From Candidatus Poribacteria bacterium (GTDB lineage: Bacteria; Poribacteria; WGA-4E; WGA-3G), in contig CAXXLX010000001.1 in the NCBI GenBank assembly GCA_963665235.2, positions 2,848,001 through 2,912,000 on the forward strand: DNA of 64,000 nt, in the 5' to 3' direction. The notes beneath the pieces were generated by a model, which worked only from the letters and a program-made list of their open reading frames with translations, was not told the origin of the DNA and searched no databases. Of this stretch, positions 1 to 64,000 are shown piece after piece. The position numbers were made by a program, and so were the translations under genes. Within the stretch, counting starts at the first letter, position 1. Each line of letters starts with the position of its first letter.

Positions 1-820
1 CAGCAACCGATAAGACGCGCACCGTTTTATCTGAACATCCGAACGCTACACGTTTCGCGTCCGGTGAAAAGGACAACCCGTATATCGTATCATAACTAGA
101 ACGCATCGCCTTGACAAGTTTATTTGATGCCGTATCCCATAACTGTACCTCGCCAAACTGTGCAGGTGAACCGCCTGCCACGCCCAATGTTTTCCCATCT
201 GTCGTATACACCAGCGATTCTATTCGATGTGCTTTGCCCACCAAACGTGATTTAAGTTCAAGGTTTGCCGCATCATATAACAGCACCTCGCGGAACCCTG
301 AAACTGCTAGCACGTCACCATCCGGAGAATATGCTAACGCAGAAATCACGGGCGGCACCGTGTAACTTGGATAATCGCCTGCTCCCGTATTTTCAACTTC
401 CGCGGGCGTATCATCCTTTGCTCCCTCAAGAATCCAACGCCGAAACAGCGCAACCTCTTCCGCAGAAAGCGGGTCTTGGTTCTGCGGCATAGCCGGGGCT
501 TCACCAGAGATAAGTTCAATAATTAAACTTTCATCCGGTTTCCCCGGTACCACCGTATCGCCTGCCATCCCCCCCTTCTTCAGTTCACTGTACGATGTAA
601 CAATCAGATCTCCACTCGGCTCCCCGGGGTGATGACACCCTTGACAGCTCCGTTTAAGAATTGGGGCAATCTCTTTATGATAACTCACCGCTGAAGCCGC
701 CTGATGTGAGTCGGCATATAACAACGTACTTGCTGCTATCAAACACAACAAACACATGCCCACCTTTAAGAAGTGAGTTTCAGAGACCTGTCCGTTCCGT
801 AAAAACTTCGATATTTTCAT
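1..820 (-). CDS. Secreted c-type cytochrome (planctomycete cytochrome C-like) + WD40 repeat protein, truncated by window edge
   Basis: Manual translation, absent from the ORF track: MKISKFLR..., IAPILKRSCQGCHHP (CxxCH), VVPGKPDESL, then WD40 blades LAYSPDG, VQLWD, LSFSPD. G-rich RBS upstream of ATG at 820. Confidence 0.8.
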   Translation of the reverse strand, partial: MKISKFLRNGQVSETHFLKVGMCLLCLIAASTLLYADSHQAASAVSYHKEIAPILKRSCQGCHHPGEPSGDLIVTSYSELKKGGMAGDTVVPGKPDESLIIELISGEAPAMPQNQDPLSAEEVALFRRWILEGAKDDTPAEVENTGAGDYPSYTVPPVISALAYSPDGDVLAVSGFREVLLYDAANLELKSRLVGKAHRIESLVYTTDGKTLGVAGGSPAQFGEVQLWDTASNKLVKAMRSSYDTIYGLSFSPDAKRVAFGCSDKTVRVLSVA

Positions 821-1110
821 CTTATTTGAAAATCCCCCCTCTCGTAAAACTATTACAAAATATACCTCTCTCCAAATTATATCATAATTTTCACATAAAT
901 GTCAAATTTTATTAATCTATCCCTGTGACAAAAACTTTACACGCCCAATTGTGCTACTTTTCCATTTTTGACGTGCTGCTTTTTGGTGTGAGATGCTACA
1001 AACCTAGACTGGGTCTAAACAGATTAGGCAAAAACCGCATGGGTACCCGCTATTAAATGATGCTAAAAAGGTGGTAACTTGGGTTATAGTAGAAGGGAGA
1101 GTATCCGTAC

Positions 1111-3580
1111 CTAGTGCCCATGTGGGTGAGCTGAGTCATGAGGGTGTTCATGTGTGTGGCCTGAGGGCGCAGTGGATTGTGCTGGCTCTGTTGCAAGATA
1201 TTTCGAATCCGCCTTAATGTATGATGGGTAATTAATTTTCCAGACCTTGACATAGCCTGTGGCCTCTTCTCCTGTTGGGTAGGTAGGAATGAAAACATCA
1301 TTATACTCACCTCTTAAAAAAAGTTTGACAGCGAGACTGTTCCAACCGAGCGAGGGTACATAATAGGCATATTGGAGTATCGCGTGCGCGTCAAAAAATA
1401 AAATTATTCCACCGTTTCCGATCTCTACGGCTTGTAGAGAGTTTTTGTCAGTGTTTATGGAAATCTCTTTGGAAATGTTGTGATGTGTTCTAAGATGGAC
1501 AATGACAATGAGTTTTTGTTGTGCTTCAGCCGTGCTACTTGCATGATTACCTTGTTCTTGAATTGGCATTTTTGGAACAAGGTTAACAAATACAATAGGT
1601 GTTTCATCCCGGCGCGGTCGTAGTTGGTAAGGAGCACCAATGGGTGTTTCTATTTGCTTGAGTGGATAAAAAGTAAAATGTCTGTCATCGTTTGTATCAC
1701 TGCCAATGAGTGAATAAGCGTGGGCACGTCCTATGACCTCACGTTCGGTTAACATAAGATGTGTAGCGTTGTGAGTTTTAAGAAAAGTTAGTGCTTCATA
1801 CTTATCTTCCGCACAGAATACGTGTCGGTAAAAGAGATGGATCCAATGCAGGATGAAGTGGTCGGAGTCAATGATAGTATTGACACTGCTGAGGACGTTA
1901 AGTTGTGTTCCATGGGGCCAATTAGCGGCAATAACCGCATTTTGCGGGAGGGTGTTTTTTATCCATTTAAACGTTTGGGCGAGGCTCCCCTCTCCGGGGA
2001 TAGGTCTCTTCATGCGCGCAGCAGCATGAACAGCACGGTTTGCATGCCCACCCAGGGGGTTCCAAAAGAGAATAGGTATTAACAAGACAATTGCAAAGAC
2101 AGCAGCAAAACCTTTTTCCCTAATACCATGTGGATAAAGAATCTTTAAGTCCTTTAGTTTTTGTATAAGGTGAATAGGTAATAACCAGAGGAACCATGCT
2201 GTGCCAAAGGCAAGAGGGATGCCGATAAAGAAATCGTAGCGTTTCCCGCTTCGGGCAAATGCTACCCACAAGAGAAACCAGACAAGCATAGCAAGCAACA
2301 CATTTTCATTTTCCTCGGTTTCTTTTCGGCGGGATGCAATGGCGAGACAAACAACAGCAAGTCCTAACGAAATAAAAAAGAGCATATCACATGCGCTTTC
2401 CCCTATTAATTTGCTTACAGGCCAACGAAAAAAGGTTGTTGCGGTAAAGAGCATGAGCGAGCTTGCAAGCGGGAAGCCTTTCCATTTCCAGAGATAGAGG
2501 CAGGAAACTATCAAACCGATGCTGCCTAAGATAAAGATAGCACCGTATCGTCCGGGCCAATACCTGAAATGTGGGTCGGCTAATTCACTAACATTCTGCA
2601 AAAGGAGATTTCCGCGAAACATGGGGGCAGTGGTCTCAAAAGTCCCTGCATAGAAGGAAATATAACCGGCACCTGCTACGATGGCAAGGAAGGTTAACCC
2701 CCATGCAAGTTTTCGGGCATGGGGACGAAGGTATTCAACATACTTAAGAAGCAGATGCCGGGTACCGAGTAGCACGAAAACTGTTAGGGATGGCAACAGC
2801 ATGAGCGCGGAGACATGCGTAGAGAAGCCAAATCCACGTTGGTAGATAGGTGATATGAGATAGAGTGCTGGGACAAACGTGAACGTCCATATTAGATACT
2901 CCTTGAAATGGTGTTCTGCATCGGTGGTGCAGAATTTCCAAAGTTCAAGCGCGAGTATGATTAAAACAAAAAGACCAAAACCTTCCCAAGAGAGTCCCCC
3001 CAAGAAAACAGTGAATCCGGCAAGGACAGTAACAAAAAATCTGCGTTTTCCCGGTTGTATCTGTTCTTTACAAAATATAAAAAGTAACAGCAAGGAGACC
3101 CAAGAACCAGCATAAAGCATCTCTGTCACCAAAACCAGCAGCACTGCGACTGATGCTTCCAGGGAGGGTTGCCAGAAGCAAGCCTACGATAGATGCCAGA
3201 AAGAGCCCGTAAGTCCGAGCGAGGAAAATAAACAATATGCCAACACCCAATGTGAAACAGACAGTAGAAAAATAGAATTGGATGTGATAGAGAGACAACC
3301 ATGGAAACACTTTGTGGATATAAGCGATGGTGTAGGCATAGAACGAGAGAAATTTCTGGTTGTCTCTACCATAAGGCAGCCAACGATGTTCATCCAATGC
3401 AGGAAGATATCCGTGTTTCGCAATGATACTTGCCTGCCAATGGAAGGTATAAGCATCGTTTTCAGTAAATTGCCCTTCGGGAATGCGCTCTACCCCCTGA
3501 ATACGTATCAAGAAGGTGAGACACATAATGACCAAAAGGAGTATACTGGGAAACAACGTATTTGATAGAAAATGTCTCAT
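1111..3580 (-). pseudogene. STT3/PglB/AglB-like oligosaccharyltransferase (GT-C), split by a 1-nt frameshift near 3071-3083
   Basis: ORFs 3068..3580 and 1111..3144 join if one T is removed (AVTFYI-CKEQ). N-terminal ENDAY, SAAGFGDRD, many TM helices, VSEL, and ANWPHG at the WWDYG position. Confidence 0.7.
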
Positions 3581-3591
3581 AAAAAGGAACT

Positions 3592-4338
3592 TTACCTTAG
3601 GTCAAGTTTTGCCTCGATATTTTTCATAATTTTATCGGCTACTTGATCTCCCCAATTTTCACTCAAGGTTTTCCTGATTTGAGATAAAGCGTCTACTATA
3701 TACTCTGTGTGGTCTGTCCACACTAATGCTTTGACCACACCACGCATATCCTCTAAGAACTCTGATTCATATTGCAAAGCACGTTCTTCAAGTGCATTAA
3801 GGTCCGCCTCTGTCGGATACTTTTGCAGAATCTCTTCAGGAGTAAGTGAAAACAATTCAATGATGTCGGGATATTTTTCGTTTATCTCTGCTGTTAAAAC
3901 CGCTATGAATTCATGTGTACTCTGGTGCAGTTCTTCCACTGAAAACTCGCCATCTGTTTGTTCAGTGTTCATTACATCTTGTGTGTCTATGCGGTTGGAC
4001 GCGGCATCTGATGTTTCAGGAATAATTTTCTCTGGAGACATCTCCAATTCCGGAGACACTGCTTCAGAGAATCCATCAGGACGACCTTCCGCGCTAGAGG
4101 GATGTTCTGTATGATGACCTTCCGCGGCTTGGAGATTTTCAGTTTTCGGGGTGTCTGGATTTGATAGTTTCAGGGTTGCAATCCTTTCCACTAGAGGCCG
4201 TGTATCCGTTTTGACAATAGATGTGTGTTCCGGGGTATTGTCTCGAAAGAGAATGAAGACACCTATTGACAGAAGGATACAAGTAGCAGCGATATAAGCG
4301 AAACGGCCCGATACGTTTTTCATATTTTTCGTTAGCAT
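3592..4338 (-). CDS. Hypothetical protein with N-terminal membrane anchor and acidic helical domain
   Basis: 248-aa ORF, single hydrophobic segment, co-oriented in the cassette. Confidence 0.65.
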   Translation of the reverse strand: MLTKNMKNVSGRFAYIAATCILLSIGVFILFRDNTPEHTSIVKTDTRPLVERIATLKLSNPDTPKTENLQAAEGHHTEHPSSAEGRPDGFSEAVSPELEMSPEKIIPETSDAASNRIDTQDVMNTEQTDGEFSVEELHQSTHEFIAVLTAEINEKYPDIIELFSLTPEEILQKYPTEADLNALEERALQYESEFLEDMRGVVKALVWTDHTEYIVDALSQIRKTLSENWGDQVADKIMKNIEAKLDLR

Positions 4339-4580
4339 GAATTTGTCTCCTCTGACGAGGAAGTATCCTCTTCTGCATCTATACGAACTATAGACGTTAT
4401 CATCCAGGGCATCTTTCTATAGATATAGGTTGATAACCATGAGAAGCAGAGTATTGTCAAAATAGTGACAGCAATTTTAGCGGTGCTCCCGCCAAAAAGG
4501 CGGAAAACCTCAATAAGAATACCAAAAATACCGAAAGCAACAAACCAATAAACATATTTCCATTTTTGGGATATAGACAT
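4332..4580 (-). CDS. Small 2-TM membrane protein, paralogue of 4618..5070
   Basis: GGAGG RBS before ATG 4580; WKYVYWFVAFG...TYIYRK..W.I..IVR. Confidence 0.65.
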   Translation of the reverse strand: MSISQKWKYVYWFVAFGIFGILIEVFRLFGGSTAKIAVTILTILCFSWLSTYIYRKMPWMITSIVRIDAEEDTSSSEETNSC

Positions 4581-4617
4581 ACAACATCCTCCATTATGCG
4601 GATAGGAAATCGTGCTG

Positions 4618-5070
4618 TTATCTAAGCGGTTCCGGTTGTTCCCGTGTACATACGAGATATCGTTTTCCATCCGACTGAGAACGCTTAATTTGACTGTGTT
4701 TTACTTTGTCCTTGTCACATGCGAAGATCTTGTTACCACACCCCTTCAATTCCTGATTACCTTTGCAAGTATCTAAAAATTCATGTCCATCAGCTCGCGT
4801 CAAATTAAATAGATAACGAGAGATATTACCGCATTCTAAACATTTCCATTTATTCTCTGGCGTACGAACTATATTCCATATACCCCAATGTATCTTTCCA
4901 TAAATATAGGTAGCTATTACAGAGACACCGAGTATTGTTACAAAAGTCACTGCGGTGGTCGTGATAGATTCCTGCACAAAATAACCACGGATTTTAATAA
5001 GAAAACCACAGAATCCAAAAACCGCAAGCCAATAAACATATTGCCATCTGGAGTGTAACATAATATTCAT
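4618..5070 (-). CDS. Small 2-TM membrane protein with Cys-rich C-terminal domain
   Basis: GGAGG RBS; WQYVYWLAVFG...TYIYGK..W.I..IVR, then CLECG and further Cys. Confidence 0.7.
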   Translation of the reverse strand: MNIMLHSRWQYVYWLAVFGFCGFLIKIRGYFVQESITTTAVTFVTILGVSVIATYIYGKIHWGIWNIVRTPENKWKCLECGNISRYLFNLTRADGHEFLDTCKGNQELKGCGNKIFACDKDKVKHSQIKRSQSDGKRYLVCTREQPEPLR

Positions 5071-5094
5071 AAAATACCTCCACTATGCTCCCGG

Positions 5095-5135
5095 AAAATC
5101 GTTTCAAGTGCTCATAGAGCACCCGAAACGATTTT
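5095..5135 (-). terminator. Strong stem-loop after the Cys-rich gene (terminator or transcript stabiliser)
   Basis: AAAATCGTTTC..GTGCTC-ATA-GAGCAC..GAAACGATTTT inverted repeat. Confidence 0.55.
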
Positions 5136-5156
5136 AGTAAGGTGTCTTACGGTTAG

Positions 5157-5795
5157 TTAACCCCCGTAATTATCATCGGGAGAACTGACATCAGTGCAAC
5201 CACCGTCGTTGCAGCCCCTATCGTTGTAATCGACATCAGTGCAACCCCCATCAGTGCAACCCCCATCAGGCATCAGCGCAGCCGAATCGTTATTGCTACA
5301 ATCGTCATGTCCACCTACACAACCTCTATATTCTTTACCACATACCGAACAGGTTTTAGTTTGGGAGTGTGATGCTTTATCCTTATGACAGTTGTAGATG
5401 GGACTGCGACACCCTACAGGGTCCTGATCATATTTGCAGTCCCCAATTTTTTTGTGCTTATCGGTTTCTAACCCAGCTTGAGTGCGTGCAGTACCGTCAC
5501 ACTGGTCACATCTATACCTTTCTGAGCTGTTTGGGTTTGGTACAATGCTGTGTTCGTCCTCACCATGGGATCCGTTGGGATCAACACCAGGTTTATGTTC
5601 CTGCTTATTTGTAGTTGCCTCTTTTACAATATCCCAACCTGCATTGCTGGCAAAACCTGACACTAAGTCCCAAAGATCTTTGAGACAAGCTTCTGCTTCT
5701 TGCTCTGGGGTAAAAATAGGAAGGAGTATTGAACCCGTAAAACAGAGCACAACTAATAACGAGATAGTTTTGAATGAACTAGATTTTTGAAACAT
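5157..5795 (-). CDS. Secreted Cys/His/Asp-rich protein with DGGCTD repeats
   Basis: AAAGGAGA RBS, signal peptide ending AEA, CDQC and CSVC motifs, C-terminal DGGCTDGGCTDV..GCNDGGCTDV. Confidence 0.7.
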   Translation of the reverse strand: MFQKSSSFKTISLLVVLCFTGSILLPIFTPEQEAEACLKDLWDLVSGFASNAGWDIVKEATTNKQEHKPGVDPNGSHGEDEHSIVPNPNSSERYRCDQCDGTARTQAGLETDKHKKIGDCKYDQDPVGCRSPIYNCHKDKASHSQTKTCSVCGKEYRGCVGGHDDCSNNDSAALMPDGGCTDGGCTDVDYNDRGCNDGGCTDVSSPDDNYGG

Positions 5796-6332
5796 TCGTT
5801 TCTCCTTTGTAATAAATTGCTAATTACACATGTTGTCATTAACGTGGTAAAGATACCACGCTGCAATCCATTTGACTCACATGCATTGCATGGAGAGTCA
5901 GTGTTGATAGAAGGAGAAAATGCAATTTGCGAATGCCATCCGAATCGTGCTTGTTCTCATTTTACGCGGCATGTCCATGCGTTCTAGCATTTTTATACCG
6001 AAAAATGGTATTCGTGTTGCATCTTGCGTGCACGTTATGGACGACATTTTCACAAATTATATCATTTCTCATAATTTGTCATTTGTCAAATAAAATAAAA
6101 ATTATCTCATGTAAAAAAGAAGGAGAACGTCTCATTTATGCATACTGTCCCTATTGAATGCAATATGACATGTGTTCTGTTTCCACTTCTCCGAGTGCTT
6201 GTAACGGCACCGAAGTGGATATAGCCATGGGACACACAACGTTGGGTGTGTAGAGAACAGCGTTTCACAAATTATATAATGCCTCCTTCAATATATCAAC
6301 AAAAAAACGACACTATCCGTGTTGCAGTGGCA

Positions 6333-6905
6333 TTACTGCTTTTCCTTTTGTGCTGCCGGCGGCACCCCGAAGTGCTCTCTCAACTTCAGTGTGATAACCC
6401 GTCTCCGATACTTCACCTTGCCCTGAGAAATGCCGAGCTGTTCACTTGTTTCTGCAATAGTCGCACCTTGCCACCATAACACAGCAATATCTTTGTAAAT
6501 AGGCTCCATCTCATCAATCATCTCCAATACTTCGTTACGGCGCACATCCTTTAACACCTCACGTTCCAAGGCAGCAGCGCGGTACTCTTCAGCAATTGTG
6601 ATTATTTCATGGTGTTTTCCTTCCTTGCGCCAGTAATCTGCACATTTGCTGCGTGCCACCCGCTTGAGCCATTTATCAATGGCATCGATGCCTGTGGGAT
6701 TGTTGTGGAGCCGTTTGACAATAGCGAGACAGGTTTCCCCAAATACATCCTCAGCTACGTGTGTATCGCCAACTCTCTTTATGATAATTTTCCGGAGTAG
6801 CAGTTCATACCTGAGAATGAGTTCGCCAATAGCCTCGGAATCGCCGCTTTGAATACGTTCCATCAAGATCGTATCAGAGAGGGATATGAGATTTTTCTCG
6901 TTCAT
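6333..6905 (-). CDS. ECF (sigma-70 group 4) sigma factor
   Basis: GDSEAIGELILRY, AEDVFGET, WLKRVARSKCADYWR (region 2); TIAETSEQLGISQGKVKYR (region 4 HTH). Confidence 0.85.
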   Translation of the reverse strand: MNEKNLISLSDTILMERIQSGDSEAIGELILRYELLLRKIIIKRVGDTHVAEDVFGETCLAIVKRLHNNPTGIDAIDKWLKRVARSKCADYWRKEGKHHEIITIAEEYRAAALEREVLKDVRRNEVLEMIDEMEPIYKDIAVLWWQGATIAETSEQLGISQGKVKYRRRVITLKLREHFGVPPAAQKEKQ

Positions 6906-7164
6906 TATAGTCGAGCCTACAATTATTTGCACACGCCGTGGGGGACCCAACCCCTACTAACGGGTCGTGTCGAATCTCTATCACGGTGTGCTCATACATC
7001 TGCGGAATTTACTATAACTATATTCTATCTAACTAATTATCATGACGTAAAAAAAGGCAGTTTTGATTGCTCACGATAAAAAAACGCCATTTTTTTTGTA
7101 AAAAGTGTTTTTTTTTACGCCATAAGTCGTTTTGGACTTGGAAATTTCCATTTTTTCAGATTTC

Positions 7165-8108
7165 TCACGGCGGACTTTCGGTGAGCACCTTCCAAAAGAT
7201 GTTCGTTTCTCGAGCGTTGTCCTTGTAGCACGCCTCTGCGAGGGACAAGGGCGTATATCTCGTTGAGTAATGATGGTGCTGCCCATACCACACACGCTTG
7301 ACCAAAGACCAAAAGCCTTCAATCGTATTGGTATGAATCTCACCGGGTTCCCACGTTTCGCTCCGATTGAGCGTCTCCTGTTTCATTTCTTTACCAATCT
7401 TATTATACCCACTACACTGATCGGTAATGAGCTTGGAATCTTCAGTTTTGACGAAACTTCTTGATAAAATCAAAAATCGTCTGTCCGGTAACATCAGGCA
7501 CAAGTTCTGCGACGACTTGTCCATCGCGCTGGACTGCCCCTAAGACCGCATCTTTTGCGGTGCCACGCCCACGCTTACGGGGTTCACCCTCCGCCCGGTC
7601 AGAGTCTTTGCGGTGTTTCCCCCCGATATAAGTCTCATCTGCTTGGACAACGCCTTGTCCAAGGACGTTTTCCTTGGCCATCTCGGCACGTATCTTCGTC
7701 ATCATAGACCAAGCCGCCTTCTGTTTAAGCCCCAAATCGCGGGCAAATTGATGACTCGGTAGACTTTTCTTCGCATTCGCCATCAGCGAGATTGCTATAA
7801 ACCACTTCTGTAGCAGGATTTTTGTGCCTTGAAATATAGTGCCCTGTGTTACCTTGAACGTTGATTGGCAGTCAGGAATCTCCGCAGGGCTTGGTGTCCA
7901 TATATCAGTAGGGTGTTACCTTGAACGTTGATTGGCAGTCAGGGCAGTTCCAGCAGCCTATACGCCCAAGTGCCATCTCGTTACGCCTTCTGACCCGTAG
8001 GTTCTCACAATGCAGACATTCAGGGGAACCCGCCCATCTCAGACGCTCCAAATACGCTGGACAATCTGCTTGTGTCGGAAACGTCTCCATCACTTTCACT
8101 AAATCCAT
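7165..8108 (-). pseudogene. IS1595 (ISXO2-like) transposase pseudogene in three fragments
   Basis: Zn ribbon CLHC..CPDC, VQADETYIGG, RGRGT, IHTNTIEGFWSLVKR. Broken by a 67-bp insertion and further frameshift/deletion. Confidence 0.85.
7846..7943. repeat. 31-bp perfect direct repeat flanking a 36-bp foreign insert
   Basis: GTGTTACCTTGAACGTTGATTGGCAGTCAGG at 7846-7876 and 7913-7943. Confidence 0.9.
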
Positions 8109-8484
8109 CAGAAAATGCTCCTATTTTACTTTTTTAGGAGTTGCTTTTTCCCAATGAATTCTGATACAATAAGTAGATAAGTGTGAATCTGAAAAAAGCA
8201 ACTCGCTTTTTTAGGTTCAAATAGGGGTGTCTGCCCCCTATTTACTTTACCTGATATTATATCAGTCTTGGGCACTTTGGACAAGCTAAAAACCTAATAA
8301 ACACAAGCGTTTAAGGCGATTTAACAAATTTGCTCAAGTCCAAAACGACTTATTCCGATTATTTTTTCTTGACTTTTTGGCAATATAAAGGTATACTGAT
8401 AATTGTGGTACGTTAACAGATTTTATGATGGGAACGGTTACAAAGAATAGGACATTGAGAGGAAGTAATTGGAGGTAAAAAACA

Positions 8485-11400
8485 TTGAAAAAATTCCAAG
8501 GTTATCTCATTTTCTATGTTATTACGTTTCTACTCGGGACGATGCTGCTCTTGAACGGTTGTGTCAAGATGGAAGCAACCCGCAAGGCAGCGTGGGAGAC
8601 GCATTTTACCGACCTGCACTTTGTGAATGCAAAGGAGGGATGGATTGTCGGATTTAAAGGCTTAATTATCCATACAGCAGATGGCGGAAAAACATGGCAA
8701 AAACAGGAGGTCAATACGACCCATAATTTCAACGCTGTCTATTTTCCGAACAATCGCTACGGATGGGCAGTCGGCGACGATGGGTTAATCGCTACAACCG
8801 ATGATGGCGGAAGACATTGGACACTCCAACAAAGCAACACATTCGGCATGTTTCGCGATGTCTTTTTTGAAGATGCCAAAAAAGGCTGGATTGTCGGTGA
8901 AGACTCCGATCTCTTTTACACACAAAACGGTGGAAAACAGTGGAAACGTTACGAGGCTGTTAGTGAATTCCCAATCAACGGAGTTTGGTTCGTTAGTGAT
9001 TCAAAAGGATGGATTGTTGGCGAATACGACAGAATCCTCCGAACAGACACAGGCGGAGAATCGTGGAAAGAACAGAGTAACCGCTTTGAAGGCGAACGCG
9101 ACCGGATGATTAACGATAATAAAAAGGTCTTTTTTGTCAGCGAAGATGAGGGATGGCTTGTCGGTAGTGACGGGTCCATTTTTCATACTACAACAGGCGG
9201 CGTAAATTGGGAACGGCAGGACAGCCGCATCCCCCTCATCAACGGACACGTCCGAGAAACCATCAACGGCATACACTTTACAAATAAGAACTACGGTGTC
9301 GCTGTCGCTGATATTGGGTTTATCACCCGAACCGAAGATAGTGGAGACAACTGGCAACTCATGGAAAGCGGGACCAAAAACAATCTCACAAGCGTTCAGT
9401 TCACTGGACCTAAGGAGGCATGGGCAGTCGGATGGAATGGCACTATTCTACACACAACCGATGCAGGCGTAACCTGGGAATTAACGAGCGGCACCGCAGC
9501 GAATGACCTTCAGAGCATGCAATTTACCGATGCGAATAGAGCAATCGCCGTTGGAAGACGCGGAGCCATGGCGATGAGCAACGACGGCGGCAGAACATGG
9601 AACGAAGTGGGTACAGATGTCTGGGATGGCATCTATAGCATCTATTTCGCTACCGACCGCCACGGATGGGCTGTCGGCGAACGGGGCAGCATCTTACACA
9701 CGAACGATGGCGGTAAAAACTGGGAACGGCAAAACAGCGGACAGGGACTTACCCTCCGAGCTGTTCACTTTGCAAGTGCCAAAAAGGGATGGACCGTTGG
9801 CGACCTCGGCACTATTCTACATACCGCTAACAGCGGCGAACATTGGGTACGACAAGCCCCCGGTGGAGAGGCACGTATGCTCATGCTAAAAGGAATATTT
9901 TTCCTCGATGAAAAAAGGGGATGGACTGTCGGATGGCCAGGCGTATGCCTCAGCACACAGGATGGCGGACTTACATGGCAGCCGCAAACTACACAAACCT
10001 TCAATGAACTTTATGCCGTTTACTTCGCTGATGAAAACACCGGGTGGATTGTCGGGCAGTTTGGCGAAATTTTGCATACCAAAAATGGCGGGAAAAATTG
10101 GAACTTTCAACATAGCCGCACCCAAGAAAATCTGAACAAAATCTATTTTGCCGATACACAACACGGCTTAATCGTCGGTGATAACGGTGTCATGCTTACA
10201 ACGGTGAATGGCGGCACTAATTGGACACTTCAAAAAAGCGGAACCGATAACGACCTCCGCGGACTTGCCCTCTCGCCTGAAGGAGTCGTGGCGGTTGGCA
10301 AAGGCGGAATTGCGATGCGATACTCGGTTGATGATGTAGTGCTGCCCGCTAAGTTGCCCCCCGCTGCCCCTGAGGAAACGGAAACCGTTGTAGTCGAGGA
10401 GGAAACACCTGTCGAAACCGTTGCCTACCATTGGGATATTATCCGTCAGGCAACGTGGCGCACAAACTTTTCAGATATCCATTTCGTGGATGCACAAAAC
10501 GGATGGGCGGTCGGTTCAGACGGGGTAATTGCACGGACAAAAGATGGTGGACAAACCTGGATTCCGCAACACAGCGGTGTTAAGGAGAGCTTACAACGCG
10601 TAGAATTTCAGGACGAAAAGCATGGGAGAATTCTCGGACGCGGCCTATTGCTTTATACCGACGACGCAGGGGAAACCTGGCAGCAGCTCGTCCAAACACG
10701 TCGCCAAAACCTCCCACGTATTAGCACGATGCAGTTCTTAAATGCACAAGAGGGATGGCTCGGCGCAGAAATTGGGCAAATTTTGCGGACAACCGATGGC
10801 GGTAAAACATGGAAAATCCAGAAAACCGGTACCACTGATAAATTAATTACTGACCTACACTTTATTAACAGTCAAGAAGGATGGGCGGTTGCACCGCAAC
10901 GCCGAGATGGCGGGTTTATCCTCCATACCGTTAATGGCGGTGAGTATTGGAAAATTCAGGCGAAAACCAATCAGCCCGGTATTGCTGTCCATTTTGCTGA
11001 CGAGACGCGCGGATGGGTTATACTTGCGAACGGAAACTCGCTCCTCACCGAAGACAATGGTGAAACATGGACCTTACGGACCCCTACCGAAAGGCCACAG
11101 AGGCTCCGGCGCATTACATTCCGTTCACATGCACATGCTTGGGGAGTTGGCGGAGGCGGTGCCTTCATTACCGAAGACCAGGGCGTAACGTGGAAGGCGG
11201 TCCCTGTGTCCGTTGGGGACGAGCAGCTCGCTATGCAACAACCCGAAGCGGAAACACCTACTGAACCGGCAGCGCCGGAGGATGCAACACCTGAAACAGA
11301 CGAAGACCCGGCTGAAGCGTTCCGAAATCGACTTCGCCAATTGAGACAACGCGCCGGACAACTCGCGCCAGAAGGCGAAATTCCTACAGACTCCAACCAG

Positions 11401-12483
11401 GTTCAACCTAACACCACACAGACGCAGGAGACTCCACCACCGCGGCAGCCACGGAGAAGACGTAGAGGCGGGGTTTCAATCGCTAACGTCTACTTCCTAA
11501 ATTCACAACAGGCTTGGGCAGCCGGTGGAGCAGGCAGCATCTATCACACCGAAGATGGCGGAAAAACATGGAAACGTCAACTCGGTGAACAGCAACGCAA
11601 TAACTTCCGAGAAGTCCTCTTTTATGATGATAACACCGGGTGGATAGCAGATGACAACGGCACTTTATTGGAAACCCAAGATGCCGGAAAGACGTGGAAA
11701 CAACTCCGCCAAGCACGGCAACGACTCATCGGTATCCACTTTGCAAGTCTCGACCCCAAATGGGGATGGACAATGCAACGCAACGGGACACTGCTTTATA
11801 CCACCGATGGAAATACTTGGACATCTGGGGATACGCCCGAACGGCCTCCGCTCTTTGAAGATGACCCGCCTGAAACATTTATGCTAAACGATGTTGCCTT
11901 CGGAAAATTCTCCGAAGGATGGGCAGTCGGCAGATACGGGGACATCATCCACAACAAAGATGGCGGGCCAGTCTGGAAATTACAGCGAACCACCGTCAAC
12001 GACTCACTTACGAGTGTCGATATGAAATTCGCACCCCTCGGGTGGGCAGTTGGTGAAGGCGGGGTCACACAACGCACTATCAATAGCGGCGATTATTGGA
12101 GACTCCACCCAACCGGCATCTGGTCAGCTCTCAACGATGTCTCCTTTATCTCTAAACGCAAAGGGTGGGCAGCAGGTGAATCCGGTATTGTGATAAAAAC
12201 AATTGATGGCGGTTTTACATGGAAACCGGTGTCAACCGGTGTCACCGCAACGCTCTATGCAATCGTGGCACTCTCCGAAAAGGAAATCTATGCAGTTGGG
12301 GAACAGGGGCTAATTTTACATTCAGCCGATGGTGGCGAAACATGGCAACAGGAACACACCGATATCGATAATGACCTCTATGTTATTACACGTGCCAAGA
12401 ATGGTAAAACACTTTGGGTTGTCGGGCAGTGGGGAGTTGTTCTTCGCCGAAAATTGGAAAGTCCAGCAGAGGTCTCAATGTGA
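8485..12483 (+). CDS. Ycf48/Hcf136-like (BNR/Asp-box) multi-beta-propeller lipoprotein
   Basis: Lipobox LNGC; more than 20 repeats of F.D...GW.VG..G.ILHT.DGG.TW; Pro/Glu-rich linkers. Confidence 0.85.
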   Translation: MKKFQGYLIFYVITFLLGTMLLLNGCVKMEATRKAAWETHFTDLHFVNAKEGWIVGFKGLIIHTADGGKTWQKQEVNTTHNFNAVYFPNNRYGWAVGDDGLIATTDDGGRHWTLQQSNTFGMFRDVFFEDAKKGWIVGEDSDLFYTQNGGKQWKRYEAVSEFPINGVWFVSDSKGWIVGEYDRILRTDTGGESWKEQSNRFEGERDRMINDNKKVFFVSEDEGWLVGSDGSIFHTTTGGVNWERQDSRIPLINGHVRETINGIHFTNKNYGVAVADIGFITRTEDSGDNWQLMESGTKNNLTSVQFTGPKEAWAVGWNGTILHTTDAGVTWELTSGTAANDLQSMQFTDANRAIAVGRRGAMAMSNDGGRTWNEVGTDVWDGIYSIYFATDRHGWAVGERGSILHTNDGGKNWERQNSGQGLTLRAVHFASAKKGWTVGDLGTILHTANSGEHWVRQAPGGEARMLMLKGIFFLDEKRGWTVGWPGVCLSTQDGGLTWQPQTTQTFNELYAVYFADENTGWIVGQFGEILHTKNGGKNWNFQHSRTQENLNKIYFADTQHGLIVGDNGVMLTTVNGGTNWTLQKSGTDNDLRGLALSPEGVVAVGKGGIAMRYSVDDVVLPAKLPPAAPEETETVVVEEETPVETVAYHWDIIRQATWRTNFSDIHFVDAQNGWAVGSDGVIARTKDGGQTWIPQHSGVKESLQRVEFQDEKHGRILGRGLLLYTDDAGETWQQLVQTRRQNLPRISTMQFLNAQEGWLGAEIGQILRTTDGGKTWKIQKTGTTDKLITDLHFINSQEGWAVAPQRRDGGFILHTVNGGEYWKIQAKTNQPGIAVHFADETRGWVILANGNSLLTEDNGETWTLRTPTERPQRLRRITFRSHAHAWGVGGGGAFITEDQGVTWKAVPVSVGDEQLAMQQPEAETPTEPAAPEDATPETDEDPAEAFRNRLRQLRQRAGQLAPEGEIPTDSNQVQPNTTQTQETPPPRQPRRRRRGGVSIANVYFLNSQQAWAAGGAGSIYHTEDGGKTWKRQLGEQQRNNFREVLFYDDNTGWIADDNGTLLETQDAGKTWKQLRQARQRLIGIHFASLDPKWGWTMQRNGTLLYTTDGNTWTSGDTPERPPLFEDDPPETFMLNDVAFGKFSEGWAVGRYGDIIHNKDGGPVWKLQRTTVNDSLTSVDMKFAPLGWAVGEGGVTQRTINSGDYWRLHPTGIWSALNDVSFISKRKGWAAGESGIVIKTIDGGFTWKPVSTGVTATLYAIVALSEKEIYAVGEQGLILHSADGGETWQQEHTDIDNDLYVITRAKNGKTLWVVGQWGVVLRRKLESPAEVSM

Positions 12484-13584
12484 TATGTTCGGAGCAAACG
12501 GGGCTAGAGACAACGAGGGTGCTCCAGTCGTCAGCAGCTCGGCAATCAGTTGACCTGTAATCGGTGCAAGGAGAATGCCGTTTTTGAAATGTCCGGATGC
12601 CAGGACCACATTATCATAGCCAGGCAAATGTCCTATACACAGCCCTTTTTTGTAATAAGGGCGTAAACCTGCCCAGGTTTGCACAAATGTGCTTTCTGCA
12701 AGGGGCGGCGCGATAGCAATCGCTGCATCTAGCAGCTGCTTAACCCCGGCGGCTGAGGCTGTTTTGTCGTAGCCGACAAATTCCACTGTCGCACCGAGCA
12801 AAATTTTGCCATCTGCACGCGGGACGATGTAAATACCGAGCCCATCAACCGTTCGCTGGAAGAGGGGCAGCAACGTTTCAAGGAGCACTATCTGTCCTTT
12901 CGCAGGCACAATTGATATCGGAGAACCGAGCAAATTAGTGAGAGTGCCTGTCCAACACCCGGCAGCGATGACGAACGTATTTGCAGATACGGTTTCACCG
13001 TTGACAACCGCGCCCACGACACGCCCGTTCTTTCGGGTGAATTCGGTGACAGGGTTGCCTAATTTGAATCTTGTGCCGAATTTTGCGGCACCCTTTGCAA
13101 GTGCCGTAACCATTTTCGGGTTGCGTACCTGTGCATCTTCTGGGAATAGGACTGCCCCGGCAATCGTTTCGGAGATAGCGGGTTCCAATTGCCGTGCCTG
13201 TTCAGCGGATAAAACTTCGGCTGAAAAACCTCGGTTAACTCTTCGTTCCGCTAAACCGATTAGACTGGCGGCTTCTGCCTCTTTAAAAAAGATAGAGAGC
13301 GTTCCTGAACGGATAAATTCAATATCTATGTCGGTTTCAGTTTTCAGTTCCGCAGCGAGGGTGGGGTACATAGCGAGACTTGCCCGGCATAACGTCGGAT
13401 ACGGTTCATGCGTAGTGGCGTGTGATGTTAAAATCCCTGCCCCTGCCCAGGAAGCCTCTGTCCCGACGCGGGGTGCTTTCTCGATTAAGATGACATTCAC
13501 ATGCTGTTTTGCAAGCGCGTATGCAATTGCACAGCCGATAATACCCCCGCCAATAATTGCAACATCTGCCCGATTTTCGCTCAA
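12475..13584 (-). CDS. thiO: Glycine oxidase ThiO / DAO-family FAD oxidoreductase
   Basis: IIGGGIIG FAD motif, EASWAGAGIL, PAKGQ, WAGLRP, GHFKNGILLAPITG. Confidence 0.8.
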   Translation of the reverse strand: MSENRADVAIIGGGIIGCAIAYALAKQHVNVILIEKAPRVGTEASWAGAGILTSHATTHEPYPTLCRASLAMYPTLAAELKTETDIDIEFIRSGTLSIFFKEAEAASLIGLAERRVNRGFSAEVLSAEQARQLEPAISETIAGAVLFPEDAQVRNPKMVTALAKGAAKFGTRFKLGNPVTEFTRKNGRVVGAVVNGETVSANTFVIAAGCWTGTLTNLLGSPISIVPAKGQIVLLETLLPLFQRTVDGLGIYIVPRADGKILLGATVEFVGYDKTASAAGVKQLLDAAIAIAPPLAESTFVQTWAGLRPYYKKGLCIGHLPGYDNVVLASGHFKNGILLAPITGQLIAELLTTGAPSLSLAPFAPNISH

Positions 13585-13656
13585 TCTTTTTCCTCATAGT
13601 AGGATTACGTTACAGGCGTAAATTTGCTTACGACTTTGGTTGTCGTTTTACTGCAC

Positions 13657-14139
13657 TTAAGTGTTGATATTCAACAAGACGTTCCTGAAGTCTTCAAGGC
13701 TGTCGGCTTTTGCAGCAGCAACATTCAACTGATTCAGGTGTTCTAACTCACTAATCGCCTCTATAAGCGGTTTCAACGTCTCCACTGCATCAGTCTGAAA
13801 TCGAGCCGTTAGGAATGTGAGTATTGCTTCGCGCGCCTGTAGTTTTTGCCCTCGTTCGATGCCTTGTTGTATCCATTTTTTGCTTAGGTCTTGTATAACA
13901 GAAGATTCTTGCACGGTTCCCTCCACTACTGCGTTCCAAATCGTTTTGGAACCATAGATTAAACCACCTAAAATCGCAAAATCCGCTAATGTCTCTATTT
14001 TCTGCGATTCATCAACTGAATTCGTTTCAGTTTCAATGACTTCACAGGTATCCGCCTCTATGCCGAGGAATGTTGTGACAAACCCCATCGGGTCTTTGCG
14101 GACACTTCGTCCCGTAACGTTATCAAACGGTTTGGGCAA
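13657..14139 (-). pseudogene. Rpn/YhgA-like gene with the nuclease core deleted in frame; C-terminal (RpnS-like) part intact
   Basis: N-terminus PKPFD..DP..F joins directly to LADFAILGGLIY..., compared with 45371..46258; GIERGQ and L..RF tail. Confidence 0.6.
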
Positions 14140-14413
14140 GATGAGTTTGCTATCGAGGGTTACTATTTTCTGCCCGTTTGAGGGCGGTGCGTTACGATTT
14201 TGTGCCACAGTGAATCTCCTCGGTGTTGTAAAGTTTCTATCTCGAAATGTATTATATCGTATCTCTCCGGTAATTGTCAAGTTTTAAATTTGGGGATTTA
14301 GGGTCCCGCATTTTTAGACTTGACTTTAACCTGAAAATAGTTTAACATGACGTAACAGTAATTGTCAATTTTTACGATGTATAGCTTAAAAACAGAAAGT
14401 AAAGGTTTTTTGA

Positions 14414-14701
14414 ATGATACTTGGAAAAGTTACAGGAACGGTCGTCGCAACGCAGAAAGATGAGAAACTTGTCGGTAGCAAGTTGATGATTGTTCAAGAT
14501 GTCAATTTAGATGGCGAATTAGAGCGGACGTACACAGTCGCCGTGGATGCGGTTGGAGCGGGCATTGGTGAAATTGTGTTAGTGGCAACCGGCAGCTCCG
14601 CGCGGCAGACGAGTGTAACCAGCAATAAACCGGTGGATGCGGTTGTGATGGCGATTGTGGATACCGTTGAAGTCTGCGGCGAAATTCGTTACCATAAATA
14701 G
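14414..14701 (+). CDS. eutN: Bacterial microcompartment vertex protein (EutN/CcmL)
   Basis: MILGKVTGTVVATQK, VAVDAVGAGIGEIVLV..GSSAR, PVDAVVMAIVD. Confidence 0.92.
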   Translation: MILGKVTGTVVATQKDEKLVGSKLMIVQDVNLDGELERTYTVAVDAVGAGIGEIVLVATGSSARQTSVTSNKPVDAVVMAIVDTVEVCGEIRYHK

Positions 14702-14716
14702 AGAGACCCGGCTGAT

Positions 14717-16465
14717 ATGGAACAGACGCAAACGTTCCAGCAAGAAGCAGACGCTGATGAACTGCCCTTAAAACTGGAGTTAATCAAGCAAATTAGGTGG
14801 CTGGTACGCCTCCGTTGGATTGCAATTGCTGGTGTTTTTTTCACCGTGACGATTGCAAATGTCGCGCGCGACATGATACCACACCCTTTACCGCTGTATC
14901 TCATCGCGGGTTTGATGGTGCTTTATAACTTTGAGCCCCACATGTATCGCAAAGCCCCCGCGCAGCAGCGGTTTATATCTATCAAACGGCAAGCGTGCGT
15001 CCATATTATTCTTGATTTACTGTCGTTGATTGCACTTATCCACTTCAGCGGGGGGGTTGAGAATCCGTTTATCTTCTATTTCATTTTTCATCTCATTATC
15101 GCGAGTATCATCTTATCGAAACGGGTCAGTTATGTGTTGGCAACACTGAATACGGTGCTATTGAGTTCGCTCATTTTCTTGGAGTATTATGAGATTCTAC
15201 CGCACTATCATCTCAATAATTTTCTACCAGAGGCACTCTGGCGCGACCCAATCTATATTTTAGGGGTCTTATTTGTATTTACAAGCACCCTTTTCTTTTC
15301 TGTTTATCTCGCTACGACTATCACACAGACAGCGCGGGAGCGGGAAGCAGAGACACGCGAACTCAAGGAGCACTTGGAGGAGAAGGTTATTGAACTCGTT
15401 GAAACCCGAAAAGAGGTTGTGTTCGAACGGAACAAACTCAAATCAATTATTGAATGTATGCAGGAGGGCGTTGTCTTTGTCGATTCTACCAAACAGGCGA
15501 CTCTCTTCAACAAAGCGGCACAACGGATTCAGGAGGAACACATCGGTTTAGATATAGCGGCTGACATGCAATTTGGCAGTGCCGAAACACTTGCCCAAAT
15601 CTCTCGCGAATTCGCTGATGGGGTAGATGCCATTGAGAGAAAAAACCTACAGGTACAGGACAAATACTTTGAAAATAGCTACGCCGCTGTCCGCGATGAT
15701 GAGGACAACTACCTCGGGACAGTTCTTGTGTCACGCGATGTGACCGATAGAAAACGGATGGAGCAGCAGCTTATCTTTTCAGAGAAAATGGCGGCGATTG
15801 GCGAACTAGCCGCTGGAGTCGCCCATGAAATTAACAATCCGCTTGACGGTTTATTGAACTGTATCCTTCGCATACAGCGCAACCCGAATAACATCGCACA
15901 GATGCAAGAATACCTCGGATTAATGGAAGAAGCTATCCGGCGCATTGAAACGACAATCGGAAAATTACTTGACTTCTCGCGACCGCATGAACTTACGCTC
16001 ACCGATATTAATCTAAATGAGGTTGTCAGTGAAACCGTGGGGCTACTCGAATATGGCGCGTCCGAAAAAGGAATTCAGATTAAGAAGGATTTTCAAGAAC
16101 AGATAGTCCCGTTACACGGCGATAAACACCTATTGGAGCAGGTTATCCTCAATCTCGCTTTGAATGCTATTACAGCGATGCCATCGGGCGGCATCCTCCG
16201 ATTCCAAACAGGCGACATCGCCTTGGACGCTTTGCTCGGAAAACCTGCACTCTATCTTAAAGTCATTGATACAGGTATCGGCATGCCGAAAACTGTTCAA
16301 GATCGAATTTTCGACCCGTTTTACACAACACAAATAACCGAAAAGGGAACTGGACTCGGCCTCTCAGTGTCCGATAGAATTGTGCGCCAGCATCAGGGAG
16401 TCATTGAAGTAGAGAGCGTAGAGGGACAAGGTTCGACGTTTATTGTAAAATTACCCATCACATAA
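14717..16465 (+). CDS. Membrane sensor histidine kinase with PAS domain (NtrB/PilS-like)
   Basis: TM region, AHEINNPL H-box, NLALNA, DTGIG, FDPFYTT, GTGLGL. Confidence 0.92.
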   Translation: MEQTQTFQQEADADELPLKLELIKQIRWLVRLRWIAIAGVFFTVTIANVARDMIPHPLPLYLIAGLMVLYNFEPHMYRKAPAQQRFISIKRQACVHIILDLLSLIALIHFSGGVENPFIFYFIFHLIIASIILSKRVSYVLATLNTVLLSSLIFLEYYEILPHYHLNNFLPEALWRDPIYILGVLFVFTSTLFFSVYLATTITQTAREREAETRELKEHLEEKVIELVETRKEVVFERNKLKSIIECMQEGVVFVDSTKQATLFNKAAQRIQEEHIGLDIAADMQFGSAETLAQISREFADGVDAIERKNLQVQDKYFENSYAAVRDDEDNYLGTVLVSRDVTDRKRMEQQLIFSEKMAAIGELAAGVAHEINNPLDGLLNCILRIQRNPNNIAQMQEYLGLMEEAIRRIETTIGKLLDFSRPHELTLTDINLNEVVSETVGLLEYGASEKGIQIKKDFQEQIVPLHGDKHLLEQVILNLALNAITAMPSGGILRFQTGDIALDALLGKPALYLKVIDTGIGMPKTVQDRIFDPFYTTQITEKGTGLGLSVSDRIVRQHQGVIEVESVEGQGSTFIVKLPIT

Positions 16466-16487
16466 AAACAAACATAGGGGGTCTCAC

Positions 16488-17828
16488 ATGAAAATACTCG
16501 TTGTTGACGATGAAAAATTAAAACGCATCACGTTACGCGATGATTTACGCGAATCAAACTACGATGTCATCGCCGTAGAATCCCCGTTAATAGGACTCCA
16601 GCTCTTGCAACAGGAGCCTTTTGATGTCCTTGTAACCGACTTACGGATGCCGCAGATGCACGGGATTGATTTCCTCAAACGGGTTAAAAAGGAACATCCC
16701 CATATCACCGTAATCGTCATGACGGCTTACGCTAGCGTTGAAACCGCTGTTGAGGCACTGAGATTCGGGGCATACAACTACATAAAAAAACCTTTTTCAA
16801 GCGACGAGCTAATACTCATGCTGGATAAACTGAAAGCACTCCGGGGTAAAACACCGGTCGAAAATGCCCAGTCGCCCCTCGTAACACTTGGGACGGACCA
16901 ACAGCCCTCTCTCTACCAAACATTAATTGGCAAAAGCCCACAGATTCAAGAAATTTTTAAATTAATACCAAATGTTGCAGCTGCAGACAGCAATGTGCTC
17001 CTATATGGTGAAGCGGGGACAGGCAAATCGCTCCTTGCAAAAACGATACACCTCGGCAGCTCCCGAAAGCACAAACCTTACGTGAACCTCAATTGTGCCG
17101 GAATGACTACTGAAACGTTGGAAACAGAGCTCTTTGGCAATGAGGCGCGCCAAGGGAAATTGCAACTAGCGAACCACGGCACGCTTTTCATCGCAAATGT
17201 AGACACGATTCCGATGGCACTACAAGCGAAACTGCTAGCGGTACTAGAGGAACAAACGCTTGAGGGGACAACAGAAAACGTGAATTTGCGAATTATTTCA
17301 ACAACGCGCGAAAATCTCAAGGAGAAAACCCAGCGCGGCGAATTTCACGATGAACTCTATTACCTATTGAACGTTATCCCGCTCTTCCTACCGCCGTTAC
17401 GGGAACGGAAAGGCGATATACAGGTGCTTATCAACCATTTTTTAGATATTTTCTCACCGCACCACCCCATCCGAATTGAGCAGGAGGCGGTCAATACGCT
17501 TGTCGCTTATCCGTGGCCGGGGAACGTCAGCGAACTTGAGAATATAATTGAGAGGCTCGTGGCGGTTAGCGATGGGGCAAATATCACGGCTGAGGACATC
17601 CCTATTGAACTTAAGCTTCCAATGCCGCAGCAACTTGACGACATGCTGAGCTTGACCTCGTTCCACGAAATTATTAAGTCCACCGAACGGGAACTTATTG
17701 CATGGGCAATGCGAAAAACAAAAGGGAACAAAACGCAGGCCGCACGGTTGCTCTCAATGAAACCGTCTACCTTTCGCGACGCGCTTGCAAAGCACAGTAA
17801 TATATCGGGTATTCTGAGCGTGCCATGA
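16488..17828 (+). CDS. NtrC-family response regulator with degenerate AAA+ domain
   Basis: Receiver VVDD..DLRMP, GEAGTGKS, WPGNVSELEN, Fis-type HTH; GAFTGA loop missing. Confidence 0.88.
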   Translation: MKILVVDDEKLKRITLRDDLRESNYDVIAVESPLIGLQLLQQEPFDVLVTDLRMPQMHGIDFLKRVKKEHPHITVIVMTAYASVETAVEALRFGAYNYIKKPFSSDELILMLDKLKALRGKTPVENAQSPLVTLGTDQQPSLYQTLIGKSPQIQEIFKLIPNVAAADSNVLLYGEAGTGKSLLAKTIHLGSSRKHKPYVNLNCAGMTTETLETELFGNEARQGKLQLANHGTLFIANVDTIPMALQAKLLAVLEEQTLEGTTENVNLRIISTTRENLKEKTQRGEFHDELYYLLNVIPLFLPPLRERKGDIQVLINHFLDIFSPHHPIRIEQEAVNTLVAYPWPGNVSELENIIERLVAVSDGANITAEDIPIELKLPMPQQLDDMLSLTSFHEIIKSTERELIAWAMRKTKGNKTQAARLLSMKPSTFRDALAKHSNISGILSVP

Positions 17829-17856
17829 ATCAAATCCAGTGGGAAGACTAAAGACA

Positions 17857-18070
17857 GTAAAGATCACCCAGCTAAAGCTTGGGTGCTTTGACAAAGCGTA
17901 GCCACACACGTTCCCTGTCAAGGATTAAGTTCTTCACTACAGTAATATATCGGGTATTCTGAGCGTGGCAGCTCATAAGATGTCTCGGATGCTCCCCAAG
18001 TCCGACCCCTCTCTGAATACCTGATCTGGATGGGGAAACCATATACAACCCGAAAGGGAGATTACAAACT
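17857..18070 (+). ncRNA. omega-RNA scaffold of IsrB copy 1 (guide expected from ~20 nt just upstream)
   Basis: About 210 nt non-coding, conserved in copy 2 with compensatory changes; TCGGA-TGCTCCCCAAG-TCCGA hairpin with loop CCCC complementary to downstream GGGG. Confidence 0.8.
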
Positions 18071-19123
18071 ATGTTTGTTCCGGTTCAAAGCAAGTCTGGC
18101 AAACCCTTAATGCCGACAGATTCTAACAAAGCGGGTGTGCTAATCAAAAAAGGATTGGCAACGCCATATTGGCGTAACGGTATCTTTTGTATTCGGTTAA
18201 ACTACGAGACAAAAGAACACACACAGGAAATCTGTGTGGGCGTGGACCCTGGCTCCAAGAAAGAAGGCTTCACGGTGAAGTCTGAGGCTCACACATATCT
18301 GAATGTGCAAGCGGATGCACATAACAAGGTTGGAAAAAAAGTTAAAAGAAGACGTATATTGAGACGGGGTCGTAGAACCCGGAAGTGTCCAAACCGGAAG
18401 CATCGAACAAATCGAGTAGCGAAGAAAGCACGGCTCCCGGCAGGCACCCGTGCCCGTTGGGATTGGAAACTTCGGATATTAGATTGGTTGTCTAAACTTT
18501 ATCCTGTTACACACGTCTGCGTTGAGGACATCAAAGCACGGACTATTGAACGTGCTAAGAAATGGAACACAGCTTTTAGTCCACTTGAGGTGGGCAAGAC
18601 CTGGTTTTATGGTGAGATAGAAAAGCGGTGGGAGCTGCTAACCCTTCAAGGGTGGCAGACAAAACAGCTGCGTGACAAGCTCGGTTTGAAAAAGTCATCT
18701 CAAAAGTTGGCAGAGACTTTTGAGGCACATTGCGTTGACTCGTGGTGTTTAGCCTACTATACCGTGGGGGGTGATGCGGAAACCGTGGACAATACAGACA
18801 TATTCTGCATTTCACCGATACCCATACGTAGGCGTGAACTGCATCGGCAGAACCCACAAACCGGGGGAAAGAGACCCCGCTATGGGGGGACTGTGCTAAC
18901 GGATACACTTATCAAAAACACACTGATCAAACATGGTAAGCATGGTATCACACGTCCGAGGTCCCACCGAGGACATCCTATTACGGGTATTAATGCAAAA
19001 GGGTTGTTTTCTATCTATAGCTTAGAAGGTGAACGCCTCACAACGGGTGCGAAACGCACAGATTTTCAAGTGCTAACACGCTTGAACTTCAACTATAAAG
19101 GCGGATTTTCCTCCCCCGCATAA
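18071..19123 (+). CDS. isrB: IsrB RNA-guided nickase (PLMP/RRXRR + split RuvC, no HNH)
   Basis: KPLMPT, GVDPG (RuvC-I), Arg-rich bridge helix, VEDIK (RuvC-II), AHCVDS (RuvC-III); 350 aa with no HNH insert. Confidence 0.85.
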   Translation: MFVPVQSKSGKPLMPTDSNKAGVLIKKGLATPYWRNGIFCIRLNYETKEHTQEICVGVDPGSKKEGFTVKSEAHTYLNVQADAHNKVGKKVKRRRILRRGRRTRKCPNRKHRTNRVAKKARLPAGTRARWDWKLRILDWLSKLYPVTHVCVEDIKARTIERAKKWNTAFSPLEVGKTWFYGEIEKRWELLTLQGWQTKQLRDKLGLKKSSQKLAETFEAHCVDSWCLAYYTVGGDAETVDNTDIFCISPIPIRRRELHRQNPQTGGKRPRYGGTVLTDTLIKNTLIKHGKHGITRPRSHRGHPITGINAKGLFSIYSLEGERLTTGAKRTDFQVLTRLNFNYKGGFSSPA

Positions 19124-19153
19124 ATGCTGAGGGTTTCCAATCCGAAGAACTTG

Positions 19154-19759
19154 ATGAATGTGACACCTGAACAGAAACGTGAAGCTATTCGCGCAGAAAC
19201 TTTGCGGCACCGTGAGCAGCTTTCATTCACAGCCCGGACCACACGAAGTAAACAAATTGCCGCGCACGTGACGCAGTGGATACAGCAAACTGAAGAAACC
19301 ACGCTTGAGGCGGTGATGGTTTATCTAAGTATGAAAAGTGAGGTGCAAACCTACGGGCTCATCGACTCACTTTTCACTCTAGGAAAGCGGGTTATTGCCC
19401 CGGAGGTTGACGTGGCGAACCGTCAACTCATACCGCGGCACATCCAGAATCTGGAAACGGACCTAGTCCGCCACCCGTACGGCATGTTGCAACCGAATGC
19501 AACATGCCCCGTTTTTCCAAGCATGCAACTTCAACTTGTGCTTGTCCCCGGTATCGCCTTCGATGTGAACGGGTATCGCCTCGGATACGGCAAGGGGTTT
19601 TATGACCGTTTTCTACCGACATGTCCGAACGCTGTCACAATCGGTCTCGCTTATCAGCTACAACTTGTGGAGGAGACTTATCCGCAACCGTGGGATGTCC
19701 CTGTGCAACATATTTTCACAGAAAATGGACGAATTGCAATTTCTAGCCGCGCCCGATAG
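19154..19759 (+). CDS. 5-formyltetrahydrofolate cyclo-ligase (alternative element-derived start at 19124)
   Basis: KREAIR, YLSMKSEV, LVPGIAFDVNGYRLGYGKGFYDRFL, WDVPV. Confidence 0.92.
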   Translation: MNVTPEQKREAIRAETLRHREQLSFTARTTRSKQIAAHVTQWIQQTEETTLEAVMVYLSMKSEVQTYGLIDSLFTLGKRVIAPEVDVANRQLIPRHIQNLETDLVRHPYGMLQPNATCPVFPSMQLQLVLVPGIAFDVNGYRLGYGKGFYDRFLPTCPNAVTIGLAYQLQLVEETYPQPWDVPVQHIFTENGRIAISSRAR

Positions 19760-19768
19760 CTAAAAACG

Positions 19769-20512
19769 TCAATCTACACCGATAAACGGTTTCAATTTCT
19801 CCAACGTCTTTTCTCCAATACCTTTTACTTCCATCAAGGCATCGACGGAAGAAAAATTGCCGTTTTCTTTACGATACTGGACAATTCGTAGTGCTGTTTT
19901 TGGACCGATGCCTGGAAATTTTTGGAGCTCTTCAACGGTAGCAGTGTTGATATTAAGTACTGCGGGTTTATCTTTAGGCGGTTGTTTCTGCTTTTGTTCA
20001 GCAGTTTCTTGCTTCGTCTCTGTGCTTGGCGATGTTTGAGGCTCTTGGACGGTGGCGGTGTTGGTATTGACCGGTTTTTGTTTCTGTTCGGGCGGTTTTT
20101 TCTGTTCAGCAGTTTCTTGCTTCGTCTCTGTGCTTGGCGATGTTTGAGGCTCTTGGACGGTGGCGGTGTTGGTATTGACCGGTTTCTGTTTCTGTTCGGG
20201 CGGTTTTTTCTGTTTAGCGGTTTCTTGCTTCGTCTCTGTGCTTGGCGATGTTTGAGGCTCTTGGACGGTGGCGGTGTTGGTATTGACCGGTTTCTGTTTC
20301 TGTTCGGGTTGTGCTTGCTTCGGGACTGCAATAAAATCCGGTTTCCCTAGAAATAGGGCGGGGTTAGATCGGCGCACCCCCCAAAATGCTGTTCCAATTA
20401 AAATAAGGGTGAGCAGGAAGGTAACAGCATGCCAATAGTGTTTTTCCACGACACCTTCAATATCGCTATGTGTGTTCTGTTTTGTCACTGCGGTCCTCCT
20501 CAGGATGTCCAA
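19769..20512 (-). CDS. comEA: ComEA-family helix-hairpin-helix DNA-binding protein with tandem-repeat linker
   Basis: TM anchor; LNINTATVEELQKFPGIGPKTA..VKGIGEKTLEKL. Confidence 0.8.
   Translation of the reverse strand: MDILRRTAVTKQNTHSDIEGVVEKHYWHAVTFLLTLILIGTAFWGVRRSNPALFLGKPDFIAVPKQAQPEQKQKPVNTNTATVQEPQTSPSTETKQETAKQKKPPEQKQKPVNTNTATVQEPQTSPSTETKQETAEQKKPPEQKQKPVNTNTATVQEPQTSPSTETKQETAEQKQKQPPKDKPAVLNINTATVEELQKFPGIGPKTALRIVQYRKENGNFSSVDALMEVKGIGEKTLEKLKPFIGVD
19993..20307. repeat. Three near-identical 102-bp (34-aa) tandem repeats within comEA
   Basis: PEQKQKPVNTNTATVQEPQTSPSTETKQETAEQK x3. Confidence 0.9.
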
Positions 20513-21042
20513 ATCGGTTCTGGCATTTGTGCTTGATGATTTACCGCGCGCGCTAAAACAAATAACAGGTCTGACAGTCGGTTTAAACTGCGGAGTATTT
20601 CTGGGTTCACATCCGTTTCACGGGCAAGCCGGACGACACATCGTTCACATCGTCTGCATACGGCACGTGCGACGTGGAGTGCGGCACCGGCGGTGCAACC
20701 CCCGGGCAGAATGAAGTTTGTCAGGGGCGGAAGCGCAGCGGAAAGATTATCAATTGCTGTCTCCATCTCTGTCGTAAAATCTGCCGTTATCCTTAGCGCG
20801 GCGGCTTTTGTATGGGTATCGGGTGTCGCTAAGTCCGCCCCAATTGCGAACAGATGATTTTGGATACGCGCTATCAGCTCGGAAAGCATGGTATCATCAA
20901 TTAACGTACGTGCATAACCTATAGAGGCGTTGAGTTCGTCAACTGTGCCTAGTGCTTCAAACTGTAGAGCATCTTTCGGGAGCCGGGTACCACCGTATAG
21001 TGAGGTCTCTCCAGCATCCCCAAATTTGGTATAAATTTTCAT
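20500..21042 (-). CDS. PduO-type cob(I)alamin adenosyltransferase
   Basis: MKIYTKFGDAGETSL, GTVDELN, FILPGG, RAVCRRCER, LNRLSDLLF. Confidence 0.92.
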   Translation of the reverse strand: MKIYTKFGDAGETSLYGGTRLPKDALQFEALGTVDELNASIGYARTLIDDTMLSELIARIQNHLFAIGADLATPDTHTKAAALRITADFTTEMETAIDNLSAALPPLTNFILPGGCTAGAALHVARAVCRRCERCVVRLARETDVNPEILRSLNRLSDLLFVLARAVNHQAQMPEPIWTS

Positions 21043-21085
21043 AAACTCCATTTTACAATATATCACAAAAGGAATCAAGAAAATT

Positions 21086-22414
21086 ATGGCAACTGTTATT
21101 GAAAACGTTAATGTCGTTGATTTACGTATCCCGACATCGGATACACTGCTCGGGTCCGATCCGTTTCACAAAAAGCCGAACTATTCGGCTGTACTTACAA
21201 CGTTAGAGACGAACACTGGGCATTGCGGTATCTCTGTTGCGTTCACCGCCGGGGCAGGAAACGATTGGATTGCATACGGTGTCAGGGACCTCGCGAAACT
21301 TGTCGTTGATATGCCAATAATCAATTTTATAAACGCGCCAGGCGTGTTTCACAAACTCCTCGTCGACCATCATCAGCTAAGGTGGCTGGCTGATGGAGTC
21401 AACCGTATGGCAATCGGCAGCATTGTCAATGCAATGTGGGACCTCTGGGCGAAACTGGCTGAAAAACCGCTCTGGAAACTTCTTGTCGACTTACCACCGG
21501 AGACAATTCTGGAATGCATTGATTGGCGATATCTGCGAGATGCCCTGACTCCTGATGAAGCAAGACAGGCTCTGCACATGAACTGGAAAAGCTGCCCCGA
21601 GCGTGAACAGACGCTCCTGCACAAGGGGCCAAAGGCGTATTCTACCGCAGGCTGGCTCGGTCTAACAGATGACCAAATTATTGAGACAGTGAATCAGGTA
21701 AAAGCAGCGGGACTTGATTGTTTCAAGATGAAAGTCGGGCAGGATTTGGACTTCGATAAGAGACGACTCGCCTTTATTCGGGAGGTAATTGGAGACGAAG
21801 CACGTTTGATGCTCGATGCAAATCAGGTCTGGGGGGTAGATGAAGCAATCGCCTACATGAAGGAGCTCGCGATATTCGAACCGACCTGGATTGAGGAGCC
21901 GACCGCCCGCGACGATGTCTTAGGTTTTCTGCAAATTTCCCGCGCTCTGGAAAAATATGGTATCGGGGTTGCCACAGGCGAACAGGTGCCATCACCTGTC
22001 ATCTTCAAGCAGTTGCTAATGACCGGGGCTATTCAGTACTGCCAAATTGATGCAACGCGCCTTGGCGGTGTCAACGATGTGCTGGCGGTTATCATTATGG
22101 CTGCGAAGTACAATGTGCCTGTCTGTCCGCATGGCGGTGGCATCGGTTTGTGCAACATGATTCAACACTACGCTTTATGGGACCAAATCTGTGTTGCTGC
22201 GCATTCGGAGACACAGGTGGTGGAATATCTCAATTTCCTTCAGGACGATGTCTTTATCTCGCCGATTCAGATTCGCGAGGGCGCGTATGTTGCCCCGACC
22301 GCACCGGGATGGGGGTTGGAAATGTATCCTGAATTTGTGGAAAAACATGTCTATCCCACAGGCTCGGTGTGGCAGGGCAGAGAGGCATCTGGGGACATAA
22401 CGTTTTTAGCCTGA
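21086..22414 (+). CDS. L-fuconate dehydratase-like enolase-superfamily enzyme
   Basis: DLRIPTS..GSD, AYSTAGWLG, KMKVG, DANQVW, WIEEPT, ATGE, PHGGGIGLC. Confidence 0.85.
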   Translation: MATVIENVNVVDLRIPTSDTLLGSDPFHKKPNYSAVLTTLETNTGHCGISVAFTAGAGNDWIAYGVRDLAKLVVDMPIINFINAPGVFHKLLVDHHQLRWLADGVNRMAIGSIVNAMWDLWAKLAEKPLWKLLVDLPPETILECIDWRYLRDALTPDEARQALHMNWKSCPEREQTLLHKGPKAYSTAGWLGLTDDQIIETVNQVKAAGLDCFKMKVGQDLDFDKRRLAFIREVIGDEARLMLDANQVWGVDEAIAYMKELAIFEPTWIEEPTARDDVLGFLQISRALEKYGIGVATGEQVPSPVIFKQLLMTGAIQYCQIDATRLGGVNDVLAVIIMAAKYNVPVCPHGGGIGLCNMIQHYALWDQICVAAHSETQVVEYLNFLQDDVFISPIQIREGAYVAPTAPGWGLEMYPEFVEKHVYPTGSVWQGREASGDITFLA

Positions 22415-22442
22415 TTTGGTATGTCCCAAAAAATTGGGCGGC

Positions 22443-23198
22443 TTAGGTTTTCGCACCTTCGGCACGGCGTTTATATTCTGCGGCACCCGCTGAAATCCAA
22501 CCGCCCATACCCACAAGTAAAAACTGCACGCCTGCCTTTACATATTTCGCAACGGTGTCGTCTGTCGTCATCGTACCTGCAACGCGCCCAGCATCTTGGA
22601 TACGTGCCAACGCCGCGTCAATCGTGTTCTGTACCTCCGGATGGTCACTGTTACCGACATGTCCCATGGAGGCCGCTAAGTCGGAAGGTGCCACAAAAAA
22701 TACATCAATATGGTCGATGGTGAGAATGTCGTCCAAATTGTTGATTGCGACAATATCCTCAATTAAGACAACTAGCAACGTCTGTGAGTTGGCAACGTCA
22801 AAATAGTTTTCCACACCGTATCCCTGACGACTTACGAACATGCCCCGATGTCCGATAGGGGCGAACTTTCCGCCATCCACGACGTTTTGCGCTTCCGCTT
22901 TCGTATTGACGTGTGGCACAACGATTCCCATTGCACCGCAATCCAAAGTGCGATAGATAAGTGCCTGCTCGTTACGATTGACACGCACCACCGATGTCAT
23001 TCCCCACAAATCACAGGCGCGTGTGAGGTTGCCTAATTCTGACGCGTCTACATTGCCGTGTTCGCCTTCCAACCACACGCCATCGTATCCGTTGGGACCG
23101 AAAGCGTCTATATCGTCAGCATTCGTCAATCCACCGATGATGTAGGCGAGCTCTCCATTTGCCAATTTCTGTTTAATCCGATTCGATCTTATTTTCAT
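22443..23198 (-). CDS. HpcH/HpaI aldolase family protein
   Basis: EGEHG, LDCGAMGIVVPHV, PIGHRG, LIED, FVAPSDLAASMG. Confidence 0.88.
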   Translation of the reverse strand: MKIRSNRIKQKLANGELAYIIGGLTNADDIDAFGPNGYDGVWLEGEHGNVDASELGNLTRACDLWGMTSVVRVNRNEQALIYRTLDCGAMGIVVPHVNTKAEAQNVVDGGKFAPIGHRGMFVSRQGYGVENYFDVANSQTLLVVLIEDIVAINNLDDILTIDHIDVFFVAPSDLAASMGHVGNSDHPEVQNTIDAALARIQDAGRVAGTMTTDDTVAKYVKAGVQFLLVGMGGWISAGAAEYKRRAEGAKT

Positions 23199-24532
23199 TA
23201 TTTCTCCTCAGTTTTTGCAAGAAATTCCGCTGGTAGGACTCTATGCACGGTATCAATCACCAATTGTTCAACCCCAGGGGCAAATCGGGTGGGTTGACCG
23301 AAATAAATCATCGCGCCGCCCCCTTCATATCCGCCTTCAGCTAACACCCGTTCAGATGGGATATAGCCGGGAAACGCGTTTGAATATGCCCCCACCCAGA
23401 GTCTCGTTGCATCGAACTCCCGTTTCAGTCGCAGCGAAAAATCTACTACCACCTCACTTGCAAGGAATACAACCGCCAACGCATCATCGAACGTCCACGC
23501 TTGGACAGGATAGGAAATATCCGTTTTTATCGGTTGATTATTCTCTAACATTTCGAGATGCTTTTTGGCGTGGTATCCGATTGCACCGCCTTGTGCTGCC
23601 CGTGCCTCCCATTCGTCATGGGTTGGCAGTTTATCAAACGGCAAATTCACCCTCTCAAACGTACCTGTAGGAACAGTAGAGATGCCAATTGCATCCCGTT
23701 CAAGTTGATGAGCAACCGCGTGTGCAAGGGCTTGTCCGTGTTCCTTTGCATAAGCGAGCCGTGTTTCGAATACCTCCTGTTTTCCTTCGGGCATCGGCCG
23801 CATTCGTGACTCCGGATTTGCATCAGCCCCACATCCGATTGTTATCAGTGCAGTTACGTCGGGATGCGCGTCCTGAATCGCCTCTTGTGCGAATCCTGCC
23901 CAGTCGCCGCAGATATGGTTGTCCGCCCCAGCTAACGTTGTGCAATGACATGCATAACTTGCCCATACAGCGTGCAAAGCCCCATCAGCATCGGTAATCC
24001 GAATCACCGGTAACGCGTGGTCTACCGGCCCGCCTTCGGTTCGTCGATTTTTTGCGAAACCTACCTCACCGATGTTCCATGCCAACCGGGACGGTTTCCG
24101 GTTTGATAGTGCTTGTAGCACTACGGTTTCCATCCAGTCGGATAGTTGACGTGTGTAGCGGTCAATCTTTTCCTGCTCTTCGGGCAATATATCCGAGCTG
24201 AAAATGAACGAGGCGGCGTTTGCTAGGCACGGTGCACTGTGCGTATGGGTATAGCAGGCGACAAAATTCGCGCGCGAGATGCTTGTCTTCTGTTTTACAC
24301 GAGTAGACACCGCTTCTGTTAATTCATCGGGCAAGCCGCAGTTTTCCACAGTGACCAGGACCACGGGCCCATCGGCATCGCTACCGATAGCAAGTGCTTT
24401 TGCCCATATCCGCTGAATGATTCCTTCCGATTCTGTGCGCCGACTGCCGTAACCGTTTAACCGAATCGGATAATCCGGGGTAATATCTATTTGAGCAACC
24501 CCAACTTCAATAAGATTGTCTCTGTTTGTCAT
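23198..24532 (-). CDS. Neutral/alkaline ceramidase N-terminal-domain family hydrolase
   Basis: GVAQIDITP, LNGYGSR, THTHSAP, YACHCT, GCGADANP, GYIPS..GGYE. Confidence 0.75.
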   Translation of the reverse strand: MTNRDNLIEVGVAQIDITPDYPIRLNGYGSRRTESEGIIQRIWAKALAIGSDADGPVVLVTVENCGLPDELTEAVSTRVKQKTSISRANFVACYTHTHSAPCLANAASFIFSSDILPEEQEKIDRYTRQLSDWMETVVLQALSNRKPSRLAWNIGEVGFAKNRRTEGGPVDHALPVIRITDADGALHAVWASYACHCTTLAGADNHICGDWAGFAQEAIQDAHPDVTALITIGCGADANPESRMRPMPEGKQEVFETRLAYAKEHGQALAHAVAHQLERDAIGISTVPTGTFERVNLPFDKLPTHDEWEARAAQGGAIGYHAKKHLEMLENNQPIKTDISYPVQAWTFDDALAVVFLASEVVVDFSLRLKREFDATRLWVGAYSNAFPGYIPSERVLAEGGYEGGGAMIYFGQPTRFAPGVEQLVIDTVHRVLPAEFLAKTEEK

Positions 24533-24574
24533 GTAAATTCCTCCTAAGTAATGGAGACACGCCGTGTGCTGTCC

Positions 24575-25864
24575 TTAAAAATGTACAGTAAACGCCACTA
24601 TATGGTTTGCCTCAAGGATAGGTTTATCCGCTATTTGATGGATTAGCGCGTATTCAATAGAGAACGTCCCGTGTGTTATGCCAATTCCGGCGGTAAAACG
24701 GAGGGGTGTTCCCACCCGTTTTATGCCGAGCCGCAGTGCTATAGCGGATTCTTGCGGGATTGCCGCTTTTACCCCCGGTTTACCAAAGGGAATGCGGAAC
24801 TCGGTGCCAATTGCGAAATTAATGCCGCGCTGCCCAATAGCGTGCCACGTATCCGCTGCAAGCAAAATCGCTGATATAGGGTGATATGCAATCCCGATAC
24901 CGAGTTGCAATGGGAGCGGTTCAGCAAAGTCGGCACGCAGAAGATTTTCAAAGAGAATACCTACCTGTAGTGCTTTCGCGTCTTGTACACCGAACCTTAT
25001 CTCGCTTTGAACGCCAATATCCAACTCAAGGCGACTAGTGTTACGCTCAATTGCGGGCTGCTTTTCGTGAACGATATCCCGAATGCGGTCGCCGACCTGC
25101 AACTCATGAACGATTGCCGCTATGAGCTGTTCAGGAAACTGCGGGTCTACGCTGGGCTTGTGCCGTGCCGATAAGTCCAGGGTTGACACCGTTTGTCCCT
25201 GTTGTATATTTTGTGTAACCCATTTTAGCCGCGCACCTCCTGCAAATTCACCGATTCTATGACTGACTCCTAACCGCCAACTTTTTTCACGGTGCAGCGT
25301 CCAATCTGTGATAAGGTCTGTTTCTGAAGTGAACCAGCGGGTGCCCCTATCGTATTCAGCACGGGTAGCAGCGAGTGTAAGGTGCGCGAAGTTAGTAAAT
25401 GCCCCCGTATACCCGACACTAACCCCCCATTTTCCGAATACATGGGAATAGTAGCTTGACAGGTAAGCATCCATATCTACTTCGGCGACGAGCTGTGCAG
25501 TGCCGTGCTTTGGCAGTTGTCCCCACCTGAGATTTTCCACAGCAATATCCGCGGCAATGTTGTGGCTTTGGACGTGCACAAGCGAAGCAGGGTTGCCGAA
25601 TATTCCTGCATCTCGTGCATGTGTTGCAATTCGGGTGCCGCCCATGCTACTAATGCGGAGCAGCTCGTTTGCGCTGCTAGGCAAGGGTGCCTCGACCCCA
25701 AGGAGAAACAGGACCACAAATGCTGCGAAGCGCGGGGATGTCACGCGAAGGACTGAACGAAAAAACATGGTATCAAAATCCCTTTCGGGTGCATCTATTG
25801 CGTTATCAACATCTTTCATGTCGTTGTAAAGTTGCTTGCAGTCAATGTGAGAAATACGCGCCAC
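24575..25864 (-). CDS. Hypothetical, probable outer-membrane beta-barrel protein (start uncertain)
   Basis: SMGG..IFGNPASL N-terminal motif, amphipathic strands, C-terminal Phe. Confidence 0.5.
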   Translation of the reverse strand: MARISHIDCKQLYNDMKDVDNAIDAPERDFDTMFFRSVLRVTSPRFAAFVVLFLLGVEAPLPSSANELLRISSMGGTRIATHARDAGIFGNPASLVHVQSHNIAADIAVENLRWGQLPKHGTAQLVAEVDMDAYLSSYYSHVFGKWGVSVGYTGAFTNFAHLTLAATRAEYDRGTRWFTSETDLITDWTLHREKSWRLGVSHRIGEFAGGARLKWVTQNIQQGQTVSTLDLSARHKPSVDPQFPEQLIAAIVHELQVGDRIRDIVHEKQPAIERNTSRLELDIGVQSEIRFGVQDAKALQVGILFENLLRADFAEPLPLQLGIGIAYHPISAILLAADTWHAIGQRGINFAIGTEFRIPFGKPGVKAAIPQESAIALRLGIKRVGTPLRFTAGIGITHGTFSIEYALIHQIADKPILEANHIVAFTVHF

Positions 25865-25913
25865 TCGTCACAGGTTCACCTACTTGTTCTTACCGTTCCA
25901 ATACGCAGCATGT

Positions 25914-27890
25914 CTAAGGTTCAAGGTCCCATATCAGAATAGTGCCATCATGACTTCCACTAACGATGGTGTTCCCATCTGGACTAAACGCCACACTATT
26001 GACCCGCTCCGTATGTCCTGTGAGTGTTTTGATAAGCTGTCCTGTTGTAGTGTTCCATAGCCGAATAGTTTTGTCCCTACCCCCACTAACGATGGTGTTT
26101 CCATCCGGACTGAACGACACGCTATTGACCCAACTCATATCTCCTGTGAGTTTTCTGATAAGTTGCCCGGTGCTTGTGTGCCATAGATGAATAGTCCTGT
26201 CCAAACCCCCACTAACAAGTATACGACCATCCGGAGTAAAAAAGGACACGCTATTGACATTACCCGTATGTTCATAGAGTGTTCTGATAATTTTTCCTGT
26301 TTTTGTGTTCCATAGCCGAATAGTTTTATCCCTACTTCCACTAACGATAGTGTTTCCATCTGGACTAAACGACACGCTAGTGACCCGCTCCGTATGTTCA
26401 TAGAGTGTTCTGATAAGCTGCCCGGTGTTTGTCTCCCATAGACGAATAGTGCCGTCCCCACCGCCACTAACGATAGTGTTTCCATCTGGACTAAACGACA
26501 CGCTATAGACCCGCTTCGTATGCCCTATGAGTGTTCTGATAAGCTGCCCGGTGTTTGTCTCCCATAGACGAATGTCCGCACTGCCACTAACGATGGTATT
26601 CCCATCTGGACTAAACGACACGGTACTGACCGGATACTTATGTCCTGTAAGCACTCTGATAAGTTGCCTTGTGCTTGTGTTCCATAGGCGAATAGTTCTA
26701 TCCCCATTTCCACTAACAATTGTGTTCCCATCTGGACTAAACGACACGCTATTGACAAAATCCCCATGTCCTATGGGTTTTCTGATAAGTTGCCCTGTCC
26801 TACTGTCCCATAGTCGAATAGTATCGTCCGAACTCCTGCTAACGATGGTGTTACCATCCGGACTAAACGACACACTATAGACCCGCTTCGTATGTCCTGT
26901 GAGTGTTCTGATAAGCTGCCCAGTGTTTTTGTTCCATAGGCGAATAGTTTTGTCATCACTTCCACTAATGATTGTGTTCCCATCTGGACTAAACGACACG
27001 CTATTGACAAAATCCGTATGTCCCGTGAGTGTTCTGATAAGCTGCCCGGTGTTTTTGTTCCATAGATGAATAGTTTTGTCATCACTTCCACTAATGATTG
27101 TGTTCCCATCTGGACTAAACGACACGCTATTGACAAAATCCCCATGTCCCGTGAGTGTTCTGATAAGCTGCCCTGTCCTACTATTCCATAGATGAATAGT
27201 CCCATCATGATTTCCACTAACGACGTTGTTCCCATCCGGACTAAACGACATCCTTTTGACCCGACCTGTATGTTCAGTGAGTGTTCTGATAAGTTGCCCA
27301 GTGTTTGTATTCCATAGACGAATAGTTTTGTCATGACTCCCACTAACTACAGTGTTCCCATCTGGACTAAACGCCACACTATGAACTGTATCCGTATGTC
27401 CGGTAAGTGTTTTGATATTTTTTCCAGTGTTTGTATTCCATAACCGAATAGTATGGTCCCAATTCCCACTAACTATGGTGTTGCCATCTGGACTAAACGA
27501 CACGCTATAGACCCAACCCGTATGTCCTGTGAGTGTTCTGATAAGCTGCCCAGTGTTTGTATTCCATAGACGAATAGTATCGTCATCACTCCCACTAGCA
27601 AGCATGCGACTATCCGGACTAAACGCCACGCTATTGACCACATCCGTATGTCCCGTGAATAGGTTGATTTCTTCCCCTGTCTTTGCATTGTAAATCCAAA
27701 TCCCGATACTACTTCCAACGGCCAGGCGTGTTCCATCTGGTGAAAACTTTATCTCACTTATACGACCTTCACCAAGCCGTGCTTTCGCGCCTTCCGGTAA
27801 GTTCAGTTGTGTGTAGTCTATAGCAAAAGTGTTTGGGGCAACGGTTAGAAGCACGAACAAAATCGTTAGCATAAAGACACTGTTTTTCAT
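25914..27890 (-). CDS. Secreted WD40-repeat protein, paralogue 1
   Basis: Signal peptide, LPEGAKARLG, about 14 repeats GH...V.SVSFSPDGNTIVSG..D.TIRLW. Confidence 0.92.
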   Translation of the reverse strand: MKNSVFMLTILFVLLTVAPNTFAIDYTQLNLPEGAKARLGEGRISEIKFSPDGTRLAVGSSIGIWIYNAKTGEEINLFTGHTDVVNSVAFSPDSRMLASGSDDDTIRLWNTNTGQLIRTLTGHTGWVYSVSFSPDGNTIVSGNWDHTIRLWNTNTGKNIKTLTGHTDTVHSVAFSPDGNTVVSGSHDKTIRLWNTNTGQLIRTLTEHTGRVKRMSFSPDGNNVVSGNHDGTIHLWNSRTGQLIRTLTGHGDFVNSVSFSPDGNTIISGSDDKTIHLWNKNTGQLIRTLTGHTDFVNSVSFSPDGNTIISGSDDKTIRLWNKNTGQLIRTLTGHTKRVYSVSFSPDGNTIVSRSSDDTIRLWDSRTGQLIRKPIGHGDFVNSVSFSPDGNTIVSGNGDRTIRLWNTSTRQLIRVLTGHKYPVSTVSFSPDGNTIVSGSADIRLWETNTGQLIRTLIGHTKRVYSVSFSPDGNTIVSGGGDGTIRLWETNTGQLIRTLYEHTERVTSVSFSPDGNTIVSGSRDKTIRLWNTKTGKIIRTLYEHTGNVNSVSFFTPDGRILVSGGLDRTIHLWHTSTGQLIRKLTGDMSWVNSVSFSPDGNTIVSGGRDKTIRLWNTTTGQLIKTLTGHTERVNSVAFSPDGNTIVSGSHDGTILIWDLEP

Positions 27891-27932
27891 GAGTTTATCT
27901 CCTTCTGTTTCCTGATGCAATACGCAGTACGG

Positions 27933-29789
27933 CTAAGGTTCAAGGTCCCATATCAGAATAGTGCCATCCCCACTTCCGCTAACGACGGTGTTCCCATACG
28001 GACTAAACAACACGGTATAGACCGAACCCGTATGTCCTGTGTGTGTTGTGATAAGCTGTCCAGTGCTAATGTCCCATAGCCGAATAGTTTTGTCATTACT
28101 CCCACTAACGATAGTGTTTCCATCCGGACTAAACGACACGCTAAAAACCCAATCCGTATGTCCAGTAAGTTCTCTGATGAGTTGCCCTGTGCTTGTGTGC
28201 CATAGCCGAATAGTCCTGTCAAAACCCCCACTAACAAGTATACGACCATCCGGAGTAAAAAAAGACACGCTACTGACCATACCCGTATGTCCTGTGAGTG
28301 TTCTGATAAGTTTTCCTGTTGTGGTGTTCCATAGCCGAATAGTTTTGTCATCACTGCCACTGACAAGCATGCGACCATCCGGGCTAAACGACACGCTATT
28401 GACCTCGTCCGTATGTCTTGTGAATGTTCTGATAATTTTTCCAGTATTTGTGTTCCATAACCAAATAGTTTTGTCCGAACTTCCACTAACGATGGTGTTG
28501 CCATCCGGACTAAACGATACACTTTTGACCTCCCCTATATGTCCCGTGATTTTTCTGATAATTTTTCCAGTGTTCGTATTCCACAGTCGGATAGTCCCGT
28601 CCGAACTTCCACTAACGACGGCGTTTCCATCCGGACTAAACGATACACTTCCGGCCGAATACATATTTCCTGTGATTTTTCTAATAAGTTGTCTTGTTGT
28701 GGTGTCCCATAGGCGAATAGTTTTGTCACCACTCGCGCTAACGATTGTATCTCCAGCCGGACTAAACGATACGCTATAGACCCAACTCGTATGTCCTTTG
28801 ATTTTTCTGATAATTTTTCCAGTATTTGGGTCCCGTAGTCGAATAATATTGTCCCAACCCCCGCTAACGATTGTATCTCCATCCGGACTAAACGACACGG
28901 TACGGACCCACCCCATATCTCCTGTGAGTGTTCTGATAATTTTTCCAGTCCTACTGTCCCATAGATGGATAGTCTTATCCTCACTCCCACTAACGACGGT
29001 GTTTCCATCGGGACTAAACGACACGGTACGGACCGAACCGTTATGTCCCGTGAGTGTTTTTATATTTTTTCCAGTATTTGTGTCCCATAGACGAATGGTA
29101 TGGTCCTGGCCCCCACCAACGACGGTGTTTCCATCGGGACTGAACGACACGCTATAGACCCACCCCATATCTCCTTTGATTTTTCTGATGATTTTTCCAG
29201 TATTTGTGTTCCATAGATGGATAGTCTTATCCTCACTCCCACTAACGACGGTGTTTCCATCGGGACTAAATGACACGGTACGGACCGAACCGTTATGTCC
29301 CGTGAGTGTTTTTATATTTTTTCCAGTATTTGTGTCCCATAGCCGAATAGTGTTGTCCCAACTGCCACTAACGATTGTGTTTCCATCGGGACTAAACGAC
29401 ACGCTAGTGACCCAACTCGTATGTCCCGTGAGTGTTTTTATATTTTTTCCAGTATTTGTGTCCCATAGCCGAATAGTCCTGTCAAAACTCCCACTAGCTA
29501 TGGTGTTTCCATCCGGACTAAACGACACGGTATGGACCGCCCCTGTATGTCCTGTAAATAGGTTGAGTTCTTCTCCTGTCTGGACATCATAAATCCAAAC
29601 TCCGATACTAGTACCGACGGCTAACCGCGTTCTGTCTGGTGAAAACTTTATATCAGTTATATAACCTTTACCGAGCCGTGCTTTCGCGCCTTCCGGTAAG
29701 TTCCATTGTGTGTAGTCTATAGCGAAGGCGTTTAGGACGGCCGTTAGAAGCACAAACAGAATCGTTAGGGGCAAAAACATGGTTTTCAT
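27933..29789 (-). CDS. Secreted WD40-repeat protein, paralogue 2
   Basis: Same architecture and identical DGTILIWDLEP end; about 13 repeats. Confidence 0.92.
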   Translation of the reverse strand: MKTMFLPLTILFVLLTAVLNAFAIDYTQWNLPEGAKARLGKGYITDIKFSPDRTRLAVGTSIGVWIYDVQTGEELNLFTGHTGAVHTVSFSPDGNTIASGSFDRTIRLWDTNTGKNIKTLTGHTSWVTSVSFSPDGNTIVSGSWDNTIRLWDTNTGKNIKTLTGHNGSVRTVSFSPDGNTVVSGSEDKTIHLWNTNTGKIIRKIKGDMGWVYSVSFSPDGNTVVGGGQDHTIRLWDTNTGKNIKTLTGHNGSVRTVSFSPDGNTVVSGSEDKTIHLWDSRTGKIIRTLTGDMGWVRTVSFSPDGDTIVSGGWDNIIRLRDPNTGKIIRKIKGHTSWVYSVSFSPAGDTIVSASGDKTIRLWDTTTRQLIRKITGNMYSAGSVSFSPDGNAVVSGSSDGTIRLWNTNTGKIIRKITGHIGEVKSVSFSPDGNTIVSGSSDKTIWLWNTNTGKIIRTFTRHTDEVNSVSFSPDGRMLVSGSDDKTIRLWNTTTGKLIRTLTGHTGMVSSVSFFTPDGRILVSGGFDRTIRLWHTSTGQLIRELTGHTDWVFSVSFSPDGNTIVSGSNDKTIRLWDISTGQLITTHTGHTGSVYTVLFSPYGNTVVSGSGDGTILIWDLEP

Positions 29790-29910
29790 GAGGTTGTCTC
29801 TTTTTGTTTTCTGATTTGCATCTTTCGTGGCGCGGTAAAGGTGCCTGTTGTGCCAGGGATACAGAATAGGGTCGCAAGCACGGCTCGCTTCTACAGGAAA
29901 AGAGTGGGTT

Positions 29911-30828
29911 TTACTCCAACCCCATCGCCTCAGCAAAAATATCCTCAAGTGAATGTCTAACCTCACGTAGTTGGCGAAGTTGGACACCCGTTTCATACGC
30001 TAACTTAAAGAAGAACGTTCCATCTGTCTGTGCCTGTTCACTTGATGTCACGCGAACGTGTCCATCTGGCCGTAGTTCCGTATCGTAAGGATAACGTTGT
30101 AGTGCGGCAACGTATGCATCCCGGTCCCCCACAATTTTCAGATCGAACGCTTGGCCCTGCTGCGCTTTGAGTGCCTCTATTTCTCCCTGTACCACAAGAC
30201 TGCCGTGCGAAAGGGCAATAACGTCTTGGCAGGCATACTCTACATCGGGCAATAGATGAGAAGATAGGATAACATCAATACCTTTGTCGGTTGCAATGTC
30301 CTTAACGAGCTGGAGCATTTCCTCTCTTCCGCTGGTATCCATGCCGTTCGTTGGTTCGTCAAGCAGCAGCAATTTGGGGTCGTGCGTCAAAGCTTGTGCT
30401 AATTTTACGCGTTGTTTCATGCCAGCCGAGTATCCACTTACCGGGCGGTACCGTTCTTCATCTAATCCGACATAATAAAGCACCTCATGTGCGCGTTGCA
30501 TAGCGTCCCGCGCAGGCATTCCGCAAAGTTCACCCGCGTAGGCGACCAGTTGGACAGCGTTCATCCCTGGAATTAAGCAGTCATCCTCCGGCATATAGCC
30601 TACCTGTTGCCGGATTGCCACTTGATGTGTTTGTACGTTTAGGTCGAACACCTTTGCTGTGCCTCGTGTCGGTTCGACGAAACCGAGGAGCGTCTTAAGC
30701 AGTGTGCTTTTCCCCGCCCCATTGGGACCAAGCAAACCGACAGCACCGCCATGCACCTCTAGCGATAGGTCATCCAGGGCGGCGGTTGTACCAAAAAAGA
30801 GTGAGACGTTTTTTATTTCAATTAGCAT
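29911..30828 (-). CDS. ABC transporter ATP-binding protein (ABC-2 type)
   Basis: GPNGAGKS, YSAGMKQR, LLLDEPT, SSHLL. Confidence 0.92.
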   Translation of the reverse strand: MLIEIKNVSLFFGTTAALDDLSLEVHGGAVGLLGPNGAGKSTLLKTLLGFVEPTRGTAKVFDLNVQTHQVAIRQQVGYMPEDDCLIPGMNAVQLVAYAGELCGMPARDAMQRAHEVLYYVGLDEERYRPVSGYSAGMKQRVKLAQALTHDPKLLLLDEPTNGMDTSGREEMLQLVKDIATDKGIDVILSSHLLPDVEYACQDVIALSHGSLVVQGEIEALKAQQGQAFDLKIVGDRDAYVAALQRYPYDTELRPDGHVRVTSSEQAQTDGTFFFKLAYETGVQLRQLREVRHSLEDIFAEAMGLE

Positions 30829-31919
30829 AGCTCTGGATAAATTCGTTTTACGCGTTTCCCTATATTTGTTAAAATTTCGTACGGAATTGTATTGGCTTGG
30901 TCAGCGACTTCATAAATTTTTATCTCGTTATTTCCCTGCTTTCCAATCAGGACAGCTTCATCGCCAACCGAAACGTTATCTGAAAGTGCTAGACGGACCA
31001 CGGTCACATCCATACAGATGCGTCCGATAATGGGGCGGCGTATTCCCCCAATTAACACCTCACCTTTATCGGAGAGGGCGCGCGGGTATCCATCACCGTA
31101 GCCGATTTGTAAACCTGCTATACGTGTCCGCTCCGATGCCTTGTATGTCAAACCGTAGCTCACGCCTTCCCCCGGTTCAATGCAATCTATCCAACCGATA
31201 CGTGCTTTCCATGTAAGGGCAGGTTGCAACTGAATCGGTTTCTCTACCGCGGGATAGATGCCGTATAGACTCAACCCCGGGCGAACTGCATCTAAATGGG
31301 ATTCAGGTATTGCAAGCACTGCTGCGCTGTTCGCCGCATGTGTGAGGGGCATAGTCTTAAAGAGAGGCGAAACGCTGGTAAGCAGAACTGAAAACCGATT
31401 GAGTTGAAGAGAGGCGTAATTTTTATCTATCTCCTGAGCTGTCGCGAGATGCGTAAAAATCCCTTCAATCTCAAGTTGAGGCAGCGTCTGTAAACGCTTG
31501 ATAAACTGCACAGCTTCGGTGTGCCGTACCCCGCTTCGATTCATTCCCGTGTTAATATCAATATGCACCTTTACCTTTCCGACTTCCGCCAATCTTTTCG
31601 CCAGGGGCCAATTGTCAACTGCGGGGGTCAATTCATAAGCGACGATTTCCTCTGCCCACTCTAACAGTGGACTAAATAGGATAAGGATAGGTTTCGTAGT
31701 GCCTGCCTGCCGTAGCGCAATTCCCTCTGCGGTTGTGGCTACTGCGAACATATCGGCAATTGTGTGCAATGCCTCTGCTACACACACAGCACCGTGCCCG
31801 TAAGCATCTGTTTTCACAACAGCGATTAACTGTTTGCCGGTATGCGCCTTTATCGCTTTCGCATTACCTTGAATTGCCTTCAGATCAACCGCTGTATATG
31901 TTTGGATACTCCTGTTCAC
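30822..31919 (-). CDS. alr: Alanine racemase
   Basis: AVVKTDAYGHG, TGMNRSG, HAANSAA, VRPGLSLYG, VSYG, GRICMD. Confidence 0.93.
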   Translation of the reverse strand: MNRSIQTYTAVDLKAIQGNAKAIKAHTGKQLIAVVKTDAYGHGAVCVAEALHTIADMFAVATTAEGIALRQAGTTKPILILFSPLLEWAEEIVAYELTPAVDNWPLAKRLAEVGKVKVHIDINTGMNRSGVRHTEAVQFIKRLQTLPQLEIEGIFTHLATAQEIDKNYASLQLNRFSVLLTSVSPLFKTMPLTHAANSAAVLAIPESHLDAVRPGLSLYGIYPAVEKPIQLQPALTWKARIGWIDCIEPGEGVSYGLTYKASERTRIAGLQIGYGDGYPRALSDKGEVLIGGIRRPIIGRICMDVTVVRLALSDNVSVGDEAVLIGKQGNNEIKIYEVADQANTIPYEILTNIGKRVKRIYPELC

Positions 31920-31936
31920 ACCTATTTCCTGTCGTG

Positions 31937-32686
31937 CTAACGTTGTTCGGACAACGTTCCCTCTGCGCCGATTAACATCAGCCGCTGTAACAACCACGCC
32001 TTCTCTATAACGTTCACGACCTCCAGTGTGAGCGTAACCGTATAACGTCCCGGTGTTTGCAGAACGGAGGAGACATCAACCTCACCTATAATCGGGACCG
32101 GCGCGCCTGGTTGCACCTCACCGATGGAACGGTCCTGGATGAGCGGTGTACCGTTAATAGCAATAGTCAGAAAAGCGCCTGTACGTGCAGCCTCTTGCAG
32201 AATTTCATATCGCAATACCGGTTTCTCACGAAATAACGCAGTCACGTTTAACTGATAGGTCAAAGTTTGCCTGAAGGTGTTGCCTTGCCAATAGCGGTTC
32301 GGTCTTGAAACAATAGCGTGCCCAATAATCACCTCTATCCGAATGTCTTTTCGTGCTGTTGCGGTGCCATCCGTGACTTCAAGTGTAATCGTATAGGTCC
32401 CCGCGGTTTCGGGTGCAGCATAAATAACGTTGCGTCCATCACCAACGATTTTTCCGCCTGTCGTTCGCCACGTGTAGCCGAGTGCGTTTGTATTTCCGGA
32501 GTAATTCACCGTTGCCGTCACATTTGTGGTATCTCCGATATTGAGCGTTTGCGAGTCGGCACTTAGGGTCGTAACCTCAAGTATTTCGTCATCTAAGCCG
32601 AGAAGGTTTTCCGTATCGCAACCTGCTATCAGGCCTATTGTGAAGAGTAGGCAGAGTATATAAAATTGGAATTTCTTAACTTTCAT
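31937..32686 (-). CDS. Lipoprotein with PKD/Ig-like domain (alternative element-derived start at 32716)
   Basis: MKVKK..lipobox IAGC; YTWRTTGG..APETAGTYTITLEVTDG. Confidence 0.7.
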   Translation of the reverse strand: MKVKKFQFYILCLLFTIGLIAGCDTENLLGLDDEILEVTTLSADSQTLNIGDTTNVTATVNYSGNTNALGYTWRTTGGKIVGDGRNVIYAAPETAGTYTITLEVTDGTATARKDIRIEVIIGHAIVSRPNRYWQGNTFRQTLTYQLNVTALFREKPVLRYEILQEAARTGAFLTIAINGTPLIQDRSIGEVQPGAPVPIIGEVDVSSVLQTPGRYTVTLTLEVVNVIEKAWLLQRLMLIGAEGTLSEQR

Positions 32687-32716
32687 CAAAATCTTCGGAT
32701 TGGAAACCCCCAGCAT

Positions 32717-33745
32717 TTATGCGGGGGAGGAAAATCCGCCTTTATAGTTGAAGTTCAAGCGTGTTAGCACTTGAAAATCCGTGCGTTTTGCCCCCGTTGT
32801 TAATCGGTGTCCATCTTTTGAATAGACAGAGAATAGTCCTTTAGCATTAACACCCGCAAGGCGTGTTAATCCGTATTTGTTGTGCTTTATTAATGTGTTT
32901 TTAACAAGTCCATCGCCTAATAAGGTGCCACCATATCGCGGGCGATTGCCACCTTTCTGCGGATTTTGTCTGTGGAGTTGTCGCCTGCGTATCGGTATCG
33001 GTGAGATACAGAATATATCGGTATTGTCGGGTATCTCTAAACCGCCCACGGTGTGATATGCCAAGCACCAACTATCAACGCAATGTGCCTCAAAGGTTTC
33101 AGCTAACTTCTTTGACGACTTGTTGAGACCCAGACGCTCGCGTATCTCTTTGGTTTCAAACCCTTGTATCGTCAGGAGTTCCCATCGCTTTTCTACCTCT
33201 GAATAGAACCAATGCTTGCCCACTTCCAAAGGACTGAAGGCCTGATTCCACTGCTTTTGATACTGTTTTGTCCGCGCCTTAATATCCTCAACACAGACGT
33301 GTGTAACAGGATAGAGTTTAGACAACCAATCTAATATGCGAAGTTTCCAATCCCATCTTGCACGTGTGCCTGCAGGGATACGCTTCCGGTTCGACAGGTT
33401 GTGCTGCTTCTTTTTTCGATTCGGGCATTTCCGTGTGCGTCTGCTTCTCCGCAACGTCCGACGCTTCTCGATTTTCTTTCCAACCTTGTTGTGAGCGTCT
33501 GCTTGCACATTTAGGTAGGTATGTGCCTCGCTCTTGACGGTAAAGCCTTCCTTCTTACTGCCGGGGTCTACGCCTACGCATATCTGTTGGAAGTATCTAT
33601 CCGAAGGGTCGGCGTTAAGGCGCACACAAAAAACGCCATTCTTCCAAAACGGTGTGGCTTTCTTGTCTCGTATCCACTTCCTTGCCCGCGAAGGCTTTGT
33701 CGGCATCAGTGGATTTTGGTTTTTGTCAACGACAGGAACAAACAT
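32717..33745 (-). CDS. isrB: IsrB RNA-guided nickase, copy 2
   Basis: MFVPV..PLMPTKPSRARK, GVDPG, VEDIK, AHCVDS; no HNH; clear paralogue of 18071..19123. Confidence 0.85.
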   Translation of the reverse strand: MFVPVVDKNQNPLMPTKPSRARKWIRDKKATPFWKNGVFCVRLNADPSDRYFQQICVGVDPGSKKEGFTVKSEAHTYLNVQADAHNKVGKKIEKRRTLRRSRRTRKCPNRKKKQHNLSNRKRIPAGTRARWDWKLRILDWLSKLYPVTHVCVEDIKARTKQYQKQWNQAFSPLEVGKHWFYSEVEKRWELLTIQGFETKEIRERLGLNKSSKKLAETFEAHCVDSWCLAYHTVGGLEIPDNTDIFCISPIPIRRRQLHRQNPQKGGNRPRYGGTLLGDGLVKNTLIKHNKYGLTRLAGVNAKGLFSVYSKDGHRLTTGAKRTDFQVLTRLNFNYKGGFSSPA

Positions 33746-33950
33746 AGTTTGTAATTCTCCGTAGAGTTTGTATTTCCCCATCCAGATCGGTATATCAGCG
33801 TTTACATCGGACTTGGGGAGCATCCGAAACACCTTTGTGCACCACCACAGATATACCGATATATTACTGTAGTGAAGAACTTAATCTTTGACAGGGAACG
33901 TGTGGTTACGCTATGTCAAAGCACCCATGCTTTAGCAGGGTGATCTTTAC
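33746..33950 (-). ncRNA. omega-RNA scaffold of IsrB copy 2
   Basis: Homologous to 17857..18070 with stem-preserving substitutions. Confidence 0.8.
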
Positions 33951-33954
33951 TTTT

Positions 33955-34146
33955 TTATACCATAACTTGAAAAAAGCGGTTAACTTTTTTCTAAATGGAA
34001 ACTGTTAGCAATAGGAAGAGGTCTCTGACGCGCACCAAACCGCGGACTATAATCACAACATCTTGCTAATTGCTAATTGCTAATTGCTAATTGCCAATTT
34101 ATATTATACCATAATTTGAAAAAAGCGGTTAACTCTTTTCTAAATG
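33955..34146. repeat. 43-bp imperfect direct repeat flanking a 106-bp insert with (TTGCTAA)n heptamers
   Basis: 33955-33997 versus 34104-34146, 2 mismatches; heptamers at ~34063-34097. Confidence 0.8.
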
Positions 34147-34926
34147 ACCCTGTCCCCGAAATCGCAGAAATAGCAGAATGAAAACAATTGAGTTCACTAA
34201 CAGCATCGTTGAAATAACGTTAAGCACCGGCGTGATACCGAATTTAAGGAGCGAATAGATATGCACCGACAAGGTTGTATACCCAACGCCAGCAGTAAAA
34301 AAGGTAATGACAAAATCATCTATTGAGAGCGTGAAAGCGAGTAATGCCCCGCCAATAATTCCCGGCGCGATGAGTGGTAACGTTATCCGCCAAAACGTCT
34401 GCCACTCCGTAGCACCGAGGTCCAGGGCTGCCTCCTCTATTGTGTTATCGTACCCTTGTAAGCGTGCCCGCACGACGATAGTGACATAAGCGATATTGAA
34501 AACGACGTGGGCAATGATGACTGATGCCAAGCCTAACGGAATGCGGAGCTGCGCGTAAAATGTCAATAACGCAATCGCTAACACGATGTCCGGAATGATA
34601 ATCGGAAGATAAAGCGCGCGGACTAAAACGGTGCGAAACCGAAACCGATATTTTTCTATAGCAAGCGCAGCAGCGGTTCCGATGATAGTTGCAATCAACG
34701 TCGCAAGTCCCGCCACCATCAAACTATTTTTACAAGCACGCCATACATCTTCGTTTTCAAACAACTTCGGATACCACTTGAACGTGAACCCCTCCCAAAC
34801 CGAAATCTGTTCACCGCTATTGAAGGAGAACACGACAACCGCTAAAATTGGCACGTAGAGGAAGAGAAAAACGATGAGTATATTAATTTCAAGAAGCCTT
34901 TTCACTTTCACTCCCTGCCAAAGCAC
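34129..34926 (-). CDS. potC: Spermidine/putrescine ABC permease PotC-like
   Basis: FLYVPI..FSFN, EEAALDLGA, AFTLSIDDF. Confidence 0.85.
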   Translation of the reverse strand: MLWQGVKVKRLLEINILIVFLFLYVPILAVVVFSFNSGEQISVWEGFTFKWYPKLFENEDVWRACKNSLMVAGLATLIATIIGTAAALAIEKYRFRFRTVLVRALYLPIIIPDIVLAIALLTFYAQLRIPLGLASVIIAHVVFNIAYVTIVVRARLQGYDNTIEEAALDLGATEWQTFWRITLPLIAPGIIGGALLAFTLSIDDFVITFFTAGVGYTTLSVHIYSLLKFGITPVLNVISTMLLVNSIVFILLFLRFRGQGHLEKS

Positions 34927-35740
34927 GAAAATATAGCACTGTGCCTACGAGCACAATCCCCATCAGCATGAGGGACAGGGCCGAACCGAACGGTGCATCG
35001 CGTGCAGTTTTGAATTGCCGTTCAATTACGTTCCCTATATAACTCACTTTACCGCCACCGAGTAAATCTGGCGTTAAAAATGCACCGACTGTGGGGATAA
35101 AAACTAACATGGAACCTGCCAAGATGCCGGGGAGGCTGAGCGGGACGGTTACGTGCCAAAAAGCGCGCCGCGACGATGCCCCTAAGTCTTTCGCTGCTTC
35201 TATCAGGGACAGGTCCAATTGCTCCAATGCCGCGTAGAGGGGTAGAATCATAAAGGGTAGGTATCCGTAAACTAAGCCTATCTGCACAGCGAACTGTGTA
35301 TTCAACAGCTCCAGCGGTTGAAAATGTGGAATAAGCAGAGCTAGGAAACTGTTCAGAAGTCCTTCTGTGCGGAGAATCAATATCCATGCATAGGTGCGAA
35401 TCAGAAAGTTTGTCCAAAATGGGATGACTACCAGCAGCAATAACAGATTTCGCCACTTCGGGCGGTAGCGCGCCAAATAGTAGGCAAACGGATAACCGAT
35501 AAGCAGACATATCGCCGTGCAAATGAACGCGCTCCATATCGAACGCCACAATATACCTATATAGAGCCCATCGAACAAGCGTTGATAGTTTTGTAGTGTG
35601 AAGTGCCACCGAACCCCACCATAAGTGCCGCGCTCCAGAAAACTATAGATGAGTATGGATATAAGCGGCAGCAGGAAAAAACAGATAAGCCAAAAGATAA
35701 TCGGAAAAAGCAGGATGAGGAGACGGTAATTACGACGCAT
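34889..35740 (-). CDS. potB: Spermidine/putrescine ABC permease PotB-like
   Basis: IPFWTNFLIRTYAW, YLPFMILPLY, EAAKDLGA. Confidence 0.88.
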   Translation of the reverse strand: MRRNYRLLILLFPIIFWLICFFLLPLISILIYSFLERGTYGGVRWHFTLQNYQRLFDGLYIGILWRSIWSAFICTAICLLIGYPFAYYLARYRPKWRNLLLLLVVIPFWTNFLIRTYAWILILRTEGLLNSFLALLIPHFQPLELLNTQFAVQIGLVYGYLPFMILPLYAALEQLDLSLIEAAKDLGASSRRAFWHVTVPLSLPGILAGSMLVFIPTVGAFLTPDLLGGGKVSYIGNVIERQFKTARDAPFGSALSLMLMGIVLVGTVLYFRALAGSESEKAS

Positions 35741-38729
35741 TTTCCTCTATATGTTGGCGGATGTTGTTCTGTATATTCCACGGGTCGGTGGTTTCGAAAA
35801 ATGTCCACTCTCCAAACTCACGATATGCATTTACGGCTGGAAGCCACATATTTTGGACAGTGTTCACTTTCTGAACCTTATCTTCACGTTGCAACCCAGA
35901 GGTTTCAAGTATTAGGTTGACAGTGTCATCGCTAGAGCTGTCCCCCTGTTTCCGAATGCGAACGATGAAATCCGGAACATATTGCCGGCTTGCTCCGTTG
36001 TGCTCGATGTATGGAATTGTAAAACCCAAATGGTGATTTTTGACGTACGCCTCCACCTCCGGCATCTGCTCTAAGGCTTGCGCGGTTTTCTGTTCCCAAG
36101 AATCTGTATCCGCAACCACATGTGAGATATGACATTTATCTGGGCGCGTCTCCCACGTCGGTTGCGTTGTTTCAAACTCGACATCATCGGTTGAGCCGGT
36201 CCGTTTTTTGTCACGGAAAATGGGGAGGAACGTCTTTGGTAAAGACCCATCTTCAGAATCGCTACTTCGGGCTTGCTCTTCTGCCCTGATAATGGCGTGA
36301 TGAATCCGAGATGCTGCCTTACGCGCAACCTCACCGATATGAAAACAGTGCGGATACATGTTGTCTTTGTAGGTAACACATTCCTTCATCCAGCGGCGTG
36401 TGATATGCAGAACTTGTGGGAAAAGCCACCACTTTGCATCGTCATCATCGTCGAGAAGATGATTCTTCATTACCTCATTGGCGAGATAGTATTCGGTTTG
36501 CTGAGCTCGAAATCGTGTCAGATAGGGTAATTCAACCTCCTGGGTTCCGCCGGTTATGCTCTCAATCTCTATAAGGGACGGGAGCTCCGCAGTAGAGAGT
36601 TCATAGCGGGATGCCTCAGTAAAAATCGCATCGAGCTTATCAGGAGACGACTGCCGGCGATACCCAGCAACGAGCGGAAACGTAATTTCACACGTTGCCT
36701 TCCGTTCTGGAACTGCCTTCACTTCTGTCACAGGCAGGAGAGGGGTCACCCTGCCGCTACCGGTTGCAGGGATAAAGGAGAACGGAACGCCATAGACTTC
36801 AGCATATTCGGGGGGAAACGTCTCCAACGTGAGCTGTTCCCCGTTGATATCAATTGTTGTCTGTTCCACAGCGTGACTGGAGCGGCGCAGCCCTCTGCCG
36901 ACAACCTGTTCGCAGAGCAGCTGCGTGCTAAATGCCCGCACCCCAAGGATATGTGTCACCCGCTTGGCATCCCAGCCTTCACTCAACATTGACACCGAAA
37001 TCACACATTTAATATTTTCACCCAATTTTCCGCGTTTACCGACGGTGTTCATGACTTCCCGCAACAGCTCCGCATCTGTGACCTTCTCCACGTTCATCTT
37101 CTGTTTGAACTGTTCAATTTGGGTTCGGGCAGCTTTTTTAAACTCACCCTTCAATGCCTCCCCTGATTCTAACTGTTTGCTATCGATGAGCAGTGTGTTC
37201 AGCTGGTCGCGCCATGCACCGTTGTCCTCGTTATTAAATATTGGAAGGTTTCCTTTAGCAACTATAGTCTCGCCATCAGTCGTCTTTTTCTCCCACCCGG
37301 CAATCCAGTCGTAAACGAGTTTGGAAACCTTTGTGTTGTTACAAACAACGATCATCACGGGGGGAGTCAACCCGTGTGGCTCCTTGTGCCACAAGTCGTA
37401 CGTCTCTTCGTAATTGGCATAAAGAGCGTGGAGCGCGGTTTCTAATTCTGAGGGCAACTGCGGTTCACCCCCAGAAACTATTTTACTGAGCTTCGGACGG
37501 ATAGTATCCCAAAGCCGACGATAAATCGGATCGCCTCTCATGGTATCGTCAGCGACTGGCACGCGCGGCACTTTCGCAATACCACACTCTATTGCATCGA
37601 TTAACGCAAAATCGGAGACGACCCATGGAAATAGCACCCCCTCACTGAGCTTCTTACCGCTCGGTGTCGTTGTTGAATACCCCGACCCTTTTAGAAAAAA
37701 CGGCGTGGCAGATAAATCGTAAACCTGTTTTATGCCGAGCTTCGCTTTCACGGCTTCAAGTCCGTTTATCCACAACCGCGTTTCGTCCGCTGTAGCTCCT
37801 GTTTTCTCACGTTTTTTGGGACGATAGCAGTGATGCGCTTCATCGTTCAACACAATGATATTTTTCTTTTTTCCGAGTCCGCGGCAAACGCGAACCACCA
37901 TCTCATCGGGTGTTTCTGTGAAATTTTTTGCCGCCTCCTCCCCCAAAACTTGTGTGCCTATTTTGCTTAACTTCTCCTTCTTTCGGCACTGAAACGCATG
38001 ATAGTTCGTGATAACGATTTTCGCTTGACAGAGGGCATCATAGTCATCACTCGGAATCAGCTTCATATTCTTATAGTCATTCTCAGGGTTCTCTGGGTAC
38101 AACACCTGCAGCCGGTCGCGAATTGTTATACCGGGCGTGACGATTAGAAACGCATCTACAAAAAGCGTGCTCCGAGGATTCGCAATTTTATTCAACGTAT
38201 GATACACAATCAGCATCGCCATGACGACCGTTTTACCGCTACCGGTCGCCATCTTAAAGGCTGTGCGGAAGAGCTCTGGATTTGCCTCCGAATTCGCATT
38301 GACAAGCTCTCTGTAAAATGAATCGTTCCGTTGTTTGTTGTCACATTCGTTGAGATAGATGGCTGCCTCTACAGCTTCACGTTGACAGAAATAGAGACGC
38401 GGCTCGTTTTTTGGATTGTTCCAATGCTCTAAAAGTCGTCTGGTTGTGGGGGTTACGCCCGGATAACCGCTGTTCCGCCATGCGGTCACTTGTGTACGGA
38501 CACTATTGATGAACGCATTCGCCTCCCGGAGATCTTGGTCTGGCATTTCAAATCCTATCTGTGATGCCCCAGGCTGCTTTTTCGGTTTCGGAAACGGCAT
38601 GAAGTATTCACTTCTACGTCTCCCCTCAGCGAGCTCTTCGGTGATACCGCGCGCGTTGAATTTGAAGTGACGTTTCGGCTCCTCAAACGGACTGTTGATA
38701 ACGGGGTTGTCTATGCTAACTTTTGACAT
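35730..38729 (-). CDS. Type III restriction endonuclease Res subunit (SF2 ATPase + PD-(D/E)xK)
   Basis: YFCQREA, MATGSGKT, NDEAHHCY, SATP, MLSEGWD, QVVGRGLR, YVPDF..LETSG. Confidence 0.88.
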   Translation of the reverse strand: MSKVSIDNPVINSPFEEPKRHFKFNARGITEELAEGRRRSEYFMPFPKPKKQPGASQIGFEMPDQDLREANAFINSVRTQVTAWRNSGYPGVTPTTRRLLEHWNNPKNEPRLYFCQREAVEAAIYLNECDNKQRNDSFYRELVNANSEANPELFRTAFKMATGSGKTVVMAMLIVYHTLNKIANPRSTLFVDAFLIVTPGITIRDRLQVLYPENPENDYKNMKLIPSDDYDALCQAKIVITNYHAFQCRKKEKLSKIGTQVLGEEAAKNFTETPDEMVVRVCRGLGKKKNIIVLNDEAHHCYRPKKREKTGATADETRLWINGLEAVKAKLGIKQVYDLSATPFFLKGSGYSTTTPSGKKLSEGVLFPWVVSDFALIDAIECGIAKVPRVPVADDTMRGDPIYRRLWDTIRPKLSKIVSGGEPQLPSELETALHALYANYEETYDLWHKEPHGLTPPVMIVVCNNTKVSKLVYDWIAGWEKKTTDGETIVAKGNLPIFNNEDNGAWRDQLNTLLIDSKQLESGEALKGEFKKAARTQIEQFKQKMNVEKVTDAELLREVMNTVGKRGKLGENIKCVISVSMLSEGWDAKRVTHILGVRAFSTQLLCEQVVGRGLRRSSHAVEQTTIDINGEQLTLETFPPEYAEVYGVPFSFIPATGSGRVTPLLPVTEVKAVPERKATCEITFPLVAGYRRQSSPDKLDAIFTEASRYELSTAELPSLIEIESITGGTQEVELPYLTRFRAQQTEYYLANEVMKNHLLDDDDDAKWWLFPQVLHITRRWMKECVTYKDNMYPHCFHIGEVARKAASRIHHAIIRAEEQARSSDSEDGSLPKTFLPIFRDKKRTGSTDDVEFETTQPTWETRPDKCHISHVVADTDSWEQKTAQALEQMPEVEAYVKNHHLGFTIPYIEHNGASRQYVPDFIVRIRKQGDSSSDDTVNLILETSGLQREDKVQKVNTVQNMWLPAVNAYREFGEWTFFETTDPWNIQNNIRQHIEENAS

Positions 38730-38789
38730 TATTTATCCTCCATCTTCATCACCTTTTGCACGTTCTTAATCGCTTTGTAGATGAGCCGC

Positions 38790-39896
38790 TTATCCTGATC
38801 GAGTCGGTTTGCTAATTTTATGGAACACTGTTGCTGCGTCGGTGTTACCGTCAAACCCATGCATCACCATGAATTCCCAGATTTTCTTTCGAGTATCCGC
38901 CTCATTTTTGGCGATGCTAAACCTATGTTCAATCTGTCCGATTGCAGGAGTGATTTGATGCATTGCGTAATCTTCGTTTAGTATTGCAATAATGTCCTCA
39001 AGTTCGGGATTCTCATAGTTCTCAAAGGCTTTCAGGATAGTAGCCCAAATCACCGGATCACTCACCGGGGTCTGCTTCTGTGTCCAATGCACCTGCTCAA
39101 TTTGGTGAGGTTTACACTTATACGGCCGGATTTCGTGAGTGTCTTTTATTTTGACATACCAGATGCTGCCTTCCTCGCCTTTAAACATGGGAGCTTGATT
39201 TTCATCCAGGCCGATGAACGTCAATTGCCTGTCTAGCTCTTTCTGTTCCTGTTCATAATGCCACACATAGTCTTTTTCAACGGTGCCGAGTTGTTCTGCT
39301 TTTGGGATGTCGCCTGCCTCAAGTTCGGTATTCAGCACGATTTGCCCATCCCCTTCGCGCAGCCCGAACAACAAAACGATGTCCAACTTGACATCCTCAT
39401 ATTGGAGCATGTGTGGGTTATCTGACCCATAAAGCTCAAAACTGAAACCTGCGATATCCGGATTCATTCTGAACAATTTGGTAATCTGCGGGTATTTACG
39501 GAGGATATGCTGCCACATTGTTAGGTATCGACCCCGCAAAAACGGAAACAGACGTACTTTAAACGTGATATATTCCATACCCTCGTTTTTATAGCGGTAC
39601 ATAAAGATGTTCGTACCGTCGTATTTACGGAAGCGATAAATCCGTTCCGCGCTCGGAAACCGGTAATTATGCCCTAATCCGAAGGGGTAAGCAATTTTCG
39701 GCGTGCCAAAAATTGGCGGATGGTCAACAACCTCACCATTAATCTTTTTTATCTGCAACGAACCGTAGTGTTTATCTTTGCTGACAATGAGCTGCCCCTC
39801 AAGGTGGTTTTTGGGGTTAAAGGGGTCTGTCGCGCGAAATTCAGAGTAGTCTGAATTGGAAGGTTGCTGTCCTTTGTTTATTTTCTGTTGCTCCAT
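38790..39896 (-). CDS. Putative ATP-dependent RNA ligase (Rnl3/Pab1020-like nucleotidyltransferase); probable frameshift near the 3' end
   Basis: GTPKI, KYDGTN (motif I), FELYGSDNP (III), LFGLRE (IIIa), EEGSIW (IV), YKCK (V). Confidence 0.6.
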   Translation of the reverse strand: MEQQKINKGQQPSNSDYSEFRATDPFNPKNHLEGQLIVSKDKHYGSLQIKKINGEVVDHPPIFGTPKIAYPFGLGHNYRFPSAERIYRFRKYDGTNIFMYRYKNEGMEYITFKVRLFPFLRGRYLTMWQHILRKYPQITKLFRMNPDIAGFSFELYGSDNPHMLQYEDVKLDIVLLFGLREGDGQIVLNTELEAGDIPKAEQLGTVEKDYVWHYEQEQKELDRQLTFIGLDENQAPMFKGEEGSIWYVKIKDTHEIRPYKCKPHQIEQVHWTQKQTPVSDPVIWATILKAFENYENPELEDIIAILNEDYAMHQITPAIGQIEHRFSIAKNEADTRKKIWEFMVMHGFDGNTDAATVFHKISKPTRSG

Positions 39897-39961
39897 TGTT
39901 CTTCTCCAAGGGGCCTAGCGAATTGTCCATTCTAAACTTAGTGCCTATTCGTAGTAGCACA

Positions 39962-40471
39962 CTACGCCTCATTCTCAAGTGGGCAGAGAAAGTCAATCTG
40001 CACGCCTTCTTGTTCAAATGCTTCTCGAAACGGTTCCCATTTTCTATCTAATGCCTGCAAGATAGTCGCTTTTTGGAGAAAGTCACGCTCATAAGCGATA
40101 GCAGCCGCAATAAATTTTCTATCAGCTACGTCAAAATCGCTTAATGCTTCGGTAGTTGGAAACTCCTCAAAATCTGTGTCACTACCACCCAGCGGGGTGA
40201 TGGTTACCATTGTGCAAATCGCCGGTCTCCGCATCAGATTCTGCAGCAACGTTTTTACAAAAAGATCGCCGATTCCTTTCCGAGTCTCTAAATTAACATA
40301 TCTCTTGTACTCGTTAAGAATTCGCCACCCATCATCAACAACGGACGTTTCTGGCTGTTCGAGAATCTGTTTAATTCGTTTTTGACACTGTTCCACACAG
40401 TTGGGTGAGGCATGCTCTGCCTGATCATTTGCAGTTATGATAACATTCGTATCTACGATAACAGCGTTCAT
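39962..40471 (-). CDS. PIN-domain-like nuclease
   Basis: VIVDTNV, ILNEY, FDVADRKFIAAA, ALD acidic motif pattern; TAATG-coupled to the ATPase. Confidence 0.65.
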   Translation of the reverse strand: MNAVIVDTNVIITANDQAEHASPNCVEQCQKRIKQILEQPETSVVDDGWRILNEYKRYVNLETRKGIGDLFVKTLLQNLMRRPAICTMVTITPLGGSDTDFEEFPTTEALSDFDVADRKFIAAAIAYERDFLQKATILQALDRKWEPFREAFEQEGVQIDFLCPLENEA

Positions 40472-41769
40472 TACTCCTCCGCTCTCTTTTGACGTTCTCT
40501 TTGTGCTTCTGTCATGGCAAATAGGTCTCCTATCTCGTCACCAAAAAAGTTTGGTGGCCAATTCCCGATGTTACCGAATTCATCCATCTCCAACTTATCA
40601 ATTTTGGAAACCCCTTCTTCATTACGACAAAAATAGAGGGCAGTCTGATCGGCAGCAATCTCTTCCTCCGCGACGCGCCGCTGTAACCGATTTAGTAGGT
40701 GTTCACTGTGGCTCTCTATCAAAACCTGAAGATTCCTTTCTGTGATAACCTCTATCAGCAGATCCGCGATGGCAGCTTGTGCTCCGGGATGAAGATGAGT
40801 CCCAGGTTCCTCAAGGATCAACGTGGATCCAATCGGGACATAATAACTCATAACCAGAATGGGGAGAAATTGTGAAACCCCATAACCTATGTCTGCCAAT
40901 GTCACTTTAATACTTTTCGGACTCCTTTGGATTCGGAATTCATAGTTTTTGTCGTCCCGTGGACCGGTCCTGGCAAATTCAAAGGTGTACGCCAATTCCA
41001 TTTTTTGTAACCAGGCTGAGATTCGCGACTCAATTGAGACATTTGCTCCTTTATAAGGGGTCATTCGCTGATCTATACGAGCAGAGAGAAGAGCATCAAT
41101 TGTCTGACCACCCCACTGTCCGGGAGTTTCGGGAAAATCACCCTCCCAATGATAGTAACGTTGCGGAGGAACACGAGTCGGGCCGAGGTAATAGACTTGA
41201 GAAAATAGATCTTCAAAGGTAGATGCATATTTATTTAAAACTTCTATACTTTTTGAAGATGCGGGCCCGCATGCAGTTTTTCCATAGCACGTGTTCAGTT
41301 CTATTTTGCGTTGGTTTCTTTCTTCTTTATACGAAGATGGAAAAAATACAGAGCCTTGATCGTATATTATCTCGGGCTTCCTACGAGAACGATAACCGTA
41401 GCTGAGTCTGTCAACAATTGATTTTTGCCGTTCGGCTCGAATCATACTCTCAAAAGCAAAACTATTTACTCTCTCCTCCTGTGGAAAGTGGGTATGCTTA
41501 AATTCGCCCGCTAACTCAAGACCAAGAGGCGATTCCGATTTATGCCCGTGAATTACTTCTCGAAAATCACCAAGATTGATAAGCGAATTGTCATCACCGA
41601 AGAAGAGAATTTCATCTGTCCCAATAGTCTGCTTAAGCAACAGCAACATCTGCAACAGACTGCTCTTCCCAGAGCTATTGGTTCCGAAAAAGCCTGTCAA
41701 CGGCGCGAGTTTCACCTCACCGCTATCTTCCCACGATTTAAAGTTTTTCATTCGTATATGTGTAATCAT
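40471..41769 (-). CDS. ABC-type (AAA_21/DUF3696-like) ATPase
   Basis: MKNFKS, GTNSSGKS, IGYGVSQ, ILEEPGTHLHP, ESHSEH, C-terminal GNWPPNFFG. Confidence 0.8.
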   Translation of the reverse strand: MITHIRMKNFKSWEDSGEVKLAPLTGFFGTNSSGKSSLLQMLLLLKQTIGTDEILFFGDDNSLINLGDFREVIHGHKSESPLGLELAGEFKHTHFPQEERVNSFAFESMIRAERQKSIVDRLSYGYRSRRKPEIIYDQGSVFFPSSYKEERNQRKIELNTCYGKTACGPASSKSIEVLNKYASTFEDLFSQVYYLGPTRVPPQRYYHWEGDFPETPGQWGGQTIDALLSARIDQRMTPYKGANVSIESRISAWLQKMELAYTFEFARTGPRDDKNYEFRIQRSPKSIKVTLADIGYGVSQFLPILVMSYYVPIGSTLILEEPGTHLHPGAQAAIADLLIEVITERNLQVLIESHSEHLLNRLQRRVAEEEIAADQTALYFCRNEEGVSKIDKLEMDEFGNIGNWPPNFFGDEIGDLFAMTEAQRERQKRAEE

Positions 41770-41922
41770 TTTTTTCCTCCGTGCATATTATACGCAGTTT
41801 CACAAGAAAATTCAAGGAATATCCCCGATTCGGGTATGTAAAGTTTCTGTACAAGTTAATCTATTGATGTTTAAAACGGCCTGCTCGGACAGTGTGACTC
41901 ATTGCCCATCAGAGCGGTGCTC

Positions 41923-42183
41923 GTAGTAGGGGAACCATTTATTGCCCGTTCTTTCTTAGCTGGTAGTAGGGCAATTTATTGCCCGTTAATCCCGTTGCTG
42001 CATCTTAAACCTCCAACGGGTGATAAATCACCCTACTACAAACGCATCCACTCCTAAGCTGACCGTTCTTAGCTGGTAGTAGGGGCCCCTTTATTACCCA
42101 GCGAAACCCTATTTCTAGCAGCGAAACGCATCGCACATCACAACCCTAGACAACACGACGGGCGATAAATCGCCCTACTACAA
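41923..42183. repeat. Cluster of GTAG-type REP-like palindromes in inverted pairs
   Basis: GTAGGGCAATTTATTGCCCGT and ACGGGCGATAAATCGCCCTAC variants. Confidence 0.7.
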
Positions 42184-42216
42184 ATGAGTGTACGAAAATT
42201 TTACGTACCCCCCGAT

Positions 42217-44918
42217 TCAGACAGCATACTCCTTCATCACCTCATCACCGAAATGATTGATAACCTTCACCGCAATTTTACCAGACTCAGGCTTCGCAAA
42301 CGGCAGACTCTCTGTCCGATACAGAGCCTCCCACGCCTCCTCATTAATTTCGGAATTCAACGCTCGCTTGAGCTGCTTATACGGCTCCCCTTCACCTGTG
42401 AAATATGCATGCCGCACAAAAAACGCCTCACCGTTATAGGCAGTGTCAATAAACCAACATGCAATATCGTCGGGATTATTAGAGCGGGTTAACCCTTTCT
42501 TCGCATCGTAGACATCCACGCCTAAGAGTTTCACAGAGACCGTGTCATCTTTAGAATACCTTATCTCCACATCCGGCTCCCCGAACACCATAAACAGATT
42601 TCCTTCACCTGTGTTATCAAGTTCGCGGACCATCAGTTCAGGGCTCATCTTGACAGGCAGAATCTGGAGGCTGCCCATGTGTGTGTTCTCACCCGCGGTG
42701 TATCCCTCAAAAGCGAACCCCATGACAATGAGCAGATCAAATTTGGGAACTCGGCGCACCGCTTCCTTCGCGGCTGTCTCTATCCATTGCCGGCCCACCG
42801 TCCCATACTCCGGGCCAATACTTATAGCGATGCTCTGTGCGTTACCCTGCTCATCGGTATGGATACCCTCCGCGTGTAACCACTCACCGGGGAGAGATTC
42901 CAACCACTCGAAAGTGATACGCTGCTTCTTGAGACGATTTTGCACCCCTCCCGTTTTCAAATGCTCCAAAATATGCTTAATGTAATCTTGCGAATTCTCG
43001 GAGGAGACAGGTGTTGGTGTGTCCCCCTCGGTGTCCGGAGCCTCCGGGACAAGATGCGGCGATAGACTCTCCACAGTAAAAGGACCAGTGACACGTACCC
43101 GTTTGCTGTCTCGATATGGCTCATCGTAAAGTACCACATTTTTGGCGCGGCGGGCAGTAGAAGCATCCATCTCGCGTTGCCGCTCGCGTTTGAGGGATAC
43201 CCACTGGCGATGTAGTTTCTGGAATTCTGAATCCCATTTCGGATCGGTTTCGGTTGGCACTTCCCACTCTTTCCAATATGTAATATCCCCCCCCTTCTTT
43301 TTTCACAGGTGTTAATTATTTTGAGAAGGGGGTCTAATTTTTCAGCATATTCGGCATGAATATCGTCAATCTCCGTGTTATTTGCTATGTCTGATAGACT
43401 CAGGTGTGGTACCGACTTATAGACAAAACCGCGCTTGATGTCGTCTGCCTCTTCAAGACGATAATAGGGATATTTACCAGCCATGAGGCGGGTACGTGCC
43501 AGTGCTGATGCGACGCGAGACGTGTCTATTGTTATCCACCGTCTTCCCCACTGTTCTGCAACGTAAACCGTGGTGCCACTGCCACATGTCGGATCTAGCA
43601 CCAAATCGCCGGGATCTGTCGTCATCAATATGCATCGTTGAACGACTTTAGGATTCGTTTCTACAACATACATTCTTCCAGACCGAGATCCTCCCGCAGT
43701 GTCAGTCCATAAGTTCGTAACGGCAAGCCCTGGAAAATCACCAGCATATCGTATATAGCACAATGTCTTTCCTAATGGAAGAAGCCTACCTTGTTTCGCT
43801 AGGCGATTTAGCCCTTCGTGACTTGCAGCCCATCCCCGATCTCCAGAGGGCACATAGGTTTTACCTTCAAATTTATACGCATAATTAGAACTCCCACCGG
43901 TCTGTGATGAGACTGAATAATCTGCAAATCTCCGACTTCCTTCAGGAAGAAGCGAAGGGTTTTCTCTCTCTCCCTTCGTCATTCTCCGACGTGTTTTATT
44001 CGGTAATTCAACGTTATAATAACGCTTTAAAAGCGGGTCGGCTGTCCGTTCATTACGCTCCATATAGAGTTGATTATACTTCATTTGATTCTTATCTTTT
44101 GCGTACCATAAGAGATAATCTGATGTTGATGCTAACTCTGTCGAAGAAGTCATATTGGTACGAACCCACGTGATTGTGGAAACAAAATTGGTATCCCCAA
44201 AAACCTCATCTAATAAACACCGGACGCGATGAACGTTCTCATCGCTAATCTGAACGAAAATGCTGCCGCTCTCCGTGAGCAATTCACGCGCAACGGTCAG
44301 CCGGTCGCGCAGGTAAGTGAGATAGGAATGGATACCGAGTTCCCACGTATCACGGAAGGCTTTTACCTGTTCCGGTTGTGGCGTAACATCTTCTGTTTTG
44401 GTATCGCTGACCTCGCGCTTTCGGGTGCTGACCTGCCAATTGCTCCTAAAACTAATTCCGTAAGGCGGGTCGAAATAGATCATTTGCACCTGTCCCTTGA
44501 GATGCTCCTTTTCGGCGAGGGAGTTCATCACAGCAAGCGAATCGCCTGAGATAAAGCGGTTATGCCAATTCTGTTCGTGTTGATAGAACTCAATTTTCTG
44601 GGCAAGCTCGAGTGTCTCAAACCGGTCAAAGAGACTTAAATCCTGCTCCGATTCCCGCTGTTCATGTGCGCGAATTGCCTCAATAATGGCTTGCGGTTGG
44701 ATATGCTCATGAATGTAGATAGGGACACTTTGCACCTCAAGGTCGTTATCGTTTTGCTGGTCTTTACCTTTCCAAACCAATTGCGGGTCAAGGGCAATAT
44801 CGCGCGGATACCGTGTCGGTGCAAGCTCACCGTTTTCGGCAAAACCGCTCAGTTCTTGAGTTGGGTTATTAGGCAATTTGTCGGTGTGTTCGTAATGGTT
44901 AACCGGTTTTTTAGCCAT
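42217..44918 (-). CDS. Type III R-M DNA methyltransferase Mod, frameshifted at a G8 tract (43287-43294)
   Basis: GDSL, YFDPPYG, DPTCGSGTT; ORFs 42957..44918 and 42217..43260 join in frame with G9 or G6. Confidence 0.85.
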
Positions 44919-44989
44919 AAATGGGTCTCCGCTCTTTTAATTGACATTATGCCGATTTATCTGATTAAATCATTATAATGTCTAGTGTT

Positions 44990-45250
44990 TTACGTCAGTG
45001 CTATTCTCTCTTCGGTTTCTTCCAAAACCTGTTGGAAGTCTTCAGGCGTGTTCGCCAAAATCGCAGCGCGGAGCAATGCTTGGAGCTGCTGCGGGTCGTC
45101 TATCTGTTCCAACGCAGGTTTAAAGCGAAGCGCATCATCGGACCGCAAGCGAAGGGTTAGTACCTCAAAGACGCTTCGCTGTAAGGCCTCCTGTCGCGCT
45201 TCCGCTGCGGCTTTCTCTGTTAGGTGTCGGATAATATCTAATTCGTACAT
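44990..45250 (-). CDS. Stand-alone duplicate of the Rpn C-terminal domain (RpnS-like antitoxin)
   Basis: Near-identical to 45371..45628; own GGAGG RBS and ATG. Confidence 0.7.
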   Translation of the reverse strand: MYELDIIRHLTEKAAAEARQEALQRSVFEVLTLRLRSDDALRFKPALEQIDDPQQLQALLRAAILANTPEDFQQVLEETEERIALT

Positions 45251-45370
45251 CGTCTCCTCCGATATAATTTCAAAACCGGATTCAACCTATAAACCGAGTT
45301 GTCGCATCTATATCCGGGAGACGCTGCATCAACGGCACGGTTCCGGATTTTCTGAAATAGGGAGTGCCAT

Positions 45371-46258
45371 TTACGCCTCGGTTTCTTCCAAAACCTGCTG
45401 GAAGTCTTCAGGCGTGTTCGCCAAAATCGCAGCACGGTGCAATGCTTGGAGCTGCTGCGGGTCGTCTATCTGTTCCAACGCAGGTTTAAAGCGAAGCGCA
45501 TCATCGGACCGCAAGCGAAGGGTTAGTGCCTCAAAGATGCTTTGCTGTAAGCCTTGCTGTAAGCCTTGCTGTCGTGCTTCCGCTGCCGCTTTCTCTGTTA
45601 GGTGTCGGATAATATCTAATTCGTACATCGTTTCCTCCTTTACAATAGCTAAAATCATCTCCATATCATAAACTAAATTGCCTAAAATAGCCATGCTCCC
45701 AATATATTCAGATGGTTCCGGTACATCTGCGCGCGCTGCTGCTTGAACACACCGCCGAAACCACGCCTCCGCATCTACACCCGCAGGACGCTCCATCAAC
45801 GGCGTAAAAGGAAGCAACCCAACCGCATTCGAATCCAAAACTGCCTGACCATCCATATCTATCAACCGAACAACCTTATACTCTATCAAAATACGGTGAT
45901 CCGCTAAATCTTGTGTGAAACGTCCCGGGTCATTTTTACCCGCATCCGGGCGAATATAGATGACATAAGAATACACAAGCAACCCATATTTCTCAGCTAT
46001 CCGCATGATGTACCCCCCCATTCTTACAGGCATGGGCGGGTCATAGCTGTCTGTGGTTTGGAACTCAATATGCAACAACGCTTCTTTGCCATCAACTTCC
46101 ATTTTGATAAGCACGTCTGCCTGATGCATCTCAATCGTTGGTTGTTCAGGCGTGATAATTTCTAGCACAGTGAAATCTTTGTCGCCTATACAAAGGTTTG
46201 CAAAATCATCAGGGTGTTCCTGAACATAATCTTTAGAAATAGTGTCAACTACTGCCAC
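45371..46258 (-). CDS. Rpn/YhgA-like PD-(D/E)xK nuclease
   Basis: AAAGGAGA + GTG start; ADVLI..LHIEFQT..MPVRM; LLPFTPLM; QQGLQQGL tail. Confidence 0.8.
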   Translation of the reverse strand: MAVVDTISKDYVQEHPDDFANLCIGDKDFTVLEIITPEQPTIEMHQADVLIKMEVDGKEALLHIEFQTTDSYDPPMPVRMGGYIMRIAEKYGLLVYSYVIYIRPDAGKNDPGRFTQDLADHRILIEYKVVRLIDMDGQAVLDSNAVGLLPFTPLMERPAGVDAEAWFRRCVQAAARADVPEPSEYIGSMAILGNLVYDMEMILAIVKEETMYELDIIRHLTEKAAAEARQQGLQQGLQQSIFEALTLRLRSDDALRFKPALEQIDDPQQLQALHRAAILANTPEDFQQVLEETEA

Positions 46259-46338
46259 TTTATCTCCTTTCGCCAATATGGCGTTGCTCATTTTAAAATT
46301 AACGTGAGCTTGATAATAAATATCCGTTTGCACTAACC

Positions 46339-46472
46339 TCTATAAATATATCGTCCCTACGGGACTAAGAGACCGAGCAGAAACGGCTTCTATAAATATA
46401 TCGTCCCTACGGGACTAAGAGGTGTGAGCGGTCTGTGTTTCTATAAACATACCGCCCCTACGAGGCTAAGAG
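46339..46472. repeat. Three 33-bp palindromic direct repeats with 17-18 bp spacers
   Basis: TCTATAAATATATCGTCCCTACGGGACTAAGAG x2 plus one variant. Confidence 0.8.
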
Positions 46473-46578
46473 CGTGTGCGTTCTGTGCTGCTTAGGCAAA
46501 GCTTTGATTGTTACGCCTCTTAAAATCCGCGAAATCCGGGTAATCCGCGATAATCCGCGATTCAGACAACGCAACCCA

Positions 46579-47766
46579 CTAACCCGCAGCAGGTGCGAAC
46601 GTTTCGGGATTTTCAGCAGCTGCATCGTAATCCTCAATGAGTTTTGTAATCATCGGGTTCTGTCCACAAAGCGGACAACTTTCATCTCGATTGATTTTCA
46701 TTTCGCGATAGGTCATACCGAGTGCTTCGTAAAGGATAAGCCTACCGATAAGCGATTCGCCAATACCGATAATGTACTTAATCGCTTCAGTTGCCATCAT
46801 TACGCCAATTACGCCTGGGAGCACGCCCAGGACACCAGCCTCACTTCAGCTCGGCACCAGACCGGGCGGAGGCGGTGTGGGGTACATGCATCGATAGCAC
46901 GGCCCCTCATTCGGTTTAAAGAGCGTGACCTGCCCCTCAAATTGAAAAATACTGCCGTGAACGATCGGTTTATTCATCAGTACTGCAGCGTCGTTAACGA
47001 GATAACGTGTCGCAAAATTATCGCATCCATCCACAATCAGGTCATATTCAGCAAAGATGTCTTCAACGTTGTCAGCAGTCAAACGGAGATTATAGGGGGT
47101 AATTTCAACGTCTGGGTTAAGCGACTTAATCGTAGTTGTAGCGGATTGAACCTTCGGGGTGCCGACCGCTTCGGTACGATGGAGAATCTGCCGTTGCAGG
47201 TTGCTTAATTCTACAACATCCGAATCGATAATCCCGAGGTGTCCGACCCCGGCGGCACCGAGGTAAACGCCAGCAGGTGAGCCCAAGCCGCCTGCCCCGA
47301 CAAGCAAAATCTTCGCATCGAGCAGTTTTGATTGTCCGCGCTCGCCAACCTCCGTGAGCATAAAGTGTCGACTGTAGCGGTCGAGCTGCTCATGCGTCAT
47401 AGGTTTATCTTGTGCGGTTGGAAAACCGGCTGTACTCCAATCACGGTACCCGCCAACCATAGAGACCGTGTCCGTGTATCCCATTTCGCGAAGGGATTTT
47501 GCAGCGAGCAGCGAGCGAAGCCCAGCAGCACAATAGACGACAACCTTTTGATTCCGGTCGGGGATATAGTTTTCAACCGAAAATTCCAGCATACCGCGTG
47601 TGACGTGGACAGCATCTGGGATATAACCAGCACGATATTCATCCTCATCGCGGACATCCAACAGCACGAAGTCGCTGCCTTTCTCCTGTTCTTCCTTCAC
47701 GTCATCGATAGTCATCTCCGGAATTTCCGTTTTTGCTTCCTCAACGATTTGTCTATAAGATTTCAT
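46579..47766 (-). CDS. moeB: Rhodanese-MoeB (MoeZ-like) adenylyltransferase with in-frame UGA, probable selenoprotein
   Basis: LDVR..YCAAGLRS, RYSRH, VGAGGLG, SNLQRQ, CYRC, VPS-TGA-SEAGVLG continuing in frame to CPLCG. Confidence 0.85.
46814..46831 (-). promoter_or_regulatory. Candidate bacterial SECIS hairpin
   Basis: CCTGGG-CGTGCT-CCCAGG, separated from the UGA at 46846-46848 by 14 nt. Confidence 0.55.
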
Positions 47767-48009
47767 AATATATTCTCCAATTTTTCGAGATGGATTGCAT
47801 AAGATTTCGGGAATTTTTTTCAAATTTCTGAAAAAAATTGTAGCATAAGAGGGTATTTTTGTCAATGCCGTTTTTTGCGGACGACAGATAATAGGTTGAC
47901 AAAATGCTTTTAAATACGTTAAAATAAAATAATAGGTGTGCTGCGAAAAAATGCAAATCTGCATAGCAGCCTCTCCGAAATCAGTATCACACACAATAAG
48001 GAGTTAGCA

Positions 48010-48885
48010 ATGGTTAATATAAATCCCTTTCAGCAACCGGGAAAATGGTATCGTGGAAACACGCATAGTCATAGTACCGAATCCGATGGCAAACTCACAA
48101 TGGCAGAGCGGTTCGCCGCTTACCGTGAAGAGGGTTACGATTTTCTTGTCCTGACCGACCATCGAAAAGTCAACAACGTAGACGCTTACAGCACCCCCGA
48201 TTTTTTAGCAATATCCGGCAGTGAGGTGCATCCATCAAATCCCTATGGGGGCCCGATTTATCATATCGTGGCAATTAATATACAGGAAGCACTCAATTGT
48301 GCCAAGATGCACCCAAATGCTGTGATTGATGCCATCAAGGAACAAGGGGGGGAAGCCGTTCTGTGTCATCCCTATTGGTGCGGCCATACTATTTTAGATT
48401 ATTTGCCGTTGAAGGGCTATTTTGCCGTTGAAGTTTACAATGACACCTGTATGGGCATCGGCAAAGGGTTTTCAGAACAGGCGTGGGATGACCTCCTTGA
48501 CAAAGCCGGCCCCGTGTTCGGTATCGCTTCCGACGATTCGCACGGCACAGAACACGACTGCTTCCACGGCTGGATTATGGTTAAGGCACAAGAACTGACA
48601 CTTGCGGGCATTATGGAAGCACTTCGGACAGGTGCCTTCTATTCAACGCTTGGCCCCGAAATTGAGGATATAGATATCGTTGATAACGAGATGACCGTTA
48701 AATGTTCCCCAGCGCAATCTATTGTTTTTAAAGGGGCACAGAGTCGCGGCAGGCGAGTCCTCCCCCCGAGCGGTGAACTGCTTCATGAGGCAACGTATAC
48801 TATCCCGAACGGCGTAAAATACGTTCGGATCGAAATAACGGATGAGACCGGTAAAAAAGCTTGGTCAAATCCGTTTTTCTTCTGA
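48010..48885 (+). CDS. PHP-fold metallohydrolase (CehA/McbA-like)
   Basis: GNTHSHSTESDG, LTDH, CHPYW, SDDSH. Confidence 0.85.
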   Translation: MVNINPFQQPGKWYRGNTHSHSTESDGKLTMAERFAAYREEGYDFLVLTDHRKVNNVDAYSTPDFLAISGSEVHPSNPYGGPIYHIVAINIQEALNCAKMHPNAVIDAIKEQGGEAVLCHPYWCGHTILDYLPLKGYFAVEVYNDTCMGIGKGFSEQAWDDLLDKAGPVFGIASDDSHGTEHDCFHGWIMVKAQELTLAGIMEALRTGAFYSTLGPEIEDIDIVDNEMTVKCSPAQSIVFKGAQSRGRRVLPPSGELLHEATYTIPNGVKYVRIEITDETGKKAWSNPFFF

Positions 48886-49913
48886 TGCAAAGAATACTCG
48901 TGTGCCAAACGGGTGGCTGGATAGGCGATATGGTGCTGCTTACGCCAGCATTGCGTGCACTCAAGGACGCATATCCTGATGCGTACCTGATGCTACTCCT
49001 GCGCCCGCGTGTGGTGGAGCTTATGAAAACCCACCCTTGGGTTGATGCCTGCTTGGTTGACACAAAAGCCGTGGGTAAATTCCGGTCGCTCGCGAGATTA
49101 GTAAGGCAGATTCGGGAACAGAGGTTTGATATGGCCGTCGTGTTGCATCCAACTTCGTTCCGAAATGCGTTGCTGCCGTATTTAGCGCGAGTACCGGTGC
49201 GTGTGGGGTCTAATGTCGGTGGGCGCGGTATTTTGCTAACCGCCACCTGTGCGAATAGTACTGATGTGCATGAGGTGCCTCGATATCTGCAGGTACTTCA
49301 GTTGCTTGGCATTATGGAAGCCTCCCCGGAGTTAGCGTTTTGGCATACGGATGCGGATAGGCAAGCGGTTCATCACCTTCTACAATCGGAAGGAATTTCG
49401 CCGCAGGAACGGCTTATCGGAATTAATTTAGGGACAACTTGGGAAACAAAACGGTGGGCCGTTGAAAATTTTGCAACCGTTATTCAGCATATTGCTCGCG
49501 TACATACCGATGCTAAAATCATCTTAACGGGCGCATCAACGGAGCAGGAACTTGCAAAAGCTTTGCCCGATTCAGCGGCGACGATTAATATTGTGGGAAA
49601 AACCACACTTCTACAACTCGGCGCGCTCCTAGAACGGATTGAGGTTTACCTGACGTGTGATAGCGGCCCGATGCATATTGCAGCGGCAGTCGGTACCCCG
49701 ACAGTGTCCCTATTTGGGCCGACGAGTCCGACGCGGCATCGCCCTTACGGGAGTGGGCATGTTCTGATAGAAAAACCTGTGTCATGTCGTCCCTGTTATA
49801 AACAGATTTGTCATCGCCGAGATACCCCACATCTCTGTATGGCAGAAATTAACCCAACCGAAGTTATGACAGTGTTGGACACGTTTTTTAATTCAGGACT
49901 TACGCAAATTTAG
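48885..49913 (+). CDS. GT9 LPS heptosyltransferase (WaaF-like)
   Basis: WIGDMVL, KRW..ENF, GKTTL, DSGPMHIAAAVGTP..LFGPT. Confidence 0.88.
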   Translation: MQRILVCQTGGWIGDMVLLTPALRALKDAYPDAYLMLLLRPRVVELMKTHPWVDACLVDTKAVGKFRSLARLVRQIREQRFDMAVVLHPTSFRNALLPYLARVPVRVGSNVGGRGILLTATCANSTDVHEVPRYLQVLQLLGIMEASPELAFWHTDADRQAVHHLLQSEGISPQERLIGINLGTTWETKRWAVENFATVIQHIARVHTDAKIILTGASTEQELAKALPDSAATINIVGKTTLLQLGALLERIEVYLTCDSGPMHIAAAVGTPTVSLFGPTSPTRHRPYGSGHVLIEKPVSCRPCYKQICHRRDTPHLCMAEINPTEVMTVLDTFFNSGLTQI

Positions 49914-49992
49914 CACATGGCATCGTAGGGGCGAGGTCCCCTCGCCCTCTAAACTACATCGGCATAATGTCTATTGAAAGGGAACAGTAAAA

Positions 49993-50742
49993 ATGAAAGG
50001 TATCCGCGCATTAGTATTTGATTTCGGCGGAACTTTAGATGGAAACGGTATCCATTGGTTAGAACGAACGTATCAGTTTATTCACGAACGGCATCCGGAA
50101 ATTACCCGTGAGGCGTTTGACAAAGCCGACAGAGCAGCGGTAACAGAATTCGCATTAGGGAGTTCATCTGCCGAGGGGGTTCGCCAGGAGGGTTCAATGC
50201 TGCCGGTGGGGGTTTCTGCCAACAGTGCTGCTGCACGTTGTACGTTGCAAGAAACCGCGGCTGCGATTGCCTCGGGAATTTATCGGCGGCTTGGCTTGAG
50301 TGAACAATTGCGGGACGAGTACGTGGAATGGTTCTGCCGGGATGTTGCGGCAAACTTGGAGGCGAATCGCCAATGGCTTGAAACACTTCACGGCACCTAT
50401 AAACTTGCTGTCATTAGCAATAACTTCGGGAACACCCGTGGCTGGTGTGATGAATACGAGCTTTCACCTCTGTTTGAAGTCATTATAGATTCCACAGTTG
50501 TTGGCGTGGCGAAACCGGATGCCCGTATCTTTGAAATTGCACTAGCGGAACTAGACGTGTTGCCTGCAGAAGCTGTCTACATCGGGGATAGCTACGTACC
50601 GGATATGAAGGGGGCCAAAGGGGCAGGCATGTGGACTGCTTGGCTTGTCGGGAGTCAGACGAAAACCTGTCCCGATATATCGGTGGTGGATTTACAGCTA
50701 ACACACCTGCATGATTTGACCAATTTTATAGAGCTGCAATGA
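49993..50742 (+). CDS. HAD-superfamily hydrolase
   Basis: FDFGGTLD, ISNN, KPD..IF, IGDSYVPD. Confidence 0.88.
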   Translation: MKGIRALVFDFGGTLDGNGIHWLERTYQFIHERHPEITREAFDKADRAAVTEFALGSSSAEGVRQEGSMLPVGVSANSAAARCTLQETAAAIASGIYRRLGLSEQLRDEYVEWFCRDVAANLEANRQWLETLHGTYKLAVISNNFGNTRGWCDEYELSPLFEVIIDSTVVGVAKPDARIFEIALAELDVLPAEAVYIGDSYVPDMKGAKGAGMWTAWLVGSQTKTCPDISVVDLQLTHLHDLTNFIELQ

Positions 50743-50792
50743 AGAGGGACCGAGCCGTAACGACCCGACTTCTACCAGAAGCTGGGAATGCT

Positions 50793-51470
50793 TTACATTT
50801 CACGGTGAAGGCCAATGACCTTTCCGATTATTGACACATTTTCAGCCGCCACTACACTCGGTTTAACATCAGGATTTTCGGGCTGCAATCGGATTTTGTC
50901 ACCTTCAAGAAATAAACGTCTAACCGTTGCTTCGTCTTCAATCAACGCGACGACAATGTCCCCGGAGTCAACGTTTGACTCGGCACTAACGATTACAAAA
51001 TCACCTTCAAGTATGCCTGCCCCTACCATGCTTGACCCGATAATCCGCAACGCGAAGCACACATCGTCTTTTGTGAGGTGCGTCGGGACCGGAAGTGTCC
51101 CCTCTATATTCTCGTAAGCGATAAGGGGTGTACCCGCAGGTACCCGCCCGTAAACCGGAATCTCTACAATAGTGCGCTGATTTTCACCCATTGCCTCTTG
51201 CAAGACAGAATACGCTTCTTTTGAACGGAGCGCATCGGCAACCTTAACAGATGGGGGAGCCCCTACCTTAATTTTAATCGCGCGGGGTTTGCCCTCTTCA
51301 CGGGTGATATATCCTTTTTTTGCTAGAGCATTGAGATGGTCGTGTGCCGCCTTCTCTGAAAAATCGAACTTGTTGCCGATTTCACGAACCGTCGGCGGAA
51401 AACCATCTTGCACGCATTCCTGGACGTAATTGAAAATCTCTGTTTGTCTCGGGGTTAAACCCTTTGCCAT
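50793..51470 (-). CDS. lexA: LexA repressor (catalytic Lys replaced by Arg)
   Basis: LTPRQ, PPTVREIG, HLNALAKKGYI, GRVPAG, GSSM, EATVRRL. Confidence 0.9.
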   Translation of the reverse strand: MAKGLTPRQTEIFNYVQECVQDGFPPTVREIGNKFDFSEKAAHDHLNALAKKGYITREEGKPRAIKIKVGAPPSVKVADALRSKEAYSVLQEAMGENQRTIVEIPVYGRVPAGTPLIAYENIEGTLPVPTHLTKDDVCFALRIIGSSMVGAGILEGDFVIVSAESNVDSGDIVVALIEDEATVRRLFLEGDKIRLQPENPDVKPSVVAAENVSIIGKVIGLHREM

Positions 51471-51586
51471 AACGTTATCCTCCTAATTGAATCACATAGA
51501 TAACAGCATTACTCTTAATATCAATATAATGCTATTAATCTTATTATACTATACGGGAGTTAATAAAGCAAGGAAAAATTTTAAAA

Positions 51587-51742
51587 TAACGTGAGCTTGA
51601 TAATAAATATCCGTTTGCTCTAAACCTTTTTCATCGCGAAAAAAGCGGTATAATTGTAGCATAAACTTCCTAGTTTGTGCAGTTTTTTGCTAAAACTACC
51701 AGAGAACGCTGTAGGTCAAAACTTTTTTTCAAACTCACATTA
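51587..51742. mobile_element. Probable MITE (156 bp) with 14-bp imperfect TIRs
   Basis: TAACGTGAGCTTGA ... TCAAACTCACATTA; first 32 bp identical to 46300-46331. Confidence 0.5.
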
Positions 51743-51839
51743 AAATACCAAAAAAATTACACAATTCCCCCAAGTTTGTCGGAAATTTAAACGAAATTCC
51801 GTTTGTATCGTTTTTAACTAAAGTAAAAGGAGAATTAGA

Positions 51840-52460
51840 ATGTGGAAATTGAGCCTAATTTGTAGCCTCCTATTCGCTTCCATCGGTTTCGCTGTGACTG
51901 CCGACCAACACACGAAAAAATCTGTGGAAATTGAGCAGGAGGTCAAGGAGTGGCAGCTTAAAGACACCGAAGGTAAAAGTCGTTCCCTCAAGAAACTCAG
52001 TAAAGACAAGAAGGCAGTGGTCTTAATCTTTCTAGCAACGCAATGCCCGGTAGTAGACGATTATGTCGACCGCCTCGTCGCGCTCCTTAAGGATTACACG
52101 GAGAAAGATGTACAATTTGTTGGCATCCATTCCAATAAGCATGAAACACTTGAGGAAATTGCGAAGTATCGGAAGGAACACAACCTTAAATTCCCTATAC
52201 TCAAAGACCCGAAAAACGAAATTGCGGATTATTTCAAGGCACGGCGAACCCCAGAGGTCTTCCTCCTCGATAAAAAACGCATACTCCGCTATCGAGGCGC
52301 AATTGATGATAGTCGACACACGCCAGATAACCTGTATCTCCGGAAGGCATTAGATTTGATTCTAGCGGAAAAACTAATTCCGGATAAATTGAAAAGGACA
52401 CGCGCAATTGGCTGCACCATCAAACGCGTCCGGAAGGCAAGTTTAGACCGAACGCCGTAG
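51840..52460 (+). CDS. Exported thioredoxin-fold AhpC/TSA/redoxin protein
   Basis: Signal peptide, FLATQCP, A.RTPEVFL, YRGAIDD, AIGCTIK. Confidence 0.85.
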   Translation: MWKLSLICSLLFASIGFAVTADQHTKKSVEIEQEVKEWQLKDTEGKSRSLKKLSKDKKAVVLIFLATQCPVVDDYVDRLVALLKDYTEKDVQFVGIHSNKHETLEEIAKYRKEHNLKFPILKDPKNEIADYFKARRTPEVFLLDKKRILRYRGAIDDSRHTPDNLYLRKALDLILAEKLIPDKLKRTRAIGCTIKRVRKASLDRTP

Positions 52461-52498
52461 GCTATAGGATAGATTTTTAATACATATTGGAGAAGAAC

Positions 52499-55003
52499 AT
52501 GCGTCGCTTTTTTGCTACTTTTTCTCAGGCTTTGCTAAGCCTGCTTTTTATAATCTGCATTCTTGCGTTTATGGCAGTTTTCCTTGGCATCGGTATTGCC
52601 AGCGGGTTTCTACTTGCCTGCTGGGAAGATGTAGAAACCCTCAGTCTCGACAAGAAGCTAGAATATGAGGCCGACCGTAAAACATGGCGGGAACATCTCG
52701 AAATTTATTCCGCTGCCTGTGAAGTACGAGAGCAGGATAAAACCGATTTTTTAATAGATAAACTCAAACGTTTGACCTATGAACAAATTCCGGAAGTAAG
52801 CGGAGGCATAGGCACACAGGGACAATATTCGGTAAAACTGAATGAAAAGCAGACCGGGACTATAGAGATTTACCTTCGTGAATTTAAATACCCGTACCTA
52901 ATGGAGGAAACTAAAACGAAAAAGGTTAAACTCTCTATAAGGAACGGAAAAATTCAAACTATTCAAGATATTAAAACAGACAACAGGTTGAATAGGTTTT
53001 ATCTGGAACCGGAGCTGATTGCTGAAAAATCGGGCGACGACCTCGGAACAACCCGCAAAATTATGCAACTCGTTGAAATTCCAGACAAGCTCATCAATGC
53101 CTTTATCGCCATTGAAGATCAGCGTTTTTACCAGCATTGGGGTATTGATATCAAACGCCTCGGCGGCGCAGTCCGAGACACCCTCCTACACGGAGATAGG
53201 ATAAGCGGAACAAGCACATTCACACAGCAGCTCACACGAAATGTCTACCTCGGACGACAGCGAGACCTCGTCCGTAAAGTACGGGAAATATTGCTTACCC
53301 TCAGAATTGAGAAGGTATTCTCAAAGGATGAAATCCTAGAGCGATATCTGAACTATATCGATTTAGGGCGAGCCGGCGGGAAAACACTTCACGGAGTACA
53401 TCAAGCCGCAATGGGATACTTTGGAAAAGAGGTCGGCGAACTTGAGTACCACGAATGCGCAATGCTCGCAGCACTTCCCAAGGCACCTAGTGCTTATTCT
53501 CCAATCCGAGAAGCAACCCGTCCTAAAGCTATAAGCAGACGCAACCTAGTGCTTTCAGCTATGTTCAACCGTGGCTACCTCACCGCTAAGGAATATAGGG
53601 AAAGTCTAGACGCACCCTTGAAAGTAAAAAATTTGTCGGAAACTTCACTCAAAGTGAATCAGGAAGCAGCCGGACACTTTATACAATACGTTAACAAACA
53701 ACTCGAAAGAATCCCTGAACTTGAAGATAGGTTATATAACGAAGGTTTGAAGGTTTATACCACCATCGATATGTCTATGCAATCGCTAGCCGTAAAGGCT
53801 GTTGCTGACCATCTGCGATACTTAGATAGAACACATAGCCGACTCCCAGATTACGACCGGAATAAAGAGAAGCCACACGGAATTGATCCCATTAAGGATT
53901 ACATGCAAGCCGCACTTGTCGCTTTTGAACCCCGAACCGGGCACATTAAAGCCATGGTAGGCGGACGGGATTACCGAATTACTGAGAAAGATATTAAGGG
54001 CCGGCAGATTAACTTCCTCAATCGAACAGTCGGAACAATACAACAGCCTACACTACGCCAACCGGGCTCTGCCTTTAAACCGATAGTCTTTGCAGCGTTA
54101 ATGCAGGAACCCGCCATCGTAACCCCCTCGACAATTCTCATCGATGAACCTTGGGGCATTGTACCCGCGCCTGGACAACCAAAATGGTTTCCTGACAATT
54201 ATTCAGAGAGGTTTAGAGGCCCAGTCACTATACGGGAAGTGCTCACCCGTTCAATTAATGTCCCTACGGTGAGAGTAACATTGGAAACACCGGTAAATGA
54301 GGAGGGCTTATGGGAAGGGATAGAACGCATTGTGGCACTCACAAAAAATATGGGAATTCAGAGTCACCAGCAACCGACACCAGCACTTACCCTAGGCGCG
54401 TCCGGCATGAAAGTACTTGAATTGACTGCCGCGTATGGCGTTTTCGCAAATCGCGGAATTCGGACAGAGCCGGTTAACATTCAGTACGTAACGGATGCAC
54501 AGGGGACAGTCATCTATCCACCAGAGGGGTATCAGCCGGACCGGACCCGTGTATTAGATGAAAAGGTTGCATATCAGATTACCTCATTCTTGGAAAGCGT
54601 TATTCAGAACGGGACCGGTTATGGCGCAAAACGAGACTTCCAACTTACGCGGCCAGCTGCAGGCAAAACAGGCACCACTAATAACAACGTGGACGCGTGG
54701 TTCGTCGGTTATACCACTGACCTAGTCGTCGGGGTTTGGGTTGGATTTGATGAGTATCGACCGAACCGACATAACTACAACCAGACAGGCGCGAGGGCAG
54801 CACTGCCTATCTGGGCACGTTTCATCGTTGAGGCATCACGTGGACCCGAAAGGGAGTTCCAACCGCCTGATGGAATTGTCTTCCGAGAAATTGATAAAAC
54901 AACCGGCTATCTGAGGAAACCGGATGGATGCCCACCAGAAAACGTTAAGCGAGAGGCATTTATCAAAGGGCAGGAACCCCAAGAGCTTTGCAATCGGCAT
55001 TAG
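52499..55003 (+). CDS. Class A penicillin-binding protein (PBP1A/1B)
   Basis: AIEDQRF, GTSTFTQQL, RKVRE, SAFK, SIN, KTGT. Confidence 0.92.
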   Translation: MRRFFATFSQALLSLLFIICILAFMAVFLGIGIASGFLLACWEDVETLSLDKKLEYEADRKTWREHLEIYSAACEVREQDKTDFLIDKLKRLTYEQIPEVSGGIGTQGQYSVKLNEKQTGTIEIYLREFKYPYLMEETKTKKVKLSIRNGKIQTIQDIKTDNRLNRFYLEPELIAEKSGDDLGTTRKIMQLVEIPDKLINAFIAIEDQRFYQHWGIDIKRLGGAVRDTLLHGDRISGTSTFTQQLTRNVYLGRQRDLVRKVREILLTLRIEKVFSKDEILERYLNYIDLGRAGGKTLHGVHQAAMGYFGKEVGELEYHECAMLAALPKAPSAYSPIREATRPKAISRRNLVLSAMFNRGYLTAKEYRESLDAPLKVKNLSETSLKVNQEAAGHFIQYVNKQLERIPELEDRLYNEGLKVYTTIDMSMQSLAVKAVADHLRYLDRTHSRLPDYDRNKEKPHGIDPIKDYMQAALVAFEPRTGHIKAMVGGRDYRITEKDIKGRQINFLNRTVGTIQQPTLRQPGSAFKPIVFAALMQEPAIVTPSTILIDEPWGIVPAPGQPKWFPDNYSERFRGPVTIREVLTRSINVPTVRVTLETPVNEEGLWEGIERIVALTKNMGIQSHQQPTPALTLGASGMKVLELTAAYGVFANRGIRTEPVNIQYVTDAQGTVIYPPEGYQPDRTRVLDEKVAYQITSFLESVIQNGTGYGAKRDFQLTRPAAGKTGTTNNNVDAWFVGYTTDLVVGVWVGFDEYRPNRHNYNQTGARAALPIWARFIVEASRGPEREFQPPDGIVFREIDKTTGYLRKPDGCPPENVKREAFIKGQEPQELCNRH

Positions 55004-55015
55004 ACTCGGCACACC

Positions 55016-55948
55016 TTATGCGTCCTCTATCTGTTTTCGGAGTCTTTCTAGTTCCGCCTCTAGTTCTAGTCTGCGTCGTGCTTCTGCTGCTGCAGTTGCG
55101 TTTGCTTCGGCTGCGTTTGCTTCGGCTTCCAGTCTGCGTTGTGCTTCTGCTGCTGCGATTTCTTCGGCTTCCAGTCTGCGTTGTGCTTCTGCTGCTGCGG
55201 CTGCCGTTGCTTCCGCTGCCATTGTTTCGGAAATTTGTCTGCGTTGCACTTCCTCCTCGGCGATTGCTTGTGCTTGCTTCCTGAGACGTGCCTCCTCCGC
55301 CGAAGTCGTGAGCGGAGTTCCATCCGGCAAATAGGCGCGTAACAGTCTGAGACCATCAGGCCGTTCCTCCCAGCGGAATAGCAGATTGAGAGCCTCACTG
55401 AACAACTCACCGTTCCCAACCGGGGGAAGTTCCTCTATTCCGCCTGAACCTGTGCGTCTCCACCCGCGAAACTCCGCAGGTTTGGTCAGATCTGGTTGAT
55501 GTATAAAGTATTCTTGAACGCCCATCGTCTTCAAATAGATGTCTCGTTTCTCCTGGCGGTCCCGGTCTGCTGTTGAGTCTGAGAGGAACTCAAACACAAC
55601 GGTAGGGGACGCGCCCTCCGCCCAGATATAAAAACTATAGCGGGGCGGCGTTTTCTTAACACCGAAAGCAATGAAGATGTCGGGAGATACGCACCTCTCC
55701 ACTCCATTCTCGTCTCTATGGTATACGAAGCAGTCCACACCGGGATAGACATCAGGCTCATCTTCGTAATATCTATTAAGTGAATCGAAGAGTATGTTGA
55801 CTTGTAATCCTTGATGTTGACCAGCAGGCATGGGTTCATCGTCCTCATAAGGGTAGCCATCTATATAGACGGTAGGTTTTCCTATAGCTCTTGGGAAGGT
55901 TGGCATATACTTCCTTTTTTTCAGCGTCCAATCGTCAATAGTATTCAT
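55016..55948 (-). CDS. Uma2-family (DUF820) endonuclease-fold protein with Ala/Glu coiled-coil repeats
   Basis: SPDIFI, VFEFLSDST, GVQEYF; AEAQRRLEAE repeats. Confidence 0.85.
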   Translation of the reverse strand: MNTIDDWTLKKRKYMPTFPRAIGKPTVYIDGYPYEDDEPMPAGQHQGLQVNILFDSLNRYYEDEPDVYPGVDCFVYHRDENGVERCVSPDIFIAFGVKKTPPRYSFYIWAEGASPTVVFEFLSDSTADRDRQEKRDIYLKTMGVQEYFIHQPDLTKPAEFRGWRRTGSGGIEELPPVGNGELFSEALNLLFRWEERPDGLRLLRAYLPDGTPLTTSAEEARLRKQAQAIAEEEVQRRQISETMAAEATAAAAAEAQRRLEAEEIAAAEAQRRLEAEANAAEANATAAAEARRRLELEAELERLRKQIEDA

Positions 55949-56192
55949 GATTTTCTCCCTTTCGTATTGGGCATGTCTTTTGCTTTGGGGCTCAAATCGT
56001 TTCAGGTTAAAATTATTTTAGCAGCAGAAGTGTCTTTTGTCAAGCAGAAATTAGGCTGGTAGAAAAAACGTTTGATTTTTGTTTCTATTTCTGTTAAACT
56101 ATGTATCGTAAATAGAAAAGCACGCTAACACAAGCGGAACTCTACCACATCAAACACCGAAAACGCAGCACATGCAGAAAAAATGGAGCGTC

Positions 56193-58247
56193 ATGAAAAA
56201 AGATTGGGAAGCACGACCAGCAATTGTTCCTACAGCGGGCAGCACAGAATTGCCCGCTCAGCCGTTTGAACTCATCTCCGATTTCACCCCGCAAGGTGAC
56301 CAGCCGCAAGCAATCGCCAAATTGACACAGGGGCTCCAACGCGGAGATAGAGCGCAAACGCTACTTGGTGTAACAGGCTCCGGCAAAACATATACGATGG
56401 CCAACCTCATCCAGAACGTGCAGCAGCCCACACTCGTCATCTCACCGAACAAGACCCTCGCTGCACAACTTTACAACGAATTCCGAACATTTTTCCCAAA
56501 CAACGCTGTACACTACTTCGTCAGTGATTACGAATATTACCAACCCGAGGCTTATATTCCATCTACCGACACGTTCATTGAAAAAGATGTCCGGATTAAC
56601 GAAGAGATAACCCGTATGCGGCTCGCGTCGACTGCCTCCTTGATGGAACGACGTGATGTTATCGTCGTAGCAAGCGTCTCCTGCCTCTACGGACTTGGCT
56701 CCCCCCGTGAGTTCGAAAAACAACGGGTCACTATAGAGGTAGGTCAGTACATCCGCCGGGACGAATTTCTCCGCGCCCTAATAGATATTCGCTATGAACG
56801 CAACGATACCGAGTTCTGGCAAGGCATGTTCCGCGTACGAGGCGATGTCGTAGAGGTGTTTCCCGCTTATAGCGAAAACGCCTATCGTATTGAACTGTTC
56901 GGGAATGAAATTGAGAGAATTAGCGAAATTAACATGACAACTGGCGAAGTCTTGGCGAAAAAGGAATCCCTAGAAATCTATCCCGCAAAACACTTTATGA
57001 CCGATGCAGACATCTTCGAAGATGCCCTCATCAATATTGAACTCGAACTCCACGAACGGATTATCACCTTTGAGAAGGAACATAAGCTGCTGGAAGCACA
57101 ACGTATTGAACAGCGCACCCGATTCGATTTGGAGATGCTGCGCGAAGTCGGCTACTGCTCCGGCATTGAAAACTATTCGCGACACCTCTCAGGATTGCAA
57201 CCCGGCGAGCCGCCCTACTGCCTTCTCAACTACTTCCCTGAAGATTTTCTGCTTTTCATAGACGAATCGCACGTGACAGTCCCTCAGCTGCGGGGTATGT
57301 ATCGTGGCGACCGTTCACGAAAGGAAAACCTTGTCAATTACGGATTCCGATTACCCTCTGCATTGGACAACCGGCCCCTCCGCTTTGACGAGGTGGAAAC
57401 GTCCCTCAACCAGGTTATCTTTGTCTCTGCAACGCCCGGCAAGTATGAAATGGAAAACGGCGGCCAAATCGTTGAACAGATTATTCGACCCACAGGATTA
57501 ATTGACCCCCAAATGACTGTCCATCCAGTTCAGGGCCAAATTGACCATCTCATTGGTAAAATTCGGGAACGGGCAAAAGGGAAACAGCGCGTCCTTGTCA
57601 CAACCCTCACAAAGCGAATGGCTGAAGACCTAAGTGAATATTTCATTGAGGCGGGTATCCGAGCAAACTATATGCACTCCGAAATTGATGTATTTGAGCG
57701 GGCCCGAATTTTGCGAGAACTTCGCGAGGGACAATTCGATGTACTCATCGGTATTAACCTTCTGCGTGAGGGGCTTGACCTCCCTGAAGTCTCGCTTGTC
57801 GCAATTTTGGATGCCGACCGACCGGGATTCCTCCGCTCCGTTACCTCCTTGGTGCAAACATCCGGGCGCGCCGCGCGCAACGTTGATGGTGAAGTCATAC
57901 TCTATGGCGACACTATCACAGACGCAATGGAAGATGCAATGGCAGAAACAAAACGCCGGCGGGATATACAGATGAAATACAATACCGAAAACAACATCAC
58001 ACCTGCCACAATTCAGAAAGCCATTGAGCAACTTATCTCTGAATCCACAACCGAATACAAAACGAAGCAACCTAAAAAGTCTGTTCCCATTATCGAGGAC
58101 GGCAGCACTACAGAAGACATTAAAGCGACTATTACTGACCTGACACGGCAGATGCGGAAAGCAGCCCTAGAACTTGAGTTTGAACAAGCCGCCGCACTCC
58201 GCGACCAGATTGCAGAAATCAAGGAGCAACTGGCGAAACAAAAATAG
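56193..58247 (+). CDS. uvrB: Excinuclease ABC subunit B
   Basis: PQGDQPQAI, GVTGSGKT, YYQPEAY, DESH, INLLREGLDLPEV, LEFEQAAALRD. Confidence 0.97.
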   Translation: MKKDWEARPAIVPTAGSTELPAQPFELISDFTPQGDQPQAIAKLTQGLQRGDRAQTLLGVTGSGKTYTMANLIQNVQQPTLVISPNKTLAAQLYNEFRTFFPNNAVHYFVSDYEYYQPEAYIPSTDTFIEKDVRINEEITRMRLASTASLMERRDVIVVASVSCLYGLGSPREFEKQRVTIEVGQYIRRDEFLRALIDIRYERNDTEFWQGMFRVRGDVVEVFPAYSENAYRIELFGNEIERISEINMTTGEVLAKKESLEIYPAKHFMTDADIFEDALINIELELHERIITFEKEHKLLEAQRIEQRTRFDLEMLREVGYCSGIENYSRHLSGLQPGEPPYCLLNYFPEDFLLFIDESHVTVPQLRGMYRGDRSRKENLVNYGFRLPSALDNRPLRFDEVETSLNQVIFVSATPGKYEMENGGQIVEQIIRPTGLIDPQMTVHPVQGQIDHLIGKIRERAKGKQRVLVTTLTKRMAEDLSEYFIEAGIRANYMHSEIDVFERARILRELREGQFDVLIGINLLREGLDLPEVSLVAILDADRPGFLRSVTSLVQTSGRAARNVDGEVILYGDTITDAMEDAMAETKRRRDIQMKYNTENNITPATIQKAIEQLISESTTEYKTKQPKKSVPIIEDGSTTEDIKATITDLTRQMRKAALELEFEQAAALRDQIAEIKEQLAKQK

Positions 58248-58421
58248 AAATCTGCTATATTTTGACACCTCTCCTTCCGTATCAACGGGTTTTGCTAAGG
58301 AATAAAATTTAAACCTTGCCTTTCAAAACGAAATTTGCTAAAATAGCACTGTTCATAATTTTTCAATCAGTTTTTTAAAATAAACGCGCTTCAAAACGCG
58401 CATAAAAGAGAGGAATTCGCT

Positions 58422-58676
58422 ATGTTTGTTTGTGTAGCATGTGGTTATTTGTGGAAAGAAGCGGATGAACCGCCCGATGAGTGTCCAGCTTGCACCGCAC
58501 CCAAAGAGAAATACATCCCTTACGATGATAGAGCGGAACGTTGGGTCAAACGCGCAGTTGCGGCACATGTAATGTACCCTGACGAAGAGGGGGCGGACCT
58601 TCGTGCTGAAAACTCGGCACTTTCGTCACACATCCGATTCGCTCTCGTTGGTTTACTTGAAGACCTTAAAAAGTAA
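58422..58676 (+). CDS. Small rubredoxin-like protein
   Basis: GAGG RBS; CVACGY..PPDECPACTAPK. Confidence 0.7.
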   Translation: MFVCVACGYLWKEADEPPDECPACTAPKEKYIPYDDRAERWVKRAVAAHVMYPDEEGADLRAENSALSSHIRFALVGLLEDLKK

Positions 58677-58842
58677 GTTATGGGCAGCTACTATACTGCC
58701 CCCGTTACCTTTTTTTGTAGGCACGTCTCCAAAGCGCGCCTACAAAAATACAAAATATAGAAAGGCGGCACTAATGCTCCCAAACATGAGCCGAAAAAGC
58801 AACCCGTTTGCGATACCTTTAGGGAGTTTGCCGAATAAAAAA

Positions 58843-60345
58843 ATGAAACGAATAAGTCAATGCCTGCTTTTGCTCCTATTTGTTTTACCCACCGTAGCCT
58901 CAGCACAAAATCTTGAAGAGCGGGTGGTTGAACACACGTTCTCGAACGGCTTGAAGCTACTCATGATAGAACGACATACCTCCCCCACAGTTGCACCGTA
59001 TATCCTATTTAAAGCCGGGTCCGTCGATGAATCTCATGATGCCCGCGGCATCGCGCACATGCTTGAGCACATGTTGTTCAAGGGCACCAAAACAATCGGC
59101 ACAATCGACTATGAAAAAGAAAAAACCGTCCTTGCCGAAATCGACCGCATTGGCGATGCATTGGACACCGAACAGGCAAAAGGTGCAAAAGCCGATGCAG
59201 CAAAAATTGCCGAATTGGAAGAAGCACTCAAAACACAGCAAGAACTCGCAAAGCAGTGGGTGGTCTCCGGCGAATACACTAACATCTATACCCAACACGG
59301 CAGCACCGGATTCAACGCTGGCACCTCGGTAGACTATACCATTTACACAGTAGAACTTCCATCTAACAAATTAGAATTGTGGGCAATGCTTGAATCTGAC
59401 CGCCTTAAGAACGCTGTCCTACGCCAATTTTATGTCGAACGCGAAGCTGTTAAAGAGGAACGTAGAATGCGAGTAGATACGCAACCCGGCGGGAAACTCT
59501 ATGAACAGTTTATGGCTGTAGCCTTCACCGCGCACCCCTACGGCACCCCAATCATCGGGTGGCCCTCTGATATTGCAATGCTTAACCGAAAAAAAGCAGA
59601 AGAGTTCTTCCGTATCCATTACGCACCCAATAACTCCGTGATGGTTATCGTTGGCGATATCCAGACTGAGAAGACCATTAAATTAATAGAAAAATATTTT
59701 GGCGATATCCCATCGCAACCGATTCCTAGCGAAGTCACAGTTCAGGAGCCCGCCCAGGAAGGAGAACGGCGAATCGAGGTCGAATTTGACGCTGAACCCC
59801 GTATGATGATTGGATATCATAAACCCACAATTCCGCATCCAGATGATTATGTCCTAGACATGATTAGTGCTATTCTCTCAGATGGGCGGACATCCCGTTT
59901 ATACAAAAATATCGTTGAAGAAGGGATTGCTGTCTCCGCTAATACTGTAAACGGTTACCCGGGAGCACGTTACAATAATCTCTTTGTGATTAACGCTACG
60001 CCTCGCTCCCCTAATACGACGGCTGATGTAGAAACGGCTATCTATGCCGAATTGGAAAAACTCAAAACGGAACCTGTCGCTGAAAAAGAATTCAAACGGA
60101 TTCTTAAACAAGTTGATGCCCAATTTATCCGCGGACTTAGTTCAAACGCCGGTATGGCGAACCAACTCGCTCTCTATGAAGGCATCGCTGGCGACTGGCG
60201 ATACATACTCAATTGGCGTGAAAAGATGTACGAAATTACACCTGACGATATTATGAGAGTAGCACAAACCTATTTTAAAAAGGGCAACCGGACCGTGGCT
60301 ACACTTGTTAAAAAAGAGTCCGTACCAGAGGAGGCCGGTGAATAA
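58843..60345 (+). CDS. M16 zinc peptidase, catalytic subunit
   Basis: Signal peptide, GIAHMLEHM (HxxEH), NAGTS, EERRMR, HPYG. Confidence 0.92.
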   Translation: MKRISQCLLLLLFVLPTVASAQNLEERVVEHTFSNGLKLLMIERHTSPTVAPYILFKAGSVDESHDARGIAHMLEHMLFKGTKTIGTIDYEKEKTVLAEIDRIGDALDTEQAKGAKADAAKIAELEEALKTQQELAKQWVVSGEYTNIYTQHGSTGFNAGTSVDYTIYTVELPSNKLELWAMLESDRLKNAVLRQFYVEREAVKEERRMRVDTQPGGKLYEQFMAVAFTAHPYGTPIIGWPSDIAMLNRKKAEEFFRIHYAPNNSVMVIVGDIQTEKTIKLIEKYFGDIPSQPIPSEVTVQEPAQEGERRIEVEFDAEPRMMIGYHKPTIPHPDDYVLDMISAILSDGRTSRLYKNIVEEGIAVSANTVNGYPGARYNNLFVINATPRSPNTTADVETAIYAELEKLKTEPVAEKEFKRILKQVDAQFIRGLSSNAGMANQLALYEGIAGDWRYILNWREKMYEITPDDIMRVAQTYFKKGNRTVATLVKKESVPEEAGE

Positions 60346-62492
60346 TGCAAAAACGAATCGCGACCCAACTTATAGTATGCGTGCTTATCGCCTGTTTTGC
60401 TATTTGGGGCAACGTGCCTATTTATGCCAAACCCCACGAGGCACTGACTTATGAACCTATTCAGTTTAAACCGCCAGTACCACAAAAATATATACTTTCC
60501 AACGGAATGGAGTTATATCTGCTGGAAGACCACGAATTGCCGGTATTCGACATTAGAGGGCTTGTCAGAACAGGTAGCATCTACGATACGAGCGATAAAA
60601 TAGGATTGGCCGGTATTTTCGCCTCTGTCATGCGAACCGGCGGCACAATTTCACGTGAACCGGATGCATTGAACGAAGAACTTGAATCTATGGCTGCCTC
60701 CGTTGAAATCGGTATGTCAGCCGAATACGGTAATATCACGCTTTCAACGATGGCGGAGGATATTGAGAAGGGATTAGAAATCTTCGCTGACGTTTTAAGA
60801 AACCCCGCGTTCCGCGAAGACAAATTGGAACTTCGCAAACAGCAAGCCGTTGAAGCAATTCGCAGAAGGAATGATAATCCTATACAATTAGCGTGGCGTA
60901 ATTTCTCAGCAATCCTCTACGGCACCGACCATCCGTTCGGCTGGTATGCCGAAATTGAGGACGTAGAGAGCATTACAGCAGATGACCTCAAAGCCTTCCA
61001 CGCGAAATACTACCACCCGAATAATATGATGCTTGCAATTACGGGAGATTTTGACACACAAACCCTAATTGCACAGCTTGAAAACGTATTCGAAGGGTGG
61101 GAAAAAACCGAGATTGAATTTCCGGTCGTGCCTACCGTTGAAAATTCACCACAACCTTCTGTTAATCATATTCCGAAAAGTCTGCCGCAGACAACGATGT
61201 TGATTGGGCATTTCGGTATCAAGCGTACGCCCGATTTTCCAGATTTCTTCGCGCTCCGTGTGATGAATGAGATTCTCGGTGAGGGAGGTTTCACGTCCCG
61301 CTTGATGATGGAAGTGCGTGAAAAGCACGGACTCGCCTATATGGTGGGAAGCCTCATGCAAACAAGCCTCTACACCAATCCGGGCGAATGGTTCGCCTAT
61401 TCACAGACGCGGACAGAAAAAACCGCGGAAGCCATTTCGCTTATCATCGACATTGTCCGTGACCTGCGGGAAACCCCGGTCAACGCGGATGAGCTGCAGC
61501 GCACCAAAGATTCGCTCATCAACTCCTTTGTGTTCGGGTTCGAAAGCAGTGCACAAATTGCATTCCAGCAGATGATGCTTGCCTATCGTGGGTTCGCCCC
61601 AGACTTTCTCGAAACCTTTACCGATAACATCGCCAACGTCACAGCGGAAGATGTACAGGCTGCTGCCCAAAAATATCTCCACCCGGATGCCCTTACTATC
61701 GTCACTGTTGGCGATGAGGAGAACTTTGACCGGCCCTTGAGCGAATTCGGGGAGGTTAACTTCATCGAAATAAAGCAACCGGAACCCCCACCTGTTGAAC
61801 CGATGCCTGAAGTTAATGAAATGGACGCGGCAAAAGCGAAGGAAATCCTTGCTGCTGCCGTCGAGGCGCACGGCGGAATCGAGAAATTGAAAGCTGTGAA
61901 AAATGCTGTCGCGCAGATGAACGCCGAGGTTACGACCCCGGGCGGACCGATGCAGATGGAAGTAACACTGTACGCTGTCTACCCAGACAAATTCCGCCAA
62001 GATATGAACACGCCCCAGGGCGAAATGAATGTCCTATTTGATGGAAAAGAGGGGTTTCTCCTTTCTGCAATGGGCAATCAACCCTTGCCACCTGAATTGA
62101 CAAACACCTTCAAAGATTCAGTGCTCAGAGAAATACCTTTTCTCCTTACACATCTCACACAGAACGATGTCCCTATTCAATACATAGGCACGGAAGAGGT
62201 CCAGGGGGAGACAGCCGCGGTTTTGCAGGTGCAACAACCCTCCGGCGAAATGCTAAAAATTTTCATCAGTGAAACATCGCACTACGTGGTTAAGCAGGCC
62301 TTCCGCGAAATGGGACAAGGGGTAGTCGTGGGTAAAGAAAACATCTTTACGGACTATCGTGATGTGAACGGGATTAAAATTGCCTATAACCTTGTGCAGA
62401 ACGTAAATGGGGTCCGTTTTAGCGAAACGCGGCTAAACACTATTAAGTTAAACGCTGAGCTTGACGAATCACTCTTTCAGGTGCCAGAATGA
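60345..62492 (+). CDS. M16 peptidase non-catalytic partner with extra C-terminal domain
   Basis: LSNG, no HxxEH, SRL..EVREKHGLAY; C-terminal AHGG..YPDKFR..DYRDVNG domain. Confidence 0.85.
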   Translation: MQKRIATQLIVCVLIACFAIWGNVPIYAKPHEALTYEPIQFKPPVPQKYILSNGMELYLLEDHELPVFDIRGLVRTGSIYDTSDKIGLAGIFASVMRTGGTISREPDALNEELESMAASVEIGMSAEYGNITLSTMAEDIEKGLEIFADVLRNPAFREDKLELRKQQAVEAIRRRNDNPIQLAWRNFSAILYGTDHPFGWYAEIEDVESITADDLKAFHAKYYHPNNMMLAITGDFDTQTLIAQLENVFEGWEKTEIEFPVVPTVENSPQPSVNHIPKSLPQTTMLIGHFGIKRTPDFPDFFALRVMNEILGEGGFTSRLMMEVREKHGLAYMVGSLMQTSLYTNPGEWFAYSQTRTEKTAEAISLIIDIVRDLRETPVNADELQRTKDSLINSFVFGFESSAQIAFQQMMLAYRGFAPDFLETFTDNIANVTAEDVQAAAQKYLHPDALTIVTVGDEENFDRPLSEFGEVNFIEIKQPEPPPVEPMPEVNEMDAAKAKEILAAAVEAHGGIEKLKAVKNAVAQMNAEVTTPGGPMQMEVTLYAVYPDKFRQDMNTPQGEMNVLFDGKEGFLLSAMGNQPLPPELTNTFKDSVLREIPFLLTHLTQNDVPIQYIGTEEVQGETAAVLQVQQPSGEMLKIFISETSHYVVKQAFREMGQGVVVGKENIFTDYRDVNGIKIAYNLVQNVNGVRFSETRLNTIKLNAELDESLFQVPE

Positions 62493-63265
62493 AAACATTG
62501 AGTTTACGTGTCCGCTACTTTCAAGATAGCACCCCGGTCGATGTACCGTGCCGTGAAACAGCCTTCATCCGCCGGGAGTTTGAAATGCCGTTGCCTATTG
62601 AGGAAACTGCCCTAATCCTCGTCGATTTATGGAACGTGCATTTCATTGAAAGCTGGATTGAACGGGCAAAACGGGTTACAACAGAATGTGTCGTGCCGGT
62701 GTTAGACGCGGCACGACAGGTTGGCATGACAATCGTGCATGCACCGTCACCCTCGGTAGCGGCGCAATATCCACAGCTTGAACGACATAAACCGCCTGAG
62801 CCCGGTGTTCCTTCGACGTGGCCCCCTCCCGATTTCCGAAGTCGGTCAGGCGACTACGCTGTTTATCGTGGACCGCGCAGTCAACCGCCCGGCATTGGTA
62901 TCCACTGGGACAAACTCGCCCCGCAACTCTCTATCTCCCCCGCAATTGATGTACAAGAGGATGAATTTGTCATCGCAACGGGACAGCAGCTGCATGAACT
63001 GCTTGAGGAACGGCATATTTTGCATCTGCTTTTTGCTGGTTTCGCAACAAACTGGTGTGTATTAGGCAGGGATTACGGCATCCGTTCCATGGCGCGATAT
63101 GGTTATAACATCGTGCTGTTCCGAGATGCCACCACAGGCGTAGAATTTCCTGACACCTACGACAATCTCTTCACAACAGAGATTGCTATTCGGGAGGTAG
63201 AGCAGCAATACGGGTTTAGTGTATCAAATGCCGATTTCTTTCAGGCGGTTGAAGGACTCCTATAA
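62489..63265 (+). CDS. Isochorismatase/cysteine hydrolase family protein
   Basis: TALILVDLW, IVHAPS, AGFATNWCV. Confidence 0.8.
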   Translation: MKTLSLRVRYFQDSTPVDVPCRETAFIRREFEMPLPIEETALILVDLWNVHFIESWIERAKRVTTECVVPVLDAARQVGMTIVHAPSPSVAAQYPQLERHKPPEPGVPSTWPPPDFRSRSGDYAVYRGPRSQPPGIGIHWDKLAPQLSISPAIDVQEDEFVIATGQQLHELLEERHILHLLFAGFATNWCVLGRDYGIRSMARYGYNIVLFRDATTGVEFPDTYDNLFTTEIAIREVEQQYGFSVSNADFFQAVEGLL

Positions 63266-63295
63266 TTCACAGCACAGCCCAAAACGTAAATCCTT

Positions 63296-63463
63296 GTAGG
63301 AGTGTGCTGTGTTTGCGACTCTTCTCTTATGTAGGAGCGAGCTGTGCTCGCGATATTTGTAGGAGCGAGCTGTGCTCGCGATATTTGTAGGAGCGAGCTG
63401 TGCTCGCGATATTTGTAGGAGCGAGGCGCGATATTTGTAGGAGCGAGCTGTGCTCGCGATATT
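63296..63463. repeat. Tandem 28-bp GTAG REP-like units
   Basis: GTAGGAGCGAGCTGTGCTCGCGATATTT x4, one internally deleted copy and one degenerate copy. Confidence 0.85.
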
Positions 63464-63565
63464 AAGGCGCGGGCTTCTCACCCGAATACTAGAGGAACAT
63501 TTATACATCTATCATCTATAAAGTGAATCTATCCAACTAAATGACCCTTTACCTATAAGGAGCCA

Positions 63566-64000
63566 ATGATGTCAAAAAAACAATTCAAGGTCCGGGCAGC
63601 ACATTGCGATTATCGTGCAACGGAGGAGGAAATATACCAAACACTCCGCCGCATTACCGACCCGCTGACCCGAGCTTGGAAACCGATTGAAACCGCCAAG
63701 AAGGTGGTCATTAAATTCAATATGATGAAACCGCACGAACGGATTATCTACTACGAAGGCCGCCGCCGAGAATTAGTAGACGACGCTGTTTGTCGTGCTG
63801 TCCTACGGTTGCTTAAGGAGCATACGACCGCACAACTCATCGCTACCGATACTAACCCTTACACACATGGGCATCGCATGCCCCCTGGATTCAACTACGA
63901 ATATCATCTCAAAGAATTCGACGTGAAATTCGTCGATTCCAACCTACCTCCGTTTAAGGTTTACGATGTCCCCGGTGGGGGTTCAATGTTCGACCGATAC
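63566..64000 (+). CDS. Partial CDS, probably DUF362 family
   Basis: AAGGAG RBS; MMSKKQFKVRA..KKVVIKFN; open to the window end. Confidence 0.55.
   Translation, partial: MMSKKQFKVRAAHCDYRATEEEIYQTLRRITDPLTRAWKPIETAKKVVIKFNMMKPHERIIYYEGRRRELVDDAVCRAVLRLLKEHTTAQLIATDTNPYTHGHRMPPGFNYEYHLKEFDVKFVDSNLPPFKVYDVPGGGSMFDRY

Follow-up and report, generated by a model that had tools for sequence, protein, structure and literature searches.

IsrB elements often abut host start codons in Poribacteria, and the in-frame restart at some of their ends is probably a by-product of a terminal hairpin

Introduction

What becomes of a gene when a mobile element ends on the base before its start codon, and what brings the element there? 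The question is raised by a locus of Candidatus Poribacteria bacterium (assembly GCA_963665235.2, contig CAXXLX010000001.1, positions 2,848,001 to 2,912,000 of the forward strand; this whole stretch of 64,000 nucleotides is called the window), in which an isrB element stands directly before the gene of a 5-formyltetrahydrofolate cyclo-ligase. An earlier note, made from the sequence alone, had proposed that an ATGA target motif leads such elements to start codons and that their right end is an evolved in-frame restart, which hands translation from isrB to the host gene without splicing.

IStrons, in which an IS200/IS605-type element is joined to a group I intron, are known to leave the gene that they interrupt functional. 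Termination-reinitiation is known to couple translation where stop and start codons overlap or adjoin (UAAAUG, AUGA). Weinberg et al. reportedly described, in 2009, ATGA or GTGA beside HEARO elements. In the accessible part of their paper, Hirano et al. 2022 (PMC9581776) give NTGA as the TAM of IsrB. The available text of the preprint of Meers et al. 2023 (10.1101/2023.03.14.532601) describes an omegaRNA bounded by the right end of the element, a guide that lies outside it and needs external transcription, an orientation bias with respect to the upstream gene, and elements most of which are without tnpA. The same text gives TTCAT, the reverse complement of ATGAA, as the TAM of GstIscB.

Results

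Copy 1, copy 2 and their host genes

The element at the cyclo-ligase gene (copy 1; Table 1) ends with ..AACTTG at 19153, and the host ATG begins at 19154 (ATGAAT), as the earlier note had read it. A public DNA contig from run X6 joins 17856 to 19159: 1302 nt are absent, ATGGG stands for ATGAA, and nothing is duplicated at the target. This empty allele, of the kind that the note had asked for, independently confirms the boundaries of copy 1; the end of the left flank at 17856 is given both by it and by the alignment of copies. The isrB stop TAA (19121-19123) is followed immediately by ATG (19124-19126) and then by CTG AGG GTT TCC AAT CCG AAG AAC TTG, exactly 30 nt from stop to host ATG and in its frame, which bears out the note's reading; the fused ORF 19124-19759 has 211 aa (10 + 201). 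On the minus strand, copy 2 has the same 30-nt geometry at an unrelated gene, also as noted earlier (TAA 32719-32717, ATG 32716-32714, end ..TTTTG at 32687, host ATG 32686-32684); the product of this gene has a PKD domain. Since their 3' end is common by descent, copies 1 and 2 are not two independent cases.

Orthologues of the regulator upstream of copy 1, with 73-80% identity, lie directly 5' of the cyclo-ligase gene in three relatives, and the cyclo-ligase orthologues there, just 3' of the sigma-54 regulator gene, have the identical start site. The cyclo-ligase gene is present in 20 of the 21 genomes searched, its own genome counted. Because coverage of the Pfam profile begins at position 2 of 186 and the orthologue starts agree, ATG 19154 is the true start, and the gene is intact behind copy 1. 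The left flank contains the regulator's native TAA and the native 5-nt spacer to the cyclo-ligase ATG.

The final codons of the regulator are changed by a 29-nt insertion, a copy of part of the omegaRNA scaffold that stands just before an ATGA lying in frame within the regulator gene. The insertion is absent from contigs of runs X5 and X6. The regulator ends in ..AKHINHIDWEE before the stop in the relatives and, in its native form in this genome, in ..AKH MNQIQWED before the stop.

Table 1. Features at the two copies in the window
Feature	Position	Strand	Basis
Sigma-54-type response regulator, upstream host gene	16488..17828	+	ORF listing; orthologues in three relatives
29-nt omegaRNA-scaffold copy	17796..17824	+	identical to 17940-17968
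Left flank, putative omegaRNA guide segment	17836..17856	+	position from published IscB/IsrB architecture (available text of the Meers preprint)
Whole IsrB element, copy 1 (k01), 1297 nt	17857..19153	+	22-copy alignment; X6 contig
Putative omegaRNA scaffold (HEARO-like)	17857..18065	+	RF02033 HEARO, model 1-211 of 211
isrB gene, 350 aa + TAA	18071..19123	+	Pfam RRXRR 2.8e-30; PDB 8DMB 6.3e-37
3' subterminal hairpin CCCCCGCATAAATGCTGAGGG, left end in TnpA terms	19110..19133	+	sequence, fold
10 stop-free codons MLRVSNPKNL, frame of host ATG	19124..19153	+	sequence and ORF listing
ATGA, target/TAM, host start codon + A	19154..19157	+	ATGA behind 21/22 full copies; X6 empty allele ATGGG
5-formyltetrahydrofolate cyclo-ligase, host gene, 201 aa	19154..19759	+	PF01812 4e-38, profile 2-186 of 186
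Host gene adjoining copy 2; 249 aa, signal peptide, PKD domain	31940..32686	-	ORF and Pfam
IsrB element, copy 2 (k08), 1264 nt	32687..33950	-	TAA-ATG + 30 nt as in copy 1

An IsrB element of IS200/IS605 type with a probable omegaRNA

The protein carries the RRXRR domain at residues 3-155, the sole Pfam family found at E up to 1e-5, with no HNH domain, and a PLMP motif at residues 12-15 (KPLMPT 11-16). Its best match of solved structure is IsrB 8DMB (~130 bits, residues 3-279), and IscB structures align with residues 3-117 or 3-167 only. Upstream of the gene, the HEARO match begins precisely at the first base of the element, and the scaffold region is conserved in 22/22 copies; the match scores 20 bits (E 0.041), where the gathering score is 83. 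Indeed, Rfam at gathering threshold gives 0 matches in the whole window, where HEARO surfaces at a relaxed threshold only. As far as the accessible part of PMC9581776 describes it, the IsrB of Desulfovirgula thermocuniculi is alike in size (~350 aa), PLMP, RuvC/RRXRR, lack of HNH, upstream omegaRNA (putative here) and NTGA TAM; the present protein differs from it in that the similarity is ~130 bits over residues 3-279 and the HEARO match is weak here (20 vs gathering 83). The protein is thus of the IsrB type, for which RNA-guided nicking of the non-target strand is predicted only, and the scaffold is a probable omegaRNA.

The 5' end of the scaffold is a subterminal hairpin, CACCCAGCTAAAGCTTGGGTG (right end in TnpA terms), and a GC-TAAA-GC loop is found at both ends of all copies as well as in TnpA-bearing IS200-like elements, whose GCTAAAGC-loop hairpins are like those of the isrB elements. 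As in the IS200/IS605 group, imperfect subterminal hairpins stand at both ends without terminal inverted repeats, and insertion takes place beside a fixed tetranucleotide with nothing duplicated (X6 empty allele). The genome has 13 PF01797 (Y1_Tnp) matches, of which 8 exceed 90 bits and are free of internal stops and none lies within an isrB element; the TnpA elements that were checked have related hairpins but the flank ATAA, not ATGA. The isrB element is presumably non-autonomous and would be mobilised in trans by a Y1 TnpA encoded elsewhere in the genome. In itself it is unremarkable among OMEGA / IS200-IS605 elements.

Target motif and landing on start codons

ATGA follows 21 of the 22 full copies in this genome and 13 of 15 further 3' ends. 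Thirteen of the 22 full copies adjoin an ATG that opens an ORF of 129-673 codons and upstream of which in-frame starts are few or absent, the Pfam profile being covered from position 1-3 in 6 of these 13 host ORFs, and 8 of 15 derivatives are also at start codons. Eight full copies are at non-start sites, and one more (k17, 7 nt before a start) was left uncounted. The landing extends to other Poribacteria, where 31 of 80 loci are start-codon insertions; in the 77 of these loci in which end and start were called, the flank is ATGA in 45 and GTGA in 27 (72/77). In an earlier set of 37 loci from relatives, 18 adjoin an ORF of at least 100 codons according to the script, and one locus (L031) by eye only. 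The two sets overlap (at least L002/L072, L003/L092, L004/L108 and L007/L098 are identical places), so their counts were not summed. That an ATGA motif brings these elements to start codons, as had been suggested, is thus seen here and, less frequently, in the relatives.

How far this landing exceeds expectation depends on the sites that are compared. Only 5.0% of all 39,677 ATGA sites look like starts (observed 13/21, p 2e-12), and 29.6% of the non-coding ones do (p 2e-3 for 13/21, 1e-4 for 21/34). Among sense-oriented, gene-proximal sites that are non-coding or starts, 53.7% are start-like and no excess is left (p 0.2-0.3), in a comparison that rests on a crude ORF-based gene set and on 150-nt cut-offs of our choice; under other gene sets or cut-offs a residual preference could appear. 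The enrichment at start codons over other ATGA sites, which the earlier note had wished to see examined, holds over all sites and vanishes over the restricted ones. Since the excess is gone under the restricted comparison, the target motif together with purifying selection and the published orientation bias suffices. Indeed, the nearest upstream ORF is co-oriented in 17 of the 21 scored copies and opposite in 4. Four or five local copies interrupt ORFs, so that selection against such insertions is incomplete. As regards replication strand, the GC skew of contig C1 was weak and noisy, with no clear origin or terminus.

The excess over non-coding ATGA sites might also reflect active targeting of start regions beyond the four nucleotides, by a longer motif or by exposed single-stranded DNA. 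In line with this, ATGAA is the commonest flank (13/21), and two copies (k17 and L016) have AGGA, a Shine-Dalgarno core, instead of ATGA. However, once orientation and gene proximity are considered there is no excess to explain, start codons themselves typically read ATGAA, the left flanks of the aligned copies showed no base conservation, and the non-start sites of 8/22 local full copies fit poorly. We regard such targeting as very improbable.

The TAA-ATG junction and its frame

According to the earlier note, the right end is an evolved rescue: translation would restart at the ATG behind the isrB stop, the host protein would be functional with 10 extra codons, and the insertion would be nearly silent. 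The zero spacing of TAA-ATG is an ideal context for termination-reinitiation, and the element end has no Shine-Dalgarno sequence (SD), so that another route of translation is needed. In the 11 local full copies with TAA-ATG the frame is always open, including three sequence variants of the 30 nt, and the single-copy argJ gene is intact with a copy of this subfamily at its ATG. The subfamily also has the top share of start-codon insertions, 14/21, against 31/80 in other Poribacteria (Fisher p 0.03) and 7/16 in the other local subfamily (p 0.2). This higher share could mean that the restart helps, genome and insertion age being confounded with it.

However, the junction is confined to one 3'-end subfamily in this genome, with 11 of the 22 full copies; the remaining 11 read TAA-AGC in the same hairpin loop, and five of them are still on start codons, two at 28 nt instead of 30 and out of frame (k12 at a LeuC-type gene, k13 at a TPR gene). 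The loop normally stands 30 nt from the end, even where the ATG is absent. In other Poribacteria, none of the 31 start-codon insertions has an ATG behind the isrB stop; the gaps from stop to host ATG are 23-54 nt and the frames fall into classes of 15, 8 and 8, so the 30-nt stop-free frame, whose conservation the note had proposed to check, is not conserved. In mini-derivatives of 450-650 nt the isrB start is missing, yet the end is unchanged and adjoins long ORFs. Moreover, given an ATG after the stop, an in-frame and stop-free run over 10 codons arises by chance with a probability of about 0.2.

The 3' hairpin offers another origin of the junction. Its loop holds the isrB stop, and the ATG forms the 3' arm of a palindrome, GCAT-AA-ATGC, that extends the stem; the RNA fold of this 3' end (-16.8 kcal/mol, z -0.56) is not better than that of shuffles. 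The TAA-ATG restart is probably a by-product of the hairpin in one young subfamily, which fits the caveat that the note itself had attached, and an evolved in-frame restart, its main proposal, now appears quite improbable. The junction resembles known coupled stop/start pairs, as does the native regulator/cyclo-ligase pair (TAA, 5 nt, ATG), with the difference that it is not kept in the element family (0/31). The note had also held that no splicing is involved, and Rfam at gathering threshold found no intron in the window.

Host translation behind the element end

Seven of the 13 start-codon copies have strong SDs in their native left flanks (-6.8 to -12.1 kcal/mol). At the element end the values are -0.9 to -4.1 kcal/mol, against medians of -6.4 (native) and -3.4 (random). 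RNA contigs from two metatranscriptome runs, which may include DNA and in which neither levels nor ends are visible, bridge from an upstream flank into the scaffold and from the 3' end of the element into the downstream flanks. The RNA depth of the scaffold was dropped as evidence of expression, with RNA bins at 328-677 but DNA bins at 155-495; depth is high in RNA and DNA contigs alike because the scaffold is multi-copy, and the depth of a contig gives no ranking of the parts of a gene.

Coupling might be independent of frame, with ribosomes terminating on isrB opening the hairpin and reinitiating, or permitting initiation, at the host ATG, so that isrB would take the place of the SD. In nearly all full copies the loop of the terminal hairpin holds the isrB stop, mostly 23-31 nt from the host start, and in most of them isrB translation would end within 23-59 nt of the host ATG; isrB itself has a good SD (AGGGAG or AAGGAG), whereas the element end has none, and k01, k04, k07 and k10 sit at genes with native coupling to the upstream gene (gaps 5-28 nt). 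Against this, intact ORFs also stand behind the mini-derivatives, which have no isrB, and behind L035 and L036, where isrB is truncated 156 nt upstream; the gaps reach 53-59 nt in the L016-L020 subfamily, and the short distance may just reflect a compact element. Such coupling is conceivable, and we consider it doubtful. An extended form is that IsrB elements are adapted to start codons, borrowing the host promoter, using the SD-bearing 5'UTR as guide and returning translation through isrB termination in the hairpin loop, 23-31 nt from the ATG in most full copies. We hold this adaptation to be rather unlikely; if true, host proteins would carry 10 additional N-terminal residues in the local TAA-ATG subfamily, and the elements would be nearly neutral operon inserts, not gene disruptors.

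There might, on the other hand, be no rescue at all, the host gene being knocked down or silenced and the insertion tolerated because the gene is dispensable or redundant, with ORFs that owe their intact state only to the recent date of the insertions. The insertion does exchange a strong native SD for none, many local copies share 93-100% protein identity with copy 1 and are hence recent, and public runs hold both empty and filled alleles. In addition, two targets that had been considered as essential-gene arguments were dropped: five DnaN N-terminal-domain matches, including a tandem neighbour, exist in the genome of the dnaN insertion (L014), and MurJ has three family matches in this genome. 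However, start-codon insertions are as common as expected for harmless sites under the restricted comparison, and argJ is single-copy and carries the element in two genera (k21 and L003; tblastx of their left flanks gave no hits). Elements of different subfamilies also stand at the ATG of the same gene in two species (L012 and L021), with intact host ORFs of 743 and 744 codons; identity is 72% over 1242 nt between the elements and 80% for the host gene, and this shared insertion may be inherited or recurrent. Such loss of host expression is unlikely. The restricted comparison does treat a start-codon insertion as no more harmful than a non-coding one, which is surprising given that the element end has essentially no SD.

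Discussion

Taken as a whole, we consider it probable that target motif, selection and orientation together place these elements at start codons and that the frame follows from hairpin geometry. A non-autonomous IS200/IS605-type element, made of isrB and an upstream omegaRNA, would be moved in trans by a Y1 TnpA, its 3' end (in the orientation of isrB) always adjoining the 4-nt target/TAM, ATGA here and also GTGA in the relatives. The guide would be the flank upstream of the element, so that a host promoter must transcribe it, and this need would let copies persist mainly in sense orientation within transcription units. Insertions within coding sequence would be selected against, and start codons would make up about half of the permitted sites that remain, so that most surviving copies would lie exactly between the host SD and the ATG. 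The host ORF would stay whole while the host 5'UTR turns into guide, and the TAA-ATG with its 30-nt frame would come from a fixed geometry, with the stop in the hairpin loop and the ATG in a palindromic extension of the stem. That a TnpA moves the element, that the flank serves as guide and that selection causes the enrichment are inferences.

The elements closest in arrangement are the IscB elements of Meers et al. (10.1101/2023.03.14.532601), which, in the available text, share the right-end omegaRNA and the outside guide (both putative here), the orientation bias and a TAM that reads ATGAA on the other strand; IscB has an HNH domain there, and there is none here. IStrons are likewise of IS200/IS605 type and leave the host gene functional, as the present element may; the present element differs from them in having no intron (Rfam 0 in the window) and in sitting before the ORF, not inside it. 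The accessible part of Hirano et al. 2022 (PMC9581776) contained no discussion of the genomic placement of IsrB elements. In the text of the Meers preprint that was available, where the term 'start codon' occurs once, landing on host start codons was not found treated. The element is thus of a known kind, and its consequence at start codons was not found described in the parts of the literature covered; the supplement tables of Meers or of Altae-Tran et al. 2021 could already show the pattern.

The quantitative result is that ~60% of the copies here and ~40% in other Poribacteria lie between the SD and the start of an intact co-oriented gene, a position that follows from a target motif equal to start codon + A. 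With such landing, the 'transcriptionally active target sites' inferred by Meers et al. in the available text take concrete form, and the omegaRNA guides of these copies would be host ribosome-binding sites. It also raises the question of how argJ, murJ and the leuC-type gene are translated behind a transposon end without SD. Finally, gene callers will add 10 element codons to such host genes.

Identity and boundaries of the element

Among solved structures, the best relative of the 350-aa product of copy 1 is the IsrB nickase 8DMB (6.3e-37), and the match to IscB chains is confined to its N-terminal part. The protein carries a PLMP motif near the N-terminus, and no Pfam family besides RRXRR was found in it at E up to 1e-5. 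Upstream of isrB, the HEARO model is matched weakly, with 20 bits (E 0.041) against a gathering score of 83. A tblastn search recovered 22 full or nearly full isrB copies in the genome, plus fragments; alignment of the copies gives GTAAAGATCACCC or GTCAATAACCCCC as 5' boundary and ..GAAGA(N2-5)TG as 3' boundary. A DNA contig of the public run X6 represents an empty allele, linking 17856 straight to 19159 with ATGGG replacing ATGAA; this junction confirms both boundaries of copy 1 and the absence of a target duplication. The X6 allele thus lacks the target motif as well as the element (ATGAA here, at 19154-19158), and the site could either never have been targetable or be an escaped allele.

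A related pair of subterminal hairpins with a GC-TAAA-GC loop lies at the two element ends. Y1-transposase (IS200-like) elements in other parts of the genome are bounded by the same hairpins, though with ATAA as the flank and not ATGA. IS200-like elements with ATAA on the 3' side and similar hairpins are located at C2:338531-340330, C1:646156-646567, C1:1142329 and C1:4266716 of this genome, one of them with a Y1 tnpA that is antisense relative to isrB; a small isrB subfamily of relatives (L015, L026, L027) also has an ATAA flank. Close isrB loci in named records all bear the label of Candidatus Poribacteria MAGs but one, labelled just 'uncultured bacterium'. In its protein, TAM, subterminal hairpins and mode of insertion, the element has the defining features of IsrB and IS200/IS605-type elements, of which it is a further example, with a putative omegaRNA and with candidates for the cognate TnpA among the Y1 transposases of the genome.

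Features of the IsrB copies and derivatives (window positions unless contig C1 is stated; the window corresponds to C1:2848001-2912000)
Feature	Location	Strand	Evidence or remark
Whole IsrB element, copy 1	17857-19153	+	1297 nt; copy alignment
omegaRNA scaffold	17857-18065		Upstream of isrB; Rfam HEARO model, whole length, weak match
isrB ORF	18071-19123	+	350 aa; Pfam RRXRR, 2.8e-30
isrB stop TAA	19121-19123	+	Sequence reading
ATG after isrB stop	19124-19126	+	9 further sense codons after it
Element end ..AACTTG / host ATG	19153 / 19154	+	Sequence reading
IsrB element, copy 2	33950-32687	minus
Mini-derivatives	C1: 19462-19938, 337433-337901, 504553-505002, 532866-533432, 680877-681345, 1154421-1154878, 1512440-1513091, 1888074-1888563

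Insertion at host start codons

The host gene of copy 1 encodes a 5-formyl-THF cyclo-ligase, and coverage of the Pfam profile begins at position 2. Orthologues in three relatives share this start and likewise follow, by a few bases, the stop of a sigma-54 regulator gene, the one also found upstream here; copy 1 therefore sits between natively coupled genes, directly on the true start codon. In the genome as a whole, ATGA is found 3' of 21 of the 22 full copies, and 13 of the 22 adjoin the ATG of an ORF of 129-673 codons preceded by few if any in-frame starts. Six host proteins with a near-full-length family match (the cyclo-ligase, MurJ, a BatA-domain protein, a LeuC-type aconitase, ArgJ and a cyclophilin) cover their Pfam profile from position 1-3. 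A strong Shine-Dalgarno sequence is frequent at the end of the left flank, 5-9 nt ahead of the junction, with duplex energies of -6.8 to -12.1 kcal/mol for 7 of the 13 start-codon copies. Moreover, ATGA lies 3' of 13 of 15 further mini-derivatives or solo ends, and 8 of the 15 adjoin an ATG opening 135-453 codons (frame counted from the ATG onward only).

The sole full copy without ATGA, k17 (C1:1658347-1659675), has AGGA, 7 nt ahead of the ATG of a 511-codon ORF. The same substitution occurs at locus L016 of a relative; in both cases the element precedes the Shine-Dalgarno core of the host gene and is 7 and 5 nt, respectively, away from the ATG.

In other Poribacteria, 31 of 80 loci adjoin an ATG or GTG that starts an ORF of 100 codons or more. 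End and start were callable in 77 of the 80, with ATGA as flank in 45 and GTGA in 27; in the large 'GAAGA-GTG-ATG' subfamily, an ATGA located 3 nt beyond is probably the true flank. By eye, left flanks in relatives present a complete promoter, 5'UTR and Shine-Dalgarno arrangement up to the element. The argJ gene carries elements of different subfamilies at its ATG in two genera (k21 on contig C2 of this genome, and L003), as does, in two congeneric species, the gene of a secreted protein of 743/744 codons (L012, L021); either inheritance or repeated insertion may account for these shared hosts.

In the main texts searched, no description of landing on host start codons was found, either in passages of the IsrB structure paper, a 2026 review of OMEGA systems and the preprint of Meers et al. 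or through a search for terms in the paper on HEARO enzymes.

Target motif, chance and selection

The 39,677 ATGA sites of the genome were scored for their start-like share under three null models. When all sites were considered, 5.0% were start-like (p 2e-12 for 13/21 copies, 3e-19 for 21/34), against 29.6% for sites outside coding sequence (p 2e-3 and 1e-4) and 53.7% for starts plus non-coding sites at most 150 nt from a co-oriented gene (p 0.30 and 0.22). The nearest upstream ORF has the same orientation in 17 of the 21 scored copies, and local copies away from start codons also lie among co-oriented ORFs. This orientation bias agrees with that reported for IscB in passages of the preprint of Meers et al. 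(10.1101/2023.03.14.532601), according to which the IscB guide lies outside the element, so that omegaRNA production needs host-derived transcription, and the TAM is TTCAT (ATGAA on the other strand); for IsrB, Hirano et al. (PMC9581776) give NTGA. Thus, the target motif, selection against in-gene insertion and the need for sense transcription can together explain the start-codon pattern. Active targeting need not be invoked; with a gene set and cut-offs as crude as these, a residual preference for start codons may exist. The earlier proposal that an ATGA target biases insertion to start codons is supported by the counts (21/22 with ATGA, 13/22 at starts), and known biology explains most of it.

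Copies gather ahead of start codons, in the orientation of the host gene, and lie 3' of host promoters and Shine-Dalgarno sequences. We infer that a Y1 TnpA acting in trans would insert the single-stranded element beside TCAT (ATGA in isrB orientation). By analogy with published work, the host 5'UTR might then be transcribed into the omegaRNA guide, and IsrB might nick empty alleles, which would favor retention of the element. RNA contigs of two metatranscriptome runs, both from one study, lead from an upstream flank into the scaffold and from the element 3' end on into host sequence beyond it, over 639 nt in one case; they are compatible with co-transcription of element and host and may contain DNA carry-over.

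The ATG behind the isrB stop

The earlier note had proposed that the ATG following the isrB stop, with open codons up to the host ATG, supplies an in-frame restart. Every feature described for copy 1 was found on reading the sequence, and copy 2 has the same 30-nt geometry ahead of an unrelated gene (a secreted PKD-domain protein). As an evolved feature of the family, however, the restart is not supported by the other copies. The ATG is present in a subfamily of 11 local copies (..CCCCCGCA-TAA-ATG-CTGGGGG..) and absent from a second of 11 (..CCCCGTGC-TAA-AGC-AACGGGG..), five of which nevertheless sit on start codons. It is also absent from all 31 start-codon insertions of other Poribacteria, whose stop-to-start gaps of 23-54 nt fall in all three frames (15, 8, 8). 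Of the five local copies at start codons without this ATG, two, k12 (LeuC-type gene) and k13 (TPR gene), are out of frame, with 28 nt in place of 30. In mini-derivatives (450-650 nt) the scaffold and the last ~60 nt are retained without an isrB start, yet of the eight examined, five adjoin ORFs of 205-453 codons and a sixth adjoins an ORF of 135; in one relative, copies with isrB truncated 156 nt upstream adjoin ORFs of 270 and 349 codons, both intact. The palindromic stem extension GCAT-AA-ATGC has the ATG as its 3' arm, and hairpin loop and element end normally lie 30 nt apart. Given an ATG behind the stop, an in-frame, open arrangement has a chance of ~0.2.

Two observations speak for the proposed restart. 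The share of start-codon insertions is highest in the TAA-ATG subfamily, 14/21 versus 7/16 for the other local subfamily (p 0.2) and 31/80 elsewhere (p 0.03, with genome and age confounded). The element end also lacks a Shine-Dalgarno sequence (-0.9 to -4.1 kcal/mol, the native and random medians being -6.4 and -3.4), so that host translation, if it continues, is driven by something besides a normal ribosome-binding site. On balance, a selected restart at the hairpin ATG appears improbable. Frame-independent coupling to isrB termination is a tentative possibility, host translation could also involve SD-independent initiation at the host's own ATG, and it is rather unlikely that the gene is translated only poorly.

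Other repeats in the window

A 29-nt piece at 17796-17824, the sole copy of this 29-mer outside an element, is identical to omegaRNA scaffold 17940-17968. It is inserted immediately 5' of an in-frame ATGA inside the sigma-54 regulator gene, whose last codons thereby change frame (..AKH-SNISGILSVP*, native ..AKH-MNQIQWED*). It is absent from X6 contigs and from those of a second public run, X5, which nonetheless has the element at the cyclo-ligase ATG.

Upstream of copy 2, a 43-nt direct repeat (33955-33997 and 34104-34146, 95% identical) contains, in each of its two copies, a T-run and after it an extended -10-like TGGTATAA; the one nearer to the element ends at the copy 2 boundary, and the native host gene may therefore have had almost no leader. 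Downstream of the cyclo-ligase gene, three 108-nt tandem repeats (19992-20315, 93-98% identical) lie within the minus-strand ORF 19769-20512, and a 336-nt skip in an X6 contig suggests that their number is variable. A 126-nt tandem array at 25860-29594 (>20 units, 60-86% identity) presumably encodes a very repetitive protein. Short hairpin-containing repeats at 63295-63475 and 46339-46472, spaced by 28 nt and ~50 nt (families D12 and D15), look like REP elements.

Follow-up and report, generated by a model that had tools for sequence, protein, structure and literature searches.

What does an RNA ligase do inside a restriction-modification (R-M) operon, directly behind a nuclease? The question is raised by a locus in the genome of a sponge-symbiont bacterium of the Poribacteria, located within the window, the whole 64,000-nucleotide stretch of DNA analysed here. 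On the minus strand at 35730-44918, six co-oriented features form an R-M operon: mod, a REP-like cluster, an ABC ATPase gene, a PIN nuclease gene, a ligase-like gene and res. All six had been listed by a first-pass annotation of the window and were recovered on that strand, and Pfam, PADLOC, NCBIfam and ligase motifs bear out its description of R-M genes on either side of an ABC-ATPase/PIN pair and an RNA-ligase-like gene. There is a well-known setting in which such functions meet: the T4 RNA ligase Rnl1 undoes the damage done by the anticodon nuclease PrrC, itself an RNase embedded in R-M. Our best explanation of the present locus, to which we give about an even chance of being right, is a type III-like R-M operon that carries the known HEC-03 defence pair together with an Rnl1-like RNA ligase that reseals the breaks made by the PIN nuclease.

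The host operon is a type III-like R-M system

The mod gene (42217..44918, minus strand) encodes a type III-like N6/N4 DNA methyltransferase, which is split in the window into two ORFs (42957-44918 and 42217-43260). It matches Pfam N6_N4_Mtase (PF01555) at 3.3e-36, its halves match the PADLOC profile MTase_III PDLC03632 at 2.1e-163 and 7.3e-88, and the two ORFs align with positions 66-609 and 620-981, respectively, of one 983-position profile. At the other end of the operon, res (35730..38729, minus strand) encodes a restriction subunit of 999 aa, a helicase-nuclease that belongs to the BPTD_3080 family, with a score of 1071.4 bits against NCBIfam NF046055 (cut-off 800; residues 6-994 on profile positions 1-970). 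Its Pfam matches are ResIII (1.9e-11) and, sub-threshold, RE_endonuc (0.0042). The features of type III R-M are present, namely a Mod with an N6/N4 methyltransferase domain and a Res with a superfamily-2 helicase and an endonuclease match below the Pfam cut-off; since the PADLOC REase_III profiles match res only weakly (1e-6 to 5e-5), we label it type III-like. Membership of Hma is not indicated by PADLOC, where res matches only four families, none of them Hma, and where the best 25 of the 56 families matching mod are all R-M methyltransferases.

The spacer between mod and the ATPase gene holds the REP-like palindromic repeat cluster (41913..42184), composed of three direct-repeat families and two inverted pairs. 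The window has 3 copies of its core pattern compared to 0 expected, and the genome has 62 compared to 0 for the reversed control. In the public-run contigs, read depth over 41810-42237 is raised 10- to 100-fold. A promoter-like site (TTGAAT-17-TATAAT, 10/12 matches) is located at 41787..41815 on the minus strand, 18 nt upstream of the ATPase start; as the promoter scan overall gave 9 sites versus 13.3 expected and thus is not above chance, only the position of this site is suggestive. An Rfam search over 35000-46500 returned no family.

Two genes are broken in the window. The mod frameshift lies in a run of 8 C at 43287-43294 (plus strand). Compared with five orthologues, each in a single frame, mod in the window has 17 extra bases, the G8 run included, and contigs from all four public runs have one more C in the run, which yields a single 900-aa ORF. 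The ligase ORF as written ends approximately 20 residues early. The base at 38813 is missing from the contigs of three of the four runs, the fourth having no cover there; with this base removed, the ligase is 388 aa long, ends at 38729 with its stop overlapping the res ATG, and aligns end to end with homologues. Because the four runs are from a single study, and the source sample may be among them, they bear on assembly error and do not stand for independent populations. Taken as written, the split mod and the short ligase would fit a decaying relic, with mod frameshifted and the ligase truncated in this genome, but the restored mod frame in every run and the lack of the extra ligase base in the three with cover make this reading highly improbable. 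Phase variation at the mod G run was also considered and is not supported: the four runs agree on one length, in contigs that would hide rare variants.

The ATPase and PIN genes match HEC-03

The ATPase gene (40471..41769, minus strand) encodes a 432-aa ABC-type ATPase with a DUF3696 tail (Pfam AAA_15 6.8e-23, AAA_21 1.1e-22, DUF3696 2.2e-9). It is the larger HEC-03 component, matching PADLOC PDLC04148 (HEC-03B) at 5.6e-105 with residues 1-427 of 432 on profile positions 1-452 of 458. The smaller component is the 169-aa PIN-domain nuclease (39962..40471, minus strand), which matches PDLC04147 (HEC-03A) at 1.3e-29 and whose sole Pfam match is a sub-threshold PIN_3 (0.0024); its acidic residues D7, E41, D46, D117 and D142 are invariant in seven sequences, orthologues and paralogues together. 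The TAATG coupling that had been read between the two genes is correct, the PIN ATG and the ATPase stop sharing base 40471, and the same kind of stop/start overlap appears at the ligase-res junction once the 38813 indel is removed as in the public-run contigs. Between species, the ATPase is only 55-61% identical, compared to 85-89% for PIN.

HEC-03 (Hma-embedded candidate 03) was introduced by Payne, Hughes, Fineran and Jackson in 2024 (bioRxiv 10.1101/2024.01.29.577857) and is included in PADLOC-DB v2. As the preprint's main text has it, HEC-03 was discovered via its embedding in another defence system, and a representative cloned alone defended E. coli, needed both genes and was toxic on induction. 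The match agrees with the earlier view that the pair is of the anti-phage sensor-effector kind. By contrast, the claim that the module was undescribed does not hold, since HEC-03 had already been found and tested in E. coli. PADLOC recognises the ATPase and PIN as HEC-03 and returns no match for the ligase.

As in HEC-03 elsewhere, the ABC ATPase is followed by a small PIN, both match their PADLOC profiles strongly, and another defence system encloses the pair. The host differs: mod and its BPTD_3080-family res form a type III-like system, whereas the embedding survey, as presented in the preprint, covers Hma, BREX, DISARM and type I R-M. The gene content differs as well: HEC-03 is described as a two-gene system and the word "ligase" is absent from the preprint's main text, whereas an RNA ligase is the third gene here. 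As a side observation, PADLOC and the preprint text assign the labels A and B to the ATPase and PIN in opposite ways.

The third gene is RNA-ligase-like

The gene behind PIN (38790..39896, minus strand) encodes a protein of 368 aa in the window and 388 aa in the public-run contigs, which motifs and a structural model predict to be an Rnl1-like ATP-dependent RNA ligase. It has no sequence match in Pfam, PADLOC, NCBIfam or PDB, and neither PF09511 (RNA_lig_T4_1) nor PF09414 (RNA_ligase) matches at E 0.01; PF09414 is reached, below threshold only, by 2 of the 13 distant family members tested. Across 52 diverse homologues, K91, D93, G94, E154, G157 and G243 are invariant and E242, K260, K262, L176 and F177 are at least 90% conserved. 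We take these residues to be motifs I (KxDG, whose lysine is adenylylated), III, IIIa, IV and V of the covalent nucleotidyltransferase superfamily.

The top Foldseek matches of the AF2 model (pLDDT 78.6) are all RNA ligases (2e-8 to 1e-6). VIA Z scores are 14.9 for Rnl3 (5d1o), 14.0-14.1 for T4 Rnl1 and 14.0 for Trl1, compared to at most 9.7 for DNA ligases, and the model superposes on the adenylyltransferase domain of T4 Rnl1 with an rmsd of 3.6-3.7 over 218-223 residues. The C-terminal helical domain (about 280-361) was unmatched in the structure comparison. Protein-language-model neighbours of the ligase fall in mostly viral clusters in which 25-88% of members carry PF09511. The third gene product is RNA-ligase-like, with a predicted fold nearer to RNA than to DNA ligases. 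It shares with T4 Rnl1 the adenylyltransferase-domain fold and the PF09511-bearing cluster neighbours, but its identity to T4 Rnl1 is 14-15% and it falls short of PF09511 at the threshold given above; moreover, it is host-encoded beside a nuclease while T4 Rnl1 is phage-encoded, and its locus has no Pnkp-type end-healing partner.

The ligase family comprises 599 cluster representatives, some members having inteins; a 19-sequence alignment was used to scan metagenomes for relatives. No match was obtained in E. coli genomes (DNA search), plasmids (tblastn) or phages (tblastn). The median pairwise dN/dS of the ligase is 0.12, indicating purifying selection.

We also inspected the surroundings of 80 distant homologues, which have no common partner gene, the largest neighbour cluster covering 5 loci. 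The neighbour Pfam scan took in the first 150 of 170 ORFs after near-duplicates (L036, L044, L049, L061 and L093) and ORFs below 90 aa had been dropped. Nuclease neighbours include YaeQ (L021, L022 and L054); a VapC-type PIN is found beside the homologues in L046, L058, L059 and L082, and HepT in L079. Four phage-like contigs (L041, L043, L055 and L077) carry a second RNA ligase and a Thg1-like enzyme. Two homologues are close to DNA methyltransferases, one near an Eco57I-like methylase (L019) and one between two methylases with an Mrr-like nuclease (L020). A candidate RtcR-like regulator by the ligase in L021 was discarded, being only a sigma-54 activator with propeller repeats and no CARF domain.

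In the slot before res, the ligase is optional

In Poribacteria, mod and res systematically enclose one to three ATPase-PIN pairs, and the slot before res is occupied optionally by the ligase. The five-gene order is complete in L010 and is found in L006 and L013 with the ATPase and PIN as remnants; in these three loci and in L009, res orthologues 73-79% identical to that of the window are located downstream of the ligase. L004 has mod-ATPase-PIN-ligase and no res, and four loci (L001, L007, L012 and L016) have ATPase-PIN-ligase without mod and res. The ligase is missing from L025 (mod-ATPase-PIN-Uma2-res) and L026 (mod-(ATPase-PIN)x3-res), and in other species the slot holds a WD40 protein, an IS200-like transposase or a 147-aa unknown, or is empty. 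In the orthologous loci that were compared, 8 nt separate the end of the ligase ORF from the start of the res match.

A PIN at least 85% identical is present in 11 other genomes. The ligase adjoins it in 8 of them, contig ends or split contigs leave the remaining 3 not resolvable, and no counter-example was seen. The combination of ATPase, PIN and ligase recurs in related Poribacteria and, with another ligase family behind HEC-03, on plasmids (see below). The link between HEC-03 and res is also tight: of the 36 family-f1 res genes that make up the window's subclade (1041-1097 bits), 30 lie no more than 2.5 kb from a same-strand PIN gene or remnant, as counted by hand comparison among the matches listed, while 3 of the other 6 are in genomes without a PIN match and 3 are not assignable. 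The other res subclade has no HEC-03 pair wherever checked. It includes the second res of the window genome (970 bits), a genome whose sole PIN is at the present locus.

Within the phylum, PIN homologues are present in 128 of 176 genomes, with up to 5 paralogues per genome among the matches listed, and the ligase in 32. No intact PIN is found at 9 of the 17 ligase loci, where dN/dS is also 0.12, and in 7 loci with the ATPase and PIN gone or decayed the ligase is intact and under purifying selection. The state in which the ligase stands alone requires 4 changes on the best tree, at least 2 of which are forced by well-supported branches. Because the ligase is kept intact where PIN has been lost, its function cannot depend only on this PIN. 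It is likewise kept where res is a stub of 23-52 residues (L001, L005 and L017). The ligase itself decays in some genomes, with only fragments remaining in G122, G113, G131, G133, G155 and G073 and a stop interrupting it in G075. Judged by gene content, the ligase is an optional add-on, required neither by HEC-03 nor by R-M.

A second ligase family follows HEC-03 on plasmids

Three of the four plasmid loci inspected have HEC-03B, HEC-03A and then directly a PF09414 RNA ligase (1e-110 to 1e-134, 1e-24 to 1e-28 and 1e-31 to 1e-33, respectively). Their hosts belong to two other phyla: Azotobacter chroococcum (pAcX50e), Aeromonas veronii and relatives, and Rhodococcus aetherivorans. Gene order and tight spacing are as in the window, and the ATPase is 34-36% identical to that of the window. 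The ligase, however, has 199-233 aa, is of the PF09414 (Rnl2) type and has no BLASTP similarity to the window ligase (E 6.2). No mod or res is annotated within 6 kb on each side of these triads, in gene tables that are incomplete. By sequence comparison, HEC-03 has acquired ligases of two families, unrelated to each other, in different phyla.

The host pair, too, is found elsewhere. A BPTD_3080 res with a methyltransferase of approximately 900-980 aa is present on plasmids of cyanobacteria, Chloroflexota and Proteobacteria, in the order res then mod in three examples, compared to mod then res here. Their inserts are UPF0175 and DUF3368 in PCC 7002 pAQ5, a 173-aa protein in Methylomagnum, or none; no ligase is present in these pairs or in the second copy type in Poribacteria.

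That a ligase may mend what the nuclease cuts is an older idea, in print as a computational proposal since 2016, and the ATPase-PIN pair has already been named and tested. Matelska et al. 2017 (PMC5499597) summarise a proposal by Burroughs and Aravind (2016, NAR 44:8525) of a PIN_3/ATPase/RNA ligase/HNH conflict system whose ligase would neutralise the nuclease. At the level of that summary, the present locus likewise brings together an ATPase, an RNA ligase and a PIN_3-type nuclease within an operon, and differs in having no HNH and in its 388-aa Rnl1-like ligase, from a family without a Pfam model. Separately, an Acinetobacter soli plasmid locus (ATPase, 175-aa gene, HNH) may be nearer to the Burroughs-Aravind system.

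What the ligase may do

We propose that the locus would act in three steps. Unmethylated incoming DNA would be cut by the R-M enzymes; the ABC ATPase would then sense an infection cue and PIN would cut essential RNA so that the infected cell stops, as proposed for HEC-03 in the preprint of Payne et al. In the third step, the ligase would reseal the PIN breaks with ATP via a lysyl-AMP at K91, by which basal toxicity is kept in check or the cell recovers. If it has no healing domains, a ligase can seal only 3'-OH/5'-P ends. We had assumed that PIN products always have such ends, an assumption dropped after the statement in PMC6459853 that VapC-family products carry 5'-OH ends. This weighs against the proposal, as do the dispensability of the ligase, its intactness where the ATPase and PIN are lost or decayed, and the absence of a common partner gene beside its distant homologues. 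The ligase probably mends what PIN cuts. Indirect support for this link comes from other phyla, where HEC-03 recurs with a different ligase family, and some distant homologues have nuclease neighbours; the ligase-PIN complex prediction (score 0.00, mark 0.32) is evidence neither way.

The alternative that the ligase is independent cargo deserves weight, although we consider it doubtful. It would provide general RNA repair from an insertion-prone slot, acting against any RNase, be it another PIN or toxin-antitoxin nuclease or that of a phage or competitor, with no special tie to HEC-03. Other species carry varied, unrelated genes before res, so that the ligase may sit there by chance like any other cargo. 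The 7 loci with a selected ligase and the ATPase and PIN gone or decayed, the abundance of PIN paralogues and the homologues in phage-like contigs that look like RNA-repair modules all fit. However, the recurrence of HEC-03 with a different RNA ligase on plasmids is hard to explain without a functional tie. The presence of the ligase in all 8 resolvable genomes with an orthologous PIN and its own decay in some genomes likewise speak against cargo. Far less probable is a partnership with Res, in which the ligase belongs to R-M and not to HEC-03 and acts on DNA or RNA-DNA hybrids, for instance by sealing nicks. The ligase-res overlap, the 8-nt spacing in the orthologous loci and the two homologues beside DNA methyltransferase genes would suit this very unlikely role, but the structure matches favour RNA ligases, BPTD_3080 pairs exist without a ligase, and the ligase outlasts res at the stub loci.

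The first-pass annotation had favoured a guard, in which Mod-Res silences the ATPase-PIN pair as R-M does PrrC in type I systems, anti-restriction releases it, and the ligase either undoes the damage or works against phage RNases. The reported PrrC precedent (PMC2610378), the tight co-inheritance of HEC-03 with one res subclade and its absence from the other wherever checked, and a single orientation behind a promoter-like site, with the ligase overlapping res, are in line with such a guard. PrrC itself differs, being a fusion with an anticodon nuclease in type I R-M, compared to a separate ATPase and nuclease, a PIN domain and a type III-like host here. Yet HEC-03 defended E. coli with no R-M partner, ATPase-PIN-ligase is kept where mod and res are deleted, and the plasmid triads have no R-M gene annotated nearby, so dependence on R-M is unnecessary, though possible. 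Since, moreover, Payne et al. offer in their preprint an account of defence-gene embedding without functional dependence, we regard the guard as unlikely.

Repair of PIN-made breaks can be carried one step further, to a reversible form of HEC-03, which we put forward tentatively. An RNA ligase, recruited at least twice (PF09414 on plasmids, Rnl1-like in Poribacteria), would reseal PIN-cut RNA, so that arrest is undone after phage clearance and basal toxicity is buffered, as T4 does against PrrC. In Poribacteria the unit would have become fixed in one R-M lineage, where R-M and HEC-03 may interact.

In one phylum, then, R-M and HEC-03 are inherited together as a stable unit, in which the ATPase-PIN pair is present once or in up to three tandem copies. 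Defence-gene embedding extends to type III-like R-M operons, and the ligase of this locus belongs to a sizeable family overlooked by present domain libraries. If the ligase does mend PIN cuts, the locus would be a natural abortive-infection system with a built-in repair step, and would bear on the question of whether RNase-based defences are suicidal or reversible.

Results

On the minus strand, the locus at 35730-44918 contains the type III-like methyltransferase gene mod, a repeat-filled spacer, an ABC ATPase gene (40471-41769), a PIN gene (39962-40471), a 368-aa ligase-like ORF (38790-39896) and the restriction subunit gene res (35730-38729). This is the order read in the first-pass annotation, and the identities match too, showing that the locus is real. 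The start of the PIN gene and the stop of the ATPase gene share one base. An ABC-transporter permease gene (34889-35740) flanks the locus on one side and a MoeB-like gene (46846-47994) on the other. Mod has an N6_N4 methyltransferase domain (Pfam) and matches a 983-position type III methylase profile (PADLOC), while Res, with a Pfam ResIII helicase domain, is a full-length member of the BPTD_3080 restriction endonuclease family (NCBIfam; 1071 bits versus a cut-off of 800). The ATPase contains the Pfam domains AAA_15, AAA_21 and DUF3696; together with the PIN protein, it matches the PADLOC profiles of the two-gene anti-phage system HEC-03 (5.6e-105 for the ATPase and 1.3e-29 for the PIN protein).

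The spacer between mod and the ATPase gene (41913-42184) harbours repeats of a REP-like family, of which the window has 3 copies versus 0 expected; genome-wide, this palindromic repeat family (GTAGTAGGG..ATTTAT..CCC) has 62 copies versus 0 in the control. In contigs from four public sequencing runs, alternative joints occur in the spacer, and depth there is raised 10- to 100-fold. A TTGAAT-17-TATAAT site is present just upstream of the ATPase gene; the promoter scan overall was not above chance, and an Rfam search of the locus matched no family. Just past mod, two ORFs at 45371-46333 (minus strand) and 44985-45671 (plus strand) have no Pfam match. The 320-aa ORF of this pair weakly matches Rpn-family recombination-promoting nucleases in NCBIfam, below the threshold (3.9e-5; 23.6 bits versus a cut-off of 52.1).

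In the window, mod is split into two frames at an eight-C run (43287-43294), with 17 bases at the split that five orthologues, each readable in a single frame, do not have, and the 368-aa ORF is approximately 20 C-terminal residues shorter than its homologues. One more C is found in the mod run in contigs of all four public runs, and the base at 38813 is absent in contigs of three, the fourth being without cover there; all four runs come from one study and possibly include the source sample. Applying both differences by script yields a Mod protein of 900 aa and a ligase of 388 aa that aligns end to end with its homologues and whose stop overlaps the res ATG. Thus, the mod frameshift and the short ligase 3' end are probably not real.

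The third gene, following those for the ATPase and the PIN protein, is an RNA ligase gene by predicted activity. Its product has no match among Pfam, PADLOC, NCBIfam or PDB sequences. A word-indexed search returned 141 homologues, the majority with 75-84% identity and a length of 388 aa, and a profile search gave 599 cluster representatives at E <= 0.001, with 290 at <= 1e-30. Across 52 diverse members, K91, D93, G94, E154, G157 and G243 are invariant and E242, K260 and K262 nearly so; we take the conserved residues to be motifs I, III, IV and V of covalent nucleotidyltransferases. With an AlphaFold model (pLDDT 78.6), the top Foldseek matches are RNA ligases only. VIA alignments, spanning residues 11-277 of the model, give Z scores of 14.9 for archaeal Rnl3, 14.0-14.1 for T4 Rnl1 and 14.0 for fungal Trl1, versus 9.7 or less for DNA ligases. 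The closest protein-atlas clusters, mostly viral, have PF09511 (T4 Rnl1) in 25-88% of their members. Three family members (P0138, P0145 and P0172; 618-742 aa) carry inteins with LAGLIDADG homing endonucleases, and for P0145 the match to the ligase profile picks up again at position 89, immediately before the catalytic lysine motif.

A species-level genome collection yielded 17 related loci, all from Candidatus Poribacteria, the phylum of the window genome, or from sponge-metagenome bins; since the ligase served as the query that retrieved them, they necessarily contain it. The island holds one chromosomal position, being followed in 15 of the 17 by permease genes 79-86% identical to those of the window. 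Identity to the window genes is 73-89% across the island except for the ATPase (55-61%), a low conservation that would fit a sensor under diversifying pressure. Gene by gene, identities between species (L001-L016) are 55-61% for the ATPase, 85-89% for PIN, 75-80% for the ligase and 73-79% for Res. The complete five-gene order is found in L010, and with decayed ATPase and PIN genes in L006 and L013; L004 has the island without res. In nine of the 17, no intact PIN gene accompanies the ligase, and in one of these (L014) the ligase itself is broken. The recurrence on which the first-pass reading depended is found: ATPase, PIN and ligase are kept together in L001, L007, L012 and L016, and among 11 other genomes ascertained by a PIN protein at least 85% identical, the ligase adjoins PIN in 8 and is lacking in none, the remaining 3 being undecidable.

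The stable unit is R-M plus HEC-03, with the ligase as an optional component. Among 176 genomes of the phylum, homologues of PIN are present in 128, of Res in 127 and of the ligase in 32. When listed coordinates were compared by hand, 30 of the 36 family-f1 res genes in the window's subclade (1041-1097 bits) had a PIN gene, or what remains of one, at most 2.5 kb away in the same orientation; of the rest, 3 are in genomes without a PIN match and 3 are undecidable. Members of another res subclade, scoring about 930-980 bits, have no PIN neighbour where checked. This subclade includes a second BPTD_3080-family gene of the window genome, outside the window (G000:C1:3757089-3760022; 970 bits), which lacks a HEC-03 insert, given that this genome has no second PIN match. 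What fills the slot before res varies among species: besides the ligase, it can be a gene for a Uma2 nuclease or a WD40 protein, for an IS200-like transposase or for a 147-aa unknown protein, and the slot can also be empty. Genes for Uma2-family (PF05685) putative endonucleases lie at L025:8891-9631, L002:9043-9723 and L017:9125-9808; in one species the Uma2 gene stands between PIN and res, where the ligase would otherwise be, and in two others it is directly upstream of the ligase, with ATPase and PIN lost.

Between mod and res, one to three tandem ATPase-PIN pairs are found in the fetched examples (L025, L026 and L114-L119). Two or three head-to-tail HEC-03-like pairs are present in L026 (G067:C1:5333000-5349000), L114, L118 and L119, and coordinates in seven more genomes (G065, G137, G132, G175, G079, G123 and G090) likewise indicate tandem pairs. 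PIN copies in the arrays are 41-64% identical to the window PIN, and from their sequences the arrays look like old duplications that have been kept. Separately, plasmid pAQ5 of Picosynechococcus PCC 7002 (L028) carries a BPTD_3080 R-M pair with UPF0175 and DUF3368 genes between res and mod. As DUF3368 is a PIN-like domain, this R-M family may harbour PIN-type inserts in organisms other than Poribacteria as well.

Discussion

Whether the ligase is specifically tied to HEC-03 can be argued both ways. The best plasmid matches of the ATPase (34-36% identity; Azotobacter, Aeromonas and Rhodococcus) are in HEC-03 pairs, with a 199-233-aa PF09414 RNA ligase encoded immediately after each. Of 11 plasmid records whose query cover reaches 80% or more, four loci were inspected and three have such a triad; the fourth, from Acinetobacter soli, has an HNH nuclease in place of the ligase. 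The PF09414 ligase has no BLASTP similarity to the window ligase (E 6.2), and therefore two ligase families accompany HEC-03. Among distant homologues of the window ligase, a YaeQ nuclease gene lies immediately upstream in two cases (L021 and L022) and 110 nt upstream in a third (L054), and VapC-type PIN genes are nearby in L046, L058, L059 and L082. These neighbours and the plasmid triads favour the tie.

Against a specific tie, the ligase outlasts its partners: where ATPase and PIN are lost, it is intact with a dN/dS of about 0.12 (21 pairs), the same value as with PIN (28 pairs), and these losses have at least two origins, four on the best tree. Also against it, no gene is common to the neighbourhoods of 80 distant homologues, many of which resemble phage RNA-repair modules, and the ligase is itself decayed in some genomes. 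In four phage-like metagenome contigs (L041, L043, L055 and L077), the homologue adjoins another RNA ligase, which combines PF09414 with a PHA02142 OB domain, and L041 adds a Thg1-like tRNA-His guanylyltransferase; these look like phage tRNA-repair modules.

The locus is real, yet it is a variant of known things rather than the undescribed system that was proposed. Its ATPase and PIN protein match HEC-03, which was named and tested with both genes required (Payne et al. 2024, bioRxiv 10.1101/2024.01.29.577857). The main text of that preprint does not contain the word "ligase"; it describes defence systems embedded in Hma, BREX, DISARM and type I R-M. A comparable idea dates from 2016: according to Matelska et al. 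2017 (PMC5499597), Burroughs and Aravind 2016 proposed that operons with PIN_3, ATPase, RNA ligase and HNH genes form a conflict system whose ligase neutralises the nucleases. Judged by title and abstract, the matches listed in the full-text literature from 2022 on include no experimental study of the triad, and in the papers searched, HEC-03 is mentioned beyond the original preprint mostly in what appear to be defence-system surveys.

The ligase would most likely reseal RNA breaks made by PIN, an inferred step that also depends on PIN leaving 3'-OH/5'-P ends; for VapC toxins, one paper contradicts such ends (PMC6459853). The PrrC-like guard of the first-pass annotation, in which the ATPase fires PIN when R-M is inhibited, is not needed, though it keeps a low probability. 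Most likely, R-M and HEC-03 are two layers of defence that are inherited together.
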